Source: a virus. From it: a stretch of DNA of 64,000 nucleotides. The notes beneath the pieces are model-generated. The model was not told where the DNA came from. It did no database searches and worked only from the letters and a program-made list of their open reading frames with translations. Positions 1-64,000 of this stretch are shown here, in pieces (within the stretch, counting starts at the first letter, position 1; the number at the start of each line of letters is the position of its first letter). A program made the position numbers and the translations under genes. The stretch is taken from IMG/VR virus record IMGVR_UViG_3300026488_000013, positions 32,001 to 96,000 of that record, one strand, 5' to 3'.

Positions 1-1
1 T

Positions 2-112
2 TTTAAACAAATGAACTAATAACATTACATTTATATATTCCTCTATTTTATCTTCCGATAATCCCTTTATAGTTATCAAATTTATTTCTCTAATACAATC
101 TGTATAGCCCAT
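2..112 (-). CDS. Partial hypothetical protein (MGYTDCIREINL..., runs off window start)
   Basis: ATG at 112 lies just downstream of the TACGGATAA motif (122-130); frame is open to the window edge. Confidence 0.55.
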   Translation of the reverse strand, partial: MGYTDCIREINLITIKGLSEDKIEEYINVMLLVHLFK

Positions 113-263
113 GCACTTTTATTATCCGTATAAATTAATCTAACAACAAAAAAATAATGTTAATATGATATATATAATATATTAAACTGTGTTTATCTTT
201 AAAAATTAAAACTCGACATTTATGGATATAATAAAGTAACAAAAAGACTTTGGAGGTGGAAAA

Positions 264-404
264 ATGTTGATGTGCGAGAAAAATCACAGGTTTAAGACAA
301 TTGTGTTCTACGTTAAGCCAGATAAGAAGAAATTAAAAAAATACAAAGAAAAAGGATGGAAAACGTTCTATAGAAACAAGAAAGGACTAATAGTGCCTAT
401 TTGA
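264..404 (+). CDS. Small basic hypothetical protein (46 aa, MLMCEKNHRFKT...)
   Basis: GGAGG RBS at 252-256, TATGGATAT motif at 221-229; too short for the ORF track. Confidence 0.65.
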   Translation: MLMCEKNHRFKTIVFYVKPDKKKLKKYKEKGWKTFYRNKKGLIVPI

Positions 405-567
405 TTTTTATCCTTTTATTTTTCTTATTTATTTATGAAAATTAAATAATTATACAAACAAAAAGAGACACCCTCATTTTAACAAATATTCAAATTCTTC
501 AACCGCATTACAGCAGGCCGGTCTTAATCGCAATATTCCAAAAAAACGAAAAATGGAAAAGTATTTT

Positions 568-822
568 TTAAATTGAAATACATTTCGAATATTTTTGCGG
601 ATATTTTTTATCTATCATTGTTTTAATCTCTTTTATTTCTTTAATTAATTTTTCAATGACTTCAATGATTTTTTGTGGCTCCATAGGAACATTATATTTG
701 AATTCCTCATCGAAATATATGAGGTCAATATTTTCTTCTTTATACTTAATACCTAATCCTGTTGAAAACCTTTTATCTATTTTAATACTTTTCTCGATGC
801 ACTTTTTTAACAATCCATTCAA
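568..822 (-). CDS. Hypothetical protein
   Basis: ORF overlapping the upstream gene, typical K/E/I-rich composition. Confidence 0.55.
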   Translation of the reverse strand: MNGLLKKCIEKSIKIDKRFSTGLGIKYKEENIDLIYFDEEFKYNVPMEPQKIIEVIEKLIKEIKEIKTMIDKKYPQKYSKCISI

Positions 823-979
823 TTATCGGATGAATAAAGTCTCTGAATTTCCTTCTACATAATTCGCAATCTATTTTCCCAGTGATTTCTATAGTGTCAA
901 TTTCTTTTTTGTTTTTAATACATCTCAAAATAGCTCTATAATCCGAATAATTTTCCCTAACTATTTCGATTTCTAGCAT
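782..979 (-). CDS. Small hypothetical protein with CxxC
   Basis: TACGGATAA motif at 989-997 directly upstream. Confidence 0.65.
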   Translation of the reverse strand: MLEIEIVRENYSDYRAILRCIKNKKEIDTIEITGKIDCELCRRKFRDFIHPIIEWIVKKVHREKY

Positions 980-1051
980 ACTGTTCTATTATCCGTATTT
1001 GAATTTGAAAATTTAAAACACACTATGAAGAATAAGAGTAAAACTAAAGTC

Positions 1052-1075
1052 AAACCCGCCATTAAAATGGTGGGT
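1052..1075 (-). terminator. Putative intrinsic terminator after the membrane protein gene
   Basis: CCCGCCATT-AA-AATGGTGGG hairpin, followed on the minus strand by U-rich sequence. Confidence 0.5.
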
Positions 1076-1142
1076 AGTTGAACCATATTAATTTAATAAT
1101 TATTGATGAAAAAAACAGAATATTAAGACAAACCAACACAAA

Positions 1143-2723
1143 TTAATTTGACCATTTGCTGCCCGGTTTCAAATTATTTATATCGATGATTTGTTCGATT
1201 GTAATATCTTCTGCGGAATAATCATAGTATGTTCCATTATTTAGCACAATTAACCAATGAGTATTTCCGTTCTTTACATATTTAATAATAGTTTTAATCG
1301 TTGATTCATGAATTTTAGAATCTTCTGTTTTGCCATTTTTACCTAAAAGAAATTTTTTATACAAATATTTATTATCGAAAATCAAAACATTCCCGTCTTT
1401 TGAATTAACTAATGTTATTTTAGCTATTCCCGCCCCGTTTTTGGGAATAACTATATATCTCCAATATAATTTATCGCCTTTAACGATAGGTAGAGGTTCC
1501 ACTATTTCAAATCTATTCCAATCAAAAGTTGGTAATGCTTTCTCTACATATAGTTTACCTTTCTCGGGGCCTATATGTGGAACTTTAAATTTATACTTGT
1601 ATAGTTTTCCTTCCATTGACGCAACAAATATTGTGGAAATACCATATGCTTTTCCAAATGGCTCAACAGCGAATAACCAGTATAATTTTTTATTCGACAT
1701 AATTAAATAGGGTTGCTTGTTCAAACAATTTGAATCACAATCTGGAAGTTCTATCATATCTTCATGATAGAACAATATATTCATAATATTAGAAAATACC
1801 CCATCCTTCCAATAGTTCTGTGACTCTATTATTTCCCTAGCTAGTTCCATCGGATATATTGGAGCGTCCTTAAATTCGGTTAAAAGTTCTTCAGGTTTAT
1901 AATGTTTAATATTTCCTTTCTCGTCTATCACTACCGCACCGGCCCAATACGGAACAGTGTAAAACCATTTAAATCTATATTTAATCTGAGGAACTATAAT
2001 ATATATGTGCTTATTTTTAATAACAACTCTAGGTTGACCATAATCTGCGAAATAATCGAATTTATAAAGCTTCCAATATAGATTATCTGTTATCAATTGA
2101 CCAGGACTATATTCCAATTTACGCATATCACTAATTATTTCCCTATCAACCGTATCTACGGGCACCAGAAATACTCCTTTCGACTTCAATATAAAAGAAT
2201 TTATTAACCCATCCGGTTCTATAAAACTATACCAATAGATTCTATCATTGAAAGCAGTTATATTAACATTATCTATGGTATACCTGGGAAAGTCTATAGA
2301 CGTAATCAAATATGCATATGCTACTTTCCTTGGCAATATTCTAATAGGGTCTTTTTTCGTTATTGTTAATTCGTTTATATTATTTAAATGTTTAGGAGCA
2401 TTAATTTTATATAATTCATGCTTAGTTAAAACATTCGCTACTACTAATAATATAATCCCCACAGGTATCAAAATGAAAGTGGTGAAAAAAGCATCAAAAC
2501 CATCAATTTTGCCAATAATGCTTAAAATAGTTATTAGTGTTAGAATGATGGCACCATACAACAGTATTGGATTTTTATAAAGTAGTATTACAATGGGGTG
2601 GAAAATTGGTGATAATACAAATAGTGCCGCAAAAACTACCATAATAAATACCAAGAGAAACAGTTTTTGCTTCATCCTAAAACCTCCCTGAAGCATAATA
2701 AAGTTTATATTACCCATAAACAA
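1143..2723 (-). CDS. Membrane protein (N-terminal TM helices plus large soluble domain); probable start 2675
   Basis: Three hydrophobic N-terminal segments; GGAGG at 2683-2687 before ATG 2675; TATGGGTAA motif at 2710-2718. Confidence 0.8.
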   Translation of the reverse strand: MFMGNINFIMLQGGFRMKQKLFLLVFIMVVFAALFVLSPIFHPIVILLYKNPILLYGAIILTLITILSIIGKIDGFDAFFTTFILIPVGIILLVVANVLTKHELYKINAPKHLNNINELTITKKDPIRILPRKVAYAYLITSIDFPRYTIDNVNITAFNDRIYWYSFIEPDGLINSFILKSKGVFLVPVDTVDREIISDMRKLEYSPGQLITDNLYWKLYKFDYFADYGQPRVVIKNKHIYIIVPQIKYRFKWFYTVPYWAGAVVIDEKGNIKHYKPEELLTEFKDAPIYPMELAREIIESQNYWKDGVFSNIMNILFYHEDMIELPDCDSNCLNKQPYLIMSNKKLYWLFAVEPFGKAYGISTIFVASMEGKLYKYKFKVPHIGPEKGKLYVEKALPTFDWNRFEIVEPLPIVKGDKLYWRYIVIPKNGAGIAKITLVNSKDGNVLIFDNKYLYKKFLLGKNGKTEDSKIHESTIKTIIKYVKNGNTHWLIVLNNGTYYDYSAEDITIEQIIDINNLKPGSKWSN

Positions 2724-2788
2724 AAGTTTAACAACAAAAATAATTACATAAAAAAGAAAAAAAATATAAAAATAACTAAGCGAAAATT

Positions 2789-3211
2789 TTATTTTATTAT
2801 TATTCCATATCCGTTTATTGTCTCATATCCATTATATCCTTTAATAAAATATTCAACAATACCACAAATTTGAATTACTAATAATTTAGGTATAATTATT
2901 CTTTTGTTTTCATCGTCTATTTTAATTATTACATCATCAATTGTAATATCATTATTTAATTCTATTATTTTTCTCCCACATTTTTTACATCTTATAATTG
3001 ATTTTATCATATTTGGAACCTCATCTAATTCATCAGCTATCAACGAACCTGCTGAGCAGTTGTATTCACCAACAGTTTCGTCATCGTCAATGTCTTCATT
3101 TTCTAAATCTATTGTTTTCTTTCCTTTATATTTCATACAATATACTTCTTCATAATATGTTTCAATTTCATTTATTTCTTTACATTTCGGACAATAAAAC
3201 ATTTTCTCCAT
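2789..3211 (-). CDS. Zinc-ribbon protein
   Basis: CPKC ... CKKC; promoter motif at 3221-3229. Confidence 0.75.
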   Translation of the reverse strand: MEKMFYCPKCKEINEIETYYEEVYCMKYKGKKTIDLENEDIDDDETVGEYNCSAGSLIADELDEVPNMIKSIIRCKKCGRKIIELNNDITIDDVIIKIDDENKRIIIPKLLVIQICGIVEYFIKGYNGYETINGYGIIIK

Positions 3212-3325
3212 GTTATATAATTATCCGTATTTAGTTAAAAAAAATGCAGCTTATGAAGTTATTTTAATTCGCTTATTTTAATTAACTCTGGCTACAAGTT
3301 TTTTATCTCAATAAGAAAATTAAAA

Positions 3326-5341
3326 TTATTTAAAAAATTCTATCCACAGGGAAATTGTTATAACAATTGGTTTATTACTTTTGAAATACTCTAGTATTTC
3401 ATCTTTACTTATCTTGACAAATTTACCGTTAATATATAAATGCGGCGCCGCCTTTGCATCAAAAATAACATTAAAATTTGGGATTATGGGTTTTAAATTA
3501 TTCAACCTTCCGGATATTGCAAACTTAATATTCGGTTTAGAAATTATTTCTTTTAGTAATTCTTTAATCTTTCTAATACACTTTGTATATATGTTGTTAA
3601 CAATTAAATCTTTCCTAATTGTTTGTCTTACAATAGTTGCAGTATCATTTTCAATATTAACCCGAACTATATAAGACATTGCTAAATTTCCGCCTTTATC
3701 ATATCCATTTAATACATACAAATTTCTCCCCTTTTTAAAGAACGCACCGGTTAGATTATTAACTTCATGGAATTTAATCATATCCTCAGACGCTTCGTAT
3801 TCACCAATCTCAAAATACAATTCATCACATGAGATTATTTTGAATAATTCGGATAACAATTTCTGATTTTTAGTTTCTTTTAAAATATACCGTATAATCA
3901 AATTTTTCCATAATTCCTTTTTATGTTCATTTTTCCATTCAGCATCAAATATTTTAAATGTTCGCATTTTATTTTTTCTTTCGAATTTTAGTTTAACATC
4001 AGCTCTCTTTAACAATGTTTCTAAAACTTCAATTGTATTGGCGCCGTATTTATCCGCCCACAGTGTTGAGTGCCAAAATATACTATCATATTCTACTGCC
4101 AATTTTAATTCGGGAATGTATAAATCCCAGCTATAAGTTTTATTCCCAATAACAAATTTCTTTTCCGAGACGAATGTTAAATTAAATTGTTTTCCTATTA
4201 TTTCCTTAATAGTATCGGTTATTTCTGCAATTACTAAATTTTGTTCAACTGATTTTCCTTTAGAGATTTTTTTCATGCAAATTGGACAACCGAATAATTC
4301 CTCCGGCATGGCATTAAAAACTTTCCATTTATAAAAATTTTCCAAACTTAATGGTCTATATTTCGTATAAGTTATTCCATGGCGATTACATTTCATTTTA
4401 ACCGATTTACCATAATATCGTTTAATGTAATCTAAAATATTTTTTATATTTATAAATTTGTATCCATTTTTTAATGCATATTCATATAACAGCTTATCAA
4501 ATTTAATTAACTCATCCGCAGGAACATTATATTTATCTAACAGTTCAGAAACAATTTTCCTATGTTTTACAGAATTAACCAATTTGGGGTTGAGAACTTT
4601 GTTAGAGATTAACAATTTCTTTCTTAGTTCGATTATTTTATCGTAAGAATTTCTATTCTCTCTCATTTTGACAGATTTAATTTTTCTTATATGTTCAGAG
4701 TTATTTGGGTTATTTTCTCTAAAATATTTAGTGGTTTGTTCGATATATTTTTTATAATAATCTGGGAAAAATATTTTAACGGGATAATTTTTAATTTTCT
4801 TATAACAGCCGCCGCAGGAATAATCGAGTATATACCTGTTAAATCTAGAAATATTTCTTCCGCATATTTTACATCTATATTTTTCCTTATTTTCTATCCT
4901 ATCAATAAAAGTATCCGTAAGCATCAAATATATCAAATGTCTAACGGTGAATTTCTTGCCAGAAATAAAATTTTTTCTTATTTTTGTCAGCACTTCTCTA
5001 TTAATATTAAATTGTTTTAATATCTTTTCCAATTCGTCAATATCTAAAGCACTTAATGAATTTTTATTCGCCTCGTAATTTGAAATTTCTGGATTGATTT
5101 CTCTTTCAATAAATGAATAGTATTTTTTAAATAAAAATTTTGGCGTAATAATAAAAGCACCGCAGGTTTCACATAGAATTTTTTCTTTATTTATGAATGT
5201 ATTTCTATCAATTTTTAATTCAGCACCACAATCCCAACAACTAATTTTATAAGACATAGGGAATTTCAATTCTTTAGGATGAAGTATCTCTAACTCATCC
5301 ATTTTATTTAACTCTTTCGTCAGCTTTCTCTCTTCCACCAT
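3326..5341 (-). CDS. Free-standing Hef-like homing endonuclease (Vsr/DUF559-type PD-(D/E)xK) with multiple Zn ribbons
   Basis: CWDC/CETC, CKIC/CGGC and CNRHG...GCPIC Zn modules; nuclease core WDLYIPELKLAVEYDSIFWHS...IFDAEW; C-terminal FHEVNNLTG domain typical of Hef-like proteins. Confidence 0.8.
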   Translation of the reverse strand: MVEERKLTKELNKMDELEILHPKELKFPMSYKISCWDCGAELKIDRNTFINKEKILCETCGAFIITPKFLFKKYYSFIEREINPEISNYEANKNSLSALDIDELEKILKQFNINREVLTKIRKNFISGKKFTVRHLIYLMLTDTFIDRIENKEKYRCKICGRNISRFNRYILDYSCGGCYKKIKNYPVKIFFPDYYKKYIEQTTKYFRENNPNNSEHIRKIKSVKMRENRNSYDKIIELRKKLLISNKVLNPKLVNSVKHRKIVSELLDKYNVPADELIKFDKLLYEYALKNGYKFINIKNILDYIKRYYGKSVKMKCNRHGITYTKYRPLSLENFYKWKVFNAMPEELFGCPICMKKISKGKSVEQNLVIAEITDTIKEIIGKQFNLTFVSEKKFVIGNKTYSWDLYIPELKLAVEYDSIFWHSTLWADKYGANTIEVLETLLKRADVKLKFERKNKMRTFKIFDAEWKNEHKKELWKNLIIRYILKETKNQKLLSELFKIISCDELYFEIGEYEASEDMIKFHEVNNLTGAFFKKGRNLYVLNGYDKGGNLAMSYIVRVNIENDTATIVRQTIRKDLIVNNIYTKCIRKIKELLKEIISKPNIKFAISGRLNNLKPIIPNFNVIFDAKAAPHLYINGKFVKISKDEILEYFKSNKPIVITISLWIEFFK

Positions 5342-5350
5342 ATTTAAAAA

Positions 5351-5359
5351 TTATCCATA
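5351..5359 (-). promoter_or_regulatory. Phage promoter-like motif TATGGATAA for the endonuclease
   Basis: Same motif and spacing as found before many other genes in the window. Confidence 0.65.
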
Positions 5360-5365
5360 AAGGTA

Positions 5366-5485
5366 GCATTCAATGCAGACTTTGATGTAAATGTCAAATA
5401 AAAACTTGACAAAAAATAAATAGATAAGCGGAAATACAGATAGAACAAGGACTTTAGGAATGGTTTAATGCGGATTTAGATGTAA
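5366..5485 (+). repeat. Two imperfect direct repeats resembling RNAP catalytic-motif codons (AFNADFD, WFNADLD)
   Basis: 5369 TTCAATGCAGACTTTGATGTAA vs 5464 TTTAATGCGGATTTAGATGTAA (18/22 identical); both inverted relative to the gene's own TTTAACGCTGATTATGATG at ~5545-5563. Confidence 0.8.
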
Positions 5486-7411
5486 TATGATGGAACTCAT
5501 ATCCGCAAATTCAATAATGACACGGGCTTGCGAAACGCTATCACCATCATAATCAGCGTTAAAACTTTCAACTATCAATGGGTGTATTTTTAAAGTATAA
5601 TCTTCTTTATTAGTATTTATTTTTGCATCGTAAACTATCATCGATGGCTCCCATAGAGTTGGTTGCCTATTTATAAAGGAATATAGTTTTATTCTTCCTT
5701 TATTAACATTATACGCAAACAAATCGAACAGAAATTCTATATCTTCCAATATTTGTTCATCCGTTATATCCAGCTCTTTGGGGCTTTTTGCACCATATTC
5801 TAATTCCTGATATATCAGTTTTATTAAATATGTAAAATATTTACCATTATCTTTTAATTTGATTTTATTTAATTTCTTAATCATCGATTTCGGTGCGACA
5901 GGTTTCTGAACTATTACATCACATGGAGTAAACTTTTTATATTTAAATAGTGTATATAATCTTCTAAGAAATATCAAAAATTCCATTTTGAATATTTGTC
6001 TGGCTGTATAATATGAAACCAATATTTCATATGGTTTAACCTCTAATGTTGGAGTAATTACATTTCTGGCGGAAAAATCTATAGTTTTTCCTATTAGAAA
6101 CTGTCTCACCAAACCTTCCTTTTTACCTAATTCGGAATCTAATAATTTTGAGACATATTTTATATACCATTGTTGAAGTAAATTAACTTGTCGTTCCTGC
6201 GTAAATATTTCTGGTATGGTTAGATTTTCTAAGTTTTTATCCAGATATTCTTTATTTTCTTGACAATATTCAAATAATGTATAGACGCCGCCGTGGTGTG
6301 CGTATCTGTAATAATACTCTGAATATTGATTATAAGTTATAAACGGTTTATAAATAAACCTATCAAATTGGCTAGAAATTTGTTCGGTATTTGTTTCATG
6401 ATTTTTTTTACCATCTGAAGTGGGAATGTTTATAGATACAGATAACTTATGAGGATTATCTGTTAATTTCTCAAATTTCTCATTCATTATCACTATTTGT
6501 GTTAATATTCTATCATAATCACTTCTATATAATTCGTCCCCCACTATCATAAATTTTCTAAGCTCCGCAGTTATCACCGGAATAATTATAGTTATCGAAT
6601 TTATCAAGTGTGTAGGGTATTTAAATTTTAGAATATATTCGTTAAAAATTTCTTCGTTAGACAATATCGCATATATCAATGTATATAAACCGAACGCAGG
6701 TTTTGATAAAACATAGGTGTCCTTATAATATTCCCAAGTATATTTTTCATTATCTTTAATTAGGTCATATTGTAATGCAAATTCGTAAAATTTATTGAAA
6801 AAATCCTTATAACTGGTTTCTGCTATTAATTCTTCATACTTTTCCTTTATTTTATTATTTCCGCTTATTAGATAAAACTTTATTCCTTCGGGCGGCTCAA
6901 ATCTTTTCTTTTTTCTATTAAACAGCAAAAATTGATAATCTAAAATTATTTTATTCATTAATGACATAAATGTTTGTTTTCCGCCTTTTAATATTCGGTA
7001 TATCTCGCTGAGTATCAACGGATTAAATACAGGATAATTTAAATTTATAAATCCGTGATTTCTGGAGATATTTTGTTTATAATCCATTACTACGCCGCAA
7101 ACTTTGCATTTCTTTCCATATCCCCTTGTTAAACCACACAAACAAGTTTTGGAAGTAGTTCCGAATATAGACCACGAATGCAATCCTTTAGGGTTAGGTA
7201 TATTTTTACCAAATCTCTTTTCAATATTTTCTACTATTTTATCTTTGAGTGTAGGGTCTTTTATTTTCTCAAAAAACTCCAATTCATTAACATCTTCTAT
7301 TAATATCTTCGAAGATTTTATTATCTTGCTCGATTCATATTTCTTATATGGGTTAGAAAACAATGAATATAGGAGCTCTAACTTTTCCAACTTAGTTTCA
7401 AATTCCATCAT
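5465..7411 (-). CDS. Phage multisubunit RNA polymerase beta' subunit, N-terminal/catalytic part
   Basis: Zn finger CLC...CKVC; GKKEGLVRQFLIGKTIDFSARNVI; NRQPTL; HPLIVESFNADYDGD catalytic motif. Confidence 0.93.
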   Translation of the reverse strand: MMEFETKLEKLELLYSLFSNPYKKYESSKIIKSSKILIEDVNELEFFEKIKDPTLKDKIVENIEKRFGKNIPNPKGLHSWSIFGTTSKTCLCGLTRGYGKKCKVCGVVMDYKQNISRNHGFINLNYPVFNPLILSEIYRILKGGKQTFMSLMNKIILDYQFLLFNRKKKRFEPPEGIKFYLISGNNKIKEKYEELIAETSYKDFFNKFYEFALQYDLIKDNEKYTWEYYKDTYVLSKPAFGLYTLIYAILSNEEIFNEYILKFKYPTHLINSITIIIPVITAELRKFMIVGDELYRSDYDRILTQIVIMNEKFEKLTDNPHKLSVSINIPTSDGKKNHETNTEQISSQFDRFIYKPFITYNQYSEYYYRYAHHGGVYTLFEYCQENKEYLDKNLENLTIPEIFTQERQVNLLQQWYIKYVSKLLDSELGKKEGLVRQFLIGKTIDFSARNVITPTLEVKPYEILVSYYTARQIFKMEFLIFLRRLYTLFKYKKFTPCDVIVQKPVAPKSMIKKLNKIKLKDNGKYFTYLIKLIYQELEYGAKSPKELDITDEQILEDIEFLFDLFAYNVNKGRIKLYSFINRQPTLWEPSMIVYDAKINTNKEDYTLKIHPLIVESFNADYDGDSVSQARVIIEFADMSSIILHLNPH

Positions 7412-7514
7412 CTAATTCTATTATCCGTAATTGAAATATAAAGTAATAATGATAATTGTTGGCAAGTAATTCAAATAAAAAATAAAATTTGAAAACAAAA
7501 AGTATTTCGTTTAA

Positions 7515-8096
7515 TTAATGTTTGGGTCGTATTATAAATTTAATTTTGAATTGTTCTGTATTAATGTTGCGTCGAGTTATTTTGGCTCTAGGGTCAAGTA
7601 TAATTGTTTTATCGTCAAATTTATCAATATTGAACACTAATTTATACAATTTGTTAATTTCAATGTCTCCTATAATATATCCATTCTTTGTTTCAGGGGT
7701 GGAAATCAACAACAGCATTGTTTCGTGAATAACTAATTGTTCAACATTAGTTGGGTGTTTTTGTAAAACAGGTTTTATAAAATCTCCTGTTTGTTTCCTA
7801 TATATAGTAACACAATCCTTTTCAATAAGTTCTTTCAACGAGTATTCAACTATTTTTTCATCACCGTTTTGTTTAGATTCGGTTTTGGTTTCCCTATTAA
7901 ATCCAACCTCCTCTTGTCCTTCTTTTGTTACTTGTTCTTTTTCTGTCATGTTTTCAACCTCCCTCTTTTGATAATCGTTATAATTTTTGTCTTGTTGAAC
8001 TATATCTTCTAATTGTAAATCTTGAAATTCTTGCGATTTTTCCCTACTTTCAACTATAACTTCTGTATTTTTTCTCTTGCGACCTCTTTTTGCCAT
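7515..8096 (-). CDS. Hypothetical protein with charged N-terminus
   Basis: ORF with AGGAG RBS. Confidence 0.75.
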   Translation of the reverse strand: MAKRGRKRKNTEVIVESREKSQEFQDLQLEDIVQQDKNYNDYQKREVENMTEKEQVTKEGQEEVGFNRETKTESKQNGDEKIVEYSLKELIEKDCVTIYRKQTGDFIKPVLQKHPTNVEQLVIHETMLLLISTPETKNGYIIGDIEINKLYKLVFNIDKFDDKTIILDPRAKITRRNINTEQFKIKFIIRPKH

Positions 8097-8157
8097 TTAA
8101 AACTCCTTTTAATTATTACTGCTTTTTGAAACTTTTTATATATTTGTTTCATCATCT

Positions 8158-8841
8158 TCACACAAAATAACTTTTTATAAAATTGAGTTTGTTTATATCT
8201 GTCACAATTATTTCGGAATTAGGAATTTTCCTTAACAACTCATGTTTTGGGAAAATATTCGGCTTACTTATAAAATTAAGTATTTCATAATCATAATATG
8301 TCTGACGTGGGATTAAATTATTTCGAATTTTATTGCTCAAATATACATTAAACCTTTTTACTGTATCATTATTAAATTTTAAAACTCTATTTTTTAAATA
8401 AACTAAGTTAGTTATAGTATAAACATGTTTGCAAACCCAAGGGATTTGATGCGGATTTTTCTTTTTGGGTGGAATATTTAAAAAAGGGGATAAAAATAAT
8501 TCGTGATACAATATTGAATTTAATTTATTATGTAATACATATGCAAATGTATATCTGAAATCCGGACATGAACAATATACTTTCAATTTTTGGTTAGGTT
8601 TAGTTAGCATATCACTGTTTTTATCCATTAAAGATATTGAGGTGTAATAATGTGAGCCGAAATTCTCTTCAGAATAAACGATGAAATTCAATGCATTATA
8701 TTGTTTGTTATATGAAAACAAATACACTGCATGTTTCAATCTCAGAAATGACTCATAAGGATGCCTATTCGTATTTTTTCTATTAACAAAATATGATGGT
8801 ATTGTTAATATACTTGATAATTTAATACCGCCGCCGGTCAT
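8158..8841 (-). CDS. SWIM-type zinc finger protein
   Basis: CSCPDF ... VCKH. Confidence 0.75.
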   Translation of the reverse strand: MTGGGIKLSSILTIPSYFVNRKNTNRHPYESFLRLKHAVYLFSYNKQYNALNFIVYSEENFGSHYYTSISLMDKNSDMLTKPNQKLKVYCSCPDFRYTFAYVLHNKLNSILYHELFLSPFLNIPPKKKNPHQIPWVCKHVYTITNLVYLKNRVLKFNNDTVKRFNVYLSNKIRNNLIPRQTYYDYEILNFISKPNIFPKHELLRKIPNSEIIVTDINKLNFIKSYFV

Positions 8842-9728
8842 TTAGTTAAATCGGAAGGTAATAATATCTCATTTCTGAAATATTTATAAAACCTTTCCAA
8901 TTTTAAAAAAACTTCTTTTACGTCAGAAGGCCGTGATACAATATATGGATACCCATTTATCATTAGATACTTGTTAATATACTTAGTAAAATCTCGAAAT
9001 ACTTCATAAACCGAAACTTTACCATTTATATCAATATCAAAGTAATTTTTTATTACTCTTGATAACTTGCCGCCTTTTTCATAAACATGTGTATGAATTA
9101 AATAAAAATGAATCTTTCTATCCGCTATTGTTGGAGCATTTGTTAATCTATAACCTCCGATAGCAAAGTTCTCATATATTTCGTATAGAAAAACTTCATA
9201 CAATTCGGGTGGAATATTCGAGTCATTATTTTCAAAATATGAACTTATAACATCTGCCGATTTTTTATTTGTTAAAAAGTTTAATAATAAACCAGGGTTT
9301 AAAATTTTTGTTACCATTTGTTCCATTCCATTTATAACCGATATTTTGAATTTATATGTTTGTTCGTCATAAACATCTTTCTTATTTTCTATTTTCTCCT
9401 TTTCAATCTCAATATATTCTTGGAAAGATTTTTTAAGATTTAATACCGTATCATCAATATCACTGACCAACTGTTTATCAATTTTTTCGCCATTTAAAAT
9501 TCTTCTTTCTAATTGTTTTATTAAATCCGAAATAACATCAAACATTTTAAACAATTTATCCCTGGAATTGGGCGGCGGGAATAACACTGGCTGAATATTT
9601 GTTATTTTCTGCGATGTGTTCACATATATCTTGTTCTTGTAAACATGCGGGGAAACTGAAATAAGCATTTGTAATTGATTATCTTTTAAAATAAAAAATT
9701 TGTTAAAAATTTCTGTCTGCTGTAACAT
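8838..9728 (-). CDS. Hypothetical protein
   Basis: GGAGG RBS; 4-bp overlap with the next gene. Confidence 0.8.
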   Translation of the reverse strand: MLQQTEIFNKFFILKDNQLQMLISVSPHVYKNKIYVNTSQKITNIQPVLFPPPNSRDKLFKMFDVISDLIKQLERRILNGEKIDKQLVSDIDDTVLNLKKSFQEYIEIEKEKIENKKDVYDEQTYKFKISVINGMEQMVTKILNPGLLLNFLTNKKSADVISSYFENNDSNIPPELYEVFLYEIYENFAIGGYRLTNAPTIADRKIHFYLIHTHVYEKGGKLSRVIKNYFDIDINGKVSVYEVFRDFTKYINKYLMINGYPYIVSRPSDVKEVFLKLERFYKYFRNEILLPSDLTK

Positions 9729-9873
9729 CGAAATCCTCCTTCAAAACGGATTTTTATTTTTGTAAAATTAAAGAAAAATTGAAAAAAATAACAAAACTTT
9801 ATTTTTATTTTAATTTATAGCGAGGGTTGTAGCTGACTATTATACAATTTATTTCCATATTAAAAATAACAGG

Positions 9874-12800
9874 TTAGTCAACATAATACTTTTCAGAATA
9901 GTCTGAAATATCAATTACTGAATGGTTCATAACTTTTTCTATCAGTCTGTCAAACATTAAATCTGATTTATCATTAACAACTGCGGCGGTTACAGTATTA
10001 GATATTGCAGAAATTGCGGCGGTTGTGTTTTTAGTAATTTCGGTAGCCGTTTCCTTAACACTCTCTCTCATTTTATCCACTACATTGTTAAATGATTTAT
10101 TTAATTCCTTAACATTTTTCTCAATAGATGATGATATTTTCTCAGATACAACCGTGGTATAAGTGGAAAATTTAGCTTTAACGCTTTGAATATATCTTTC
10201 TTCCAATTTTTCGTCATTAACAGTGTTAGAATTTTGAACAGGAGACCTCATAACTTCTTCTTTGTATTCGGGTGCGGTTTCGTCAGTAATTTCGTTCGAT
10301 AATATATTCGGGACCAGGTTTTTATTGTTACCCTGTTTTAGATATTTTTCTAATTTAACATATTTTTGTGTTATAGATTTAGCATGAATTTCTTTTCCTA
10401 AAGCAGCAGATATTGATTTGCTAATATCTGATTCTTGTTTTTGAATAAGTTGTTTTATTTCTTTTATATAACCACCATACCCGGCGCCCTTTAGTGAAAG
10501 CAACAATATAGTAATTGCATCAGATTTTACTAAATTATCCGGGATATTAGTTATATTTTTATCAGAAATTTCTTTAATCCGTCTGTTAATTATAGACGCA
10601 GAAATTATTGCAATCTCGTTTATTAATTTTTCAAAATTGATATTCCTCAATTCAGAATATTCTTTTTTAAGTGCGGCCGTTCTTATTAAAGTTAAATATC
10701 CTTCAATATAATTGTTTATATTTTCTACATATTGTTTAATAGCATTATTCCTTGTAACTTCCGCATGTGAAATTGCGCTTTGAATCACAGAGTTATATTT
10801 AACATTTTCTTTCAATTCTTCACCAGTTTTTTTCAAATTAACTATCGTCATTAGTTCTGGGTTGCGTCGCATAAATTCCTTAGCTATTTTTTTACCAACA
10901 AAAGGAATTGATGTAACAAATTTAACAAATTTATATTCAATCTCTACAACAACCTTGTGAATATATTCCGTAATTTTATTCACAATATCCGATAGAATTT
11001 CCTTGAACCATTTTACAGCAGAAATTATTGGCTCTAATATTCTTGAAAATATTTCCTTAATTTTTTCTACAAACTGAACAATAAAATCTCCTATTTTTTC
11101 CAACGGCGTAAGAATATTACCAATAAACCTTAATATTACATTATCAGATTCTTTTAACTCTTTTATTGTTTCGGTAAGGGCACCCCATAAAATTTCCAGA
11201 ATATTTAACGGATTAATAAAATTAATAATTTTTAAAATAACATTTCCAATTTCCTTAATAATGTCCCAGATAAATTTTCCTACAGACTTAACAATACTCC
11301 ATATTTTCGAAAGAATTGGTTTTCCAATATCATAAATTAAAAACGGAGCGTTTATTAATCTATCAAGCAACATATTCAATCCATCGATAAATCCTTCAAC
11401 AATCCCTTTACCCAACCCATAAATAAAATCTGCTATAGCGGTAATAACAGCTCTCGGTAAATCCCAAAATATAAATTTAAAAATCCATTTTATAACATCT
11501 ATTGCGTATCCAATAATAGTAAAAATTAAATTATCTTGTTCACCCTCTATTTCTTTTTTATGTTTTTCACTTTCTGCTACAAATAAATTTTTAATGAATT
11601 CTAATACACCATTAATTATTGTTATTGGAAGTGATATGATAAACATAAAAGCTTTTGTTAGATAGCTGGAAACGGTTTCTCCCAATGCTTCGGCAACAGA
11701 AGACGATTGAGCTTGTATTTCTTTGTGTATTTTATTTTCATCTTTAGAACCAAAAATATGGCTGTAAACATTTTCAATAAAATCTGCCAGTTTTAATCCT
11801 AAAGAAGCTCCAATTGGTGATAATATCATTGAGAGAATTAACCCCGGTAAACCGCCAAACGCCCCGCCAACAACAGCACCAACTCCACCACCCACCAATG
11901 CACCAATTGTTCCGAGGATTTTATGCAACATATCGGTATTTTCATCAAATGTGAAAAATGTTAGAACTGCATTCAACAATGAACCTACTCCGAAACCACC
12001 AACAAAACTGTTTTTAATTATTTGTGTTGTTTTTGAGAATATACCTTTAGCTATTTCCTTTTTACTTACATTTTTTCCGTCTCCGCCACCGAAACCTAAT
12101 AAACCAGATAACCAGTCCCAAATGGAACTCCCGGTGCCTGAAATAGTTGAAATAGCAGATGTTAATCTATCTGTCATAAACTTAACAGTATCAGTAAATG
12201 ATTTCTTAAGTATATTAAATCCACCAACAATATGTGTATCCAGTGAATATACACCTTTAGATATTTCGCCGAGCAGTTTTACCATTTTTTCAATATTGGA
12301 ATAGAATTTTTCTCTTAATATTTTTTCTTCTCTTTCTTTCACAGTAATTACCGAATCTTCTTCTTTTACACTTTTAAGAGATTTTATTTTTTTCAAATCA
12401 TGAATAATTAATGAACCAATTTTCTCCAGAATGATTTTTTCATTTTTATCCAAAATAAACTCTTTTTTCAAATATTCGTCTGCAACTTTAACTAAGCTGA
12501 TAGTATTAATAATCAATTCACTGACATTTTTTATTTGGTCTTTATTTAAAACAATTTCGCCGGGCGACAACATCGCAACAACAGTATCTTTATACTTATA
12601 TATGTCTGATTTGGATGCTTTTAAAGATGTAGTTTTATTGAAAGTGTTTTCTTCTACAATACCGCCTGTAGAAAAATGAGGTGCACCATGTCTCAAAGAA
12701 CTAAACACTGTATATACAGTATTTCCAACTGCAATCGGGACAGAATTTATTATTTCATTAATAACAGTCTGAGGTAAATATATATTCTCCTGTCGTTCTA

Positions 12801-15135
12801 CTTGTTCTATAGCTTGATTAAGGTTTCGTTGAATATTGGATATAAGATAATCCTGTCCAACAATCATTTTACCAATATTTATTTCCTCCGCTTCGGGTGC
12901 AGCTACAATATATTCCGGTTCAGGAGCAGCAAATATTGTAGATGGAACAACACTATTAATATTGGTTAAAAATAATAATGCTTTCTCACTCGATGTTAAA
13001 ACCTGGGGCGGTGTTATTGTAGGTAAATCTTTTCTATTTATAAATTCCTCCAACAATTCATGAATTTTCCTAAGATATACTAAATATTCCAGATAAGCCA
13101 TATACGATGCAACAATTTCATAATTCATTAATACAGAGTTATCAATTTGTTTCAAAATATTCATTATTTCTTCATTTATTATTGTTTGGGTAGATATAAA
13201 TTCTGGGGAGCGGTTTACAAAAAATTCTTCTATATCTGTTTCTGCCATCAATTGCCGCTGATATTTCCTTTCTTCATAATTCATTTGCCAATCCTCTATT
13301 TTTAGTAATAGCCTATCTAACAGCGACAATTCTTGCTCCACAGTTTGTATATTTTGGTTGTCCTTTTTAATAGTTTTTACTATTAAATCTGTTAGAGATA
13401 CTAATTTTTCACCTAAGATAGCCCATGTATAAATAATCGGTAGTTGTTTTAATTCATAATAAATCTCCGATTTTGCAACTTCCGATATTCCCTTAACAGT
13501 TCCCTTTATTAAACCTTCTTCTAATACTTTTGTTGATATATTCGATACCAATGCCGCACCTACATTTCCTAATTTGTTAGGAATATCGATTAACATAGTA
13601 GTCAATCTATCAAATAAATTCATCCCCTGTTCTTCCTCGGGCAATTGAATCATAAATGATTGTGCAATACCCATCGCATTTCGTATAGCGGTTAATTCAC
13701 TAAGTTGCATTCTTAAAACATCATATATCGCACTCAATAATACAACCATTTTCACAATAGGGTCATCTATGCCTCCAATTAATTCGTCAGATGTAGTATA
13801 AACAGCTTTAATGTGTTCCATAGATACACCATATTTTCTAGATAGCTCATTTATTACATTGGCACGGCGTTCCTCTATGTATCTATTCCTTAACCATTGA
13901 GCCGGCGTTATACCTCTAAATAAAAATTCAGTTAACTGCATAACAGGATTGGTTAAAAACATGAATTCTTCCATTTTATCCATCATTTTATCAATAAAGC
14001 TTCTTTGTTCAAATCTATATCCTTCATATAAAGTCTCTTGAACTCTTCTTTCTCCAGCATCATAAGATTCAAATTTCTGTGCTTCAATCTTATTTTGAAG
14101 CAGGTTATAAATCAATGGAATTATGGATGTGTGCGATTCTATCATCATAAGTGTTTCCAAAATTAACATGTCATAAGGAGAAACTTGTTTTACTAAATCC
14201 GGGTCAGACAATATCCTAATAACATATGGACGCAAATATCTGGAAGACGATGTTTCATTCTCTATTTCATATGCATTTAAAAAATTAGGTTTTCTATCTC
14301 CCGCACTAACTATTTGTTTTAAAAATCCAATTGGTATTTTGAACAGGCCCATATAAGCCAGATAACCAATTAATGCTGGAGTTATTAGGGGAATCCAGCT
14401 CAATGATGATGCTATACCTGAAAGCGCTCCTCCCAAAACAGGAGCCGATAACATTAAACCGCCCAAAATATTTGTCGGATTAAATAGCATTGTTAATGGA
14501 GATATAAACGGTGTTAACGAATGCATTCCAAGAACATTAAACATTGCTGGAAGTGTATATATACTCAGGGTCAACTTTTCTATTCTATCCAAGAATTGGC
14601 TAGTCCTAATCGCCGCATGTCCCAATGCACCAAATCTAGGCTCCTCTAGCCCTTTTGAATACATTTCCCTTTCTTTTATGCTTTGTTTAAACATTGCACT
14701 TTGTTGGATTAGATACAATGCTGAAAATATTCCATTAATTAAAGGTATATATGGATTTAACATTGCTATATTGGATAAAAATGGAACCCCTTTCCCGGCC
14801 GCAGCCATAGACCCAAATATTCCAACTCCAATTTTCGAAACAACTCCCAATAAAGGATTTGTCCTTCCAATAATATCAAATATTCGATTATAAAATTTTT
14901 CCATAAAATTATCTTTATACCTGTTTTCTATTCGCTCTTTAATATCTTTATAATAATTATTGTTGCCATAAAATTCCTTATGATACCCCGTCGCATATTT
15001 TATATTTTCGTCAAGTTCCAACTGCTTATATTTTAATTCTTCCAAATCTTTTAAAATATTTTCAAATATATCTATCTTTTTATAATGTTCACTCTCATCG
15101 TAAGTTTTATTTTTAAAATTATTTTTTTCCTCCAT
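9874..15135 (-). CDS. Tail tape measure-like protein
   Basis: 1753 aa, helical W/F-periodic repeats, Gly-rich hydrophobic segments, FSTGGIV...DTVVAMLSPGEIVL motif common in tape measure proteins. Confidence 0.75.
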   Translation of the reverse strand: MEEKNNFKNKTYDESEHYKKIDIFENILKDLEELKYKQLELDENIKYATGYHKEFYGNNNYYKDIKERIENRYKDNFMEKFYNRIFDIIGRTNPLLGVVSKIGVGIFGSMAAAGKGVPFLSNIAMLNPYIPLINGIFSALYLIQQSAMFKQSIKEREMYSKGLEEPRFGALGHAAIRTSQFLDRIEKLTLSIYTLPAMFNVLGMHSLTPFISPLTMLFNPTNILGGLMLSAPVLGGALSGIASSLSWIPLITPALIGYLAYMGLFKIPIGFLKQIVSAGDRKPNFLNAYEIENETSSSRYLRPYVIRILSDPDLVKQVSPYDMLILETLMMIESHTSIIPLIYNLLQNKIEAQKFESYDAGERRVQETLYEGYRFEQRSFIDKMMDKMEEFMFLTNPVMQLTEFLFRGITPAQWLRNRYIEERRANVINELSRKYGVSMEHIKAVYTTSDELIGGIDDPIVKMVVLLSAIYDVLRMQLSELTAIRNAMGIAQSFMIQLPEEEQGMNLFDRLTTMLIDIPNKLGNVGAALVSNISTKVLEEGLIKGTVKGISEVAKSEIYYELKQLPIIYTWAILGEKLVSLTDLIVKTIKKDNQNIQTVEQELSLLDRLLLKIEDWQMNYEERKYQRQLMAETDIEEFFVNRSPEFISTQTIINEEIMNILKQIDNSVLMNYEIVASYMAYLEYLVYLRKIHELLEEFINRKDLPTITPPQVLTSSEKALLFLTNINSVVPSTIFAAPEPEYIVAAPEAEEINIGKMIVGQDYLISNIQRNLNQAIEQVERQENIYLPQTVINEIINSVPIAVGNTVYTVFSSLRHGAPHFSTGGIVEENTFNKTTSLKASKSDIYKYKDTVVAMLSPGEIVLNKDQIKNVSELIINTISLVKVADEYLKKEFILDKNEKIILEKIGSLIIHDLKKIKSLKSVKEEDSVITVKEREEKILREKFYSNIEKMVKLLGEISKGVYSLDTHIVGGFNILKKSFTDTVKFMTDRLTSAISTISGTGSSIWDWLSGLLGFGGGDGKNVSKKEIAKGIFSKTTQIIKNSFVGGFGVGSLLNAVLTFFTFDENTDMLHKILGTIGALVGGGVGAVVGGAFGGLPGLILSMILSPIGASLGLKLADFIENVYSHIFGSKDENKIHKEIQAQSSSVAEALGETVSSYLTKAFMFIISLPITIINGVLEFIKNLFVAESEKHKKEIEGEQDNLIFTIIGYAIDVIKWIFKFIFWDLPRAVITAIADFIYGLGKGIVEGFIDGLNMLLDRLINAPFLIYDIGKPILSKIWSIVKSVGKFIWDIIKEIGNVILKIINFINPLNILEILWGALTETIKELKESDNVILRFIGNILTPLEKIGDFIVQFVEKIKEIFSRILEPIISAVKWFKEILSDIVNKITEYIHKVVVEIEYKFVKFVTSIPFVGKKIAKEFMRRNPELMTIVNLKKTGEELKENVKYNSVIQSAISHAEVTRNNAIKQYVENINNYIEGYLTLIRTAALKKEYSELRNINFEKLINEIAIISASIINRRIKEISDKNITNIPDNLVKSDAITILLLSLKGAGYGGYIKEIKQLIQKQESDISKSISAALGKEIHAKSITQKYVKLEKYLKQGNNKNLVPNILSNEITDETAPEYKEEVMRSPVQNSNTVNDEKLEERYIQSVKAKFSTYTTVVSEKISSSIEKNVKELNKSFNNVVDKMRESVKETATEITKNTTAAISAISNTVTAAVVNDKSDLMFDRLIEKVMNHSVIDISDYSEKYYVD

Positions 15136-15207
15136 CTTTCACTTAATCACTTAAAATAAAAAAATAAAAAAAAATAATTAAAATTTGAAAAGCAATTCTG
15201 ATAATTT

Positions 15208-15537
15208 TTATTTTAAAAATTCATAAATTGATTTTTTTATTTTTAAAATTTTGTTCCCCGAGATTTTATTCTCTCCATATTTTTCTTTCAATTTCAAAAT
15301 TAGATTATAAAGTTTTAAATAATTTAATTTCCTCTTTTTTAAGTTAATTATATTTTTATTTTCATCATATGCTTCAACAATACATAAATTTTTAATATAA
15401 TCAAAATAGGGAATTAATAATTTTTTATCTATTTTCTCTTTTGAATTATTTAAATTTCCTATAATTAATTTTTCTCCAAAATAGGTTAAAATTATTTTTC
15501 CATTAACGAATTTAATTTCAAATTTATTAATTTTCAT
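15208..15537 (-). CDS. Hypothetical basic protein in A-tract-rich DNA
   Basis: ORF with TATGGTTAA motif at 15548-15556. Confidence 0.6.
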   Translation of the reverse strand: MKINKFEIKFVNGKIILTYFGEKLIIGNLNNSKEKIDKKLLIPYFDYIKNLCIVEAYDENKNIINLKKRKLNYLKLYNLILKLKEKYGENKISGNKILKIKKSIYEFLK

Positions 15538-15751
15538 AATTTAAAAATTAACCATATAAGATTTAAAAATATTAAATTATAATTTTTTATTTTTAAGTTT
15601 CACTTTTTAGGTTATAAATAACTTTATCATTAATTAGATTTTTCTGTCCAAAATTTTTTATTATGAAATTTTAAACTGAAAAATTCCAAATTAAAAATTA
15701 AATAAATTTTTATTTTATTCTTTTTAGTTAAAAAAAATGAAATATAGTTCT

Positions 15752-16080
15752 CACATAATTCTTAAATAAATATTCTTTCAGGAATTAATTTGTTCTATAT
15801 ATTTTATATAACAGGTATCTCTTTTATTTATATATTTATCCAATAGATGTATAATTCCATTTGTTTCAAATATTAAATAAAATTTTTGTTTTGATTAAAT
15901 CAGTTTAAATGAATTTAGTTCCAATTCACTGAATTCCTTTAACTTGGAATGATAAATAGTAGATATATGAGTTGACAAAATTAAAACGTCAGGCTAAAAT
16001 TTGTTTCTTATATGATGTATCATATATAGTAGTAGTTTCTTTTATAGTAATTATACCCAATAGATATATAGTTTTATTTG
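15752..16080. repeat. Dispersed non-coding element, copy 1
   Basis: Left arm CACATAATTCTTAAATAAATATTCTTTCAG... and right arm TATAGTAATTATACCCA... shared with copies at 38158 and 55039. Confidence 0.92.
15972..16000 (+). promoter_or_regulatory. Sigma70-like promoter inside repeat copy 1
   Basis: TTGACA-N17-TAAAAT. Confidence 0.5.
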
Positions 16081-16085
16081 TGTTG

Positions 16086-17954
16086 TTAAAAAATGATATT
16101 TTCATTGAGTAATGATTCAAAAGTCTGTAATAAGGATTTTTGTTCGTTGTAATTGGTTGGAGAATTTAGAAAGCTAAAAAGATTGACAGCTCTATTAATC
16201 GAATCCTGAATTATTTGTTGTTCTTTAGCTAAATCCTTATCGATATATTCCATTAGTTTGGGTGGGATTTTTCTTTGACGCCGCAGCAATTCCATTCCGT
16301 AATGAGATAAACACGATGCCATAAATAAGTCATCGTGGTGTCCTTTAGCCGCCTCTATCTTTCCAGAAGGTTTGTATTCAATAGCAAACATTTCAGAAAT
16401 TAATTCATTTGAATGAATAATATAAGGGTTGTTTACTACTTTTGAATAAAAAATATTTACCATTTCTTTTTTTGTTTCTCTATTCGTATTTATTCCATAT
16501 CTTTTTTCACCAGTAGTTCTTTTTATAGTAGATATAATTTTTGATTCAAAATTATATCCTGAATGAATTAGTAATTTTTCCACTACTTGCTGCCCATATG
16601 AGTTATTTTCAATTGCTAAATAAAAATTATCTCTTAATCCATATTTGTTTTGGAGTATTCCTAAAGCCTCTAAAATATTGTCGATAAAATATGATACCAT
16701 TCCGTATCTATTTTTAAATTCCGCTATTTGCTCGCCCGTTTTTAATGAATATATTTCAAATGCTGAGTAGTCTCCTCTTAATTGTGCTGCGGTATCTACT
16801 CCAATAACATATAAATCGTTATAATCGAATTTATCTATCCAAAGTTTTAATTCCGTAGCATAAGATAATTTTTCAATGTGTTTGGGCGGTATAGCTTTTA
16901 ATTGTTCCAATACTTCATCAGGGAATAATGAATTCTCACTTCCTAAAAATAGAAGTTCATATTCTTGATACCATCTGCGGCGGCCCTCATAAGAGTTATA
17001 ATATCCCAATTCTCTTTTCCTTTCCTCAGCCCATTTTTCATCTCTATATGGAAATTCTGACCAATGAATTTTTATTCCAATAAATCCGTTATAAGAATTA
17101 TCTTGTGAATTCAATAGTTCGTAGTATAACTTTTCAGGCGGATTAGATTTCCATTTATGATTTTCTAAATCATATAGCAAATCAATAGGAATTGAATTTA
17201 TCCAGTTTTCATAATATCCTTTACCAATACCCTCTCTACCGTTAGGTGTAGAGGTTAAAAGGAAGAAATATGGAAATCCTAAATTTTTAACTTGTCTGAC
17301 TGCATCTTCATGCGCAGGTAATAGTGAACCGGAGATTACGTCATAATTTATAAATGCTGCTTCGTCAATATAAACGATAGGAACATTTCCACCTCTGGCA
17401 ACCATCTCAGGGTTTCTCATTGCGGAATAACCATCTATCCTCGAACCATTAGCAAACTCGATATAAGTTTTTGTCTTTTGACATTGTGTTGTCATAGGAA
17501 ATAATTCCTTTAATATTTCTGGTAGAAAATTATACATTTTACAGATATTTTGAAGAATATCTTTTTTAACAGTATTCTCTTTGTATGTTATTACCGCTGC
17601 GTTTAGGTTTGAAAAGAACATAGTTGAATACAAAACCATTTCAGATGCTATCGTTGTTTTTCTTGAACGTCTGGATGCTAAATGGTTATGTTTATCAAAA
17701 CGCATTAACGATTTAATTAGAGCTATTTGTTTAGGAATAAAATCGGATGGCTTTACTTTAGTAGGAACACCCGCCGTAGGAACCCAAATATATTTCACAA
17801 TAAAATAAAAAGGATTTTTAGTTATTAGCTTTATTTCTCTTTCAATATCATCGGATGTTAATTTATCTGGAAAATATAAAATTCCTAAATTATCTTTCTC
17901 CTTTTCAATAAGTTCCTTAGGTAATTTTGTTGCTATATCTGATTTTTTCGCCAT
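16086..17954 (-). CDS. terL: Terminase large subunit
   Basis: Walker A-like SRRSRKTT, Walker B IVYIDEAAF, C-motif TSTPNG, nuclease GVDTA and HHDDLFMA. Confidence 0.93.
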   Translation of the reverse strand: MAKKSDIATKLPKELIEKEKDNLGILYFPDKLTSDDIEREIKLITKNPFYFIVKYIWVPTAGVPTKVKPSDFIPKQIALIKSLMRFDKHNHLASRRSRKTTIASEMVLYSTMFFSNLNAAVITYKENTVKKDILQNICKMYNFLPEILKELFPMTTQCQKTKTYIEFANGSRIDGYSAMRNPEMVARGGNVPIVYIDEAAFINYDVISGSLLPAHEDAVRQVKNLGFPYFFLLTSTPNGREGIGKGYYENWINSIPIDLLYDLENHKWKSNPPEKLYYELLNSQDNSYNGFIGIKIHWSEFPYRDEKWAEERKRELGYYNSYEGRRRWYQEYELLFLGSENSLFPDEVLEQLKAIPPKHIEKLSYATELKLWIDKFDYNDLYVIGVDTAAQLRGDYSAFEIYSLKTGEQIAEFKNRYGMVSYFIDNILEALGILQNKYGLRDNFYLAIENNSYGQQVVEKLLIHSGYNFESKIISTIKRTTGEKRYGINTNRETKKEMVNIFYSKVVNNPYIIHSNELISEMFAIEYKPSGKIEAAKGHHDDLFMASCLSHYGMELLRRQRKIPPKLMEYIDKDLAKEQQIIQDSINRAVNLFSFLNSPTNYNEQKSLLQTFESLLNENIIF

Positions 17955-17981
17955 TTTGTTTTATAAAAAAAAAGAAAAAAA

Positions 17982-20609
17982 TTAAACGATGATAATCTTA
18001 ATATTATCAATATTAAAATTAAAGTATGGCGGCGAATATTGTAGTGGTGCTAATTTATTTCCTTTATCAATTTGACTTTTTAACCAGTCATATTCAAATG
18101 ATACATTTGAATATAGTGATACAGCTGGATATTCTACTTTCACATCAAAAATTGAACTTGGATTAGAAACAGATTTCTTAACGATGTTAATTATATCTGA
18201 CTGGGGCAAATTTATTTTATAACCTTGTTTACTCAATAAATATTTAGCTAATTCGGATTTTATGGATAAAATATCATCTTCAGTTATTACCGCATCTTTA
18301 CTTTTACTAATTTTTATTTTTAATGAAATAGGAAATTCTAAATAATCTATTGAACAATTTTTACTATCGGATTGAGGGGTTAGGAAATATTCTGGTTCAC
18401 GAAGCTCTATTGTATTTGGAAATGTTAGCTTGGTTTCTTTACCAACAAGGCGGGTTATATTTTGGTTTAGCCCGTTCAGCAGCGAGGATAATGTTGATGT
18501 AATTACATCTTTGAAATTATCAAAATCTCCCTTAGAAATAAATGGGATAAATGTTATTAAAGGATTTGAAGAATCCTTAGGGTTATTCAATATTTGAAGA
18601 TTAATAGAATCTGATACATCCTTTAAATAAGCTGTATTTAAACTACCACCAAATATAAACTCGCCGGTTGTTCCGTTATACACATCAAACTCTAAATTAA
18701 TATTTTTCATAATATCAGATGCCTGTAATGCTGTCAATGAATCAGTATCTCCTGTCAACAATTCTTTAACAGGAATATTTGTTGAATAACCATTATTTTT
18801 ATTTAATTCATGCACCGAACCGGACGGTGTTTTAATTTTTATCAATGGTGAGTATTCTAAATTAGCATTATTAGATATTACCGCATTTATTGAAAAGTAA
18901 TAATTACCATCCGAATTATCATAATAAAAATTATTAATTTCAAAAATAACACTTGGAGACAAATCTGTGTTATAGTTATTATTCACATTAATAATATTCA
19001 CTGTAAAAGACGATTTATCAATCATATAACCTTTATACTTATTTCTAAGCCTGTCTTTAACATATATAAACGGACTAATTAATTCTATTTTTCTATTTTC
19101 ATATTTATAAATTTGTGTTCTATTTACCAAATTATTTCGAAGCGGCGGGTCAATAGTTATAGTTTTGTCAGTTTCATCAATGTCAACAATAGTATATTCA
19201 GACCCATTTATCAACAATGTGTCGCCAATATTTAAATCCGATACGGTATCCAATTGAATGGTATCTGAACCAGCTAAATAATCATTTTGAACAATATATT
19301 GGGTTGTTGTTTCTTTAGCTTTCATAACATATATATATGTGGGATAGACAACCAAATCTTCATCGGATGGATTAAATTGAGATTCTTCAAGAGTTAAAGT
19401 TGTAGATTTTACGGGCAAATTATTATCCAACTTGATAGGTACAAATAATATTGTATCTGCTCCCGGAAAACCGACAACATTATAGAAATATAAATCTTCA
19501 TCAGATAGATTTCCAAAGTCTATATAATCTTGTTTAGTTATTAGTGTATTATTCGTCCTTATTAACTTAATAACTTCGGTTTTAATTTCCTCAAAATTTT
19601 TAACATCTTTACCAGATGTTAAATTTTGGGTTGAATATAGTTGAACCGTATTAGAATCTGTAATTATCTCATTATCAATATAAATATTGGTATCTAAGGT
19701 ATTTTGGAGAACAAGGCCCTGTGAAATATTGCCCCCACTACCCAATGTTAAATCCAATATTATTTTTAGTTCGGTTCCGCTGGGTAGATACATCCCGTAA
19801 TTGCCGTCGGGTAATACCAGTTCGTATTTATTCAAATCTGTTTGATTTATAAACACAACTAAATCGTTAGGAGTATAAATATATCTCAAACTATCTATTT
19901 TTGCAGCTTTATATTCAGTTTCGTTTGGTAGTTTAATATAGACCCTTATGTTTGAAATTTGGTATTTATTTGAATCATAAAAATCGATGGGTATTTTATA
20001 TGTTGTGCCGTAATTATAAAATGGAACTGTTAATTCATATGTTAATCTTTCCAACTGATAAATATTGTATGCGGGGATTCCAATACAAACATGCTGGCCT
20101 GTGCTTTCTATAACTCCGCCGTATTTTGTTGTGTATGTATTGCTTGTCTTATCGTAATATATACCGACGACAAAACCATTTGATTTGTTATATTTAACCG
20201 TTAAATCTGTATCCACTAATGTAAAAACTATATCATTATATATAAACTTTGTTCCATCTGGAATTTGAATTTTAATTTCCGAATCTTCGGAGTTTTCTAT
20301 TATATACACAGGAACATAAATTTTTATTATCCCGATAAACTCGGCCGGGGTTGCAAATATAACAGGATAGCCAAATAATTTAGCCCATTTTAAAAGGGCG
20401 GGAATAGTTTTGGCAGTGGTGGGTATCGACTCAGAATATAGAAAATCAAAATATCTTTTTGCATCTTCCTGTAAATAGGCCAAGGCATATAAGATATATC
20501 CGATTACACCACTTTTACTGGGTGTTATATTGACTAACCCGAATTTCTCCTTTGCTATGTTGTAAAGTTCTTCAAAAATTTTATCTGCCGTTTTAAGTTG
20601 GTTTACCAT
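17982..20609 (-). CDS. Baseplate wedge protein (T4 gp6-like)
   Basis: ESIPTTAK...AKLFGY, DGNYGMYLPSG, TLGSGGN, LITKQDY motifs. Confidence 0.8.
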   Translation of the reverse strand: MVNQLKTADKIFEELYNIAKEKFGLVNITPSKSGVIGYILYALAYLQEDAKRYFDFLYSESIPTTAKTIPALLKWAKLFGYPVIFATPAEFIGIIKIYVPVYIIENSEDSEIKIQIPDGTKFIYNDIVFTLVDTDLTVKYNKSNGFVVGIYYDKTSNTYTTKYGGVIESTGQHVCIGIPAYNIYQLERLTYELTVPFYNYGTTYKIPIDFYDSNKYQISNIRVYIKLPNETEYKAAKIDSLRYIYTPNDLVVFINQTDLNKYELVLPDGNYGMYLPSGTELKIILDLTLGSGGNISQGLVLQNTLDTNIYIDNEIITDSNTVQLYSTQNLTSGKDVKNFEEIKTEVIKLIRTNNTLITKQDYIDFGNLSDEDLYFYNVVGFPGADTILFVPIKLDNNLPVKSTTLTLEESQFNPSDEDLVVYPTYIYVMKAKETTTQYIVQNDYLAGSDTIQLDTVSDLNIGDTLLINGSEYTIVDIDETDKTITIDPPLRNNLVNRTQIYKYENRKIELISPFIYVKDRLRNKYKGYMIDKSSFTVNIINVNNNYNTDLSPSVIFEINNFYYDNSDGNYYFSINAVISNNANLEYSPLIKIKTPSGSVHELNKNNGYSTNIPVKELLTGDTDSLTALQASDIMKNINLEFDVYNGTTGEFIFGGSLNTAYLKDVSDSINLQILNNPKDSSNPLITFIPFISKGDFDNFKDVITSTLSSLLNGLNQNITRLVGKETKLTFPNTIELREPEYFLTPQSDSKNCSIDYLEFPISLKIKISKSKDAVITEDDILSIKSELAKYLLSKQGYKINLPQSDIINIVKKSVSNPSSIFDVKVEYPAVSLYSNVSFEYDWLKSQIDKGNKLAPLQYSPPYFNFNIDNIKIIIV

Positions 20610-20634
20610 TTTTTAATTTTCTTTTATTTTTTTC

Positions 20635-21510
20635 TTAGAAATTTGTATAAATGTTAATTATTTGATTTAATTTTTCTAACCAAGGATGGCCGTTAGGTTC
20701 TTGAAGAGTATATCCACGTGCCGCAAGTTCGTAATAAGTAAATTCTGTATATGTAAAAAAGTTATATGAAATAGATACAATTTTTATGTCATTATTATTA
20801 GATAGTGGTTTAACAATATCATTAGGGTTCCTAACATTGGGAATTAAACCAACCATATAACCTAAATATTTCAATTCAAGTATTTGGTCAAATTTAAGGA
20901 TAAACGCTCCGCCAGCGTAATCGATAAATCCATATTTCCACGCAATTTCGTCGGGCATTATCTTTCCCATCTTAACATCTTCGATATAGTCCATCCAAAT
21001 TTTATGAAAAGTATATACCATTAATTCGTTTGTTTCATAATACTCAACAGTTGTAGCGTTAGATACACTAATTTCTTCTATTTTAGGTATCGAACCGTTT
21101 ATTAATTTATCTTCATCTACTTTGGCGGAAAACTGGGGAAGTTGGAAATTGGACACAACAAACGGCAGAGATTTGATTAACGTGAAAAAGAATTTTTGTT
21201 CCTCGTTTTCAGGGGTTTCGAATGGAACACCAAATAATTCTTTATATGGCGGTGCAGATAAATATGGAGGGATTAATATAAATAATGTTAAACCGCCCCA
21301 ATCAGGAGAGAAATATAATCTGTCGGAATAATAATTAAATAAAAATTTTTCAAAGGAATTCCTAAGCTCGTTTTGTGCGAATTTATCTTTCCTGTATTTT
21401 TCTAAATCGTATTTCGAGAATATATACCAAATATTATTAAAAAGTTCGCCTATGTAAGCGTTTCTAATTCTTTCTGTAATATTATCTAAAATAGAACTCA
21501 TTTTATACAA
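20635..21510 (-). CDS. Putative tail/baseplate structural protein (tail tube-like fold?)
   Basis: YYETNELMVYTFHKIW resembles YNELSGSPVFAFHQAW of the 45905 tube protein. Confidence 0.5.
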   Translation of the reverse strand: MYKMSSILDNITERIRNAYIGELFNNIWYIFSKYDLEKYRKDKFAQNELRNSFEKFLFNYYSDRLYFSPDWGGLTLFILIPPYLSAPPYKELFGVPFETPENEEQKFFFTLIKSLPFVVSNFQLPQFSAKVDEDKLINGSIPKIEEISVSNATTVEYYETNELMVYTFHKIWMDYIEDVKMGKIMPDEIAWKYGFIDYAGGAFILKFDQILELKYLGYMVGLIPNVRNPNDIVKPLSNNNDIKIVSISYNFFTYTEFTYYELAARGYTLQEPNGHPWLEKLNQIINIYTNF

Positions 21511-21556
21511 TTGTTATTTGTGATAAAATAAAAAGGAATGAAAAGGTAACTCAATA

Positions 21557-22852
21557 TTAATATTCTTCATTTTCAGCATGTTCGCAAATATATTTCTGGA
21601 TATAATATGCGATGACAAAATTTATAGCTCTCAAAATATTAATTTGAGAAACTTTAGACATGTTCTCAAAACGTGGTTCTATTATTTTAGCAATTTCGGT
21701 TAATACTTCTTTATAGTATTTAATATCTGGGTTATTTTTACTTCGAATTAAGCTATCGGCATAGATATAAAACTGCGGCGAACACACGATTTTTTTATTC
21801 TCCAATAGATTAAGTTTCCTTATCATTAAAGCTATAACATCCGATAAGTTAACTATAATATCGGGATTTTTCATTTCTAAGGGAATTTTATTAATGACAT
21901 CTTTGCGTATTTTCGTTTTAACATAAATTAGCCGGAATAGTTTTTCTGGGATTTCCGTTTCATCTGTTAACATTATGAAGTGTTTAATTTTGTCTGCAAG
22001 TTCAGAAATAATTGCATCTTGCGATTGCATTAATGAAAGGTTAATATCTTCATCCTCAGAGGGTGTTTGTTCTGATGACGAACATTCTTTATTTTCGTAT
22101 GCCTCATAGTATTTAACTGCCAATCCGCCACGCTTTCCTGACCACAAGAATATTTGGTCTATTCTATTCCAACTTTGTTTAAATAGAGCTTTCAATTTTT
22201 CAACATCCAATGTTTTATAAAATTCTAATGCATATTTAGAAAATAACGTCGGAACAAAATACATTGTTATAAGCTCTAAAGGATTATCATACTTTTTTAA
22301 GAGAGATTTCTCTGATAGTTTATTTTTAATAACACATTTCATTATTTGAGGATTACATTTGACAGTGAAATATCTTTTTAATCTCCCATTCCACAATTTT
22401 ACCAATATTAGAAATAATGGAATTTGAGCCATTTGGATATATAACTTTCTTTTTTGAGGGTCTTGCTCCTTTTTAGCAAGATATAAAAGGGCCGCAATTA
22501 CAGCTAAATTAAAAATATAATAAGGGTCGGAGTGCATTATGTTAGTAGCCTGTTTCTCACCTTTCTTTGTCTTTAACACTAAGTCAGGTTTTAAACCGAA
22601 TAACTTGGCACCTATAACGCTCAATTCGGCCGGGTCTTCTATCCCTATCTTTTTAGCTAATCTTAATACATAATCCAGCGGAGTTCGAAATGTTCCGCAA
22701 TATCCCTGTGTTTTTATTAGTCCAGATTGTGACCTCACCACTCCCAAAATATGTTTAAGTCTTGTAAAAAAATCGTCAGGATTTTTTTCTATATAATCTG
22801 CAATCTTATACACAAGGATTTTAAATTCTTCCGGAGCATTTTTAATTTCCAT
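21557..22852 (-). CDS. Hypothetical (probable virion) protein
   Basis: Long ORF with GAGGGG RBS in the structural region. Confidence 0.7.
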   Translation of the reverse strand: MEIKNAPEEFKILVYKIADYIEKNPDDFFTRLKHILGVVRSQSGLIKTQGYCGTFRTPLDYVLRLAKKIGIEDPAELSVIGAKLFGLKPDLVLKTKKGEKQATNIMHSDPYYIFNLAVIAALLYLAKKEQDPQKRKLYIQMAQIPLFLILVKLWNGRLKRYFTVKCNPQIMKCVIKNKLSEKSLLKKYDNPLELITMYFVPTLFSKYALEFYKTLDVEKLKALFKQSWNRIDQIFLWSGKRGGLAVKYYEAYENKECSSSEQTPSEDEDINLSLMQSQDAIISELADKIKHFIMLTDETEIPEKLFRLIYVKTKIRKDVINKIPLEMKNPDIIVNLSDVIALMIRKLNLLENKKIVCSPQFYIYADSLIRSKNNPDIKYYKEVLTEIAKIIEPRFENMSKVSQINILRAINFVIAYYIQKYICEHAENEEY

Positions 22853-22913
22853 AATTTACAACCCCCTCTAACGAGAGAAAAAAATAAAAGTTGAAACAGC
22901 CAAAATTCAATTT

Positions 22914-23648
22914 TTATTCTATACTATATTTATCCGTATATGAAAACAACTCTTGTGCAAATTCGTTTAAAGCACATATTGTTTCCAAAGCAACACTATC
23001 AACTTCTTCAATTTTAGTATCATTATTTTGTTCTTTATTAGATTTATTATTTTCTTTCTTTTTTCTCCTTTTATAAGCTTCCATTAATGAAATTATTTCG
23101 GGTGCTCCCAAAAATTGTTCCATCACAAATACCGTAAATACATCTGCTTTAATTTTGGATTTAAATCTATTTAAGTTATCAGCTTCAAAAATTTTCTCAA
23201 TATCTTCTCCTAATTCACTATATATTTTTTTTACTATTTCTGCTGCCTCTTCTAAATATTCTTTCACAATTTGCCTTTTTATATTTTCAAACATAAAATC
23301 ATCGCTGTGAGGATACAACTCTGATACTATTATTTTAAATACATTTATAGGCATTTGATTTTCAGCTATTGTCCTTTCATGTATTAAATTTGCCAAATAT
23401 GATAATGCATAATCTTTCTTATTATTTAAAGACTCTATTATTTGTTCGGGTATTTCTTCTATTATTTTTTTGCCTATCAATATATTCACTGCCTCATTTA
23501 AAATATCTGACAGAACATCTATAAATGCTTCATCAATAGGTTCTATTATATCATCAAAATTTTTGCTGGATAATTCCTCCTTATTCTCAAACAAGGGAGA
23601 ATTGAAAAAGTTGTAGAGTGTGGTTATTTGTCTCATTAGATAATTCAT
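22914..23648 (-). CDS. Acidic hypothetical protein, possible head protein
   Basis: GGAGG RBS; many LxE/IxE motifs. Confidence 0.7.
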   Translation of the reverse strand: MNYLMRQITTLYNFFNSPLFENKEELSSKNFDDIIEPIDEAFIDVLSDILNEAVNILIGKKIIEEIPEQIIESLNNKKDYALSYLANLIHERTIAENQMPINVFKIIVSELYPHSDDFMFENIKRQIVKEYLEEAAEIVKKIYSELGEDIEKIFEADNLNRFKSKIKADVFTVFVMEQFLGAPEIISLMEAYKRRKKKENNKSNKEQNNDTKIEEVDSVALETICALNEFAQELFSYTDKYSIE

Positions 23649-23686
23649 CCTTCATTAACCTCCCTTTTTCTTTTTTCTAATGTTAA

Positions 23687-26179
23687 TTATTTTTTAAATT
23701 GTTCAAATAGAGGAATTTTTAAAAATTCCTCTATTGTTTTAATTTTTGTTTTTTGTGCTTTATTCATGAAAGGCATAATATACAAAACACTACCATCGCT
23801 ATGATTGTATGTAATTATTGATGAAAACTTAAATATTCTATTTAAGACTGTAACAACATATTTTTTATTTTGCTGGGAGAAATCCAATTTTTTATCGGGC
23901 GGCGCTTCCTCAAAATCTTCTCCCAATATTTCTATAACTTTTTCACACTCGGGGTCAGATATGTTATCAGGTTTATTTTTACATTCTAAATATTTATCAA
24001 TAAGTATTTTGGTGTAAAAGGTATTTATGAAATTTAGAACCCTATCATCGAAAATAAGAACATAGTTTAGTTTAAGTTCTTTATTCATTTTCTCAAATAT
24101 TGAAGTAAAATCAATGTGTTCCTCAGCTTTTTCCTTATAATATTTGAACGCATCGGGGAAGTTCGTTATTATTAAGTAAAGCATCAAAACTCTATAAAGA
24201 TATAACGATAATAATAATAAAAACATAAATTCATATAACACTTTTACATTCTTAATAGATAATTCAATTATTTCTCTTATAGAATCTTTTATAGATGAAA
24301 TTAGAAAAGGTTCGGTTCTCAACAACCTCTTAATTCTTTCATCGGCCAATACTTCATTTATTAGCTGATTTGTTAATTTATTTCTTATTTCCCCATCTAC
24401 ATAATTTTGATAAAATTCTCTAACCTTCCTCTTATATTCCGAATAAATTTTTATAAAGACATTTCTGAGTGCAGAATCTATTAATTCTGTATTAAATTCT
24501 ATCGGTATGTTTTTATTGTTGGAAATTTTTCTATTTATCTCTTTGGTCACAGTTAAAAAAACTTCCTTAAAAACACCGTAGGGGTCTTTAACAGTTAACA
24601 TTTTATTATCTATTACTGAATTTATAGTATCTTTGAGTATGTCTGCAAGTACTGCACCAAATTCTTTGTCAGTTTGCTTTAGATAACTTAAACAATTCTC
24701 TATCAGCATATTTAGCAATGTATCACCATTATTTCTTCCCAAAAATATTTTTACCTCAGAATGCGACTTAAATAGATTTTTAAATACCCTTGATATATCA
24801 GCAAAAGAAATATTCGTTATGGGGTCAACAACATCCTTTTTCCAATCAGAATGGATAAAATTGCTTAACGAATTTCTACTATCGTATTCCTTAATTAATT
24901 CAAAGATTTGATACCTCAAATTTTCATACAATGCATCATCTATAGTAAATATCGAGCATAGTATTGTAGATAACAATGCGTTATACGAATTATCAAGTAG
25001 GTAAACAATTTTATTTATCATATCGGCCGGCGATAATCCTCCTGCAGTTGTCATAGGTAATATTAATCTTACAATTCTTTCAGCTATCAAATCTTTCTCC
25101 ATTTTTTTAACAATCAACATTACATTATCGATTAGATATTTTTTATCAATTTTCAAAAGTCTAAATATATCTTCATGTTCAGAATATAACTGTTCGGCCA
25201 ACCGCTGAACGATATATTCGATAACTTTGTTTCTTATTATACTTTCAATTTCCTCCTTACTTAAGGGTTTTTGGTTGGTATTTTTTAACATTCCGAGAGA
25301 TTGATGGATAAAGTCGCTCATAACTAATTTCAATTGATTAAGTGCGTTTTGGATTTTTTGGTCTAAAAGAACCGCATATTTAAATATTTCATTCTGTTCG
25401 TCTACAGTTACATATGCATATTGTTTATCTACCAGATACTTTGATATAAACTCCCTTAAATCATCATACGACGGTTTGTCTGTTTTCTTCATAAATTCCG
25501 CAAACTCATATACAAAACCCCTTTTAATAATATCTTCTATTTCGTTAAGAGATTTCACATCCATTATAGGTTTATCAATTAACAAAGCAATAAGAAGAAT
25601 TATTCCTAATGCATCATCATCTGCTTGGAACTTTTTGGTTCCCACAAATACCGGAAATAAAATTCCTTTATATAAATAAAACCCAGCTTCAATTTTATAT
25701 TGTTCGTAATATGGGTCTTTATTTACTATTTTTTCTACGGTTTTATATAATTTTTTTATAGTATCTTGTATTCCATTCAGTTCGTTATCCGATAATGTTA
25801 TTATAGGGATAGTTGTTGAAGAAAGAGCTATAGTTCTATAAAAAGAAATTAATCTATCTATCTTTTCATCGTCAATGTTATTTATTTTATTCTTTAATAC
25901 GTTTTCTATACCAGATATTACATTACTCTTAATTGTGTTAAATTTCTCTAAGTCTGCCAATAATTCATCAAATGTTTCATCAAAATTTTGCATGAATAGT
26001 TCTTTTATTAGTGATTTGGCAAAGAAGCGGCGAAGTTTTTCTTCTACCTCGCCATCATTCGCAATAGACTGTGAAATAAGTGCAGGATATATAAACACAA
26101 TATTTTTAAACACGCTCGACAATTTATTAATATCGGTAGTTAATAATTTCTCTACATTTCCGACCGACTTGACGCCCAT
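23687..26179 (-). CDS. Large helical hypothetical (virion?) protein
   Basis: 830 aa ORF. Confidence 0.75.
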   Translation of the reverse strand: MGVKSVGNVEKLLTTDINKLSSVFKNIVFIYPALISQSIANDGEVEEKLRRFFAKSLIKELFMQNFDETFDELLADLEKFNTIKSNVISGIENVLKNKINNIDDEKIDRLISFYRTIALSSTTIPIITLSDNELNGIQDTIKKLYKTVEKIVNKDPYYEQYKIEAGFYLYKGILFPVFVGTKKFQADDDALGIILLIALLIDKPIMDVKSLNEIEDIIKRGFVYEFAEFMKKTDKPSYDDLREFISKYLVDKQYAYVTVDEQNEIFKYAVLLDQKIQNALNQLKLVMSDFIHQSLGMLKNTNQKPLSKEEIESIIRNKVIEYIVQRLAEQLYSEHEDIFRLLKIDKKYLIDNVMLIVKKMEKDLIAERIVRLILPMTTAGGLSPADMINKIVYLLDNSYNALLSTILCSIFTIDDALYENLRYQIFELIKEYDSRNSLSNFIHSDWKKDVVDPITNISFADISRVFKNLFKSHSEVKIFLGRNNGDTLLNMLIENCLSYLKQTDKEFGAVLADILKDTINSVIDNKMLTVKDPYGVFKEVFLTVTKEINRKISNNKNIPIEFNTELIDSALRNVFIKIYSEYKRKVREFYQNYVDGEIRNKLTNQLINEVLADERIKRLLRTEPFLISSIKDSIREIIELSIKNVKVLYEFMFLLLLSLYLYRVLMLYLIITNFPDAFKYYKEKAEEHIDFTSIFEKMNKELKLNYVLIFDDRVLNFINTFYTKILIDKYLECKNKPDNISDPECEKVIEILGEDFEEAPPDKKLDFSQQNKKYVVTVLNRIFKFSSIITYNHSDGSVLYIMPFMNKAQKTKIKTIEEFLKIPLFEQFKK

Positions 26180-26196
26180 TTCTTAACCCCACTATT

Positions 26197-26397
26197 TTAA
26201 AACTTATTTCGTTTTAACTTATGCAATGGTATCATAAAGTCGCAATAAAAATGATTATCCAGATGATTGTTATTTACTGAATTAGGATTTGTATTATCGG
26301 CTATTTTCTTACCAAAATTTTGTTTTTTATTAATATCCGTATTAGACTCTAAATCGGAAGAAAGTGTAAAAATATCAAAATTTCGGATGCTACTCAT
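26197..26397 (-). CDS. Possible small hypothetical protein
   Basis: Fills the gap on the coding strand; weak RBS. Confidence 0.35.
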   Translation of the reverse strand: MSSIRNFDIFTLSSDLESNTDINKKQNFGKKIADNTNPNSVNNNHLDNHFYCDFMIPLHKLKRNKF

Positions 26398-26457
26398 ATT
26401 TGAAAATAACTCTTTAATTTTGCAAAATTAAAGAAGGGAAGGAAAATATTAAAGATT

Positions 26458-26703
26458 TTAAATCAAGTCATTTTTTCCTATTTTCATATGAATACCTCTT
26501 TCTTTCATTCTTTTGATAACCGCTTCTGCATACTTCATAAGTATTTTTCTTTTTAGTTCCTTAGCCTTTTCCATATACATTTTATATTGGTCATATAGAG
26601 GGTCGCCCTGCGATTTCGCCATTTTAATAGCTAGCGCCGATACCAAAGCTTTTTGTTTTACTTCGGGAGTAAGAGTTCTTTTGGTAGTATTGTCTATCGC
26701 CAT
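26458..26703 (-). CDS. Small basic protein
   Basis: AGGAGG RBS; AKSQGDPLY...ILMKY pattern recalls small jumbo-phage virion proteins. Confidence 0.75.
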   Translation of the reverse strand: MAIDNTTKRTLTPEVKQKALVSALAIKMAKSQGDPLYDQYKMYMEKAKELKRKILMKYAEAVIKRMKERGIHMKIGKNDLI

Positions 26704-26753
26704 AATTATTTAACCTCCTTCTTAATTAGTTATAAATTTGAAAATTTTTTAAA

Positions 26754-27767
26754 TTATTTAGATTTTTTGGAATTCCTTTTACTGTTTTCTTTATCTTTCT
26801 TTAATTTTTCCAATTTTTTATTGTAATCTGATACAATACCTAAAATTACATCTTTCAATTTTTCCCTATAGTCATATAAAACATCTTTTTCATCTTTATA
26901 CACATTTTCAACTAATATAATATAAAGCTTGACTAAATCACCGAAAGTTTTATAAAATTCGTTGCAATTACTGCTACTGGCTTTTGTAATAGTCACTATC
27001 GATATAACATCTGGATTAGTGGCAAGTTCTCCCAATTTATTTATGTCACTTATCAAACTCATAAATTCTTTATTATCTAATAAACATTTCAAATAAAAAT
27101 CTAAGTTTATTTTGATTGATTCGAGTAAATATCTAAGTAAACATTTTATAACTGCGGAATTCTTAATGGATTCAATATTATATGTAGATAATGGTATGTG
27201 AGACAAGAATTGATGTTTAATGGCGGCGGTTCCTAATTCGGTATCGATGTTGGATTTATTAATACCCATTATTGTGCCAAATACTAATTTCGTGATGCCT
27301 TTAAAATCCTTTTCTATAAACAGCAATCTACATTGTTTTGGGAGCATATCAAACGCTCTTTCGAAAGCGACGGTCAATTCGGTATTTTTGCGTATTCTAT
27401 TTGCAATATTATTAAGAATTACTACCAAATGTCTTTTTAATTCATTATATGCTTTTAAAACGAAAGGTAGTGTGGCAAGGATACTATAAAAAATGAGCCC
27501 CTCTTCTATTATTTCATTTTCTTCATTCAAATTTGCATTTACACCTAAATGTTTTTTTCCAAGATAGTTAATTAATTTCTCATGGTCGTAATTTTCATTT
27601 ACAATAACATTATATAAATCCGATTTTGTAAAGTTATCCTCTATATAAACTTTTAATAAAAAATTCTCTATTTGCTCTATAGATTCTAAATTTAAATAAG
27701 AAGAAAAATAATTCCGTAAAAAATCGTTAATTATCTCTTGATTCTTCGTATTATCTGTTATCATCAC
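26754..27767 (-). CDS. Hypothetical protein
   Basis: ORF overlapping the recombinase stop. Confidence 0.7.
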   Translation of the reverse strand: MMITDNTKNQEIINDFLRNYFSSYLNLESIEQIENFLLKVYIEDNFTKSDLYNVIVNENYDHEKLINYLGKKHLGVNANLNEENEIIEEGLIFYSILATLPFVLKAYNELKRHLVVILNNIANRIRKNTELTVAFERAFDMLPKQCRLLFIEKDFKGITKLVFGTIMGINKSNIDTELGTAAIKHQFLSHIPLSTYNIESIKNSAVIKCLLRYLLESIKINLDFYLKCLLDNKEFMSLISDINKLGELATNPDVISIVTITKASSSNCNEFYKTFGDLVKLYIILVENVYKDEKDVLYDYREKLKDVILGIVSDYNKKLEKLKKDKENSKRNSKKSK

Positions 27768-29136
27768 TATCTGGCTCCGCAGTTGAGTTTATTAATTCGT
27801 TATTTTCTGAGGATTTTACTATCCCTAGCTCTTTCATTTTGCTATAAAACTCAGAATTAGGATTGAGCCAGCTATCAATTCTTTCTTTTATCGATATTTC
27901 CAAAACCTTATCAAAATATTCTCTAAATTCTTCATCTTCTAGATATTTCTTATAAATATCAGCTTTACTTCTAAACGAATATTGAATGTCTGGTAGCTTG
28001 GGATGGAATATTTTATTTCCCTGAATGGGTAAAGGGGCGGATTCTTCATACAGTTTTCTTATTTGTGCAGGAACATCTGTTTTGTTCAACAATTTATTTT
28101 CATATGGCATTCTGTTTGATAGGAAATGATAGTGCGACCAGAAAGAATTTAACCCTGTTAGTTTATCAAATACAACTTCTATTGTTAATCCTGAAGCGGG
28201 GGTTAATTTAGATTTATCCAATGATATTTTCAATATCCAACCCATTATTCCCGGATATTTATGTATTATTTCTTCCCCTTTCTCCATAAACAACCACTGT
28301 CTGCCTTTGTGTTCTATAGCTTTTGCTGATGTAGCAGTTTTTAAATCTTTATGTTGGACTGTTGTTTTGGAAGATGCTCCCCTCGGGGAAATTTGAATAT
28401 TTGCTCTAACTTGGTCTAGCAGTATTAGTCCTGTGTTAGTTTGTTCACATTCATATACTATAGCTGATAGATACTCTTGAAGAGTATATGCTTTCACACC
28501 CTTTTGTTTTATCAACTCTTTGTTTTCCTTTAAATACATATACATTTCATCTGGAATGGATTCTGCTAAACTATCCCAAATTAACAACGCCGGGACGGGC
28601 TCTTTATTGTTTGCTTTTTCAGTTTCTGTTTTTCTTTTTAATATCTCTGAAATCACATCGTATATCTTAGACAATAACTTTATACCGGGCAAATAAATAA
28701 ACCTTTTCCTGTATTTCGGGTCGTTGATATTTATTCCGAACTGAGCCAATCTTTTAATAACCAAATAATCATTCAGGGATTTGTTAATGAGGGGCGGATT
28801 TTCCACATCTAAATATATTACGATTGCTTCTGGGTGTTCTTTCAGCAGTCTGGCGGCAACTTGCAGTGATATAGTAGATTTTCCTGTTTCGGGCGGTGAT
28901 GTTAATGCAGATACCATTCCGGTTACAAAACCACCCCCTAACAACGCATCCAATGTTCTAACACCTGTTGAAATATAAACAGGTTCATATGTATTAACCA
29001 TTTTTGAATAAATTTCACTATAAACAAAATCGTATAAAGAATCAGCTATAGCGTCCGTGTTAGATGTAACGTTATTTTTTTCTTCTTCAATAATTTTCTC
29101 TATATTTTCCTTAACTCTTTTCTTTTTTCTAGCCAT
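27751..29136 (-). CDS. uvsX: RecA/UvsX-family recombinase
   Basis: ISTGVRTLDALLGGG, Walker A PPETGKST, YLDVE, Walker B LLIWDSLA, DQVR. Confidence 0.88.
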   Translation of the reverse strand: MARKKKRVKENIEKIIEEEKNNVTSNTDAIADSLYDFVYSEIYSKMVNTYEPVYISTGVRTLDALLGGGFVTGMVSALTSPPETGKSTISLQVAARLLKEHPEAIVIYLDVENPPLINKSLNDYLVIKRLAQFGININDPKYRKRFIYLPGIKLLSKIYDVISEILKRKTETEKANNKEPVPALLIWDSLAESIPDEMYMYLKENKELIKQKGVKAYTLQEYLSAIVYECEQTNTGLILLDQVRANIQISPRGASSKTTVQHKDLKTATSAKAIEHKGRQWLFMEKGEEIIHKYPGIMGWILKISLDKSKLTPASGLTIEVVFDKLTGLNSFWSHYHFLSNRMPYENKLLNKTDVPAQIRKLYEESAPLPIQGNKIFHPKLPDIQYSFRSKADIYKKYLEDEEFREYFDKVLEISIKERIDSWLNPNSEFYSKMKELGIVKSSENNELINSTAEPDSDDNR

Positions 29137-29166
29137 TATAGTGGTATATAATTTCCATAGATGAAA

Positions 29167-29757
29167 TCAAATCGATTTCATTTCGTCCGGTAAATCAATA
29201 TCTTCTATTAGTTCATCATTTTTATCATACCCCTGGTTATCCATTATTAAAGAATCATCAGAATTTTTTTGTGCCTGATGTTGAATTGTGGAACCTTGAG
29301 CAGAAATTTTTAATATAAATTCGTTAAGAATATCTTTAATGGACGAATCGTCTTTTTCTTTACTCAATTCTTTATAGGTTTTTATCATTTGGTCTATATA
29401 TTTTATTTGGTAATTTGCTATCATCTCATAATATTTCTGCAAAATAGCTTCTATATCTGCTCGTGATTCATAAAGTTTTTTTACCAAATCTATCCTATTG
29501 GCTATATTTCTTCTTAAAACATTATACAATGAATGGTTCTTTTTTCTTTTTGCGTCTTCGGCAGCCAATCTCAGTTCATCTATTTCACTATTCAGCATTT
29601 CAATCTTCTCACTTATGTTGTTCAACTCTTTTACGGTATCTTTAATTCTATTGAACAATTCAATATCAAATAAACCATCTAAATTATTTTTAACTTCTTT
29701 GAGTGTATCTAAAATTTGCTCCGGAGTTAATTGAATTTTATTTTTTTCTTTACTCAT
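29167..29757 (-). CDS. Coiled-coil hypothetical protein
   Basis: Heptad-rich ORF. Confidence 0.75.
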   Translation of the reverse strand: MSKEKNKIQLTPEQILDTLKEVKNNLDGLFDIELFNRIKDTVKELNNISEKIEMLNSEIDELRLAAEDAKRKKNHSLYNVLRRNIANRIDLVKKLYESRADIEAILQKYYEMIANYQIKYIDQMIKTYKELSKEKDDSSIKDILNEFILKISAQGSTIQHQAQKNSDDSLIMDNQGYDKNDELIEDIDLPDEMKSI

Positions 29758-29793
29758 TTTCCCTAATTTCCCTTTTTGTTATTTCTCTATCTA

Positions 29794-30810
29794 TTACGAT
29801 TGAACTCTTAAAAGTGTATTAAATATTTTCCTGGTTTTAGGCGGAGTATAAATATATTCAAAATCGCCCTCAAATAAATCTGTGGTAAAATCTATTTCTG
29901 TAGATGGGTGAATGGTATTTAAGTCTTCAAGAAAATTTTCTTCCAATTTACTGGTAATTTTTTCATAATCCGCCGCTTTTCGAGCTTTAGTCTTCTTACT
30001 CATGACTATAACCGAATATATATATGTTTGTTTAAACCCCATACGAACAAATGTTACAAAATTTTGAACATAAATTATATCGATTGCAAATAATAAATTT
30101 GAAAAAAATTTATTAAGTGCTTCATTAACAATAATTTCCTCATTTACATTCAAAGATTTATTCGTCGCATTCAGGGCAATATTTATTGCTTTTTTCTCTT
30201 TGATATAATCAAACAGATTTTGATAAATAATTAGAAATATTTTTGAATATACTTTTTTAAATAAATTCGAATTCTCTACCAATAAATTAAAAATAGTGCC
30301 CCGTATTACATTTTTATTTTTACTGGAAATAAACCTTAATTTTTTAATTATCTTTTCGCTTAAATACTTATACGCAAAAATATATACTCTTTCTAAAACA
30401 TAATTGTCATTATAGTCTTTAACGATGCGTTTTTCTCTTTTTAAAAACTCCGAAATTTCGCTATCAATAATTTCTATTATTTTTTCATTTAAAAACTCTT
30501 TAATTGCATTTTCTATTATTATTTTAATTTTTTCCCTCAATATTTTTTTATTATTTTTTTTAGCAGAAATTTCCGAATAATACTCTAAAACCTTATTATA
30601 AATTTTTTCTGTTATTTCATACTTTTTATCAATTCTATCAATTATATCTTTAATTTTATCTTCCACCCATTTTGCCTTGAAATTAAAATACGTAATAGAT
30701 TTAATTTTTGATTTTTTATTATACATTTCTAACAATTTTTTATATTCTCTTTTTGCTTCCGAATATTTTTTCAAAATATCTTTATTACTAATTTCTAATT
30801 TCGCCACCAT
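29794..30810 (-). CDS. Basic helical hypothetical protein
   Basis: TACGGATAA motif at 30826-30834 upstream. Confidence 0.75.
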   Translation of the reverse strand: MVAKLEISNKDILKKYSEAKREYKKLLEMYNKKSKIKSITYFNFKAKWVEDKIKDIIDRIDKKYEITEKIYNKVLEYYSEISAKKNNKKILREKIKIIIENAIKEFLNEKIIEIIDSEISEFLKREKRIVKDYNDNYVLERVYIFAYKYLSEKIIKKLRFISSKNKNVIRGTIFNLLVENSNLFKKVYSKIFLIIYQNLFDYIKEKKAINIALNATNKSLNVNEEIIVNEALNKFFSNLLFAIDIIYVQNFVTFVRMGFKQTYIYSVIVMSKKTKARKAADYEKITSKLEENFLEDLNTIHPSTEIDFTTDLFEGDFEYIYTPPKTRKIFNTLLRVQS

Positions 30811-30854
30811 AATAAAAATATTAATTTATCCGTATCGCAATTTTAAAAAGTGTT

Positions 30855-31529
30855 TTAAATCTTATTTAACTGAAACCCATTAGTATTTAAAAATGATAAC
30901 TTTGAATATAGATGTTCTGGAACAAACAAAACATTAGATTTATTTATTCCTGCAGAATAATTCACCATTTTAATATAATTGTAGAATTCCTCAATCAAAT
31001 TAATAAGAATATTTCTTAAAGATTTATCAAAGATTTGGGTGTCATACCTACCTAATATAACAATATGAATTTTATTTCTTAATTTATCAATTGTAGATTT
31101 ATTGTTATCGTTTGGCGCTGGAATTATTGGTTGGATGGTAAAGGGGCGTGTTAAGAGGATAACCCACTGATTTTCTAAATACTCTATATACAAATGGAAA
31201 GGAAGATATTCATCATTTAACAAATACGAAAAATAATTTTTCTCGAACTCATTCACATATTGAGGGAACTCAAATTTGTAAGTGTCGTTTATTATCTTTT
31301 TTACAGGAAAAGTAAAATACGAATATGTGTCTGAGATAAATATTCCATCTGGAACAAATATACTATTTCTTTTTCTATTATTAAACAAATTTTCATTTAA
31401 TAATAATGAGAAAATATTGTCTGTATCTATAAACTCTATATCATCTTCAGTTATTATAATATTTTGGGAAGATTTTCTATTTCCGATGATACCAATTTTG
31501 TAAGGTTTATTGTTTTGGTTGTTATACAT
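30855..31529 (-). CDS. Amidase_2 (T7 lysozyme/PGRP)-like protein, probably degenerate
   Basis: PFHLYI...ILLTRP...IHIVILGRY follows the GYHF.I...GR...IGI.L.G pattern; first Zn-ligand His appears absent (GIFISDT). Confidence 0.45.
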   Translation of the reverse strand: MYNNQNNKPYKIGIIGNRKSSQNIIITEDDIEFIDTDNIFSLLLNENLFNNRKRNSIFVPDGIFISDTYSYFTFPVKKIINDTYKFEFPQYVNEFEKNYFSYLLNDEYLPFHLYIEYLENQWVILLTRPFTIQPIIPAPNDNNKSTIDKLRNKIHIVILGRYDTQIFDKSLRNILINLIEEFYNYIKMVNYSAGINKSNVLFVPEHLYSKLSFLNTNGFQLNKI

Positions 31530-33745
31530 GTGTTGATTTTGAATGAATTTATTCTATCTAATAGGTCTTTAAAAATAGCGCCGTTTAAAGATATATGGAA
31601 CCCTATGTTTAAAGTTAATAGCTGAGCTATTAATAGTTTGATTTGATTAATTAGTTTTATTATAGAATTAATTAAATCGACTATAGGTTTTAGCACCTTA
31701 TCCGTTAAGATTTTTAGTAAAATGTCTAAAAAACTTTCATTTGTATTTGGAATAACAATATTAAGCCCATATGAAAATGCGAATTTTTTGCACGGGTCAA
31801 AATCTACACAAGCGCCGCCGAAAAAAGTGGCGTCTTTCGATAATTCACTGAGATTTTTCAGTTCTAATAACGGTATTTGTTCTATTAACCAATCTGGTAG
31901 TCTAATATCCAGACCGAAGTTAAAATCTATGTTCAAAGCGAAGTTAGATAAATCTTCTAATAAGCTACATATCACATTGTTATATTCTACCTCTACTGCC
32001 CCAGATAGGGAATGTGAAATTTCTTTAATCGCATTCTTAGGATTCGATACTAAACTGCTTGCTATAGTTTTAATTCTGCTTTTATATTCTAATATGGAAT
32101 TTTTTTTAATATTTATAGGTTTATTAAAAGCAGCAACAATATCATTACTTAACTTTGCCAACTCGTTTTTAATATTAATTATCTGTTCATCTAAATTTGA
32201 AGACACATGAATACTAATATATTTGTCCAAAATACTCTTACTGGAATCTGCCGCAGTGACAGACAATTGATTTCCCAAATTTTTAAATGACTCCGATATA
32301 ACAGAAAGCTTACTTTCTACAGTAGAATTTAATTGTTTTACACTTTTTAACATAACATTTAAAATATCGTCTAATTTTTTATTATCATCACAAGAAATAA
32401 TTTTTCCTTCAGAAATTTTATCTATTGCTTCTTGAATTTCTTTTACCTCTTTTTCAGCTATTTCGTTTAAATTTTCTAATGCGGCCTTTATGGTCTTTGG
32501 GACAATTATCGATGTGTTAAAAATATAATTAAGTTTTTCCTTAACCAGATTTGATAATTCCTTAGCTTCATTCAACTTATGTTTTACATAATTTTGAATA
32601 TTCGGAACTATCGATTCTATTTTATCCATAGTATCCTTTGATAGAGGTTTTAACACATCACCATTTTCCTCTTCATATTTCAGTATATCTTCCTCGGTTA
32701 AATCCTCAAAATCATTATTTCCAGTTATTTTATAATGAAAATATTTTGCGAATTTAATTAAATCATCCGCCCCATTTTCAGTTAACTTTTCCTGTTTCTC
32801 GTCTGGCAACTGGGATTTCAAATATAGATACTGATTTATCTTATCTTTAAGTTCTTGTGTTAATTCGTTTAATTGGTTATTTATATTCTCTTTCCTCTGA
32901 TTTACAGACTGTTCTAAAGATTCGTAGTTTTCACAATACGTTTGAATTGACAATATCAATTCGTTATCTACTACAGAATTTATATTAATAATAATATCAT
33001 TTTTTATATTTGTTATAGCTTCCGGAGATTGTTCCAATAATGTTTTTATATATTCGTCAATATTGTTATATTCCGAGCCGTCTGTCTCGGAGGTATCTGT
33101 AGTAGGTAATTCTACACTTTGGAGTGCAGTGATTGTTGATTTATATATCTGTTGGTCAATATATGTATCTGGCGCCCATTGAATATTATTTAATATTGCA
33201 TTGAGATTTGGGTTTGTTCCTGCTCCGCCTCCGGATACCGGAGAACCCTGGTGTAGTTGAATAGATTTGGTCGATGTTATTTCAACTTCATCTGTCGCCC
33301 GAATTTTAATTTTTTTACCGGAACTAATTTCAACTCCTTTGTCAGATATTTTAATTCCAGATTCTCCGCCAGAGAATTTTATCTCGATAGAATTATTATT
33401 TTCATCAATTTTTATAGAATGGTTTTTTGGAGTTTGGCATATTATATAAGTCCCTTTGTTTATTACACCTTCTTTTCCAAGTTTAAACACATTGCCTTCA
33501 TATTTTCTATCAATATAACCCGAATTAATATTATCATTCTTAAATTTTATTACAACCCTCTGCCCCTCCAACAAGGGAATATATGTTCCGCTATAACTGT
33601 CTATAATATTTTTTTGCGATGCATCATAAACAACAATAGTATCATCCCCGATTAACTCCGGTATCATTACTTCGACTAAACCGTATTTATCTCCTCCATA
33701 AACTTTTTTTATTACACCTATAAACTCTCTATCTCTTAATCGCAT
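31454..33745 (-). CDS. Baseplate central spike (gp5/VgrG-like) with long C-terminal extension
   Basis: OB-fold FIGVI...GLVEVMIPEL...IPLLEGQRVVIKF, then beta-helix repeats TPKNHSIKIDE... Confidence 0.8.
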   Translation of the reverse strand: MRLRDREFIGVIKKVYGGDKYGLVEVMIPELIGDDTIVVYDASQKNIIDSYSGTYIPLLEGQRVVIKFKNDNINSGYIDRKYEGNVFKLGKEGVINKGTYIICQTPKNHSIKIDENNNSIEIKFSGGESGIKISDKGVEISSGKKIKIRATDEVEITSTKSIQLHQGSPVSGGGAGTNPNLNAILNNIQWAPDTYIDQQIYKSTITALQSVELPTTDTSETDGSEYNNIDEYIKTLLEQSPEAITNIKNDIIININSVVDNELILSIQTYCENYESLEQSVNQRKENINNQLNELTQELKDKINQYLYLKSQLPDEKQEKLTENGADDLIKFAKYFHYKITGNNDFEDLTEEDILKYEEENGDVLKPLSKDTMDKIESIVPNIQNYVKHKLNEAKELSNLVKEKLNYIFNTSIIVPKTIKAALENLNEIAEKEVKEIQEAIDKISEGKIISCDDNKKLDDILNVMLKSVKQLNSTVESKLSVISESFKNLGNQLSVTAADSSKSILDKYISIHVSSNLDEQIINIKNELAKLSNDIVAAFNKPINIKKNSILEYKSRIKTIASSLVSNPKNAIKEISHSLSGAVEVEYNNVICSLLEDLSNFALNIDFNFGLDIRLPDWLIEQIPLLELKNLSELSKDATFFGGACVDFDPCKKFAFSYGLNIVIPNTNESFLDILLKILTDKVLKPIVDLINSIIKLINQIKLLIAQLLTLNIGFHISLNGAIFKDLLDRINSFKINTCITTKTINLTKLVSSEIENLPKIL

Positions 33746-33799
33746 AATTATTTTTGGTTAGCTTTCTAAATTGAATGGAAGAAAGAAAAAAATTTAATA

Positions 33800-34837
33800 T
33801 TAAACCAATTTTAGAATTTCTTTTTCCAGAATATCTGTTTTATCCGGAACATTAATTATACCTGAGACCATCGATTGGGGATATTTGGAAAGTATTAATG
33901 ACACTATGAAGTGGAATAAACTATTGAATATAAAATGATAGAAGTTTTTAAATATACTTGAATGGACTTTAACAAATTCGTTAATTGGGATTAGATATAA
34001 ACCCAAATTCTTAAGTAAAATGGGAAGTTGGTTTATATTTTTATATTGGTTTATTCCTATTTGGAGAAGTTCGACCACGACCGATTTCCGTTTTACTTCC
34101 AAAATATCACTTAATTCGGTCAAATATCTGTCCCAGTCTTTAACAACGTAATATTGGTTAGTTAATACACCGGCGATAGACAATTTAATCAAATCATTGT
34201 CATTAGCATTTTTAAAGTTTTTAAACACAGTTTTTATAAACTCCGAATATATTTCTGTTAATTCGGGTATTACATTAAAAGGTGATTCAAAATATTTATA
34301 ATTAGCTATCATTACTTTTAATAATTTTGCACCATATATCGAATAATACAAATCGGGTGCAGAGGATTCTATCTCAGACATTGCAACCGAATATAATTGA
34401 TTTACAAACTTTAATTCTTCTTCCGACAAATCATCGGGCGATTCTATCTTGGATTGTCTGGAGTTAATAATATTAAACAGTTTCGAATATCTCAAATTAT
34501 CAAGAATTACATAGGGATATATCGCATCTATATCCTCACTCGCCGGCATATGGGAGTAATATAATATTCTTAAAGGAAAAATATTTCTGGATACAAACGC
34601 TAAATTTATCTCGGCGGTTTTTAATACATCATTTACTATCTTATTGACATGGGTGGCCGAAACCTTCTTTGAATAAGCATTTATTATATTTAAAAATTCC
34701 TCTTCAAAATTATGACCTAACGATTTTAAAAAATCCGCCCTTATTATTTCTATTAAATGTTTTTTCAAAGCTTCTTGTAAAATCTTATAATCTAATTGAA
34801 CATAATCGAGATTTTTAAATTTTGCCTGCACCGCCAT
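33800..34837 (-). CDS. Hypothetical protein
   Basis: GGAG RBS; 345 aa ORF. Confidence 0.75.
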   Translation of the reverse strand: MAVQAKFKNLDYVQLDYKILQEALKKHLIEIIRADFLKSLGHNFEEEFLNIINAYSKKVSATHVNKIVNDVLKTAEINLAFVSRNIFPLRILYYSHMPASEDIDAIYPYVILDNLRYSKLFNIINSRQSKIESPDDLSEEELKFVNQLYSVAMSEIESSAPDLYYSIYGAKLLKVMIANYKYFESPFNVIPELTEIYSEFIKTVFKNFKNANDNDLIKLSIAGVLTNQYYVVKDWDRYLTELSDILEVKRKSVVVELLQIGINQYKNINQLPILLKNLGLYLIPINEFVKVHSSIFKNFYHFIFNSLFHFIVSLILSKYPQSMVSGIINVPDKTDILEKEILKLV

Positions 34838-34856
34838 TTTGTTCTCCAGCTACTTT

Positions 34857-35069
34857 TTATTTTTTATAAAACTTTTGAAGCTGAAACATTAAACGGTTTT
34901 TCATATATTGTTTCAGTCCCGGTATATGCGTTCGTTTTAAATTATGTAGAGTTGATTGAGCTTTAATAAATCTCTGGTGAGAATTAACATATGTTTTTAA
35001 TGGTATTTGGTAAGTATTACTGGCTCGAGTAAATTTATTCGCTAAAAGCTTAAATAAACTCCCATACAT
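34857..35069 (-). CDS. Small basic hypothetical protein
   Basis: Fills the gap on the coding strand. Confidence 0.5.
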   Translation of the reverse strand: MYGSLFKLLANKFTRASNTYQIPLKTYVNSHQRFIKAQSTLHNLKRTHIPGLKQYMKNRLMFQLQKFYKK

Positions 35070-35098
35070 TTTCGCACTGTTAGTTAATACTACACCGA

Positions 35099-36268
35099 TT
35101 ATTTTCTCTTAAATATATGAATATCCAATCTTATATTCCCGTTTTTAAAATCAGATATAACATCAGGTGAAATTACATTTTTATCCAACCTTAAATGCTT
35201 TTCCAATTTATTGCTGTTAATTTCTTCGATAATAAAGTCGTTATTTAAATTCGAATAAAGATTTGAATTCACTGGAATAAAACATCCATATTTATCAGTA
35301 TTGGATAAACTGTCAACATCTAATGAAAATTTAAGTGTTAGGAATCGTTCATCCTCATTAATAATATTTTCATTAGTAAAATACGTCGAAATAACATAAC
35401 TGGATAAAGAATACTGGGAAGAATAATTTTTGTAAATGTCTATTGGGGTGTATGATGTTGCGGCCGTTGCAAAATATCTGTATTCATTATATGGTGCAAT
35501 TCGCAATGTTATTTTATCAGGATATGATGTTCCTATTACAATTAACTGTATCGGCAATTCTAAAATAACATTAAACGATATTTCAATTTTTGAATACAAT
35601 GAAGATTGCAGAAGGTCTCTTTTTTGAGAATTATCTATGTTATCGGCTACCTGCACCAGCGGCCGCATTTCAAAAGGTGCAAAAACTATATTACTTTTCC
35701 CGGTAATATAATCTGTATTTACATACAAATAATAAATTTCATCATTTTCCAAGTCCCAATCTGGTAAATTATCCTCGAAATTATATAGGGGAATAAACGA
35801 TATTATTTTCGATGTTGGCGACGGAAAATAAAAATATGAACCCGGAGGAAATAAACTTTGCAACACATGCTTTATTTGGACAGCGTTTAGATTTGAATTA
35901 TCAAAAATCCTCATTGTGAAATTAAATTGAAATAGTTGATTTGATGCCAATATGGCCTGATTCTTAGTTTCATTGACACATATATATTGTTCAAACACAT
36001 TATTTCCAAACGGGGCCGCACTTACAATTGGTATTCTATTGAATTGTTCTACTGGGTAAAAGTCGCTTACCTCAAAAAATACTTTCCTCGGAATATTAAT
36101 TTGTTTTTCATCCAATAATTTTTTAATGGTAAATGTATAATCTGAGAATGAATATTCAATTACCGGGAAATAATCGTATCCAAAGAATTTATTGAGACCC
36201 GCACTAAAATTTACAAAAAAATCTTTTAATATCTGGTATATAGGTATAAAAAACCTGCCCGAATCCAT
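35099..36268 (-). CDS. Hypothetical structural protein (tail completion-like?)
   Basis: Beta-rich 389 aa ORF in the structural region. Confidence 0.65.
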   Translation of the reverse strand: MDSGRFFIPIYQILKDFFVNFSAGLNKFFGYDYFPVIEYSFSDYTFTIKKLLDEKQINIPRKVFFEVSDFYPVEQFNRIPIVSAAPFGNNVFEQYICVNETKNQAILASNQLFQFNFTMRIFDNSNLNAVQIKHVLQSLFPPGSYFYFPSPTSKIISFIPLYNFEDNLPDWDLENDEIYYLYVNTDYITGKSNIVFAPFEMRPLVQVADNIDNSQKRDLLQSSLYSKIEISFNVILELPIQLIVIGTSYPDKITLRIAPYNEYRYFATAATSYTPIDIYKNYSSQYSLSSYVISTYFTNENIINEDERFLTLKFSLDVDSLSNTDKYGCFIPVNSNLYSNLNNDFIIEEINSNKLEKHLRLDKNVISPDVISDFKNGNIRLDIHIFKRK

Positions 36269-36343
36269 ACTATAAAAAATTGATGAATTTAGCCCGGAAA
36301 AAGAAAGATAGAGAAACTTAAAAACACGAAAGAATAATATTTA

Positions 36344-36751
36344 TCATTCCAATTCTTCTTCTATCATAAACGCTTCTTTTAATACCTTACCTGCATACTC
36401 CTCATTTTCCATTATTTGAGATACCAAAATGTCTCCAATTATTTCTTCGGTCAATATTTCACTAACTTTCTTAACAAATTTAGCTAATTCATTTTCACTA
36501 ACATCTTGGGGTGGGTCGTCGCTTTCAAATATTGCTTCACCTTTATTTATATCAATTCCTAAATCTTGTGCCGCCGTTTCAAGGATAACATTTCTAAACT
36601 TATTATCTTGTATAAATTTTGTTAAATTTTCTTCTATAATCTTATTAACCAACTCTTGGTTAATTATTTCGACCACATTTTCCTGTAATAGTTTTTTTTC
36701 TATTTCTTTTAATGTTTTATCTACTACTTGTTCTAAAATTTTGGTATTCAT
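36344..36751 (-). CDS. Acidic protein, possible head core/scaffold component
   Basis: AGGAGG RBS; ILE, LQE, IEE, IFE, LTE, IME motifs. Confidence 0.7.
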   Translation of the reverse strand: MNTKILEQVVDKTLKEIEKKLLQENVVEIINQELVNKIIEENLTKFIQDNKFRNVILETAAQDLGIDINKGEAIFESDDPPQDVSENELAKFVKKVSEILTEEIIGDILVSQIMENEEYAGKVLKEAFMIEEELE

Positions 36752-36888
36752 TTTATTTACCTCCTTTTTATTTTTTTAAAGAGGAAAAAGCTGAGTTTCA
36801 TATTCAAATGTATCACATAAAATAAAAATAATTCAAATGATAAAAGGTAATTGATGAATTTGGATTTTCTGATGAAGTTATATTTATC

Positions 36889-38100
36889 TTATTTGGTTAT
36901 ATCTATTAATTTAGTAAACTCTACATTTAGCAATTGTAAATGCTCCGCAATATTGTAAAATCTGCCAATTGGTTTTGGGTTATTTAATTTGAAATCAATA
37001 ATTTTATCAATATGTTTATTAATAAATTTTTCTGCGGCGGTTATATCATAAGCCGGTGCAATATATGATGTAATTTCATTTATTTTATCTATTACCACTT
37101 CTTTTTCATTATACAACTTGTTTATTACACCAAGATATTTAGTCATTACCAGTTCTTTATTCTGGAGAAGTTTATTAATTCCGTCCGTAATGGTATTAAC
37201 ATTTATAGCTGAATAATCACCATGTGGTAATAGCAATATCTCATTCATCAAAAACACCCTGTTTAACTCATTCCCAATATCATACAAAAATATTCCCATA
37301 TCATTGTTTACTAAAAAATCGCCAATTATTCCAGATAAATATTCTTTAACCATACTTAGGATTAGAACATCATCTTCATTTTTTATTATTTTATCACACC
37401 TATTACATTTTGGTAATTTGGTTAGCATAAAATCTGGATGGAAAATTATATGGTCTTTACTTTTACTAAGCTCCGCAGCATATTTATAAAATTCTAAAAC
37501 TATCGTATCATAATTTTGTTCTAACAATTCTTCAGTTTTTTCCTGTTCCACAACCGCCGCCTTATAAATATCGTCTACAAAATTATTTATTTCAATATCA
37601 TTTTTTTCTTCACTTTCTATTTTTATTTCATTTTTATAATTTGATTTATTTTCTTCACTAAAATTGCCCCTATCATTGCATTCAACAGAATTTTCAAATT
37701 CATATCTTGAAATTATAAAATCAATTCCCCTTTCCAATTTTAAAATTAGTTTTAATAATTCATTTAAATTTTTAATTTTAAAAATTAATTTTCCTTTTTT
37801 ATTATTTTTCACGTTTTTAAATAATATTGCAAATTTATAAATTTCATTTTCATAATTTATTTTGATTTTAAATTTTATTTCCAAATTTGAATTAACTTTT
37901 TCAAAATTCTTTATTTTTTTATTTTTTAAAATTTCTAAAGAAATTAAACTTTCTAATATTTTTAATTCAAAAATTAATTCATTTAAAAATTTGTATTCCA
38001 AATTAAAATCATTTATTTCCAATTCTTTAATTTTATCAATTAAAGTAATTAGTTCATTATTTAATTTTTTTTCAATAACCCGATTTAAAGTTTCCAACAT
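36889..38100 (-). CDS. Hypothetical protein
   Basis: TATGGGAAA motif at 38111-38119; CxxC in the central region. Confidence 0.7.
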   Translation of the reverse strand: MLETLNRVIEKKLNNELITLIDKIKELEINDFNLEYKFLNELIFELKILESLISLEILKNKKIKNFEKVNSNLEIKFKIKINYENEIYKFAILFKNVKNNKKGKLIFKIKNLNELLKLILKLERGIDFIISRYEFENSVECNDRGNFSEENKSNYKNEIKIESEEKNDIEINNFVDDIYKAAVVEQEKTEELLEQNYDTIVLEFYKYAAELSKSKDHIIFHPDFMLTKLPKCNRCDKIIKNEDDVLILSMVKEYLSGIIGDFLVNNDMGIFLYDIGNELNRVFLMNEILLLPHGDYSAINVNTITDGINKLLQNKELVMTKYLGVINKLYNEKEVVIDKINEITSYIAPAYDITAAEKFINKHIDKIIDFKLNNPKPIGRFYNIAEHLQLLNVEFTKLIDITK

Positions 38101-38157
38101 AAATTAAATATTTCCCATATTAATTTTTTTTCTTTTAAAAGAGGAAATATATTTTTC

Positions 38158-38475
38158 CACATAATTCTTAAATAAATATTCTTTCAGAAATTAATTTGTT
38201 CCACAAATATGTATCTTATATAATAGGTATCTCTTTTATTTATATCTTTATCTGATGGATGTATAATTCCATTTGTTTTAGATATTAAATGTAGCTTGTT
38301 AGAAAAGTTAACTTTGAAACCAATTTATAAGAAGTTTATAAGAAGGTAAACAAAATTAACTTTAATAACATAATTGTATGAATAAAAAATAAATTAACTT
38401 TAGTATTATAACTCTATTATACAGTAGTATCTTCTCCTATAGTAATTATACCCAACGGATGTATATAATTATTTG
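38158..38475. repeat. Dispersed non-coding element, copy 2 (at the strand switch)
   Basis: Same left and right arms as the 15752 and 55039 copies. Confidence 0.92.
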
Positions 38476-38509
38476 TCTTTAACACAAGAAGCATTTATGT
38501 CATATTTAT

Positions 38510-39478
38510 ATGGATATTTTGGACTTTATGATGGTAGAAAAAACATTAGAAACCAAAATTAACGAATTGCTAGGAAAATTAGATTTAGCTAAAAAACTGT
38601 ATGAAGAAGGTTTGGAAAAGAATAAAGAAGAAATTTCAAAATTAATTGTAGAAATTTGGGAAGGTCTTTTATACTTACAAAATTATCAAAATGTAATTAT
38701 AACCGGGAAGGAAAATTGGCATAAGGAATTAATAAAAGATATTCCACAGTTAGCGATTAGAAATTTAGCTATAATTGAGGAGTTTGGCGAAGCTGCGGAA
38801 TCTTTAAAATATCATTGGTGGAAAAAATCAAAACATATAGATTTTCAGCGGAAATTATATAATATTGACTATTGGTTAGATATTAAAAACAACTTTTTCA
38901 TGGAGCTGGTAGATATTACACATTTTGTTTTAACGTCCGCAATTCCAATATTAATAAAAGAAGAAGTGATAGATAAGGAAAAAATAAAAATAACAGATGA
39001 GGCGGTTAGAAAAATAACAGAGAAAATTGTTATACACGAATTATGTAGAGATTACACTCCAGATGAATTAGATATAGCAACATTTTTAAATTCTTTGATT
39101 TTTATAACCAGCCCGCTATATGCGATTCCAAAATACTTTTATACTAAACAAACTAAGGAAAAAGAACCCATAATAAAACTACCAGTCGTCTCTTTATACT
39201 ATCTAACTGCATTCATTTCGTATACCAAAACATTTAAACATTTTTATAATTTAGTCGCCGTTTATATATCCAAAATGGTTTTGAATGTATTTAGACAAAG
39301 AAATGGATATAAAGAAGGAACTTATATTAAAATTTGGGACATAGATAAAAAATTGGAGGATAATTATTACTTAACAAATGTAATTCTTCCGAAATTAATT
39401 GGCGGAGGACGCTTATCATATCAAAATCTGTTATCTGAGTTAGAACAAAAATATAAAGAGGTAATCGATAATAACTGA
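38510..39478 (+). CDS. dut: Dimeric all-alpha dUTPase (dUTPase_2); probable start 38528
   Basis: EEFGEAAES..YHWWK, ELVDITHF, KMVLNVFRQRNGYKEGTYIKIW...EDN. Confidence 0.88.
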   Translation: MDILDFMMVEKTLETKINELLGKLDLAKKLYEEGLEKNKEEISKLIVEIWEGLLYLQNYQNVIITGKENWHKELIKDIPQLAIRNLAIIEEFGEAAESLKYHWWKKSKHIDFQRKLYNIDYWLDIKNNFFMELVDITHFVLTSAIPILIKEEVIDKEKIKITDEAVRKITEKIVIHELCRDYTPDELDIATFLNSLIFITSPLYAIPKYFYTKQTKEKEPIIKLPVVSLYYLTAFISYTKTFKHFYNLVAVYISKMVLNVFRQRNGYKEGTYIKIWDIDKKLEDNYYLTNVILPKLIGGGRLSYQNLLSELEQKYKEVIDNN

Positions 39479-39515
39479 AAAGAAAAAATATATTATTTTT
39501 CTAATTTATTTTTTC

Positions 39516-41657
39516 TTGCTGTTTCATATTATTTACAATCTATGGATATTAATGTATGCTATGGAAGGTATGGAGCGACCCGAAAAAGTGGTTTCATTAG
39601 GTGTGAGAGCCATAGGTTTTTACAATACAACCGATAGTAGCAGGCTCCATATGATAGCCAAATATATGCCATTTCAAGCAGTTCCTTTTGAACATAACGA
39701 AGTGCCTCGCCTCATACCCATCGATTTAATAGATATTGCAAATTATTCCAATACGGGTGAGTTTATATACATCGCAGAAGATGATGGAAAAGTTATCTAT
39801 TCTGACAATGATGTAATATTAATAAAACTTAATTCCAATGTTTACAAAATATTTTATACACCAAAATATAAATATCTGTTCGATACATTTGGAACCAAAT
39901 TAAAAAGAAAACTGAAAACCGGGGATGCATTTAAAAAAGGTGATGTTATTTTCGAATATCATGGATTCGAAAATGGAATACCAACGCCTGGATACAATAT
40001 GAAAATCATGATAGGAACTTTAAATTTTCTAAATTTTGAGGACGCTGTTATAGTATCTGAGAGTTTCGCTAAAAAAGTTGGTTGGTATATGTATAAGGAA
40101 TATATAATTCCTGTTTATGTTCATACTAAAATTAAGAAATTGCCTAAGGCGGGCGAAATATATAAAGAAGGAGATACCATACTTGAAATAGAAGAGAATA
40201 GAATATACTTCCAAGCATATAAGAATGTAGATATGATAAGAACGAAATCTTCTAGAAAAAGCGGCAACAATAAAGGCTTTATTAAAAAACTAAATAAAAC
40301 TATTAATGATTTGATGAAAACATTAGAGGATGAAAAATATGCTATAAAAAAATCCTCAATAGTGATAGAGGATGCAGAAGAGGCAGAAATCTACAAAGTA
40401 GAAGCAATACCTATTAGAGCAGATAAATTGATATTTTGGGATGATGATACTAATAAAATGTTAGAAGAATTATCAAAAGAAACGTATTTAAAAAAATATA
40501 AAGAAGTATTAAAAGGTATCAAAGAAAATCTAGATACTAAACTGTCTGAGGAAAAAATAAATAATAAAATAGTCAAAAAGGTTTTCCATGTTAGTAAACG
40601 AAATCCGATAAACATATTACAAAATAAAGCATATTTAGGGTATATATTGAGAATAATAGTTGTTAGCAAAGTAAGATTTAAACCTGGGGATAAAATATCG
40701 ACGATGGGTGCAAATAAAGGAGTGAGTGCTATAGTTGTCCCGGACGAATTAATGCCAGAGATAAAAGAAACGGGCGAGCCGATAGACATGGTTATATCCC
40801 CAATGGCAACTCCCTCCAGAATGAACATAAATCACATATATGAATTTTGGATAAATAAGCTGTTATTATGGATTGAGAACAAAATTAAATCATATAGAGA
40901 TATGAATTCCGAAGAAATTGATAATGTATTAGAATTATTGATTGAAATAGCTGAAATGTTATACAGGGCTGCCCCTGAAGAAGATAAGGAGTATTTTAAA
41001 ATACAATTAAACGAATTCCTTGAAATAAAGGACAATATAGTGAAAAAAGAAGAGTTCATCAATAAAATAAGAAACGGTGAAAAAATACGATTGTTTATAC
41101 CATCTTTTAAAGAACCTGACGCATTTGATATAGAAGACATTAGAAAATTATTTCTCAAATATAATATTCCCGAACATATGGAATTAGTTTTTAAACCAAA
41201 ACAATTATTTAATCACATAACAAAAAGAGATAATGAATATCTTCCAGATGAACTTATTTTAGAATGTTCAGTATCGGAAATGTATATGTTAAATCTGAAA
41301 CATATATCTAAATTAAAAATGAATGCCAGAGCTACCGGCAAATACTCTAGAACAACCTTACTGCCGCCCAGAGGCAGAAAGAAACATGGCGGTTCCAGAA
41401 TAGGTAATGATGAAGTTGCAATATTATTCTCATACGATTCTATGCCAGTAATAACAGAAATGCTGAAAATAAAAGCAGACGACCATATAAACAAAGTAAG
41501 AATGATACATTATGCGGAGCTAGGGCAATCTTTTAGTATAAAGAATATGAAAGATACGGATACCGTCATAACATCAATATTAGAAAACGCACTTAATACA
41601 CAGGGAATATCTATTGAAAAAATAACTAAGGACAAAAAGTTATTTAAATCCATATAA
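39516..41657 (+). CDS. Phage multisubunit RNA polymerase beta subunit, C-terminal part; probable start 39552 or 39561
   Basis: DSSRLHM...QAVP, FEDAVIVSE, GDKI...NKGV, PSRMN, LKH...ARATGKYS...GGSRIGNDE. Confidence 0.93.
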   Translation: MLFHIIYNLWILMYAMEGMERPEKVVSLGVRAIGFYNTTDSSRLHMIAKYMPFQAVPFEHNEVPRLIPIDLIDIANYSNTGEFIYIAEDDGKVIYSDNDVILIKLNSNVYKIFYTPKYKYLFDTFGTKLKRKLKTGDAFKKGDVIFEYHGFENGIPTPGYNMKIMIGTLNFLNFEDAVIVSESFAKKVGWYMYKEYIIPVYVHTKIKKLPKAGEIYKEGDTILEIEENRIYFQAYKNVDMIRTKSSRKSGNNKGFIKKLNKTINDLMKTLEDEKYAIKKSSIVIEDAEEAEIYKVEAIPIRADKLIFWDDDTNKMLEELSKETYLKKYKEVLKGIKENLDTKLSEEKINNKIVKKVFHVSKRNPINILQNKAYLGYILRIIVVSKVRFKPGDKISTMGANKGVSAIVVPDELMPEIKETGEPIDMVISPMATPSRMNINHIYEFWINKLLLWIENKIKSYRDMNSEEIDNVLELLIEIAEMLYRAAPEEDKEYFKIQLNEFLEIKDNIVKKEEFINKIRNGEKIRLFIPSFKEPDAFDIEDIRKLFLKYNIPEHMELVFKPKQLFNHITKRDNEYLPDELILECSVSEMYMLNLKHISKLKMNARATGKYSRTTLLPPRGRKKHGGSRIGNDEVAILFSYDSMPVITEMLKIKADDHINKVRMIHYAELGQSFSIKNMKDTDTVITSILENALNTQGISIEKITKDKKLFKSI

Positions 41658-41661
41658 CACT

Positions 41662-42807
41662 ATGACATCAACGGGATATTTAAATATAAGATTTACATTA
41701 GAAGATTTTTCTAATCCATATTTAAATAAAATATCTCTAATCCCTATTTCATTTAATATCGTTAAAAACCCTTTTAAAAAACATTCCACAATTTATTTTT
41801 TATCATTTAGCATCCCTGAAATCATGAATAGAGTTGTTTCGTTAAATTCGATAATTAATTATGATATAAAAGTTGAGTTTTCTTATGTGAAGAACAATTT
41901 TGAAAAAAAACTTTTAATTTTAACTCTCAAACCTATATCCATTTCCAACATAGAAAGTTCCGATATTTATAACGGAATAAGCTTTGTTAAATGTATTGCT
42001 ATCTCCAAAGATGATTATTTATGGAACTCCGGCGGTAATATAATTGCGGGTGCGTATGATGTATCAAATTATGAGGATTTATTTAGCAAATTACTGAATA
42101 ATTTTAAAACATACTTATCAGTAGATATTATGGATTATACTATTAAGAATAAATATATTCCCTCTAAATATAAAGTTCAAAAGATTTTTATCCCGGATGA
42201 TTTGAATAATATAGATGCTATTAACTTTGTTGTAAACAAATATAAAACACACACATATCCTTCTACATACTTCTATGATAGTTTTAGTTTAATTGGCAAA
42301 AATTTTTATGAGCTAAATATTGAAACGAATTTATCTGCTATAAAAGGGTGTAGTTTTATTTACAAAAAATCCGCACCGAAAGTTTCTCTTAAAAATATCC
42401 CGATGAATATAGTAGAAAGAAAAAAATTTAATTTAATCATGAATAAAGAGTTAACAGATATTGTTAACGCAGGGAAAATCAAAATAGTGGATGAAATGGG
42501 CAATTATAAAATTCTTAATGTTAACCCGGACAATAAATCTGTTAAAAAAATAATTGCTCCCGACGACATTAAAAGTGCGGAATACAGGATAATGAAATTT
42601 ATAGAATTAATAAAAAATATGCAGGGATTAAATTTATATTACGTTAAAAATATTTCTCCAAGCTTAATGGATATTGGGCATGTTATAAGTTTTGATGGAA
42701 GAAAATATAATTCTGCCATATTATCTTCTACGTTGAAATTTTATAAAATTCAAGATAATAAATGGTTTTGTGATGGTTATTATTTGATTGCGGAATTCTT
42801 AAATTAA
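41662..42807 (+). CDS. Hypothetical protein (possibly baseplate hub, gp27-like)
   Basis: 381 aa ORF; fold guess is weak. Confidence 0.55.
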   Translation: MTSTGYLNIRFTLEDFSNPYLNKISLIPISFNIVKNPFKKHSTIYFLSFSIPEIMNRVVSLNSIINYDIKVEFSYVKNNFEKKLLILTLKPISISNIESSDIYNGISFVKCIAISKDDYLWNSGGNIIAGAYDVSNYEDLFSKLLNNFKTYLSVDIMDYTIKNKYIPSKYKVQKIFIPDDLNNIDAINFVVNKYKTHTYPSTYFYDSFSLIGKNFYELNIETNLSAIKGCSFIYKKSAPKVSLKNIPMNIVERKKFNLIMNKELTDIVNAGKIKIVDEMGNYKILNVNPDNKSVKKIIAPDDIKSAEYRIMKFIELIKNMQGLNLYYVKNISPSLMDIGHVISFDGRKYNSAILSSTLKFYKIQDNKWFCDGYYLIAEFLN

Positions 42808-42824
42808 AAAAAAGAATGTGAGGT

Positions 42825-44003
42825 GTGAGGAAAATGAATGTAGAAAGGAAGACTTTTGAACAAATTATTGAAGAAGATTTTAAAGAACTTTATATTTATT
42901 ATGCAGACAAACTACCCAAATTATTTAAAGAAATTTCAGAATTGGGAATAGATTTAGAGGAAAGAAAATTATCATACAGAGATAATAGTTATGGAATAAC
43001 GGAAATAATATCATGTCCTATTAAAGCAAGGCTCCGCCGTGAGGGTAAAGAACCCAAAATTGAAAAATTTGAAATAGCAGACGGATTTATTTTTGAAACT
43101 ATTGTAAAATTTTTAATGGTAAAAATCTTTGGTAAAGAAAAGGTTGAGTTTGAGAAATTATTACAATACGATTTAACCTTAGATGATAGAACGCAATTTA
43201 AAATCGACGGTCATCTTGATGTATTTATAAATTATTCGGAGGATACCAAAATAGGCCTTGAAATTAAAAATACAGTATTGCAATTTGATAATATATTATA
43301 CAATTCTCCGCCTCCATTAATTATTTTAAATCCTGATGAAATAAAACGAATAAATATTTCTCCTAAGTATATATTACAAGCATCTATCCAGAAATTCATT
43401 CTTGAGAAAATGTATCCTGGGAAGAACATAAAACAATATTTATTGATTAAAACTAATTTGAAAACCAGATGGAAGCTCGGAAAGAGTATTATTCTTTATC
43501 CGGTAGTATACACAATATCTGAAGATAAATTAAAAGAAATCTGTTATAGATTTAAGAACTGCCAAAAACCTCGTGCAGTTTGGGAATGCAAAGTTTGTTC
43601 ATATAAAGATGAAAGATATTGTAGCGGATTTACCGATGAAAAAATAAACAATGATACATCTTTAGAAATAGAAGAAATAAAAAATATAAATGATGAATTA
43701 ATAATAGAATTGTTAGACAGAAAGGAAGAGTTAGAAAAAGAAATTAGAACAATTAACGAAGAATTAAAAAAAAGAATTAACGGACAGATTAATTACAAAG
43801 GAAAAACTTTAGGGTGGGTTGATGAAGAAAAAGAAAAAATAAATCCTGCGGCACTTAATAAATTATTAAAAGAGAAAGGAATTAAAAACAGAAGTCAATA
43901 TTTTATAGTCAATCCATATAAGAAACAAGAATTGAAAAAAATATTAAAAGAAGATTATGACAAGATAGTGATAAAAGAAAAAAGAAAGAAATTCAAAATT
44001 TAA
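42825..44003 (+). CDS. Cas4-like PD-(D/E)xK exonuclease with C-terminal extension
   Basis: ITEIISCP, GHLDV, LEIKN, LQ, WECKVCSY...C (four-Cys Fe-S layout). Confidence 0.8.
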   Translation: MRKMNVERKTFEQIIEEDFKELYIYYADKLPKLFKEISELGIDLEERKLSYRDNSYGITEIISCPIKARLRREGKEPKIEKFEIADGFIFETIVKFLMVKIFGKEKVEFEKLLQYDLTLDDRTQFKIDGHLDVFINYSEDTKIGLEIKNTVLQFDNILYNSPPPLIILNPDEIKRINISPKYILQASIQKFILEKMYPGKNIKQYLLIKTNLKTRWKLGKSIILYPVVYTISEDKLKEICYRFKNCQKPRAVWECKVCSYKDERYCSGFTDEKINNDTSLEIEEIKNINDELIIELLDRKEELEKEIRTINEELKKRINGQINYKGKTLGWVDEEKEKINPAALNKLLKEKGIKNRSQYFIVNPYKKQELKKILKEDYDKIVIKEKRKKFKI

Positions 44004-44007
44004 ATTA

Positions 44008-44535
44008 TTATACCATCTCAAACTTTATCTTTTTATTCCCAATAAACTTTTTAATTTTACTTACAATATCGTTTTCCTGTTTAATATTCCTCGAACCTAC
44101 TTTTATTAAATAATTATTGTAATTTTTCAACAATTCTTCCCTATAAATTCTGTCTATATCATTTAGACAATTTACCAATTTATTATTTACGATTATATAA
44201 CCAAACTCAACATATTCTATTGCATCGTGCGGTATTAATTCACTATTGGATATATCTATTAATGTGGCCATTCTAATATTTTTTTCTCTTATAAATTCTT
44301 CCAATTTTCTTCTTGTCTGATTAATACTATATTCTTTGGCTTGTTCGATAAGATATTTAACTAATCTATTATATTCGAACATTTGTTCCACTATTCTTAA
44401 CAAGTTGTTCTCAATATTATATATATCGTAGATAATATGTATAGCAGGTTTATATTTATTATCTTCAATTCTTCTTTCATAAATGATTTTTGAAATTTCT
44501 ACTCTTTTTACTAACAATTCTTCAAACTTTCTCAT
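44008..44535 (-). CDS. Hypothetical protein
   Basis: TATGGTTAA motif at 44545-44553. Confidence 0.7.
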   Translation of the reverse strand: MRKFEELLVKRVEISKIIYERRIEDNKYKPAIHIIYDIYNIENNLLRIVEQMFEYNRLVKYLIEQAKEYSINQTRRKLEEFIREKNIRMATLIDISNSELIPHDAIEYVEFGYIIVNNKLVNCLNDIDRIYREELLKNYNNYLIKVGSRNIKQENDIVSKIKKFIGNKKIKFEMV

Positions 44536-44588
44536 ACCAACCTATTAACCATAATAGAAAATCTATTATTAAAAATACTGATTAATAT

Positions 44589-44963
44589 TTATTTTAATTT
44601 TCGTTTAATTTTATAACTATTTAACTTATTAAATAAATCTAATTGTTGTTTCAAATTTATTATGCATTTTCTTAAAAAAAGATAATTTGATATAAGGTGA
44701 TTGATAGATTTTATATTTACACATACATAATTTTTGTTTTCCTTTGGAATATAATATCTCAACAATATTGGGTTCGCAGTGTTATTTAAACAAAAATTAA
44801 TCTCATCAATCAAATTCCCGCTCCGTTTTGTTATTTGAATTTTCGTATAATTTAATTCTAAATCTGAATAATTTTTCTTAACATTTAAATTTATCTCTCC
44901 GCATGAAAGTAATAAAACTGGTAATAAAATTATAAGACCATTAACAACAGTTTTATGTTTCAT
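44589..44963 (-). CDS. Putative o-spanin (lipoprotein)
   Basis: Signal peptide with LLLSC lipobox; 4-bp overlap with the upstream TM/coiled-coil gene. Confidence 0.6.
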   Translation of the reverse strand: MKHKTVVNGLIILLPVLLLSCGEINLNVKKNYSDLELNYTKIQITKRSGNLIDEINFCLNNTANPILLRYYIPKENKNYVCVNIKSINHLISNYLFLRKCIINLKQQLDLFNKLNSYKIKRKLK

Positions 44964-45298
44964 TTTATATATATCGTGCCATTTTTTGTGTTGAAATAAT
45001 TTTTATTTCTAAATTCCTTTAAAATGTTTTGCAATTCTCGCATTTTATATCTTTGAAAAGTATCCAGCACAACATCAATTTTATACTGACATTCCTCTAA
45101 CCTCCTCTTCAAATCTGCATTCCCATTTTCATAATATTTAACAGCGGTTTTTAATTTTTCATTTTCTATTATTAATTCATGATATTTATTGTAAAATTTA
45201 ATAACTAAAAATAAAACAGAGGCGACGGTTACAAAGATTAGGGAGTAAATTATAAGCCGTCGCCGTATTGATAAGAAAACTAAAATTGATGTCCACAT
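44960..45298 (-). CDS. Putative i-spanin
   Basis: N-terminal TM helix followed by coiled coil. Confidence 0.6.
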   Translation of the reverse strand: MWTSILVFLSIRRRLIIYSLIFVTVASVLFLVIKFYNKYHELIIENEKLKTAVKYYENGNADLKRRLEECQYKIDVVLDTFQRYKMRELQNILKEFRNKNYFNTKNGTIYIK

Positions 45299-45300
45299 TA

Positions 45301-45852
45301 TTAATTACCTTCAAAAATACTTGCGTGTTTCATAATCATAACACCAAAAGCAGACAATGCGGAAATTATTACAAAGATAATTATTGACTTTACTATTTCA
45401 CCATACACTGAGCGAGCATTTATTAAATTTTTAACATTGTGGTCAATTTCCTTTATAGTCAATTCAATTTCCTTGAATTCTTTTCTTATATATTTTACTT
45501 CGTCATTTAATTTTTTTATTTCTTTATCATGCAACTCCACTATAGTAATTTTTCTTTCAATATCGAGAATACTATCTTTTAATTTTGTTATTTCAGAAGA
45601 ATGGGCGGTCACGGTTTTAACAGTATTTTCAATTATTGACTGATGTTTAGTAATAAGATTTTCTAATTCAGACACTCTTTCGACAGATTTTTTTATATCT
45701 TTTTTTATCTCTTTTAATTCCTCAGTTAAATGTTTTATATCAGATTTTAATGATACTAATAATTCTATGCTGGATAGAGTATAGTCTTTGGAAGAATTTA
45801 TAATATTGCTGTATTCTTTTTCATCACTGTGTGTGATATATTTTGGAGACAT
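45301..45852 (-). CDS. Coiled-coil protein with C-terminal TM helix (holin/XhlA-like)
   Basis: Long heptad region plus C-terminal hydrophobic helix, next to the spanin-like pair. Confidence 0.55.
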   Translation of the reverse strand: MSPKYITHSDEKEYSNIINSSKDYTLSSIELLVSLKSDIKHLTEELKEIKKDIKKSVERVSELENLITKHQSIIENTVKTVTAHSSEITKLKDSILDIERKITIVELHDKEIKKLNDEVKYIRKEFKEIELTIKEIDHNVKNLINARSVYGEIVKSIIIFVIISALSAFGVMIMKHASIFEGN

Positions 45853-45904
45853 AACTGTTAATAAGACTATAAAAAGTTAAAGAAGGAGAAAAATATTAAA
45901 CCAA

Positions 45905-46681
45905 TTATCCGCCGGAAGGTTTATTAAATGCATTTATATTATAAAATGCAGACTGGGCAATATCCGATATTTTGAGTTCTTTGGACGATTGAGCTCTTGC
46001 AGACACTAATGCAGCACCAATATTTTTGAGTTCGGGATAGTCAAAATCGGTAAACCAGTCGTCACATGTATAAGATATAGACAGTTGTAGCAAGGATTGA
46101 GAAGTTATATCGCTATCAAAGTTTCCTAATTGGTCGTCATCGGGCGGCAATACACCATGTAAAACATACACTCTCTCTACCATATCGGGCGTGATTTTAT
46201 AACTATCATCTACTACGAACGAACCCAATGGTTTTGTTTGGACAACTAGAAATGTTGCTTTAGTTTCTTTTGGAATATTAGTAGTTCCCGCCCCAGTTAT
46301 ATTATCTGCAATAATTTGTGCCCAGGCTTGATGAAATGCGAATACAGGAGAACCACTCAATTCATTATAAGTAATAGAAAAATCATTATTTTTCATTCTA
46401 CCTGTTATGTATTTAGAATTACCGCCTATATGTGGCATATCCGCTTTATTCAATGTAGAGTTTGGCGGTGTAAAGTTTACAGATGTCCCGGCCAAAAGAT
46501 GTTCTATTACATCGGGGTTGTATTTCAACTTATCTACTAAATACTGGGGCGGGTCAATAAATAGGTGCCAATAACCTTTAATAAAAGGTGTGTTATTTCT
46601 TAATCCAACATATTTTCTAGAAAAACTATCTGGTAAATCCATTTGAGATGTTAATTGAGTGAAATCCTCAAAAGAGGGCAT
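45905..46681 (-). CDS. Tail tube protein
   Basis: Directly follows the sheath gene; GGAGG RBS; gp19-like pattern ending LSISYTCDDW. Confidence 0.75.
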   Translation of the reverse strand: MPSFEDFTQLTSQMDLPDSFSRKYVGLRNNTPFIKGYWHLFIDPPQYLVDKLKYNPDVIEHLLAGTSVNFTPPNSTLNKADMPHIGGNSKYITGRMKNNDFSITYNELSGSPVFAFHQAWAQIIADNITGAGTTNIPKETKATFLVVQTKPLGSFVVDDSYKITPDMVERVYVLHGVLPPDDDQLGNFDSDITSQSLLQLSISYTCDDWFTDFDYPELKNIGAALVSARAQSSKELKISDIAQSAFYNINAFNKPSGG

Positions 46682-46767
46682 TTATATTAAACCTCCGTTG
46701 CCTTTTTACAAAGGGAAATAAAGAAAAAAATAAAATAAGAAATTTTTATTGATTATTCTACTATCTA

Positions 46768-48666
46768 TCAACTATTAGGCATAAGCATTAAAGTTACATT
46801 TACTTCCTCAATAATACCGACAAACCATAATTTAATAATCACGTTTAGAGCATTAGTTGATTTGTCAAATTCTACAATTACTTCATATTTTTCCAAAATT
46901 CCCATTGTGGGTTTATCTACAGTGAAATTAGATAAATAATCTTCCACTCTACGGCGAGCCATTTGAATTATAGCGGGTGTAGCTTTTCGTTGCAGTAAAT
47001 CATACAATCTGGGATAAAGGTCTTTTTTAATTTTGTTTAGGAATTTAACATAGTTGGCTCTTTGTAAATAACTAGAACGTTTATAAAATGTTTTTTGTTC
47101 AACAAAGAAATATGTCCCGTCGGCAGTTTTAACCAAAGGATTGATTTGATATTTGGATAGTTCTTTAGCTTCTTCAATATTAGGAATGTATGTAGGATTT
47201 TTAATAGATGTTCTAACTGCACCGCCATTTAGACCGGCAACAGGGACAGTCAAATCCATTACAGTGTCCACATATAAATGACTATCCATTAGCCAGAAAG
47301 ACAAAGGTAATTTAATTGTCCGGTTATTATAAGGGTCATAATAATCACAATATGCACCTTCTGTTCCAGTTACATTATATTGAGATTGGTTTAGTAAATC
47401 AGTCCTCCATTGAATATCTTGTGTATATGTATAAGATAGAGGTGCAGATACTATTGCAAAACAATCATCTCTTGCTTTAGCAAAATCACAAACTGCTTGT
47501 TGCACATCGGGGTCTCCGGTATAATCAACAACATATTCGACTTCATAAGGTTTAAATGGATATTCACTAATCAGTATTTGGGATGTCTCTTTGTTATATG
47601 TTCCATTATAAGCTTGAATAAGTAAAGATTTCATATTTGTTGGAGACATGTCGCCATCATATCCTCCAGATAAAGATATTACGCCATTGGTAGATTGAAG
47701 CATGTTATAAAATGCTTTACCGTATATAAACGGTTTTTCAGCCATTTTTTGTTTAAGAGTTTCGTCTATAGCAACATAAACATACATAGACGAACCATTT
47801 ATTACTTCTTCAATAAACATATTAGCTCCGCTGGTAGGATTTAATACAGGCTGCCCGTCTGGGGTAGTGTCAACAAGAGATACTACATAATTATTTTCAA
47901 GAATAGTAGGGGCGGCGGTAGGTTTCTTTTCATACACAGTTATGTTATAAAACATATAAGGCATATACGGAATAAATTCTTCCTCATCTACAAAATATTC
48001 TTCAATCGTTTCATTTCTTACAGCACTTAGTTTCACATAGTTATAATAATTTCCTTTACCTTTTGCGATTATTACTATTTGATTTGTTCCAGGGAGTATA
48101 GATTCGTAACTGGAAATAGCACTAGATATATTTCCTAAGCTAATATCGGGTATTTGCACCGCAACATAATTACTATCAACTGTTACAGGTTTATCGACAG
48201 TTATTTTGTTATTATCTGTATCTACATTAGTAACTATTCTATAAATATACTTACCACTGGCGGGTTCATACAAAACTATTTCTTTATTCTCTGCAAATAC
48301 AGATGCATCGCTCACAGGAATAACAACATCGTTTGTTACGGTATCGGTTACATCAGTTTCGGAATATTCATTAAAAGTTAACGTTGCATTAGCGTATTTT
48401 GCATCTGCAGGAGTTAGTCTAATTCCATATACATTTACATCATCATATTCAATTGCTTTCAAAACATAATACAACCCGTTTCCATATTTTACAGAGTTGG
48501 GTTTGCCGAATAAAGATATAACCTGTTCGGGAGAATATAGTTTAAAAATCTGCCCGTCAATACCTTTTTCGCTGAAAAATGGAATATAAACCCTGGTATT
48601 ACCTTCTACGGGCGGAGCGATGTAAGTTTGGTCTACTATTTTAAAATTAACGCTAGGAAAAGCCAT
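46768..48666 (-). CDS. Tail sheath protein
   Basis: FPSVNFKIVDQT, LFGKPN, LSGGYDG, ARDDCFAI, AGLNGG, QINPL, QKTF motifs. Confidence 0.92.
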   Translation of the reverse strand: MAFPSVNFKIVDQTYIAPPVEGNTRVYIPFFSEKGIDGQIFKLYSPEQVISLFGKPNSVKYGNGLYYVLKAIEYDDVNVYGIRLTPADAKYANATLTFNEYSETDVTDTVTNDVVIPVSDASVFAENKEIVLYEPASGKYIYRIVTNVDTDNNKITVDKPVTVDSNYVAVQIPDISLGNISSAISSYESILPGTNQIVIIAKGKGNYYNYVKLSAVRNETIEEYFVDEEEFIPYMPYMFYNITVYEKKPTAAPTILENNYVVSLVDTTPDGQPVLNPTSGANMFIEEVINGSSMYVYVAIDETLKQKMAEKPFIYGKAFYNMLQSTNGVISLSGGYDGDMSPTNMKSLLIQAYNGTYNKETSQILISEYPFKPYEVEYVVDYTGDPDVQQAVCDFAKARDDCFAIVSAPLSYTYTQDIQWRTDLLNQSQYNVTGTEGAYCDYYDPYNNRTIKLPLSFWLMDSHLYVDTVMDLTVPVAGLNGGAVRTSIKNPTYIPNIEEAKELSKYQINPLVKTADGTYFFVEQKTFYKRSSYLQRANYVKFLNKIKKDLYPRLYDLLQRKATPAIIQMARRRVEDYLSNFTVDKPTMGILEKYEVIVEFDKSTNALNVIIKLWFVGIIEEVNVTLMLMPNS

Positions 48667-48744
48667 TTAAAATATACCCCTCTAAGATTGTTTATTAATG
48701 GTTGTTAAAAAAACTATTTATTAATTAAATTGAATTATACTGAG

Positions 48745-49380
48745 TTAGAATAAAATATACCATTTAAATGTTATAGATTCATTTTCTTCCAAAATTTTAT
48801 CGGTTGTTGTATAGTGAGAGAATAATCTCCAATTATCTCCGTTGGTATAAAATAATCCTACTTCATTAATCTTAACAGGTGCCACTAAATCTGGCTCTTC
48901 GGAAACAACAATACTTAAAGTATTCTCAATAGTGGTATAATGGTTAGTATTTGAATCTAAAATTATTTGTTTTGAGTTGATAGGTTTCAGAATTCCGTCC
49001 CTTTTATAATCTGGATTGGACTCATTGAGTTTTAACGGAGAGTATAAATCATTATCTGGGTCATCAGGGCCTATTTTTGTTGTTCCATCATTAGAGTTGG
49101 TTCCTCCATTACCAACTCCAAAATGTGTTATGCTCCAATCCGTGTAATCCCCTAAATCAAATGTTTTACTCGCAGCAAATTCCCTGCCATCATAAACAAC
49201 CAGATTTTTTCCTCTTTCTATAAATTCGTTATTTTTATAAATTTCGACTAAACCTACAATTTTATCTTTTTCCTCTAAATTATCAAAAATAAATTCTATT
49301 TCCTCTTTTGTAAGGTGCGGCGATTTTTTAGAAAATTTAGAACTATTTAGGAATTCTAAGAAGTTTTTATATTTTTTCAT
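48745..49380 (-). CDS. Baseplate/tail-fibre attachment protein (DUF3751-like)
   Basis: NLVVYDGRE, ITHFGVGNGG, INEVGLF, ITFKWYILF. Confidence 0.7.
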   Translation of the reverse strand: MKKYKNFLEFLNSSKFSKKSPHLTKEEIEFIFDNLEEKDKIVGLVEIYKNNEFIERGKNLVVYDGREFAASKTFDLGDYTDWSITHFGVGNGGTNSNDGTTKIGPDDPDNDLYSPLKLNESNPDYKRDGILKPINSKQIILDSNTNHYTTIENTLSIVVSEEPDLVAPVKINEVGLFYTNGDNWRLFSHYTTTDKILEENESITFKWYILF

Positions 49381-49425
49381 CTTATACTCTCCGCTGTGTT
49401 GTGAAGAGTTAATAAAACATTGTTG

Positions 49426-51195
49426 TTAATCAGATATTATACTTTCCGTTACTATATCGTCTATTATCATTCTATCATTATTGGAATTATTTATTTTAAT
49501 ATTCATTTTTTCGGATTTATTAACATAAATACTCGATACGACTGATTTTATATTCGTTTTTATGAATTCGTTAATATTAATTTTAGAATTAACCTGAGAA
49601 TATATGTCTGTCAGATATTTAAGACTATTAATCATGCATCTAGACTTATTAATATTTTCAATTTCCAATAAATTTTTATTTCTTATTAAAGCACTATCTG
49701 GAATATTAGTATTTAAACTTATTTGTGAAACAACAGATTTCATTATTACCATTTCATCTAGCCCGGAAATTACATAAAATATATTAGTATAATCAATAAA
49801 GGGTATTATATAATATGGAACTTGTGTCAATATAACAGATATTCTATCGCCGATATAATTGGTAATTACACTAAATTTCTCGGAAATATTTAAAAACATA
49901 TTAATAAATGAATTTACATTATCATAATAAAGCTTTAAATTTTCATTGTTCGAATGTAATAAAAAATACCCGCTGTTTAACAGTGATATAAATATTGAGT
50001 AGAATATATCTGCCAGTAGCGACGCCTTGTCATCGTCTGAATATATACTTGATTGGAGAATATTTCTTATCTTTCCTATAAACTCTGGGTATTGTTGCAA
50101 TAAATAGTTTTCAACATATTCTAATGGAACATTTTCTTCATTTGTTTTTGTTATATTTTTATAAACATATTTGTTCAATAAATCTCTAAGCTCTCCATAC
50201 TTTTTGTCATAGAGTTCGGAATACTTATACTCTTTATGCCCATTTTGTAGCAGGTCAACTATATATTCAAAAGTTTCATAGTCTTGTTCTAAATATGTAT
50301 TTAATTCCAAGGCAGATATATACTTGGAATATGTAGAATTTTTATTGTCATAAATATAGTATACGGAACCAAAATATTTTAGCAATAAGTATTCTATTAT
50401 TAAGGGAATATCTTGGATAAAAATATAATACTTTGTATTGAAGTCGAATTTAGAGGCAATAGATGGGGTTAAGTTTATTTCGATTTTTAAATTTTTGAAT
50501 TTGGTTAGAAACAGAGCGGCACGCAGGAATTCGCTTAAACCCTCAATAATGGCTCTTTTTCCATGAATATATAAAATATTGGTTTTATAAGGAAACACAA
50601 ATTTATCCAAATTATTTAAAATATCTTCTTTAGTTAGCATTAGATTAGGAATTTTCTCTTTAACATAATCAAAATCTAAATATTTTAAATCGTCCACCGG
50701 ATTTGTTAAATAATTTATAAAAAAATAAACATCGTTTTTATTTTTATCATACACAATTTCAAGCTCGCCTATTGAAACCATATTTTCAAGTCTTAGAATG
50801 TTAGTAAGAACCATTATATCATTAACTGATGCCCGCCACCTTTTTATTAAACCAATATTATAAAAAAGCAACTTTATTTCTTCTATAGTCAATTTCTTAA
50901 CTTTTTCCTCAGGTATCCCAAATAAATCTATGATTTTAGTATATAAATCTAAATACTCTTCATCCTTAATATCCAGGTTTAAAAAACTTCTAACAAAGTA
51001 TGTTAATGGGATAGGGATTTCATTATATGTTTTTTCTAAATGCTGGTTAAAAATAATATCGAATAAAATTTCTTTTAAATTTTTATTTTTTATAGTGTTT
51101 TCTTCGTCCAAATAAGATGTTCTAAATTGGTCAGTTATATTAGAATAATAGGTGTGTAATTTTTCTAAAAAAAGTTTTAATTTATTTCTATCCAT
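49426..51195 (-). CDS. Putative baseplate wedge protein
   Basis: Position in the baseplate cluster; 589 aa. Confidence 0.55.
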   Translation of the reverse strand: MDRNKLKLFLEKLHTYYSNITDQFRTSYLDEENTIKNKNLKEILFDIIFNQHLEKTYNEIPIPLTYFVRSFLNLDIKDEEYLDLYTKIIDLFGIPEEKVKKLTIEEIKLLFYNIGLIKRWRASVNDIMVLTNILRLENMVSIGELEIVYDKNKNDVYFFINYLTNPVDDLKYLDFDYVKEKIPNLMLTKEDILNNLDKFVFPYKTNILYIHGKRAIIEGLSEFLRAALFLTKFKNLKIEINLTPSIASKFDFNTKYYIFIQDIPLIIEYLLLKYFGSVYYIYDNKNSTYSKYISALELNTYLEQDYETFEYIVDLLQNGHKEYKYSELYDKKYGELRDLLNKYVYKNITKTNEENVPLEYVENYLLQQYPEFIGKIRNILQSSIYSDDDKASLLADIFYSIFISLLNSGYFLLHSNNENLKLYYDNVNSFINMFLNISEKFSVITNYIGDRISVILTQVPYYIIPFIDYTNIFYVISGLDEMVIMKSVVSQISLNTNIPDSALIRNKNLLEIENINKSRCMINSLKYLTDIYSQVNSKININEFIKTNIKSVVSSIYVNKSEKMNIKINNSNNDRMIIDDIVTESIISD

Positions 51196-51232
51196 TCATT
51201 TTGTTTTGAAACATATAATGTCCTTTTAATAC

Positions 51233-52204
51233 TCACAATGTATAATATATCTTGGATAAATTCTTATGCAATTCTAAGGCTCTGGCATGTTGTTCAGAGT
51301 AATCTTTTAATTCATTTAATTTATTTAACCAATAATCATATGAGTGTTTATTAGTGTGATACTTATCGCAACCTTCATCTGGAGTAAATTTACCCGGAAA
51401 CATTAACGGTGCCGCAGGTATGGCAAAATCTAGTCTCATTCCTTTTTTATTAATCGCACCACCTATATAATCCAAGAAATATAAATTCAAATATTTTTCA
51501 TATTCTTTAGTCGAATTCTCCGATTTTATACAGTAATACGCCTCTTCATTGTAATCAAAATACTGTTTAAAATAAGGAATGTAATTATCATAAATTAATT
51601 GAACAACATTAACCTTCTCCAGATACTTATCTTTTTCAACAAATTTTCCCAAGCTATAATCAAAATAATAAATTTGGTTCAAATTATTCACCAATAAATC
51701 ATTAATAAGATTATCCTTAGTAATTGTTGATTTTACCAACTCAATATTAAACATTGGTATAACTGTATTAGATAACAACGGTGTGCTTATAGTTGTTATC
51801 TCATATACAATATTTGAAAATGTTTCTTCATCATAAAACATTATAAAACTACCTACCGTTAAATCATCAAATCCTATAATAGAAACTGATAAATTTGTTT
51901 GTGGATTAAGCCCGCCTTCATCCAAAATAAGATTAAAATTCATATTCGATGTATAAAATATCGGAACATATTCATAAACATTGTATTTATACCCTGTTAG
52001 TGTAGAACGGTTTTTATCGTATGTTAAGTCAGTATCTTTATCATATACCGATGTATCTAATGCAGGTGTTATTATCCTGGCCGGTGTTGCATAATGATAT
52101 AAACCTTTATATTCTTTAACAAAATTCAAAAATTCCCTTGTTAAAGAGTATGTATATGCTGGTTCTTTTGTTAGTAAATCTATTGGATTAAAGTTTAAGT
52201 TCAT
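51233..52204 (-). CDS. Putative structural protein (neck/baseplate)
   Basis: Genomic context only. Confidence 0.55.
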   Translation of the reverse strand: MNLNFNPIDLLTKEPAYTYSLTREFLNFVKEYKGLYHYATPARIITPALDTSVYDKDTDLTYDKNRSTLTGYKYNVYEYVPIFYTSNMNFNLILDEGGLNPQTNLSVSIIGFDDLTVGSFIMFYDEETFSNIVYEITTISTPLLSNTVIPMFNIELVKSTITKDNLINDLLVNNLNQIYYFDYSLGKFVEKDKYLEKVNVVQLIYDNYIPYFKQYFDYNEEAYYCIKSENSTKEYEKYLNLYFLDYIGGAINKKGMRLDFAIPAAPLMFPGKFTPDEGCDKYHTNKHSYDYWLNKLNELKDYSEQHARALELHKNLSKIYYTL

Positions 52205-52838
52205 CTGTTATATCTAACTGTTCATCATTTATTATTAATGAAATGAAAATATTGTACGAAACACCTGCAAAAGAATTGTTAGAGGTGGATGTCTCTGAGA
52301 TAGACACTGTTTTAAGTTGAAGTCTATTGATTTTAAATTTAGTATTTAAAATTTGGACAAGATGAGACAGGAATTTTTCTATTTCCCTTTTAATTTGTGT
52401 TGCGGCGGTATTCGTATCCAAATACTTCAAAATATCGAAAATCGAGCTTCCATATCCGGGGTCAAACAATAAAACACCTTTTCTCGTTCGTATAAAATTT
52501 CTAAGATTAAAAACAACAAACTCGACCAGGTCTGTTATATAAAGCAAACCATATTCTGTTAACTCAAAATTTATATCTAATACTTTATCCTTATCAACAC
52601 CATCTTGTTCGTCAATATATTTTCCAACAGCCTTATATAACGACGATTCTATTGGTGTATTTTGGGATGAGCGTGAAGAGAATAAGGAAAGATTATTTTG
52701 GCTATTTATATAACTTTCGATTGATAATCTAAGCTTGGGGTCTAATATTAACGAACTATCGAATTCGTTGGTTAATTGAAGAGAAATCGGTAATTTTTTC
52801 TTTAATGTATCCGGTAATTCAGAAACAACTACCTTCAT
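52188..52838 (-). CDS. Baseplate wedge gp25/GPW-like protein
   Basis: LRNFIRTRKGVLLFDPGYGSSI signature. Confidence 0.82.
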   Translation of the reverse strand: MKVVVSELPDTLKKKLPISLQLTNEFDSSLILDPKLRLSIESYINSQNNLSLFSSRSSQNTPIESSLYKAVGKYIDEQDGVDKDKVLDINFELTEYGLLYITDLVEFVVFNLRNFIRTRKGVLLFDPGYGSSIFDILKYLDTNTAATQIKREIEKFLSHLVQILNTKFKINRLQLKTVSISETSTSNNSFAGVSYNIFISLIINDEQLDITDELKL

Positions 52839-52877
52839 TTTATTTCTTTTTTATCGTTATATTACTTTAAAAAAGAT

Positions 52878-54014
52878 TTATTTTTTCTTTTCAAGTTCTC
52901 TTTTTAATTTTTCATATTCTTGGATTTCCTTTTCTAATAATTCTTCTTCTCTGGAAACAATCCTATCCAATAAGGGCGCCGGAATAGACATAAAATTCAA
53001 TGTTTCAGAGAAATTTAATTTCGACGCATTATGCATTCTAATAAAATATTCCAACTTCTCATTATACTTATTAATCAATTTATTAACCATTATATTGGGA
53101 TGCATCCTGTCTATCAAATCTATATACAACTTCATATTATTTCCACATTCTGGACATATTACTTCCTGAATAGGAATAGGAAAATATTTTCCAATTACAT
53201 TTTTTTTATAAAAATTTAATATTTCACTAAAAAATTTTGCGGGCAATTTATCAATAAATTCTTTTATTTCCCAAAAATTGCTTATTTTTATTTTTTCATT
53301 TATTTTTATTTCTGAAATAAAAAATAAAATTAATTCGCCTTCACTAATTAAATTACTTAAATTATTATTTTTTAAAAATTTAAAGTTTGTCTGAAAATAT
53401 TTTCCTAAACTCGGCAATGAAAAAATAATTTCGATTTTTTTACCATCTTTTTCTTTTATAAATTTTTCATAATGTTTTTTGTAGCAAAATAAATCCTGAC
53501 ATGGGATAATCTTTAAAAAATAATTCGAAGTAAAAATTTTTTCCAGATTAATATTTATTTTAAAGGTATTTTCACAATATACACATTTTACTTCTTCCTG
53601 ACCCAAATATTTTATTTCATTTTTATTTAATACGATATTTGAATAAAATGACGATATTAAAAAATAAATGTCCCCTAAAAAAATTCCATTAATAAAATTG
53701 TTAAAATTATTTACAAAATTTAAATAATTTTCATAATTAAAATTATTTTTAAAAATAATTTCCGAATTAAAATATTCTGTTAATTCTTTATTTAAATTCT
53801 TAAAAATTATTCTTAAAAAATTAACTAATTTAAAATAATCTGAATTAAAAGATTTTAACTCAGAAATAATTTTTATCAAATTGTCTGGACGGGTATCTTT
53901 AACAGGATTTTTTACAAATAAATTAATTTTTGTTCCTAATAACGGAATAACAAAATAAGAAGAAGGAATGTCGTCCAAAATTTCTTTTATTGTTATCGTC
54001 GTTTTTTTTCTCAT
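52878..54014 (-). CDS. T4 gp26/gp51-like baseplate hub assembly protein
   Basis: CVYC ... CPEC pair; paralog of the neighbouring gene. Confidence 0.6.
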   Translation of the reverse strand: MRKKTTITIKEILDDIPSSYFVIPLLGTKINLFVKNPVKDTRPDNLIKIISELKSFNSDYFKLVNFLRIIFKNLNKELTEYFNSEIIFKNNFNYENYLNFVNNFNNFINGIFLGDIYFLISSFYSNIVLNKNEIKYLGQEEVKCVYCENTFKININLEKIFTSNYFLKIIPCQDLFCYKKHYEKFIKEKDGKKIEIIFSLPSLGKYFQTNFKFLKNNNLSNLISEGELILFFISEIKINEKIKISNFWEIKEFIDKLPAKFFSEILNFYKKNVIGKYFPIPIQEVICPECGNNMKLYIDLIDRMHPNIMVNKLINKYNEKLEYFIRMHNASKLNFSETLNFMSIPAPLLDRIVSREEELLEKEIQEYEKLKRELEKKK

Positions 54015-54017
54015 TAT

Positions 54018-54905
54018 TTAAATGTTAAATATTTTGGAAAGAAACTCTATTTGGGGGTTTAAAATTAATTTTATTTTTTCACCGCAGTTTTTACATTCTA
54101 TTTCAGTAGTGTATATAGGGATATAATCTTTCAATTCTTCAATTATTTTGTTAATGGCTTTTTGCTTATAATATATTGGCAGAGTTGAAATAAATTTGTT
54201 TATTTCGTGTGGCAGATTAAATTCATAATTTTCAGCCGGCGCCATATCATTGGAAGATTTATATCCTTCTACAATTATTTTTTCAACGAATAATTTAAGT
54301 TGGTCGTCTGGCACAGAAATTAACGGCGCAATCTCAAGCGGTGCATTTACATCTATATCTTTTAAAGAAGAATTAATAAACCTAACAAATTTTTCCATAG
54401 TAGGAATTTTCATAACCAACTTAATCTTTATTTTCTCAAATTGCTTAGCATTTTTAGGCCGCTCTATTTTAAATTCATATAATATCTCATATTCATTAAA
54501 AGGTATATCTTTATCCCATTCCTTATTTTCATTCTTATATTGTGAATATTCTATTTTAATTTTGTCGTCATACTTATATCCACATGCGCCGCATTCAATA
54601 TTATCTACCTCATGCTCCCTATATGAACATTCCAATATTTTCTTTAATAACTCAAAATAATCTAAATGACTATTTTCCTTCAAAAACTTATTTTTATCAT
54701 CCGTTTCCACTTTCGATATAGCAATTTCAATTAATTTCGTTATAACTGTTTTTAAATTAGATTTTTTCAATTTTCTCAATTCACTACCATATAATTGCCT
54801 TAATCCATATTCATTCTTCGATATAGGAAATTTAACAAAACATTTTTCATCTTCAAATATTTCTAATATTTCCTCTATAATATTGTTTCTTAAAATTTTT
54901 TCCAT
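54018..54905 (-). CDS. T4 gp26/gp51-like baseplate hub assembly protein
   Basis: FPISK..Y.LR, CGAC ... CKNC; GGAGG RBS. Confidence 0.65.
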   Translation of the reverse strand: MEKILRNNIIEEILEIFEDEKCFVKFPISKNEYGLRQLYGSELRKLKKSNLKTVITKLIEIAISKVETDDKNKFLKENSHLDYFELLKKILECSYREHEVDNIECGACGYKYDDKIKIEYSQYKNENKEWDKDIPFNEYEILYEFKIERPKNAKQFEKIKIKLVMKIPTMEKFVRFINSSLKDIDVNAPLEIAPLISVPDDQLKLFVEKIIVEGYKSSNDMAPAENYEFNLPHEINKFISTLPIYYKQKAINKIIEELKDYIPIYTTEIECKNCGEKIKLILNPQIEFLSKIFNI

Positions 54906-55038
54906 TAATCATAACCTCCCTTCTGTAAATTATTTCAATTACAAAATTAATTTCCCATATTAATTTTCTCCAACAAAATTTTGTTTCACATACTTGTTTT
55001 AAAAATTTATTTTTCCTTGAAAAGGAAAATGTAATTAT

Positions 55039-55387
55039 CACATAATTCTTAAATAAATATTCTTTCAGAAATTAATTTGTTCTATAAATGTGTATCATAT
55101 ATGATAGGTATTTCTTTTATTTATATATTTATCCAATAGATGTGTAATTTTATTTGTTTCAAATATTAAATAAGATTTGCCATGAAATATATTTAATCCT
55201 AACATTAGTTTTCACATTTTCCACAAATAGAGAAATATCCTTCTAGTAGTAGATATTTCTATTGAAAATAAAATATTGACTTATGAATTATTGAATATAA
55301 AATTTTATAATAGAGTTGAATAAATTCTACTATATACTGTATCTTCTTTTATAGTAATTATACCCAGCGGAAGTATATAATTATTTG
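55039..55387. repeat. Dispersed non-coding element, copy 3
   Basis: Same arms as copies 1 and 2. Confidence 0.92.
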
Positions 55388-55493
55388 AAAAAATAAAATA
55401 TTATTTGTGATAAAAAAAAATAATGAAAAAAATTGTTTAAGGAAAATACAGATTTGAGAAAAAATAGGATAAAGAAAAGAAGGGGAAGAAATA

Positions 55494-56990
55494 TTAAACA
55501 CCTACTAAAGTGATTTTGGCCATTTTTTTAGGGTCAATAGTTAAAATGGTGGATTGAGGATATACTTCTATTTTTGTGGTTCCACCGGATAGTTCAACAG
55601 TTCTTACGATGGGTGCTCCTAAAATCGCATCTATTATTCCAGGGTTATTTCTATTGCCTTGGGTTAGAAGATATAGAGTTCCTTTAGGAACAAAGTTGGA
55701 TTTGATTACTTCGAATTTTTGAATGGCCATCACTTGTCCGGCGGATACACCAACTTTCGAATTAGGGTTACCAAATAAAGTTACATAGTTGGTAAGAGAT
55801 TCAATTATATGGGCATCTTCAGGGTTTACAGCAATATATTTAGGTTCCATTAGAGTGTTGTTATATACCATGTTGATAGCTTTTAGTAGGAAAGGAATTA
55901 GATAGGCATAAAAATCTGCAGGGTTAGACGGATTTAGTTGAGGAGGCATATTAGTGAAATCTACAGTGAAATTGGCAGAAAAACCGCCCTCATTAATTTT
56001 TAGTTCACTAATTATTTCGGCATCTTTCATTAATTGAATTTGAGCCTTAATAGCATCGGCCAAGTCTCTTAAATAATCAATGTTGTATTGACCCTTGAAT
56101 TCCACTTTTTTCCATACATCAGTTACAGCTTCGAAAGGAATAGTTGCTTCTACATATCTTTGTATGCTTTCTATTTCTTCATCGAAAACAACTTTATAAC
56201 CGTTGTCATTAGTGGAAGAGATGATAGTTTTAATAGTTACAGTTTCAGGTGTAATAGTAGAACTTTCAAGAGATTTCGCAACAGCACTTACAGTTATATC
56301 TCCTGTTCTATCGTCAATTCTTATGGTTATTTCAATATATCCTTTAACATCTGTAGTTTCAACTTTTGCGTATATGGTTTTGTCTGCCTTTACATATGCT
56401 GTGACATATTCGGTATGAGTGTTGCCATCCCCATCCTTCCAATCAACTTTTGTCAACATAGTTTTTGTAAGAATTACTTTGTATCCTTTTCCGCTAAGCC
56501 CCGCCTTAGTGAAAATATTGTCGGTAGTATTAACTGAAAATGTCAACTCTTTATATAGCTTAGAATAAATATCTACAGGTTTAGGAACTTCAAAAGTATC
56601 TACAACAATATCTCCATTTAATATTTTTGCGACACGTTTTTTAATGTTTACTTCTACCTTATTATTATCGGTTTTAAAAGGTATAGCCAATTTAGCCAAT
56701 ACAGGTTTTTGATATAGCTCGGCCAAGGCAGGATAATATGCAACTACAGCGGCCAGTGTTTGACCATTGTTTATAATTTCTGCTTCATTAATCATTTGTG
56801 TAAATTCCAAAGCAGCCTGTTCAAAAAGCTCCGCAGATTCACTAGGCAATTTAGTAGCTATAGATTCTATATAACTGTATAATCTTTTTTTGTCTTTAAT
56901 AATTCCGGACAAATCACTTTCTGTAAGAGTTCTGGTTTTTCCTAGAGTTTTTCCTATTACTTCTTCGTACTGTTCTAGAATTAAGGTCAT
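55494..56990 (-). CDS. Major capsid protein
   Basis: Follows the prohead protease; strong AGGAGG RBS; N-terminal LxE cleavage motifs; HK97-like C-terminal pattern (YIAVNPED, VIKSNFVPKG). Confidence 0.78.
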   Translation of the reverse strand: MTLILEQYEEVIGKTLGKTRTLTESDLSGIIKDKKRLYSYIESIATKLPSESAELFEQAALEFTQMINEAEIINNGQTLAAVVAYYPALAELYQKPVLAKLAIPFKTDNNKVEVNIKKRVAKILNGDIVVDTFEVPKPVDIYSKLYKELTFSVNTTDNIFTKAGLSGKGYKVILTKTMLTKVDWKDGDGNTHTEYVTAYVKADKTIYAKVETTDVKGYIEITIRIDDRTGDITVSAVAKSLESSTITPETVTIKTIISSTNDNGYKVVFDEEIESIQRYVEATIPFEAVTDVWKKVEFKGQYNIDYLRDLADAIKAQIQLMKDAEIISELKINEGGFSANFTVDFTNMPPQLNPSNPADFYAYLIPFLLKAINMVYNNTLMEPKYIAVNPEDAHIIESLTNYVTLFGNPNSKVGVSAGQVMAIQKFEVIKSNFVPKGTLYLLTQGNRNNPGIIDAILGAPIVRTVELSGGTTKIEVYPQSTILTIDPKKMAKITLVGV

Positions 56991-57128
56991 TATTTATATT
57001 CCTCCTATTAGATTTTTAATTTTTATAACGAATAATTTAATTAATTATTTTTTTTGATTTTATCGGGGAAAATTTAACTTATTAAAAATACGAAAAAAAA
57101 CTTTTTAGAAAATAAAATTTTGAAAAAA

Positions 57129-58937
57129 TTAATAATCTGCCAAAAATGCAATAGCCAGTTCTTTATCCGGTATTAATTCTAAAATTTCTTTATTTTCAAT
57201 TAAAAATTTATTTTCCAAATAATTTGAATTAGAAATATTTTCCAAAATTTTATCTGCTAATTTATTAATTTTTTCATTCGATAGGTCTTCTTTTTCAAAG
57301 AATAATTTTTCAAAAGCTTTTATAATATTATTATAAATTGATTCGTTTAAAAGTGGTGCTAATAATTTATCAATATATTCATTTAGTTCATCGTTTGAAA
57401 ATTCATAGATTTCTTCAGGTTCTTCCTCATCATAATCAATTATATCTTCCATCACATTAGTTTTTAATATTTCTCTCTCAATTTCGGTAATGTTATCAAA
57501 TTCATTAATTATTTCTTTAGCTAATTGTTCATTTTCAACAATAAACGAAATAATTTCGTTTTCGTCATATACATTAAATCCTATTTCAAATAATTCGTTT
57601 GTATAAAGCGGCGCACTTTTAGGTTGACTTATGTCAATATTAGGAACTAATTTCCTGTCAATATACTCCAACAATTCTGATAATTTATTTAAGTCGTAAT
57701 CAAATTTTTCCATAAATAATTCATCAATAAACGTTTCAGCTAATATTTCAGATTCATTTATATTTTCGATTTGAGATTCATCAATATTTGGAGTATTATA
57801 TTGCCAATACATTTGGAGATATTTTTTAAGTCCCATTCTGGGGCCGCAGGTCATCAATGACAGAGGAGTTATATAACCGGCGTTGATTTGCGTATAATTT
57901 TTATCTATTATTTCATTAGCTAATCTTTCCACATAAGATATAACAGCTTTAGTAATGAACTCATTTTTATCAAAAGCTTTACAAAACTCGTTATTTACAC
58001 ATACTACTACAGTATCATCGCTCATCGTTACATTTATTTTGGATACATCATCCGCATACATTATTCTTTGGATGTATTGTTTCAAATCTTCATCAATATC
58101 TGTTTCAGTAATAGAAATGGTATTATTGCTGGAATTTTTTATTTTTTCTAATATATCTTCGGGAATAATTACTGAGCCGGGGATAATTTTATTAACATTG
58201 GGTGTGGAAGAAATTTCAGATTCTGTCAATAGAGAAATACTATCTGGTGTTATAATTTCATTTTCTTGAATTTCTACTAAGCGTGCGCTTTGGTGAGATG
58301 GATTGATAACAACATCATAAGTTAGCGGTTTTTCTAATTTTTCAACCAACAGATACGATTGGCCGTTTTCGTTAATAGGAACCACTTTACCAAACGCCCT
58401 GAGGGAAAATCCTACATTATATCCTTCTTTAATAAGAGAATATACCATTTGACCTTTAGGATTATCTAAAGTTACTCCTTCAACTATAACCCTTTTACCA
58501 TCGAAATCAATATTTTTATAAAGAACACCTACTTCTTTAATAAATATTTGGGATGCTCTACGTTTCAATACTTGGGGGTCGGATGTTTCTACGAACGGAT
58601 GGTCAACTTCTGCCGGTAATCCGCCACGCTTTCGTATTTCAGCTTTGAAATATTCAACAGCTTCTTGAAGAACTTCAGGCGGATAATATCTGCCATTTTT
58701 ATTAATTTGTGTAGATTCTTGAACAATTGCCCTAAACCCTACTTTTCCTGATTTGCTTATAGGAGAATAACTTTCATTAATAATTTCTAATTCAGATATA
58801 ATATCATCAGATTGAAAAGATTCTAAAATATTGGATACTACAGACAAACTATCCTTTTTAGTTAACTCTTTTATTACCGACGGTTTCGTTATGTAAGGTT
58901 TTTCTATAATAAGAGCTAGAAATTCTTTATTGTTCAT
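57129..58937 (-). CDS. Prohead core protease (T4 gp21-like) with long acidic C-terminal extension
   Basis: INKNGRYYP, EVDHP, VGFSLRAFG, TYDVVINPSH. Confidence 0.9.
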   Translation of the reverse strand: MNNKEFLALIIEKPYITKPSVIKELTKKDSLSVVSNILESFQSDDIISELEIINESYSPISKSGKVGFRAIVQESTQINKNGRYYPPEVLQEAVEYFKAEIRKRGGLPAEVDHPFVETSDPQVLKRRASQIFIKEVGVLYKNIDFDGKRVIVEGVTLDNPKGQMVYSLIKEGYNVGFSLRAFGKVVPINENGQSYLLVEKLEKPLTYDVVINPSHQSARLVEIQENEIITPDSISLLTESEISSTPNVNKIIPGSVIIPEDILEKIKNSSNNTISITETDIDEDLKQYIQRIMYADDVSKINVTMSDDTVVVCVNNEFCKAFDKNEFITKAVISYVERLANEIIDKNYTQINAGYITPLSLMTCGPRMGLKKYLQMYWQYNTPNIDESQIENINESEILAETFIDELFMEKFDYDLNKLSELLEYIDRKLVPNIDISQPKSAPLYTNELFEIGFNVYDENEIISFIVENEQLAKEIINEFDNITEIEREILKTNVMEDIIDYDEEEPEEIYEFSNDELNEYIDKLLAPLLNESIYNNIIKAFEKLFFEKEDLSNEKINKLADKILENISNSNYLENKFLIENKEILELIPDKELAIAFLADY

Positions 58938-58981
58938 TTTGAGAGAAAAGGAAAGGAAAAATACAGGTCGATAGGTATTAT

Positions 58982-59677
58982 TTATTTGACTTTAGTAGGG
59001 TCTATTCCATGTAGAGGGTTTAATTTGGGAACGTTTTGTGTCGTATTTGTTGCTTTATCTGCAATATCATTGACAACATGTTGAGATGTTTGTTGTGTTC
59101 CTCCGTGCAACATATTTATCACTTTATCTTTAATAGCTTCAATTCCTTCTTTTGTTTTATCTGCAATATCGTGTGCAACATCTCTTGCTTTATCTGCTAG
59201 CTCTCCAGCAATTTGTTTGGTATGTTCGGGGTTGGATAAAGCCGCAGCTGCTGCGGCACCAGCTCCTAAAATACCTGCACCAATTGCTCCCCATTTTAGT
59301 GCTTTTTTCATTTTTTCTTTTAATTGTGGAGATAGAGACAATTCGTAAAAGAGGGTATCCATAACGCCTATAGCATAGGATTCTACAATATCCTTTAAGT
59401 AAAGATAGAAATTTTCATTCGCAAAAGTTTCATTTAAATATTCCGGATTTCCATTAATCGTTTCAAAAATGGAAGCAACGATGTTCGAAACATATTCCGT
59501 AACTAATTCAGAAGCTACTTTTTCAATCTGATATATAGTTTCTTCGGGCAGTATATTTTCTTGAATTAAGTCCCCATATTTGCCGGCAGCAATTTGATAT
59601 GCTTCTTCTAAAGCTTTACTTGTAACATTTTCTACTAATTGTATAATGTCGTTGAATTCCTTTTCTGTTAATTGCAT
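58982..59677 (-). CDS. Putative internal head protein (acidic N-half, hydrophobic/amphipathic C-half)
   Basis: GGAGG RBS; LxE-rich leader, then WGAIGAGILGAGAAAAAAL. Confidence 0.6.
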   Translation of the reverse strand: MQLTEKEFNDIIQLVENVTSKALEEAYQIAAGKYGDLIQENILPEETIYQIEKVASELVTEYVSNIVASIFETINGNPEYLNETFANENFYLYLKDIVESYAIGVMDTLFYELSLSPQLKEKMKKALKWGAIGAGILGAGAAAAAALSNPEHTKQIAGELADKARDVAHDIADKTKEGIEAIKDKVINMLHGGTQQTSQHVVNDIADKATNTTQNVPKLNPLHGIDPTKVK

Positions 59678-59722
59678 AATTTATAATAACCTCCTTTTGG
59701 TTTTAAAATTAAAAAAAAATAA

Positions 59723-60628
59723 TTATTTACCTCTTATTAGAGCCGTATGAATTGGACGAAGCCTGTCAGCTATTTTTATACCAAATAAACGTCCTCGTTC
59801 GAACCCCGTCCTATGACCTTCAGTATATCCTTTATCCATTCCTATTCTAGCGCCGACTAAACTTCCAACTAACATACCATGTCTTTGTCCAATTTCAGCA
59901 CCTCTATCGTATCCCATTTTATAAAGTTTAGTATTATTTAAATCCCCTTTTAAGATTTTGATAGCTTCTTCAGATGCAAATTTTGCCCTTTTTGCAATCG
60001 TTTTAACTTTCTCTTTCTTCTGTTTAAGTTTTTCCTTAACTTTGTTCAATTTATCTTTTATTCTTTGGTATCTTTCAGATTGTTTTAGTTTATTAATTTT
60101 ATCAAGTAGTTTTTGTTTATATTCATTTAATTTAGATTTAACAATAGAACCTGTTGTATTATATTTTTCTTTGGTAATTTCGGCCGCTTTTTTTGCACGT
60201 TGTTTAACAATATCTAATATTCCCGAAATATTTAATCGTTTAGACTCCTGTATTTCTTCTTTATATTCATATCCTTGTTCAAAAACTAATTCAGATTGCA
60301 AAATTTCGCTAACAGTTCGATAGGAATTTTCAACTATATATGGGAAAATCGCAGACACGTAATTTTCATCAAACCCTTCCGATAGAAGTTCAATTATTGT
60401 ATATTCTTGCAGTAGAGATACCAATTCTATAAATTCTTTTGCAGTTTCAATAAATTCCTCTTGTTTTTCAATAGATTCAAATACCAGCTCTCCTTCCTGA
60501 ATTAAATCTTTATAAGATTCATTAATTATTTCTTCATTGACTTCTCTTAAAATATTAAATATCTCGTCTCTTCCTCTAATTGATGTAATATTTTGCCCGG
60601 TTTTAGTTTGAAAAATACTTAAAGTCAT
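59723..60628 (-). CDS. Putative internal head protein (acidic N-half, Lys-rich C-half, GxxxG repeats)
   Basis: AGGAGG RBS; sharp charge switch along the protein. Confidence 0.6.
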   Translation of the reverse strand: MTLSIFQTKTGQNITSIRGRDEIFNILREVNEEIINESYKDLIQEGELVFESIEKQEEFIETAKEFIELVSLLQEYTIIELLSEGFDENYVSAIFPYIVENSYRTVSEILQSELVFEQGYEYKEEIQESKRLNISGILDIVKQRAKKAAEITKEKYNTTGSIVKSKLNEYKQKLLDKINKLKQSERYQRIKDKLNKVKEKLKQKKEKVKTIAKRAKFASEEAIKILKGDLNNTKLYKMGYDRGAEIGQRHGMLVGSLVGARIGMDKGYTEGHRTGFERGRLFGIKIADRLRPIHTALIRGK

Positions 60629-60656
60629 ATTTAATAGGTTCCTCCTGCGGATTTTT

Positions 60657-61322
60657 CTATAAAATTCTTTTTAATGCTTTTTGAAGTGTTATATCTGCTG
60701 CCTTTTGGAGTGTATCACCCGTTTTTTCAGCGCCTGTGCCTGCCGTAGTTAATGCAGTTTTGCTTATTGCAGATAAAATTCCGACCGTTCCAAAGGTTGT
60801 TTCCCCACCAATTCCAGTATATTTCATTATTTGAGCCAATTTTTTAAGAATTTTATCTTTTAATTTAATGTCTCTGGGATTTTTACTTTCTATTTTTTTC
60901 AATATTTGTTCGCCCTTAATTCCTAATTTCGCAAATAAGTCTGATAATGTAATTGATGGTTTTTCTATTCCATGATGGATTAATTTAGATGCAAATTTTG
61001 ACGATTTACCTGCCAATTTGAGCGAGGTTCCTGCTAAACCCAGCGTCCCACCTGCAAACGCCAGGGTATATCTTGCATTATTTTTAATACCTCTACCGGC
61101 CTTCTTTAGATTGTCTAAAACACCATATGATTTAAATTTTGATAAAATATTTGGTTTAGGTGATGATATTTTTACTTTAGATGAAATTCCGGATAACTTA
61201 TTTTTTATGAAAGATTTAATCTCATAGAGTTGATAATCAGAATAGTATGTTGGATTTTCGTTTAATAAAATAGAAAAAATACCACATTGGTGTGTATTAT
61301 TTATAGAAAGGAAAATACTCAT
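60657..61322 (-). CDS. Basic Gly/Ala-rich hypothetical protein
   Basis: ORF in the head cluster. Confidence 0.6.
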   Translation of the reverse strand: MSIFLSINNTHQCGIFSILLNENPTYYSDYQLYEIKSFIKNKLSGISSKVKISSPKPNILSKFKSYGVLDNLKKAGRGIKNNARYTLAFAGGTLGLAGTSLKLAGKSSKFASKLIHHGIEKPSITLSDLFAKLGIKGEQILKKIESKNPRDIKLKDKILKKLAQIMKYTGIGGETTFGTVGILSAISKTALTTAGTGAEKTGDTLQKAADITLQKALKRIL

Positions 61323-61405
61323 TACATTTGGATTTTATTTGAGAAAAAAATTAAATATGAAAAAAACGAAAGAGAGAGAAAAAAAGAGAATTAGATATTA
61401 TTTAA

Positions 61406-62257
61406 TTAAATATCTTCGCCGGTTTCATCAGTGGTTGTAGTAGTAGAAGTATCGGTTGTAGTTGTATCTGCGGTGCTGGTATCACCTATAGTTCCATCTT
61501 GATTAATATCGGCAGCAGTTTCAATAGCTTCATCTACTGTATCGGTATAGGGGCAAGGTTCGAATTCCAGAGTAATAACGGGATTAGTTTCTTCTACTTC
61601 ATACTCAAAATCATAGGCTTGATTTAAGAAATTAACTAATTGAACATCGGATTTAACATAATATTCAATTTTATAAAATCCATCCTCGGGATTAGTTGCA
61701 TAGCGGTAAAGCCTACCAACAACGTTACCACTATCATCAGTTATGTCTTTGGTTTCAATTAGTTGCATGTTTTCTTCCCTTTCCCCGTTATCTGTTACCA
61801 ATACTAGTTTTACTGTTACAATTTTATTAGTATTAGGGTCATATACTTTGGAAGTGGATTTTACTTGGGGAATAGTTGACATTTTACGCAAGAAATCAAG
61901 CAAAGATACATTAGAACCATCGGGTAGAGTTAAACATAGTCTGTTAAGCAAGCCTTCCTGAGAGATGGTTTTTAAAACTTTTTCAAGGATTTCTTCCAGT
62001 TGACCTTTTTCAGCATCGGTTAGAATTTCCGCCAATGTTCTAACTTCATCTAATTCAGATTGAAGTTGGGCGAGTTTATCGTTTAGGGTGGTAGTTACAC
62101 TATCAATATAGTTTTTTAAGGTAGTTTTAACATTATCATCTGCTAGTTCAACGGCCTGTTTAAGTGCCTCTATCATCTTAAGAATGTTGCGAATGTTTTG
62201 TCTCATAAACATGTCGGTGCCGATTTGTAAACCTTCGATTACTCTTTCTACTGCCAT
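61406..62257 (-). CDS. Putative virion protein with DxNxDG motif and Thr/Asp-rich tail
   Basis: AGGAGG RBS; DINQDGTIG; DTSTADTTTTDTSTTTTT. Confidence 0.7.
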   Translation of the reverse strand: MAVERVIEGLQIGTDMFMRQNIRNILKMIEALKQAVELADDNVKTTLKNYIDSVTTTLNDKLAQLQSELDEVRTLAEILTDAEKGQLEEILEKVLKTISQEGLLNRLCLTLPDGSNVSLLDFLRKMSTIPQVKSTSKVYDPNTNKIVTVKLVLVTDNGEREENMQLIETKDITDDSGNVVGRLYRYATNPEDGFYKIEYYVKSDVQLVNFLNQAYDFEYEVEETNPVITLEFEPCPYTDTVDEAIETAADINQDGTIGDTSTADTTTTDTSTTTTTDETGEDI

Positions 62258-62348
62258 ACGATAACCTCCTTATTAAAAAATTGTTTTATATTTTTTTTGA
62301 AAAATAAAAAAAATAATTTATTCATTTAAAAAAAATATATTTTTAATT

Positions 62349-62966
62349 TTAAATATTTATTCCATCATCGTCCGAAACATAAAATCGATAAAAACCATAA
62401 TCCTTATATTTTTGGTATATTTTCTCTAGATACGGGATAACTTCATTTTTTACAAAACTATAAGCATCAAATTTTAATAATTCGGTATAAGTTTTCGTTT
62501 GTTTAATTTTTGATTCTTCATCTTTTTCTTTTAACCAAATTTCCTCAATAGTATTATGAAGCTCAATAACGTATTGGGCGTATATTTCTTCTACTGTGCC
62601 GCTATCTAAATTTCTTGTTACAAAATTTAATGTTGAATTTAGTTCGTTCATACATTCGTAATAATTATCGCCCCAGTCCATTTTTACTAAATATTCTTCA
62701 ATGGCTTTTTGAGTATATGACGAATATTCGTTTATTTTTCTTAGAATTCTTTTTTGATGGATACATTTTAAATCTTTATAAACAATATTATTCGTTTCAT
62801 CATATTTAACGCAATCGGGATATGCTGTAACTAAATCTACCTTAATATACAAACCTGAGTCTTTATTTTTTTCCCAAAATTCTTCCTCTTTATCCGGAGG
62901 AATATGTAATAGTGGAATAATTTTTATTTTTCCTGTATTTTCATCTTTTATTTTTCTATAAATCAT
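62349..62966 (-). CDS. Hypothetical protein (possible tail-fibre assembly chaperone)
   Basis: Follows the lectin-domain gene. Confidence 0.55.
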   Translation of the reverse strand: MIYRKIKDENTGKIKIIPLLHIPPDKEEEFWEKNKDSGLYIKVDLVTAYPDCVKYDETNNIVYKDLKCIHQKRILRKINEYSSYTQKAIEEYLVKMDWGDNYYECMNELNSTLNFVTRNLDSGTVEEIYAQYVIELHNTIEEIWLKEKDEESKIKQTKTYTELLKFDAYSFVKNEVIPYLEKIYQKYKDYGFYRFYVSDDDGINI

Positions 62967-62988
62967 ATTCTATATTCCAACTTATACA

Positions 62989-63987
62989 CTATTCTTGGAT
63001 TTCTCTTTCATTATAAAGAATTTTATGTTCATCGTGTGTCAATGGTCTGGAAAAAATTCTGAAATGGTCAAATTTCCCCATAAATGATTGACTCATTTCA
63101 AATCCGCCGCAGTATGTATCTTGGTCTTGGCCTAATATTAAACAATTATTTAAAGAATATTTTGATAAAACAAAATCGTCGTTTATATAATAAATTTCAT
63201 CTATAAATTCTCCGTCAATAAATAATTCCACTTTTTGAACAGGATTTTTCAAAATGTTTAAAGAGATTAATTTCCAAGTTTTAGTTGGAATATACTTCGA
63301 TTTACTAAAAACATAAATTTTGTTGTTAATTATTATTTTGAAATAACCATTGTTTTCATATAGCAAAATTCCGTTATAAATATTTTGATATGCTAAAGAT
63401 ATATAAGGATTAATTTGGTTATTCGAATATTTATAAACCCATAACGAAAAAGACATTTCGTCGAATAATGGAATATTTTTAACTAAAAATCCATTCATAT
63501 CGTGCGGTATTTCTCCCAAGTCAATAGCACGGTCGAATATTCCGGGAGCATAACTTGCCGCCCCTAATTTATACCCATGATATATTCCCGTTTCGTCATT
63601 GGTAGAATAATTAAACCGATAAAATGCTATTATCGAATTATCATTAAAAATATCTACTTTAAAAAATTCCGACGGCTCTATAATTGTTCCAAACGACCCC
63701 ACCCATACATTTCTATTTGGAGTATCATCTACACATATAAAAACTTCGCCCGTAGTTTTATTTATCCAAACCGAACCTACAGGCAAATTTACATTTATTG
63801 TGGGGTTATCATTTGAATATGTAATCTTTAATGTGTTTTGTTTAAGTTCTATAGAATATTGTTTTAGTAATTTTTTGACTATTTCCTCTATCTGTGCCTC
63901 GTTATAAATTTGGGTTGTTGTATTTATATTGGTATTATCCGATGTGATTATTTTTATTGGAAATCTGTTAAAATCTATGAAATTCAT
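62989..63987 (-). CDS. LamG/pentraxin-domain protein, putative receptor-binding or tail adhesin
   Basis: SFSLWV, LFIDG, LILGQDQD..GGF..SQSFMG..DHFRIFSRPL; N-terminal VGSVWINKTTGEVFICVD fibre motif. Confidence 0.8.
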   Translation of the reverse strand: MNFIDFNRFPIKIITSDNTNINTTTQIYNEAQIEEIVKKLLKQYSIELKQNTLKITYSNDNPTINVNLPVGSVWINKTTGEVFICVDDTPNRNVWVGSFGTIIEPSEFFKVDIFNDNSIIAFYRFNYSTNDETGIYHGYKLGAASYAPGIFDRAIDLGEIPHDMNGFLVKNIPLFDEMSFSLWVYKYSNNQINPYISLAYQNIYNGILLYENNGYFKIIINNKIYVFSKSKYIPTKTWKLISLNILKNPVQKVELFIDGEFIDEIYYINDDFVLSKYSLNNCLILGQDQDTYCGGFEMSQSFMGKFDHFRIFSRPLTHDEHKILYNEREIQE

Positions 63988-64000
63988 CTCAGTGCATTTT

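Follow-up and report, generated by a model that had tools for sequence, protein, structure and literature searches.

The β′ subunit of one multisubunit RNA polymerase (RNAP) of a jumbo phage is very probably encoded here by two genes, an atypical split intein breaking it immediately after the catalytic motif NADYDGD. The gene that directly follows the N half is assigned with high confidence to a Hef-like homing endonuclease, which is free-standing, has a Vsr/EDxHD fold, and has its own phage-type promoter, of the class used by RNAP subunit genes. There is also little doubt that two antisense copies of the catalytic-site codons (A and B) retain those nucleotides of FNADxD(G) that determine amino acids but not the wobble bases, and that they are conserved in nuclease-carrying relatives. 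An earlier sequence-only reading of the locus overlooked the intein split at NADYDGD, which is its main biology. The window analysed is a stretch of 64,000 nucleotides, positions 32,001-96,000 of IMGVR_UViG_3300026488_000013; the whole record is 167 kb.

A Split Intein in RNAP β′

The features that make up the split gene are as follows.

5465..7411, minus strand: β′N-IntN gene, 648 aa (Pfam Rpb1 domains 1 and 2; PHROG RNAP subunit; homologue ends)
5540..5563, minus strand: own catalytic-site codons FNADYDGD, end of the N-extein (translation; position)
5468..5539, minus strand: IntN, 24-codon split-intein N fragment, Ser first (homology, alignment, predicted docking)
G000:C1:113643-116111, minus strand: IntC-β′C gene, 165-aa C fragment fused to β′C, 76 kb from the N half

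The β′N product comprises the N-terminal part of RNAP β′ up to NADYDGD and, after it, an intein N fragment of 24 aa (IntN); its close homologues all terminate 24-33 aa past DGD-S. The Ser directly after DGD is present in the window and in 8/8 aligned relatives (invariant S106 in the alignment), and the IntN tail is homologous in relatives and aligns with the start of a contiguous mini-intein in a paralogous β′. The C fragment (IntC) ends in VVQD, its last residue being Asp instead of the usual Asn, and is followed by Thr and a normal β′ continuation (TMAQYA...); the MAQYA after VVQD|T compares with TMA or QMA in 80 contiguous relatives, and the VQD|TM junction is kept in L194 and L195.

IntC matches the Pfam Intein_splicing family (PF14890) at E 3.8e-6 and 27.2 bits, under the curated 35.8, and covers profile positions 18-153 of 155, only the first strands being missing. 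Its alignment with DnaB mini-inteins of known structure in the PDB (E 8e-4) begins at intein residue 31, extends through the last residue, and includes the block B His. IntN and IntC are predicted to assemble into one Hint fold: the modelled complex of IntC with the IntN tail scores 0.79 (best of three controls, 0.00). Of 80 solved complexes, 58 attain the mark for this score, as do 2 of 110 mismatched pairs, and a pass may merely mirror likeness to already solved split inteins. At least 68% of contacts agree between prediction runs, and the partner pLDDT is at least 61.

The true NAD.DGD pattern occurs once in the 167-kb record, at the phage's own site, and these FNADYDGD codons are presumed to be the left half of the nuclease homing target.

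The Homing Endonuclease and Its Promoter

The nuclease gene and its control elements are arranged on the same strand as β′N.

3326..5341, minus strand: free-standing homing endonuclease, 671 aa (tblastn, PHROG homing endonuclease, orthologues)
3875..4249, minus strand: Vsr/EDxHD-type PD-(D/E)xK nuclease core, ~aa 365-489 (model, structure alignment, conserved columns)
5350..5359, minus strand: phage promoter-type motif TATGGATAAT, 8 nt ahead of the nuclease ATG (recurs before ~15 genes)
5392..5397, minus strand: TTGACA element, directly upstream of copy A (kept in the window, L013, and L010 by alignment)

The 671-aa open reading frame begins with zinc ribbons at its N terminus, continues with a Vsr-like nuclease core, and has a C-terminal domain. 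Its description as a Hef-like homing endonuclease in the sequence-only reading is borne out by tblastn, in which it matches Hef of phage U5 and Hef-like genes (Hef similarity E 8e-6, aa 403-538), and by structure alignment, which gives a Vsr fold. The core model (pLDDT 70-89) aligns in VIA-align with 3hrl (Z 9.6), the catalytic domain of I-Bth0305I (3r3p_A; Z 8.9, rmsd 3.1, 97 aligned), and Vsr (1cw0; Z 8.9); Foldseek by itself is weak for this core (E at least 0.018). Conserved D...E.D....H columns are present, with D67, E78, and H85 invariant in five sequences. Orthologues occupy the same position in L013 and L010 at 51-52% identity. A covariance-model search for a group I intron gave no match at E up to 1 on either strand of positions 1-12000.

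The promoter motif proposed for the nuclease is real: TATGGATAAT is found 7-10 nt ahead of the ATG in ~15 genes, including β′N, IntC-β′C, and a β-N gene.

Antisense Copies of the Catalytic-Site Codons

Both copies had been placed correctly on the plus strand, and the phage's own FNADYDG codons (5543-5563, minus strand) had also been described correctly.

5369..5390, plus strand: copy A, antisense mimic of FNADxD(G) codons, flanked by the TTGACA element and the nuclease promoter motif
5464..5485, plus strand: copy B, antisense mimic of FNADxD(G) codons, overlapping the last six IntN codons and stop

The copies are 22 nt each and lie within 200 bp of the true site. They are identical to one another at 18/22 positions, with all 4 differences at period 3, and their frames are stop-closed and lack a start codon. 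Each matches the own site at 12/14 informative positions; matches of at least 12/14 at codon positions 1 and 2 to the own 21-mer occur at 4 of ~334,000 genome positions, two of which are A and B, leaving a genome-wide background of 2. The looser pattern NAD.D turns up three times when all six frames of the 167-kb record are translated: at the true site, in A, and in B. Copy A is 9 nt upstream of the nuclease promoter motif. Copy B is 95-97 bp upstream of A (approximately nine helical turns) and is written with the minority codons CTA and CCG.

In a stronger version of the earlier reading, the copies are alleles captured from foreign DNA or from host rpoC, they serve as decoys or as guide-like antisense RNAs, and the self allele is immune through recoding. 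The copies and the own site do differ at wobble positions, and a phage homing endonuclease aimed at a rival's RNAP gene is documented. However, the copies fall within the cloud of natural alleles and are 17-18/19 identical to many unrelated alleles, including those of unrelated phages, so that none can be singled out as the donor. The idea of an immune, recoded allele is not supported: all informative nucleotides are present in the own site, which differs from the copies merely as natural alleles do from one another, and both F and Y are found among own sites and among copies. As for guide-like RNAs, there is no significant or conserved structure and no Rfam match, and the copies mismatch the own site at about every third base; the nuclease is a protein-guided PD-(D/E)xK enzyme with no RNA-guided partner present. 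We regard this version as highly improbable. An RNA-guided nuclease system was considered and rejected: no Rfam family and no conserved structure were found, and the sole nuclease present has a protein-guided fold.

Control at the RNA level could take another form, in which complements of A and B in read-through transcripts pair with the NAD codons or the nuclease start and time translation, like the hairpins known ahead of free-standing endonuclease genes. When the window is folded at minimum energy, the own site pairs with B; a 12-nt stretch at 5484-5495 is 92% complementary to the nuclease start (5333-5344); and hairpins are common before endonuclease genes in fractured genes. Yet the fold has a z-score of only -0.77, and the consensus fold of three relatives loses the pairing; the start-region pairing is significant in the window only; mismatches at nearly every third base leave helices of 2-5 bp without covariation against the own wobble bases; and nothing in Rfam matches. 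We regard such control as quite improbable.

The Copies in Related Phages

Mimics occur twice each in the window and L013 and once each in L010 and L012. They keep 12-13/14 nucleotides at codon positions 1 and 2 versus 2-4/7 at position 3, in a comparison of just three or four lineages, and the frame is never open. Copy B is 21/22 identical between the window and L013, where the flanking IntN codons are identical at 36/54 positions; for copy A the value is 19/22, with 36/66 in the spacer and 51% between the nucleases. Copy A is degenerate in L010 (8/14 informative positions), and the L012 counterpart of A lies 22 nt ahead of the nuclease ATG. The 58-nt spacing from the own site to B is identical in three lineages. 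Second positions of the IntN tail frame vary (HLNPH versus HHNLH) while the mimic nucleotides are unchanged.

Comparison with nuclease-less relatives, as the sequence-only reading had proposed, found no mimic in L192 and L194; copies were seen only beside nuclease genes. The copies are also non-random and conserved, and in these respects the sequence-only reading is supported. The two hairpins reported beside the copies are present in the window and are not kept in L013 and L010. A small P1-like hairpin after copy A occurs in L013 and not in L010.

Several observations count against reading the copies as mimics. No mimic was found at the loci of L011 and L197, which have a related type II nuclease, or at the paralogous nuclease locus of the phage described here; no copy of the C-extein start was found, so that solely the left (N-extein) half is mimicked. 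The specificity of I-Bth0305I points the same way, as it is a 14-bp pseudopalindrome read by the nuclease dimer with no distal asymmetric site.

The copies may instead be relics of a single event, during invasion or while a break was repaired, that duplicated the target in inverted orientation, now held by other constraints and without present mimic function: B would persist as the last IntN codons and stop, and A as the spacer of the nuclease promoter. B is indeed coding, and the model places tail residues 121-128, the end of the tail, against IntC, so its conservation may partly reflect the protein. The promoter of a β-N gene, which belongs to the same class, shares the sequences flanking A (ATTTACAT ... 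AATGCTA), so A may in part be mere promoter; A has decayed to 8/14 in L010, and two type II nuclease loci manage without any copy. But neutral decay should hit positions 1 and 2 as fast as position 3, whereas wobble positions are at chance level and four lineages, with nucleases of only ~51% identity, retain 12-13/14 informative positions. In addition, the tail amino acids vary exactly at mimic-tolerant positions, and the L012 copy, at another distance, again lies just ahead of the nuclease start. On balance we consider relics unlikely.

Alternatively, the own site and B, facing each other across 58 bp, may be a real substrate: a bipartite inverted target of a dimeric nuclease, which would cut the IntN-coding spacer, its own genome included, and so promote recombination and co-conversion. 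The family prototype I-Bth0305I forms a stable homodimer that covers ~60 bp and has a palindromic target, and the 58-nt spacing is the same in three lineages. Work by Sandegren and colleagues from 2005 is said to have found that Hef and SegH also cut their own DNA. Against this, the span of ~100 bp is longer than the footprint known for the family, A repeats B in direct orientation and so is not its inverted partner, L012 has the promoter-proximal copy only, and cutting its own essential gene would be costly to the phage. The chance that these are substrates is slim.

A Model for Homing-Site Mimicry

Our tentative interpretation, which falls somewhat short of probable, is that A and B are homing-site mimics bound by the nuclease, as at the I-TevI operator, and that they limit the nuclease itself. 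The operator-like role that had been suggested for the copy beside the promoter motif is, with I-TevI as precedent, the best available reading. The nuclease would read the invariant nucleotides of NADxDG-coding DNA, these codons being the sole sequence near the insertion point that no target phage could change. As mimics of the homing half-site, A and B would allow binding without productive cleavage. Nuclease bound at A, between the TTGACA element and the promoter motif, would repress its own transcription like I-TevI, and B could be a second operator that cooperates with A through looping. The host copy may be spared mainly through the intein split, which puts other sequence in place of the ancestral target's right half and is a more likely basis of self-immunity than recoding.

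A further possibility, to which we give little credence, treats the own site (forward) and B and A (backward) as a three-site architecture. Through it a formerly selfish nuclease would have been tamed, to regulate by DNA looping or to guard the catalytic-site codons in cis; it would either couple expression of the split β′ half to its own or shield an essential sequence that cannot change from rival nucleases and from itself.

Comparison with Known Systems

AceL-TerL, GOS-TerL, and VidaL are natural atypical split inteins with very short N fragments. The intein described here resembles them in its N fragment (~16-37 aa in this class) and in having block B and later blocks in the C fragment; it differs in its nucleophiles (Ser1 and Thr+1), its terminal Asp rather than Asn, and its host protein, an RNAP catalytic subunit, with splicing predicted. 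RNAP β′ would be a new host for split inteins, with the catalytic motif assembled from two genes by predicted splicing, and in the literature searched we found no report of a multisubunit RNAP catalytic motif joined by a split intein. The 24-aa N fragment and the Ser/Thr nucleophiles make it a candidate tool for peptide-protein ligation.

The nuclease shares the Vsr-like catalytic fold and the acidic/His motif with the I-Bth0305I/EDxHD family and Hef of U5, but it is 671 aa long and zinc ribbons replace the NUMOD helices. Its setting recalls the "fractured genes" of Dassa et al. (2009, PMC2677866), in which the halves of a split intein are separated by a free-standing Vsr-like endonuclease. 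In both cases an essential phage gene is broken at an intein, and the break holds a Vsr-like endonuclease that is free-standing and has control elements of its own. RNAP β′ is not among the eight enzyme types listed in PMC2677866, where RNA polymerase is unmentioned, and the split here is atypical, with its N fragment of 24 aa. The two halves do not flank the endonuclease at one locus: the nuclease adjoins the N half, and the C half is 76 kb off; in the nuclease-less L194 the C half is 1.8 kb from the N half.

PhiPA3 gp210 is an intron-encoded HNH endonuclease that nicks the PhiKZ RNAP gene gp178 (PMC11620839). Like it, the present nuclease is a jumbo-phage mobile nuclease tied to an RNAP gene and might harm rivals, but the nuclease family and the vehicle are different.

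The closest parallel to the copies is the I-TevI operator of the T4 td intron, which was spotted by 15/20 identity to the homing site and overlaps the promoter (Edgell et al. 2004, reviewed in PMC2988022); in the account given there, I-TevI binds the operator like the homing site and cuts it ~100-fold less. Both systems have a homing-site look-alike at the endonuclease's own promoter, found by partial identity (15/20 in that account, 12-13/14 informative positions here, to a presumed homing site), and the expected outcome, binding without efficient cutting, would be alike. I-TevI is a GIY-YIG enzyme, in contrast to the Vsr/EDxHD enzyme here, whose gene is free-standing at a split intein and not within an intron; in addition, the present locus has two copies, each in the opposite orientation to the target and one of them inside coding sequence, and binding is inferred by analogy. 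A conserved untranslated element that keeps only the code-fixed nucleotides of a target would be the sequence footprint of a homing endonuclease that reads a coding site. If the proposed binding is true, such footprints predict homing sites from sequence alone, and the I-TevI operator principle extends to Vsr-like free-standing nucleases at split inteins.

A Split Intein in the RNA Polymerase β′ Gene

The 167-kb IMG/VR virus record (G000:C1), of which the window covers bases 32001–96000, has ~28% G+C and an estimated completeness of 60% (CheckV). Its genes include ones for parts of two multisubunit RNA polymerases (RNAPs). The features discussed here are the following (window coordinates unless G000:C1 is named).

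3326–5341, minus strand: Hef-like nuclease ORF, 671 aa, separated from β′N by a 123-nt gap
5369–5390, plus strand: copy A
5464–5485, plus strand: copy B
5465–7411, minus strand: β′N, the RNAP β′ N-terminal gene; its 3′ end and the following gap hold both copies
5543–5563, minus strand: own site, the FNADYDG codons of β′N, on the strand opposite A and B
G000:C1:113643–116111, minus strand: IntC-β′C, 822 aa, an intein C fragment (IntC) fused to the rest of β′; outside the window, 76 kb from β′N

The β′N product stops 24 residues past the catalytic motif NADYDGD, and the first residue of this tail (IntN) is Ser. An exhaustive HMMER profile search recovered relatives at 36–50% identity, all of which stop 24–33 residues past DGD-Ser and have tails of alternating hydrophobic residues; no β′N homologs were found by single-protein locus search, word-based homolog search, or phage tblastn. 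Of 80 relatives further removed, from phages and viruses, nearly all continue the motif directly with TMA, QMA, or EMN. Read-through into an inserted element was set aside as the origin of the 24-aa tail, which is homologous across relatives.

The IntC-β′C product begins with 165 residues ending in VVQD, followed by Thr and MAQYAINTVEAKQD; the part after VVQD matches the region past the catalytic motif in contiguous relatives and leads into Rpb1 domain 5. IntC itself matches Pfam Intein_splicing with E 3.8e-6, short of the curated cut-off, over profile positions 18–153 of 155. Its alignment with solved DnaB mini-inteins (E 8e-4) starts at intein residue 31 and runs through to the last residue, blocks B and F/G included. 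Both alignments start late in the intein, so that the C fragment lacks just the first strands, the part that an N fragment of 24 aa would provide. The predicted complex of IntC with the tail scored 0.79 (best of three controls, 0.00); at least 68% of contacts agree between runs, and the partner pLDDT is at least 61. Among solved complexes 58 of 80 reached this mark, and among mismatched pairs 2 of 110; the score shows likeness rather than proof, because split inteins have solved structures. The VQD|TM junction is also present in two nuclease-less phage contigs (L194 and L195), where the gene lies 1.8 kb downstream of β′N. Three small genes separate β′N-IntN from IntC-β′C there (L194:4001–9737, and L195), an arrangement possibly nearer to how the halves lay before they were dispersed.

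A β′N paralog lies outside the window (G000:C1:7330–9348, corresponding to L002:607–2625, minus strand) and reads ...LGAD, a Cys-initiated stretch of ~165 aa, then CDGN. The stretch has Hint-like features and ends in KKQ; it aligns at its start with the IntN tails and in its middle with the beginning of IntC. From its sequence, this paralogous β′ looks like one whose catalytic motif is interrupted by a contiguous mini-intein; Pfam detected no Hint domain in it. Behind the mini-intein-like region is an ORF-free stretch of 1.9 kb.

A Predicted Homing Endonuclease behind β′N

The nuclease matches PHROG homing-endonuclease families; tblastn links it to Hef of phage U5 and to Hef-like genes from T4-like and Campylobacter phages, with E as low as 8e-6. 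Structures that superpose on the confident core in a model of residues 340–560 are a DUF559-type endonuclease (Z 9.6), Vsr (Z 8.9), and the catalytic domain of I-Bth0305I, a characterized member of the Vsr/EDxHD-kind endonucleases (Z 8.9, rmsd 3.1, 97 aligned). Foldseek alone gave weak matches to the core (E at least 0.018), and a PDB sequence search with it returned chance matches only; acidic and His columns are invariant in five relatives. Taken together, the family and tblastn matches, the modeled fold, and the invariant columns identify the protein as a predicted homing endonuclease of Vsr/EDxHD type, encoded by a free-standing gene. Directly behind it, a 140-aa ORF (window 2789–3211, minus strand) contains two CxxC pairs, is zinc-ribbon-like, and has no family match.

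Nuclease genes lie directly behind β′N in six loci, window included; a scan with the nuclease alignment gained no more members of the clade. The loci among the window and related phage contigs are grouped as follows.

Type I nuclease: window, L013, L010 (51–52% identical to each other)
Type II nuclease: L011, L012, L197
Without nuclease: L192, L194

A second Hef-like nuclease of the same genome (695 aa, G000:C1:1061–3148, L004, outside the window) is 33% identical over the core. The gene directly before it is for a 417-aa β′C fragment reaching as far as the trigger-loop region. No comparable antisense mimic of neighboring codons was found at this locus, including upstream of the nuclease.

Conserved Copies of the Catalytic-Motif Codons

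A and B are identical at 18 of 22 positions, with the four differences spaced three bases apart; in the frame proposed by the sequence-only reading they read FNADFD and FNADLD, and stops close both frames. Across six frames of the 167-kb record, NAD.D occurs three times only, at the own site, A, and B. If codon positions 1 and 2 of the FNADxDG 21-mer are taken as informative, at least 12 of 14 match the own 21-mer at 4 of ~334,000 genome positions, two of which are A and B. Both copies are present in L013, 58 and 154 nt from the own site as in the window; L010 has B, reading FNADYDG, and a decayed A; and L012 has a single copy (LNADKDR) 22 nt ahead of the nuclease start. Apart from the decayed A of L010, the copies of these four loci match the own site at 12–13/14 informative positions, with wobble matches of 1–4/7, about chance, and no other position in the copy-bearing loci reaches 12/14. 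The existence of the copies is thus confirmed, and strengthened by their conservation in relatives. In the comparison with nuclease-less relatives, copies are absent from L192 and L194; they are also absent beside the type II nucleases of L011 and L197.

Between the window and L013, identity is 21/22 for B, 19/22 for A, 36/54 for the IntN codons, 36/66 for the spacer, and 51% for the nucleases. In the tail's own frame, the variable bases of B fall on second codon positions, so that changes in the tail (HLNPH, HHNLH) coincide exactly with the places where the mimic tolerates them; minority codons for Leu and Pro are used in B. This pattern of conservation indicates that the selected feature is a DNA (or RNA) word made up of the nucleotides fixed by the genetic code in NADxDG-coding sequence. 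The mirror frame (SKSALN) was rejected as coding, having a stop in L010. Searches for the B pattern in viral contigs gave 96 matches, none adjoining a DGD motif; the DGD-Ser...B pattern matched 100 stretches in metagenomes, and none of 80 loci inspected was relevant.

The copies had been taken for foreign RNAP codons, and the own site for a recoded, immune allele. However, the copies are 17–18/19 identical to many unrelated alleles, a closeness also found between natural alleles, and no foreign donor can therefore be named; the own site keeps all informative bases, and F and Y occur in both own sites and copies. A host rpoC, if AT-rich, would match by chance. A better explanation of self-protection than recoding is the intein split, through which any ancestral target loses its right half. 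Mimicry in the genome is of the left half only, with no mimic of the right half; neither the C-extein start nor the IntC end has one anywhere in the genome.

A role as guide-like RNAs found no support either: the window's fold does not stand out from shuffled sequence (z −0.77), own site–B pairing is not kept in the three-sequence consensus fold, own site–copy helices would be 2–5 bp long, and the hairpins pointed out at the copies are not conserved. There is no Rfam family, the sole match being a chance snoRNA far below threshold. The copies were also dropped as a group I internal guide: no group I intron match turned up on either strand of 1–12,000 (E up to 1), and the small P1-like hairpin after A is kept in L013 but not in L010. 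In read-through RNA, the nuclease start-codon region (window 5333–5344) is 92% complementary over 12 nt to IntN codons (5484–5495); L010 has a 9-nt perfect counterpart, and this pairing with upstream RNA is significant in the window only.

A Possible Operator at the Nuclease Promoter

A is placed between a conserved TTGACA and the promoter-type motif TATGGATAAT, which recurs 7–10 nt before the ATG of ~15 genes, including β′N, IntC-β′C, and a β-N gene; A therefore sits where a repressor would sit. Written as the consensus TATGGATAWT (window 5350–5359 and ~15 other G000 sites), the motif is followed 7–10 nt on by ATG with no Shine-Dalgarno sequence, the nuclease gene included, and probably marks a phage promoter class giving near-leaderless mRNAs.

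Homing endonucleases are the proteins known for reading conserved coding DNA with wobble tolerance. I-TevI, one of them, binds an operator that lies at its own promoter and first came to notice through 15/20 identity to the homing site (PMC2988022). On the strength of this precedent, the wobble tolerance, and the position of A, we give slightly less than an even chance to the reading that the nuclease binds A, and probably B 95–97 bp upstream, as look-alikes of its own homing site, which would then be the NADxDG codons. Restriction of the copies to nuclease-bearing loci fits such an operator-like role; against it are the two type II loci without copies, the fact that B is also coding, the recurrence of part of A's flanks in another promoter, and the reading of a central palindrome by the prototype I-Bth0305I. 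The original interpretation holds in part: for a homing nuclease associated with the RNAP site and for operator-like copies, and not for recoded immunity, foreign alleles, or guide RNAs.

The promoter of a β-N-like gene outside the window (G000:C1:15950–15990) has A's flanks (ATTTACAT ... AATGCTA, then the promoter motif) without the 14-nt NAD core. An RNAP-gene promoter into which the mimic was inserted may be the origin of the nuclease promoter.

Comparison with Known Systems

The sequence-only reading placed the copies correctly; the intein split of β′ was absent from it. Endonucleases of the Vsr/EDxHD kind were first described in “fractured genes” (Dassa et al. 2009, PMC2677866). The likeness to I-TevI lies in a putative homing-site look-alike at the nuclease's own promoter, which the nuclease would bind. 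The locus is a known arrangement in variant form: a fractured-type gene for RNAP β′, split by an intein and accompanied by a proposed target mimic like that of I-TevI.
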